Shown here: positions 1 to 10,035 of the stretch, piece by piece | Position numbering within the stretch: position 1 is the first letter of the stretch | Layout: the number at the start of each line of letters is the position of its first letter | Assembly (NCBI GenBank): GCA_965205655.1 | Contig: CBDBIJ010000141.1 | Location: forward strand, 1-10,035 | Reading direction: 5' to 3' | Length of the DNA: 10,035 bases | From: Candidatus Latescibacterota bacterium | GTDB taxonomy: Bacteria > Latescibacterota > UBA2968 > UBA8231 | Made by a program: the position numbers and the translations under genes | The notes under the pieces: model-generated | The model's input: only the letters and a program-made list of their open reading frames with translations | Told to the model about the DNA's origin: nothing | Database searches by the model: none

Positions 1-71
1 TAGAACTCGTCGTACTCCGGAGCTCTCTCCTGGTAGTAGGTCGCCAGCTCCTTCTTGGAAGGCGCATTCAT
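1..71 (-). CDS. 5' end of a probable class I SAM-dependent methyltransferase (runs off the window)
   Basis: Manual translation from ATG at 69-71 gives MNAPSKKELATYYQERAPEYDEF. The YYxxRAxEYD pattern is typical of the N-terminus of small class I methyltransferases. Only 23 codons are visible, and the SAM-binding motif is not in view. Confidence 0.55.
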   Translation of the reverse strand, partial: MNAPSKKELATYYQERAPEYDEF

Positions 72-209
72 GTAGTGCCCTATAAGACGGGTGGGTAGCG
101 CGGGGCAAGCATGTTGAGATCGGGCAAGGGGTGGGCAGCGGCAAGGGCCCTCGACCGATGCCAAAATCATTGAAAATATGCAGGATCTGAAGGGTGAGGT
201 CCTCAATCG

Positions 210-1853
210 TCAGCGCCACACGTCGACGGAGGCGCTTTTTCCGTAGGAGCTGCCGACGATGCGCCAGTATCCATTCGTCTCCCCCCCGACCACGATGACG
301 TGGATCTTCTGTTTGGGGAACATGTGGATGGGCTCGTCGTCCGCTGCCTTGAGCATGGTGGCGTAGGGCTCGACACCTTTCAGCGCCCCAGGGTAGACGT
401 AGTTCTGCACGAGCTGATAATCCCAGTACTCTCCCGCGGGCATGAGGGCGTTGTCGTAGATGAAGTCGATGAGTTTCTCTTTGGTGTCAAAGCCGCCCCG
501 GTCGATGAACTGGCGGGCGGTGATCGGGTCGAGTAGAAGCGTCGGCGAATTAGTCGGGTTTATGCCCCGCAGGAGATTTCTGACGTGCTCGCGCCAGTAA
601 CGCTCGCGGAGGCCCAGGTGGAAGGAGGTGGAGCGGCCTCCGGAGAAGGCGCTGACGACGCTTTCGTCCGGTTCGAACCCATGTTGCACGTGAAAGGGCT
701 CCCACGGGCTGCGCTCCTCATTCTCAGCGAAAGTGACGCTGTTGTAGGCGTAGTTGTTGCCCTGTGATCCGAGGTAGGTGATCTCCGGCACTGAACCTCC
801 CTGCAGATTCTGCGACAGCAGTCCGTAGGCGCGGCCGATGGTGGCATTGGCGTGGTTGTACGGGCCCAGGGCACCGATGCCCCAGTTCATGTCGATCTCG
901 CGACGGATCGGACCATTGACGACAGCCATGGATGCCCCCGAACTCGTGGTGCTGGCGCGGGCTGTAACCTCGGTGGAGGCGAGGGCGAGAATGACGGGGA
1001 AGTACTCCGGTCTGGCGCCGGCCATGACGGCGTTGACGGCCACCTTTTCGACCGTGTATTCCCACGCCTCGCGAGTGAGGGTAGGCCGCATGCGCCCCAC
1101 GACCTCGTCAGATCGCCGGCTCGTGCCGGCCAGCATTGCTTCCACGCGCTCCTCGGTGGGCAGCACGATGGGCAGCTTGTCGGTCCAGTTGCTTTCGAGA
1201 AAAAGCTGCTGGAGGCTCTCCTCGGTGTCCGGATCGACCAACCTGGGAGTGGAGCGCTCGAAGTCGACCTGCTTCTGCTCCTCGCCGGTGAGCGGCTTCG
1301 TCAGGGCATCGACGACCTCCTGCATGAAGGGCCGTCCAGTGATTGCATCGGCGCCGTCGACGTAGGCGCGCAGCTCATCGGGCGACTTGCCCATGACGGG
1401 TTGCGGTACGAAGGCGAAGCGCAGATTGGGCACCCCTTTCTGGCTCGACGAGGCGCGCACGAGGGGCTCGAAGATGTCGGTCTGAATCGATGCTGTCGGT
1501 ATGTCGTACTCTGTCTCGAGGATGATGCACTGGTCGGCGACCGCCGGCGCGCAGGTGCTTCAGTGGCCCACGGCGACGACCGCCGTGCCTCCCTTCTGGC
1601 GGATCTCTTCGTAAAGCTCATTGTCGCGTTCGTAGTAGACCCCGACTTTGCCGCGGACTTCGGTGTGCACCTGCGGCATGTTGTCGGCGAACCAGTTTCG
1701 CATCTGTTCGATGAGCTTGTCACCGTCGTCGAAGCGGCAGTCCACGAGATAGGTGGGCCCCTCCTCGAGGCTCGCGGGCCGCGGCGCCATCCCCTGCTGA
1801 GTGATGGTGGGCGGGTACCCCATCGGGTTCATCACAACTACCTGATTACTCAC
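210..1853 (-). CDS. UGSC-family-like selenoprotein (Sec98, U-S-T-C motif) fused to a large C-terminal domain of unknown function; 547 aa with TGA read-through
   Basis: GTG start at 1851-1853 with AGGAGGA 7 nt upstream. After the TGA at 1560-1562 the frame continues without a stop (STCAPAVADQCIILETEYDIPTASIQTDIFEPL) into the GTG of ORF 210..1460. 1644 nt = 548 codons. The context VAVGH-U-STC is UxxC, and a SECIS-like hairpin follows. The C-terminal part has WTDKLPIVLPTEERV, TVEKVAVNAVMAG, NGPI, ANATIGRA and ENEERSPW, motifs I recall from proteins associated with UGSC/thioredoxin domains. Confidence 0.88.
1527..1559 (-). promoter_or_regulatory. Putative bacterial SECIS element
   Basis: mRNA after UGA reads AGCACCUGCGCGCCGGC-GGUC-GCCGACCAGUGC. 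Upper stem CGGC/GCCG closes a GGUC loop (1539-1542) that begins 17 nt after UGA. Lower stem is GCAC(C)UG/CAGUGC. Folded by eye only. Confidence 0.75.
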
Positions 1854-1860
1854 TGCGGTT

Positions 1861-1867
1861 TCCTCCT
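1861..1867 (-). promoter_or_regulatory. Shine-Dalgarno site of the selenoprotein gene
   Basis: AGGAGGA on the minus strand, 7 nt before the GTG at 1853. Confidence 0.8.
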
Positions 1868-1913
1868 GATGGCGCGATGTGAAGCGACTTCGCCGCGCGT
1901 CGCAACTTGCGGG

Positions 1914-2623
1914 TCAGCGTTCGTTGAGCCAGAGCCGGACGTAGTGGCGCTGGCGATGAGGCTCGGGATAATCTTCGAAGGCGGTGCGGTTGTGGAGAAT
2001 GAAGCGGTTGTTGGTGAGAAGTATCTGCCGAGGCTCCAGATCGAACTCGATGTGAAACTCAGGCGCCTGGAGAAGCTCGTCCACGGCGTCGAGGGCCTCG
2101 AGCTGCTCCGGATCGAGCTGTCGACCGGCAAGCTGGTGCCCCTCTTCGATGTAATATCGCAGGTACCTCACGAATAGTTGGGAGCCATTCCAATGAAAGA
2201 CAGGGTTTGCGAGCGTCGCAGGCTCTCCAGCTGCAAACTGTCCGCGGCGGTCAAAGCAGAACGGCCGGTACAGGGTCTCCAGCAGTTCGGGATGTTTTTC
2301 CAGCAGCTCGTTGTGAAGCGCTTGGGCGCTGATCAGCTGGCTCTGCCCTCCCGATTTGGCGGTCCGCAGGCATAGCAGGCCGACGATGTCGGGAGGCCGA
2401 ACATTGAAGGCCGCGTCGGTGTGAAAGGAGCTTTCCGCATTGGTGATGGAGAAGCGGACCCCCTCATGCACCTTTTGCCCGGTATCGCGTACGTCATAGA
2501 GCAGCGTACCTTCGATGTCCTGTTCGGCGGGGACGCCGAGGAGCTGACCCAAAATCCAGTAGGCGGCAACGTGCTGCTTCTCCGAAAACTCCGGGTCGAT
2601 TTCATCGACAACAACAAAGCCGC
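1914..2623 (-). pseudogene. TauD/TfdA-family Fe(II)/2-oxoglutarate dioxygenase, 3' fragment (IS30-disrupted)
   Basis: Frame is open from the IS boundary: GFVVVDEIDPEFSEKQHVAAYWILGQLLG...FHTDAAF (HxD)...GLLCLRTAKSGGQSQL...LHNRTAF (distal His)...RHYVRLWL (2OG-binding Arg). Confidence 0.88.
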
Positions 2624-2649
2624 CGCGAGTTCAACCAGTCAACGCAACA
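2624..2649. repeat. IS30 terminal inverted repeat (transposase 3' side)
   Basis: 26 bp; 18/26 identical to the reverse complement of 3845-3870. Confidence 0.88.
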
Positions 2650-2671
2650 CCTTCGTCAACGCAACACCTTC
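2638..2671. repeat. Perfect 17-bp tandem duplication, GTCAACGCAACACCTTC x2
   Basis: Copies at 2638-2654 and 2655-2671, overlapping the inner part of the IR and the last transposase codons. Confidence 0.95.
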
Positions 2672-3808
2672 ATTGAAGCGTTCTGCGGGTGAAACGAACC
2701 CCAACGTCTTCCGCGGGCGCTGGTTCAGTTGAAGAGCGACTCTGTTCAGGTCGGCTTGGGAGAATAGCGACAGATCGGTCTTCCTCGGGAAGTACTGTCG
2801 AAGAAGGCGATTCGTGTTCTCATTTGTGCCTCGTTGCCAGGGACTCTGAGGATCACAGAAATACACCTCGACGTCAGTTGCGATCGAGAACTCCTTGTGC
2901 CGAGCTAGCTCCATTCCTCGATCCCAGGTAAGGGACAACCGCACCGCGGAGGGGAGTCGTTTCACCTGGCTGATCAGCGCTCTGACAACGGTCTCGGTGT
3001 CTTTGCCGTTGAGCTTCACGAGCATCGTGAACCGAGACTGCCGCTCCACCAACGTGGCGATGTGCGTGTTGTTCGACCCCGAGATCAAGTCTCCCTCCCA
3101 GTGGCCGGGAACGGCGCGGTCCTCGATCTCGGCAGGCCGCTCGCTGATGGATACGGCGTCGACGATCCGGCCTCTCGGCTGATCGCGTGTGCTTGCCTTC
3201 TTGGATCGCCGCATCATCCTTCGCGTCCGCAGATGCGCAATGAGGTCCTTGTTGAGTGCCCCGCGTGCCTGGATGAAGAGAGTTCGATAGATCGTTTCGT
3301 GGGATATCTGCATATTTCCTAAAAGCGCATACTCCCGCTTCAGCCATCCCGATATCTGCTCAGGTGACCACTTCAGGCGTAGCTTGTCCGCCACGACTCG
3401 CCGCAAACGAAGATTGGATGCGAGTCGGCAGCATTTCGGCCGGCTGGCGCGCGTCCAGGCTGCTTGGTCGGCGACGTTTGCTCGGTACCTTTGCCGCCCG
3501 CCATTGCGGGCAATCTCTCGGCTAACCGTCGAGGGTGCACGCTCAACAGCGGCCGCAATTATTCGTATCGATTTTCCCGCAGCGATACCTCGAGAGATCT
3601 CTTCACGCTCTTCCCAGCCAAGAGCCCATCGAGAGCGTCGACGCGGCATTGGTACGATGCCCCCATTGGCGGTGATGACACCATGAATCGACGCCGGATG
3701 CTTCCCGAGCGCCCGACCAATATCGCTATGCGACTGGCCGCTCTTCCATCGACGCCATACCTCCAACTTCTGTGACGCGGACAATCCTGGTCGTCCCATT
3801 TGAGCCAT
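2639..3808 (-). CDS. IS30-family DDE transposase (about 389 aa)
   Basis: N-terminal HTH regions (IGRALGKHPASI; IAAAVERAPSTVSREIARN), WSPEQISG, SHETIY, catalytic GHWEGDLI / LTWDRG / PWQRGTNENTN, and LNQRPRKTLG. ATG 3808 is preferred over ATG 3817 because AGGAG (3818-3822) lies 9 nt upstream of it. Confidence 0.96.
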   Translation of the reverse strand: MAQMGRPGLSASQKLEVWRRWKSGQSHSDIGRALGKHPASIHGVITANGGIVPMPRRRSRWALGWEEREEISRGIAAGKSIRIIAAAVERAPSTVSREIARNGGRQRYRANVADQAAWTRASRPKCCRLASNLRLRRVVADKLRLKWSPEQISGWLKREYALLGNMQISHETIYRTLFIQARGALNKDLIAHLRTRRMMRRSKKASTRDQPRGRIVDAVSISERPAEIEDRAVPGHWEGDLISGSNNTHIATLVERQSRFTMLVKLNGKDTETVVRALISQVKRLPSAVRLSLTWDRGMELARHKEFSIATDVEVYFCDPQSPWQRGTNENTNRLLRQYFPRKTDLSLFSQADLNRVALQLNQRPRKTLGFVSPAERFNEGVALTKVLR

Positions 3809-3844
3809 GTGCAACATCTCCTATGATTAGATTAGTGGGGAGAA

Positions 3845-3870
3845 TGTTGCATTGACCGATTGAATATACC
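3845..3870. repeat. IS30 terminal inverted repeat (transposase 5' side)
   Basis: TGTTGCATTGACCGATTGAATATACC; inverted partner of 2624-2649. Confidence 0.88.
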
Positions 3871-4116
3871 GCGACCTCCATCCAGGGCCGTGAGCACGGG
3901 CTGCACAGCCTGTTCGCAGCTCGCCAACAGGCCGTCGTCGATGCGGGTGTCAGTGACAGGGGTGGAGTCGCGGGTCAGTTCAAGGCTGAGTCTACCCAGC
4001 TGACGGACGCATTCCTCAGGCAGCGAATAGTGCCAGGCCCGCTGGGCGTCGATCGAGTCTGCCGTCCAGGCTCTCTCGTCGGTCACGACTTGCGGCAGTA
4101 TCGGTATCTCGGTCAT
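3871..4116 (-). pseudogene. TauD/TfdA-family dioxygenase, 5' fragment (IS30-disrupted)
   Basis: MTEIPILPQVVTDERAWTADSID...WHYSLPEE...LTALDGGR joins in frame to GFVVV of the 3' fragment, giving the LxxGRGFxxx segment typical of this family. Alternative start is at 4173. Confidence 0.85.
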
Positions 4117-4421
4117 ATCGGTGCAGATCTCAGGAGGGAGGACGCGAAAGAGAATATGAGCAGACGGGCACAATCACAAGCGGAATACTCGGAATCGATC
4201 AGCTCTGGAGCAGTTGGCCTGCCGACATCTCCACAGGCCTCAATATAAGTTACTGGGAAGGCGCTTCGATCACGACGAACATTTGACGCTCAAGGTCGAT
4301 GTGGTACCTTCTCCCCGCCCGATCCACCCGGCTCGTCATCGATGACGTGAGCCGAGAAAGCGGCTTTGAGCGGTAAGGATCCCGACGGCCACTTGGGCAA
4401 CCCGCCACGGCCCGAGACGGA

Positions 4422-5828
4422 CTGACACCCATCCAAGAGCAATCGAACAGGGCGGCGGAGTTCATCGCCAACCCCCGTGCAGCCGTCTGGAAGTTGGCGC
4501 TGCCCGTGATGGCGGGGATGGCGATCTATACCCTGTACAACGTGACTGATTGGATCTTCGTCGGTCGCCTGGGAGGGGATGCCGTCGCCGCCCTCTCGTT
4601 CAGTGTTCCCATCGTCTTTTTCGCACTGGGGATAACATTCGGGCTGGGAACCGGCGCCACCAGCGTCATCGCTCGACTTCTCGGCGCCGGCAACAAGAAA
4701 GAAGCAGACAACGCCGCCGAGCACGCCATCCTGATCGGGCTCGCCGTGGCCGTGCCGATCGTCGCCCTCGCCCTGTTGTTCAAGTACGAGCTCCTCACTC
4801 TGCTCGGGACGAGCGGGAAGGTGAGGGAGCTGGCAGTCGTCTACTTCGAGATCATCGTGCCGAGTTTCATTTTCGGTATCCTGAACGTCACCTTCCGCTC
4901 CATCCTTACCGGCGAGGGAAATACGCTGACACCCATCTCGATTCAGGCGAGCGGAACACTGCTGAATATCATCCTGGATCCAGTACTCATCTTCTGGGCA
5001 GAGTGGGGGATCGCCGGCGCCGCCTGGGCGACCCTGATCAGCCAGCTCATCGTCTTCCTGATATTCGTCTACTACATCTTCATCCGACGGGGATCGTACC
5101 TCCAACTGCGGTTTGGAGACTTCTCCTTCTCTTCCCGGCTCGTCTCCAGCATTCTCGCTGTCGGCATCCCCGCCTCGGGCGCCATGCTGATCATGTCCAC
5201 GGGGAGCATGTTCTGCAACCGTATCGTGTCGGTTTTCGGCAGCGAAGCCGTGGCGGGTCTGGGAGTGGGAGGGCGGCTGGACGCGATCTATTTCCTGCCG
5301 ACCTTCGCGATCGCCTCGAGCCAGGTCACCCTCGCCGGCATGTTTCTCGGCGCCGGCCGCGTCGACTTGATCCGGTCTACACTGACCTACTCGATCGTGC
5401 GGGCCGAAGTGCTCGCCGTGTTTTTCGGGGTCACCTTCTATCTGTTCTCGCCGTACATCTGTCCCATCTTCACGGACGATCAAGCTATCGTCGACATCGC
5501 CGTGTCGTATCTCCGGGTCATCGTCTTCGCCTTTCCCTTCGTGACCATCGGCGTCGTCAGCACGCGGACCTTTCAAGGACTCGGCAGCGGCCTCCCGAGC
5601 CTGTTTCTGACCTCGCTCCGGGTCATTCTGATCTCGGTGCCGTTGGCGTTGGCATTCACTCGTGTTCTGGGATACGGGCTGACCTCGGTGTGGCTCGCCT
5701 TCGTCATCGGCGCTGCCACTTCATCGGTGGTCGCCATAATCTGGATTACTCAGCGGCTGCGACGAGAGGAGGCCAGGATGCAGGGTGGCGCTGGCTCGGG
5801 AAGAGCTGTCTTTAGCCACGAGGGCTGA
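4422..5828 (+). CDS. MATE-family multidrug/toxic compound efflux transporter (start uncertain: CTG 4422, ATC 4431 or TTG 4494)
   Basis: Polytopic membrane protein with two repeated halves: WKLALP, LYNVTDWIFVGRLGGDAVAA, GEGNTLTP, NIILDPVLIF, WGIAGAAWATLISQ, FGSEAVAG, FQGLGSG. The frame is open from 4377. Confidence 0.92.
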   Translation: MTPIQEQSNRAAEFIANPRAAVWKLALPVMAGMAIYTLYNVTDWIFVGRLGGDAVAALSFSVPIVFFALGITFGLGTGATSVIARLLGAGNKKEADNAAEHAILIGLAVAVPIVALALLFKYELLTLLGTSGKVRELAVVYFEIIVPSFIFGILNVTFRSILTGEGNTLTPISIQASGTLLNIILDPVLIFWAEWGIAGAAWATLISQLIVFLIFVYYIFIRRGSYLQLRFGDFSFSSRLVSSILAVGIPASGAMLIMSTGSMFCNRIVSVFGSEAVAGLGVGGRLDAIYFLPTFAIASSQVTLAGMFLGAGRVDLIRSTLTYSIVRAEVLAVFFGVTFYLFSPYICPIFTDDQAIVDIAVSYLRVIVFAFPFVTIGVVSTRTFQGLGSGLPSLFLTSLRVILISVPLALAFTRVLGYGLTSVWLAFVIGAATSSVVAIIWITQRLRREEARMQGGAGSGRAVFSHEG

Positions 5829-5982
5829 CATCTTCGCTTCAGTATCCGAGTCCCTTATCGAAGGCGATGACGACTTTCATTGTCCCATGCGAGAGCTCTG
5901 TGAGCCGATGCGTGAACGGAGGCTGCTGCTTGACAGCAACAAAAGATCGGAGGTGACATAAAACGGCTACAAGCAGCGCCTC

Positions 5983-6019
5983 AAAAAGAAATGGGGCGCA
6001 ACCCATGGGGGCTGCGCCC
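5983..6019 (-). terminator. Rho-independent terminator for the minus-strand small-gene operon
   Basis: Minus strand GGGCGCAGCCC-CCAT-GGGTTGCGCCC (11-bp stem with one G-U pair) followed by CATTTCTTTTT, about 30 nt after the TAG TAG at 6051-6056. Confidence 0.85.
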
Positions 6020-6053
6020 GAAAATCTGGCAAAAAGCTGCGACGCCGAAGCTA

Positions 6054-6457
6054 CTATTCCTTTTCCGACGTAATAGTTTTGATTGTGGTGCAGTCCTCAT
6101 CGAATACCGTGATGGTAATGTTCTGTGAAGGGGGCGCATCCTTCGTGGCCTCCTTCAGCCTCATCTGGTTCTTGTTGGCCTTGGAGAACGCGACCTGGGG
6201 GGCGTCACGCTCGTCCATACCCAGGCGCTTTTTCGAACCACAGATCCATCGTCCAGGTCGAGTTTCTCAACCAGCACATAGGACCTCTCTCCGGTGATCC
6301 TGAACCTCTTCTTGATCACGCCATTCTTCTTCTGGACATAGGTCCCGTTCGCGGCACCCTTGTCAGCTTCAGCCGCACAGAGGTGGTCGGCGAACGCGGT
6401 TCCCGCGCTGGCGAGCACGAATGTGAAAAGGGCGAGCCAGACTATTCGATTCCTCAT
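6054..6457 (-). pseudogene. Small secreted hypothetical protein, apparently frameshifted (134 aa if one A is added to the A5 run at 6229-6233)
   Basis: AGAGGAGA RBS, ATG 6457 and signal peptide MRNRIVWLALFTFVLASAGTAFA|D. The original frame ends at 6161 in an S/P/R/T-rich tail. The -1 frame reads KRLGMDERDAPQVAFSKANKNQMRLKEATKDAPPSQNITITVFDEDCTTIKTITSEKE to a double TAG just before the terminator. Confidence 0.65.
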
Positions 6458-6480
6458 ACGAAAATCTCCTCTGATTGGTT

Positions 6481-6856
6481 TCATCGCGACTGAGATTTGG
6501 TCAGTGACCACTCGACACCCTGGAAATCGTCCAGCTCGATCTCGTAGTCGGAGATGAGTGTCCCGTTGAGGTCGAACTCGGAACAGAAACACTCCTCGTC
6601 GTACGCAAACGTGATAGCACCTCCCTCCAGTTCCCACACGCCGTCCTCGTCGTCGTAGTCGGAGAAAGTGCCGTCGGTATTGAGCTCCCAGACCTCCTCG
6701 TCCTGATCGATCCAGATGCCGGCGATAGCTGGCGACGCGCCGCCGACTTCTGTCGCGTTCGTCGGACCGTCATCGGCGCCCCCGCATCCGAAACTGAAAG
6801 CTGCGAGGGACCGCCAGTGGACCGATCCGACCGATCCCGATCCAATATTTGGACAT
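6481..6856 (-). pseudogene. Acidic lipoprotein (possibly lipocalin-like beta domain), frameshifted in the signal peptide; absent from the ORF track
   Basis: AGGAGG RBS (6862-6867) and ATG 6856. Removing one C from GTCCCTC (6807-6809) gives MSKYWIGIGRIGPLAVLAAFSFG|CGGADDGPTNATEVGGASPAIAGIWIDQDEEVWELNTDGTFSDYDDEDGVWELEGGAITFAYDEECFCSEFDLNGTLISDYEIELDDFQGVEWSLTKSQSR*, 124 aa, with a lipobox-like Cys24. Confidence 0.72.
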
Positions 6857-6902
6857 ATGCCCCTCCTCTCGTGATGGATAAATGGCCCCTCGTTCGCGAT
6901 AA

Positions 6903-6931
6903 TTTATACAAAGAACCTGCAAAATAGGCAA
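6903..6931 (-). promoter_or_regulatory. Putative sigma70-type promoter for the lipoprotein/secreted-protein operon
   Basis: TTGCCT (6931-6926), a 17-nt spacer, then TATAAA (6908-6903), in an AT-rich intergenic patch about 46 nt upstream of ATG 6856. Confidence 0.55.
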
Positions 6932-6994
6932 GTGGACGGGCAAATGGAGTTGGCGTCGCGGTAGGGGGGCTTACGAACGTGAGTAGATCGGGTA

Positions 6995-7489
6995 CTAATA
7001 GTCCGAATTTTGCGAGCCGCTCTCTTGTCTGTCGAAGCGAATTTTTCCGCTCGATGCGCGCATGAAGTACTCCTCCACCTTCACCTTGGACCGCGGAAAG
7101 TTCCGGCGGATCTCGTCGACGACGGCGCGGATCTGTTGCGGGTCTTCATCCAGGTCGAGCAGGAGCCGAGCGTAGAGGAACAGCAGGGCCTGCTTGTTGC
7201 GGTCGATTTCCAGCGACTTCTCGAAGTAGGCCCGCGCCTCCTGCAGCTTACCCTGTTCAGCAAGAGCCTTGCCCATGAGCAAGTTGGGCTCCGCTTCCTC
7301 CGGGTAGAGCTCGAACAGCACTGTTGCCAGATCGCGCAGAGATTCTCCCTGCAGCTCCGGCTTCCCCTTGGGATCAGGCCCGGCCGCCAGATGCGCGTAA
7401 GTGCTCGCCTGATGTCGCTCGAGCAGGGCGAGAGCCACACCTACCACGGCTACGTAGATGAGGAAACGGAGCGATTTGAAATATCGCAT
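6995..7489 (-). CDS. Membrane-anchored tetratricopeptide-repeat protein
   Basis: N-terminal hydrophobic helix (FLIYVAVVGVALALL) and a TPR consensus (PEEAEPNLLMGKALAEQGKLQEARAYFEKSLEID), followed by a second degenerate repeat. Confidence 0.8.
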   Translation of the reverse strand: MRYFKSLRFLIYVAVVGVALALLERHQASTYAHLAAGPDPKGKPELQGESLRDLATVLFELYPEEAEPNLLMGKALAEQGKLQEARAYFEKSLEIDRNKQALLFLYARLLLDLDEDPQQIRAVVDEIRRNFPRSKVKVEEYFMRASSGKIRFDRQESGSQNSDY

Positions 7490-7522
7490 GCTCGGCGCGC
7501 CGGTGCTCTGTTGAACAGAGCC

Positions 7523-8575
7523 CTACAGGCCCTCCTGGACCTCTTTCTTGCGAACCTTCCAAATAAAGGCGTCGTAGTAGTAGTGGAGCAGGGCGAAAGA
7601 CGACACGAGGGAGTAGCTGAACAGATCGAAATTCGTGTTGAATCCGACAACGCCGAATCCGAAATCACGTGTGTAGCCCTCTACGAGCGCGTGATACACC
7701 AGGGCGTAGGCGGCGCATAGCAGGACGAACGCCTTCAAGTTGCCGGGCTTGCCAAGATAGGCGAGGAAGGCGGATTCACCGCCCATGCGCGCGAGCTTGT
7801 TCTTCAGATAGAAATAGACCATGACGATGTACTGCATGCCGTGCATGATTCGATGAGCGACGGCAAAAACGAGTAGGAACGTCGTGTTGAAGCTCGTGTA
7901 GTACCACAGAAAGTAGCTGGAGAGCAAGAACAGATACTTGAGCGGGTTCAGAGTATAGCCCTGGCGGACACACCAGATCGCGTGGCCGGCGTATACGACG
8001 AGATAGGCGATCGCAATCGTCCACGAAATCCAGTGAACGAGGTGGACGGTTTCGGCGGCGATGGGGATGCGCCACTCGTGGAGCATACGGACCCAGATGA
8101 CCGACCACAAAGGAGAGACCACCAGCATGTTGACGAAAAAGATCCAGTTGAAGAGCAGGTCGAACTTGCCCGTGATCGCCGTCCCCGCCTTTGCCTTGAA
8201 ATCGTAGATGCGGGAGAATCCGTACTGCTGCATGAGGCTGTGCTGGTGATCCCACAGGGTGACGATGAGCACGAGACTCAGCGGCGCGTAGCGCATGGCG
8301 ACGTAGGCCAACAGAACGAGGACGACCGGCCCGACGATGAAGCGATCGCGCCAGCGATTGAACTCGACGGACGAACCGTATACGCGCAGCCAGGTGGCGA
8401 AATGATGCGGGACCGTGACCCAGACGGCGATGGCTGCGAGGGCCGCTCCGGGCAGGTACTCGTCTGACAAAAGGCCCGCGAACACGGCCACAAATGGCAG
8501 CGTCAGGAACCAGATCCAGTCAGTCCTGCGATCGATTATATAGGCGTGCGTGAACGGGGCGGCGATGCTACTCAT
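7523..8575 (-). CDS. Uncharacterised polytopic membrane protein with His motifs
   Basis: 350 aa with about 9-10 hydrophobic segments. Motifs: TVPHHFATWLRVY, WDHQHSLMQQYGFSRIY, HRIMHGMQY, LLHYYYDAFIWK. Confidence 0.8.
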   Translation of the reverse strand: MSSIAAPFTHAYIIDRRTDWIWFLTLPFVAVFAGLLSDEYLPGAALAAIAVWVTVPHHFATWLRVYGSSVEFNRWRDRFIVGPVVLVLLAYVAMRYAPLSLVLIVTLWDHQHSLMQQYGFSRIYDFKAKAGTAITGKFDLLFNWIFFVNMLVVSPLWSVIWVRMLHEWRIPIAAETVHLVHWISWTIAIAYLVVYAGHAIWCVRQGYTLNPLKYLFLLSSYFLWYYTSFNTTFLLVFAVAHRIMHGMQYIVMVYFYLKNKLARMGGESAFLAYLGKPGNLKAFVLLCAAYALVYHALVEGYTRDFGFGVVGFNTNFDLFSYSLVSSFALLHYYYDAFIWKVRKKEVQEGL

Positions 8576-8620
8576 TTCGATTCCAGCTCTCAGGGCGCCC
8601 GAAGAGCGCGAGGGACATGA

Positions 8621-9565
8621 TCACAGCAGATGGACCCAGTTGTTGGGGTACCGGAGTCGTTCGTCCTCGATGAATTCGCGGTCGAGTGCGGCGACGACAT
8701 CTGCCGGCAGCGGCCCCGCTTCCACCGCAGCTGTGTTCGCCTCCAGCTCGGCGTGACTCGTAGTGCCGAAGAGGGTGACGTCGGCATCGGACTCGAAGGC
8801 GGCAAAACGGAGGGCAACCTCCGGCAAGTCGATGCCGACTTCCTCCGCCACTGCCGCCACGCTGCGGCCAACCTGGCGCAGATCGGCGAGCCGGTCAGGG
8901 AGTTTCTCGACCGCGGGCGACAGGACCCCTTGAAAGAACACGTTGCGCACCATCAAACCCATTCCGGTGTCATGACACCGTGGGATCACAGACCCGCCCT
9001 GGGTGCGATCGAGAATATTGAAGGCCAGCTGAATGGAGCGGAACGGCTCGCCGGTGTCGAGGACGTCGACAGACTGCTGCGGCCCGTAGGTCGTGGCAGC
9101 CCAATGCCTGACCATCCCGTTCTTGGCGAGCTCCTCCATCGTCTGCAGCAGGTCACCGGGAACTGTCGGTGGGGTTTGCGGCACGTACACCTGAACCAGG
9201 TCGAGGCACTCGGTCTTCAGGTTCCGCAAGCTGGTCGTAACCAGAGACGACAGGTGGTCTCGAAGAGCCAGTCCCTCGAGTGTCGGACTGTCCGGTCCCG
9301 AGAACATGTGCACCTTCGTCGCAACCACCGGTCGCGGTGATAGATCCGCCACAGCTTTGCCGACGATTTCCTCTGCGGGCCCGTACCCGGGTGCGGTGTC
9401 GATGAGGCTGATGCCGAGGTCGACGGCGCGCCGGATGAGCTCGACACACTCGTCTGAACTCGGAGGATCGGGCCGACCAGGTCCGTAGTTCTGTCCCAAC
9501 TGAACGGTTCCAAACCCGAGTTGGGACACCTGCAGGTCAGTGGTACCCAGGTTTCGGTATCTCAT
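8621..9565 (-). CDS. Aldo/keto reductase family oxidoreductase (314 aa)
   Basis: Classic AKR start MRYRNLGTTDLQVSQLGFG, plus AVDLGISLIDTAPGYGPAEEIVGKA, VVATK, SLRNLKTECLDL, QLAFNILDR, GVL, VALRF and ELEAN. ATG 9565 is preferred because ATG 9631 overlaps the upstream gene. Confidence 0.92.
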   Translation of the reverse strand: MRYRNLGTTDLQVSQLGFGTVQLGQNYGPGRPDPPSSDECVELIRRAVDLGISLIDTAPGYGPAEEIVGKAVADLSPRPVVATKVHMFSGPDSPTLEGLALRDHLSSLVTTSLRNLKTECLDLVQVYVPQTPPTVPGDLLQTMEELAKNGMVRHWAATTYGPQQSVDVLDTGEPFRSIQLAFNILDRTQGGSVIPRCHDTGMGLMVRNVFFQGVLSPAVEKLPDRLADLRQVGRSVAAVAEEVGIDLPEVALRFAAFESDADVTLFGTTSHAELEANTAAVEAGPLPADVVAALDREFIEDERLRYPNNWVHLL

Positions 9566-9596
9566 TTGCCCATAATCAGCTGTTGGGTCATCAAAG

Positions 9597-10035
9597 CTAT
9601 CGCATCTGCGATGCAACTTCGACAGCCTCACCCATCAGGTCCAGAGCTTTTCCGAGTCGGTCGAGCTCCTCGAATCCGTAGGAGATCCTCAGCTGTCTGC
9701 CGCCGACGTCGACGAGATCACCACGCGCGTGGACGCAGAGCACTCCCGGGATGTAGGCGACCCGCGGTCTGCGACTGTCTTTGGGGCCATCGATCCGCTC
9801 ATCCCCCGTGGTCCGGGACAGACATCGGAAGAAGGTTGAACAGGGCCCGGTCTCGATTCCGTCCAAACTGAGGTAGTAGTAGAATCCCGCCTGGCCCCCG
9901 CGCCGCTCAGCGACAGCGCTTCCCAGCTTTTCATCGATCCACTGTCCCACCATGAGCGCCTTGTCGCGATAGCCTCGATTCACCTCCTCCACCTGGGTCG
10001 TGGCGCAATGGTCGAGTAGGTAGGAGGCGATCTCC
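9597..10035 (-). CDS. C-terminal part of a PLP-dependent aminotransferase, class I/II fold (starts outside the window)
   Basis: Frame is open to the window edge ([26 protein letters not shown]...). Small-domain motifs [19 protein letters not shown] and QLRISYG are followed by a terminal helix. The catalytic Lys is not in view. Confidence 0.72.

Follow-up and report, generated by a model that had tools for sequence, protein, structure and literature searches.

A putative two-domain UGSC-type selenoprotein encoded across an in-frame UGA in Candidatus Latescibacterota

A single frame interrupted at codon 98

A 10,035-nucleotide stretch of DNA from a Candidatus Latescibacterota bacterium (hereafter the window) carries on its minus strand two open reading frames in a common frame, of 97 amino acids (1853-1560, GTG start) and 416 amino acids (1460-210, GTG start), which raises the question of whether they are two genes or a single gene in which the intervening TGA is read as selenocysteine (Sec). 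The initial annotation proposed the latter, a hidden 547-residue selenoprotein with Sec in a UxxC motif. Read from 1853 to 210, the strand contains one frame broken only by the TGA of codon 98 (1562-1560, in the context GH-U-STC), and translation with TGA as U gives 547 residues with this as the sole internal TGA and a further TGA at the end. The other elements of that proposal are likewise present: 33 codons without a stop (1559-1461) link the TGA to the second GTG, the 97-aa frame has a strong ribosome-binding site (Table 1), and no Shine-Dalgarno-like site precedes the GTG at 1460. The join is more than chance: the UGSC family profile PF24696 matches across the TGA with 67.3 bits (cut-off 25), while the 97-aa frame alone scores 19 bits and the 416-aa frame alone has no Pfam match. 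The UGSC-type assignment made at the outset thus stands above the family cut-off. The gene is single-copy in this 4.0-Mb, 84%-complete genome. A promoter and terminator scan made no minus-strand call, and a plus-strand reading of 210-1853, which contains several stops and lies on the wrong strand, was rejected.

Table 1. Features of the predicted UGSC gene (positions in the window).
Feature	Positions	Strand	Basis
Shine-Dalgarno AGGAGGA, 7 nt upstream of start	1861..1867	-	sequence
Whole gene (predicted), 547 aa, Sec98, GTG start, terminal TGA	210..1853	-	translation; homologs align over about 1-547
UGSC domain PF24696, residues 7-166	1356..1835	-	Pfam match and structure model
In-frame TGA, predicted selenocysteine codon 98	1560..1562	-	homologs have Cys or TGA
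Predicted SECIS apical hairpin, 4-bp stem and GGUC loop	1535..1546	-	synonymous constraint; TGA versus Cys genes
C-terminal 'Unknown_1' domain, residues ~200-547	213..1256	-	confident model; no Pfam or NCBIfam family

The residue that homologs place at position 98 is the most direct guide to how this codon is read. A protein search scored 8000 candidates, 7931 of them at E <=0.001, and we examined the best 120. Among these, all 77 full-length proteins (520 aa or longer) have Cys at position 98, and all 77 likewise have Cys at position 101. The other 43 begin at query positions 107-141, just past the TGA, as expected if gene callers cut the gene after the UGA; the prediction that standard callers would split it is borne out. 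At the DNA level, codon 98 is TGA in 101 and a Cys codon in 59 of all 160 loci that cover it, with no other codon found, and C101 is invariant (160/160). All 89 genome loci covering the codon have TGA. They comprise the present locus, eight from relatives and 80 from species genomes of Chloroflexota, Rokubacteria/Methylomirabilota, Latescibacterota, Poribacteria, Spirochaetia and others; 14 more distant genome loci, in which codon 98 is uncovered, were left out. A metagenome scan with a Cys homolog as query supplied 80 loci, of which 71 cover the codon (59 Cys and 12 TGA). A base-call error at the TGA is excluded by its presence in 88 of the 88 other genome loci. Furthermore, 87 TGA genes end in a mixture of stop codons (40 TAG, 34 TGA and 13 TAA), yet neither TAA nor TAG ever occurs at codon 98; the internal TGA is constant and so behaves unlike a stop.

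In a FastTree phylogeny of 144 distinct sequences (99 TGA, 45 Cys), computed with column 98 left out and rooted at the midpoint, all Cys genes fall into a single clade (support 1.0) within the TGA genes, consistent with one change. Because the Cys sequences came from one query, ancestral Sec is a valid reading for this sample only. Farther out, 61 distant representatives were taken from the library-wide search; column 98 is covered in 27, several of them misaligned, and holds Cys in just seven, so part of the wider family manages without the motif. Several distant full-length paralogs (P0125, P0134, P0136, P0139, P0150 and others) keep the two-domain build and have lost U/C-x-x-C, with Met, Ser, Thr, Gly or Ala at position 98, which may point to a branch that is non-redox or non-catalytic.

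Downstream of the TGA, the coding sequence bears a second constraint. Of 96 four-fold sites in the 101 TGA genes, the five with the lowest entropy are those of codons 102-106 (0-0.47; median 1.32). Among the 59 Cys genes this constraint is relaxed, with entropies of 1.15 at codon 103 and 1.44 at codon 104. Counting the U of UGA as nucleotide 1, codons 102-106 fold into a 4-bp stem, nt 17-20 with 25-28, around a GGUC loop at nt 21-24; the outer pair rests on the first base of codon 107. After duplicate, gapped and non-Ser99 rows were dropped, all four pairs are present in 65 of 66 TGA genes versus none of 51 Cys genes, the inner pair by itself in 66/66 versus 23/51, and the mean pair probability is 0.87 versus 0.07. 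A compensatory change occurs in one sequence only and stability shows no excess over shuffled sequences (z -0.76 to +0.85), so the case for a SECIS element rests on constraint and position. Rfam had no match within the window.

Two further genes of the same genome carry comparable hairpins. The selD gene has a GGUC loop in the same register (nt 21-24), and fdhA, a formate-dehydrogenase-type molybdopterin gene (G000:C104:16230, L200), combines an in-frame TGA with a GGUC hairpin whose loop lies at nt 22-25; fdhA is, judged by these features, another selenoprotein gene of this genome. When the genome was scanned strictly for a TGA followed by a GGUC tetraloop, five matches were in the exact register, two of them with open frames (the UGSC gene and selD). 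The same scan at other offsets gave 2-20 matches and it missed the 5-nt loop of fdhA, so it is no selenoproteome screen.

From this comparative rather than experimental evidence, we predict with near certainty that the UGA at codon 98 is decoded as Sec, as first suggested, and the two apparent genes are very probably one selenoprotein gene. A complex of SelB, GTP and Sec-tRNA(Sec) would bind the GGUC hairpin, 17-28 nt from the UGA (U = 1), and would insert Sec98 to yield a two-domain protein of 547 residues.

Family assignment and domain models

UGSC proteins are among the most abundant selenoproteins of the GOS ocean survey, in which 255 UGSC-containing selenoproteins were counted (PMC2398784). 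They are named in lists only in the portions of two other papers that we consulted (PMC1976440, PMC7539508), and the relevant part of a 2026 review still lists UGSC as predicted and of unknown function (PMC13188914). No biochemical study of UGSC proteins was found in the literature covered, which excludes most subscription journals. The present protein shares with the family (PF24696, NF041046) the PF24696 match, found in 89 of 90 aligned members, and a Sec in UxxC at the corresponding position; some of the full-length Cys homologs are labelled 'UGSC family (seleno)protein' at NCBI. The motif here, however, is U-S-T-C rather than U-G-S-C and so lacks the G-S of the family name, and the protein carries a C-terminal domain of 350 aa. 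It falls outside the short NF041046 equivalog (50.3 bits against a cut-off of 125).

The initial annotation overrated the novelty of this gene. A UGSC/Unknown_1 fusion with the same two-domain build was already reported in 2008 (Fig. S1A of PMC2398784), and two of the UGSC sequences in Dataset S1 of that paper are USTC reads, one of which (JCVI_READ_1095469428582) continues into the same C-terminal domain. Neither the family, nor the fusion, nor fused USTC reads are therefore new. The Unknown_1 block of Fig. S1A corresponds to residues 272-325 here, an unscored match by eye like that to the fused read, and its highlighted Cys is Ala280 in our protein. Position 280 is Ala in 97 of the 101 TGA loci and divides the 61 distant representatives into 32 with Ala and 28 with Cys, so the Unknown_1 Cys marks a subgroup. 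Since the NF041046 cut-off is failed and this Cys is missing, we file the protein, on its sequence, as a PF24696-domain protein of a fused USTC subgroup. In the portions of PMC2398784 covered, we found no full-length sequence, SECIS analysis or link to TrxB.

AlphaFold2 models the whole protein with a pLDDT of 88 and a pTM of 0.87, and residues 200-547 with 95 and 0.93. In VIA comparisons of residues 27-193, the matches are parallel alpha/beta domains, the best of them with a Z of 10.0 and an rmsd of 4.8 over 138 residues; the top 50 rows are receiver, periplasmic-binding and Rossmann-like domains, and no thioredoxin-fold protein is among them. The model of the UGSC domain is a parallel alpha/beta fold of the flavodoxin/receiver-like kind, in which U98-x-x-C101 comes just after strand 3, whereas a thioredoxin-like fold was supposed for the family in the sections of PMC2398784 available to us.

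The C-terminal domain matches no Pfam or NCBIfam family over residues ~200-547, and the whole model has no Foldseek match at E <=0.001. Three chains of class I fumarate hydratases align with the C-terminal domain at a Foldseek E of ~8e-4 and an rmsd of 15-17 A; we did not accept homology. In VIA its highest Z is 5.6 (89 residues), a score that OmpA-like domains also reach, and no Z is 8 or more. Invariant residues of this domain include D225, R341, E377, W384 and H388. Sequence searches of the PDB with two profiles gave three matches each (best E 0.35 and 0.17), which are not meaningful, and the closest ESM Atlas clusters are hypothetical proteins without names. This lack of a match is no proof of a new fold.

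Gene neighbourhood and proposed function

The commonest neighbour of the UGSC gene is a TrxB-like gene, present in 24 of 151 loci at a median of 10 nt downstream. Counting only loci with at least 1 kb of downstream DNA, it occurs in 22 of 121 (8 of 79 TGA loci, 14 of 42 Cys loci) and is missing in the other 99, and the present window has no such neighbour. The TrxB-like neighbour, found for example at locus L111 beside a Cys ortholog, has an intact CxxC and scores 275 bits against TIGR01292, below its cut-off of 343. We also examined seven of 24 matched annotated plasmid records. Two name trxB in the gene run: an Arthrobacter plasmid with one run trxB-trxA-Unknown_1-UGSC, and Variovorax SRS16, where trxB lies three genes upstream. 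Two others have a different FAD oxidoreductase instead and three have no such flavoprotein; a transporter gene is near in most of the seven. Where UGSC and Unknown_1 are separate genes, in distant relatives, they are adjacent in the cases examined.

In the window itself, a TauD-like gene ends 61 nt upstream of the UGSC gene. The pairing recurs in one other locus only (L187, 30% identity), so TauD is not a conserved partner. The TauD-like gene is split into two pieces (~4116-3869 and 2625-1914) by a 1243-bp IS30 element on the minus strand (2626-3868), whose terminal inverted repeats are imperfect and whose target duplication is 3 bp long. The genome contains 23 near-full-length copies of this element at 98-100% identity, some interrupted by other insertions. 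At its right end, a perfect 17-nt tandem duplication (2638-2671) overlaps the stop region of the transposase; since the alignment of most other copies extends along all 1243 bp, the duplication is not peculiar to this contig. Elsewhere, also on the minus strand, a hydrophobic ORF of 350 aa that has several His pairs (7523-8575) lies between an aldo-keto reductase before it and a TPR protein after it (6995-7489), and an ORF at 1-71 starts ~140 nt past the stop of the UGSC gene and continues beyond the contig end. Neither ORF matches Pfam or NCBIfam, and the first residues of the latter suggest a possible SAM-dependent methyltransferase.

The proline and glycine reductase selenoproteins PrdB and GrdB (PF07355) are UxxC selenoenzymes that reduce a small molecule and provide a functional analogy for how the UGSC protein may work. 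Their UxxC motifs are listed in Table 1 of the 2026 review (PMC13188914). Membership of the PrdB/GrdB family itself was rejected, as none of 90 aligned members matched PF07355 at E up to 1; a search of this genome found no PF07355 protein, though its controls were blank too.

The most likely function that we can propose for the protein is that of a thioredoxin-system-dependent reductase for a small molecule, a proposal that we consider evenly balanced between right and wrong. For catalysis, electron flow and the substrate part of the mechanism, we infer the following: the Sec98 selenolate of U98-x-x-C101 would attack the substrate, which the C-terminal Unknown_1 domain would help to hold; Cys101 would resolve the selenenylsulfide; and NADPH would re-reduce it via the TrxB-like flavoprotein, either directly or through thioredoxin. 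More tentatively, the fused USTC subfamily as a whole might represent a widespread, NADPH/TrxB-fed selenoenzyme in which a flavodoxin-like Sec domain is joined to a 350-aa partner with a fold not in the PDB, reducing an imported small molecule.

The strongest competitor, which we judge unlikely, is that U98 and C101 bind a metal or Fe-S cluster, in a hydro-lyase-like or electron-transfer role, with no selenenylsulfide cycling. It draws on the structural matches and on one residue: the C-terminal domain most resembles, though weakly, Fe-S fumarate hydratases of class I (TM 0.25-0.28 at a Foldseek E of 7.6e-4; VIA Z 5.6 over 89 residues), the N-terminal domain has as its highest-scoring match (Z 10.0) a chain from the activation complex of methyl-coenzyme M reductase, and H388 is conserved in all 151 loci covering that position. 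Such scores, however, are no higher than common alpha/beta arrangements give, with the rmsd of 15-17 A and the Z tied with OmpA-like domains noted above. Moreover, there is no third invariant Cys, position 280 being mostly Ala in the TGA loci and position 406 Gly here, and the TrxB neighbourhood is a better fit to dithiol cycling.

Selenocysteine machinery and the state of the gene in this strain

If UGA 98 is read as Sec, the host should encode the Sec machinery, as the initial annotation anticipated, and in large part it does. Both selA (563.6 bits) and selB (348.9 bits) score above their cut-offs, and ARAGORN finds a 99-nt tRNA-Sec on contig C15, the only tRNA of the genome with a UCA anticodon. 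The selD gene (G000:C45:11500-12422, L006) is present, with its own Sec TGA, and is spread over three frames by two single-base frameshifts in this assembly. Contigs from three runs (X2, X3 and X4; two samples from two studies, with 5-11 other differing letters over the stretch and a depth of 2-4) are each one base shorter at both sites; in run X1, which has zero differing letters and may be the source, no contig bridges either site. The X2, X3 and X4 contigs also lack a 6-base stretch. The genome's best trxB match (G000:C109:5343-6263, L194) is likewise in frameshifted pieces, and this assembly may carry indel errors. All eight relatives with the TGA form have selB, which discriminates little, since 36 of the 41 genomes searched have it.

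These lesions bear on a different possibility, that the gene is a Sec gene by descent and silent in this strain, either because selD is truly frameshifted or because IS30 cuts transcription, with a 97-aa fragment or nothing as its product. We regard this as improbable. In its favour are the two selD frameshifts together with the broken trxB (both in G000), the 23 near-full-length IS30 copies, which suggest recent genome turnover, and the position of one of them inside the TauD-like gene just upstream, where it could be polar. Against these stand the X2, X3 and X4 contigs, each without the extra base at both selD sites, and the location of both sites in short same-letter runs; selA, selB, tRNA-Sec and the Sec signal of fdhA are all intact, and the UGSC gene itself has no lesion. 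The selD frameshifts are likeliest an assembly error or a strain-level variant.

Far less probable still is that the TGA is a real stop, whether between two separate genes or through a nonsense mutation or base-call error. TGA is indeed the commonest stop of the genome (894 of 1445 long open frames), and split UGSC and Unknown_1 genes do occur in distant relatives, but here the break falls inside PF24696 rather than at a domain boundary, the codon is TGA or Cys in 160/160 loci and never TAA or TAG, the SECIS constraint is confined to TGA genes, and the second ORF has no Shine-Dalgarno sequence. A variant genetic code with UGA as Trp or Gly throughout the genome (tables 4 or 25), for which the in-frame TGA and nothing else speaks, is refuted by TGA ending those 894 frames, the UGSC gene's own included, by Cys as the aligned residue, and by the tRNA-Sec being the only tRNA with a UCA anticodon.

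This copy adds little over other members of the family. For annotation, the consequence is that sequence catalogues hold this protein without its presumed active site, as seen in the 43 of the best 120 homologs that begin just past the UGA. Given a complete two-domain member whose SECIS element is defined, together with Cys orthologs from nature and a candidate partner in TrxB, the function becomes testable, and if the NADPH/TrxB-fed reading is true, the Cys-for-Sec clade would be an easily expressed stand-in for finding the reaction.
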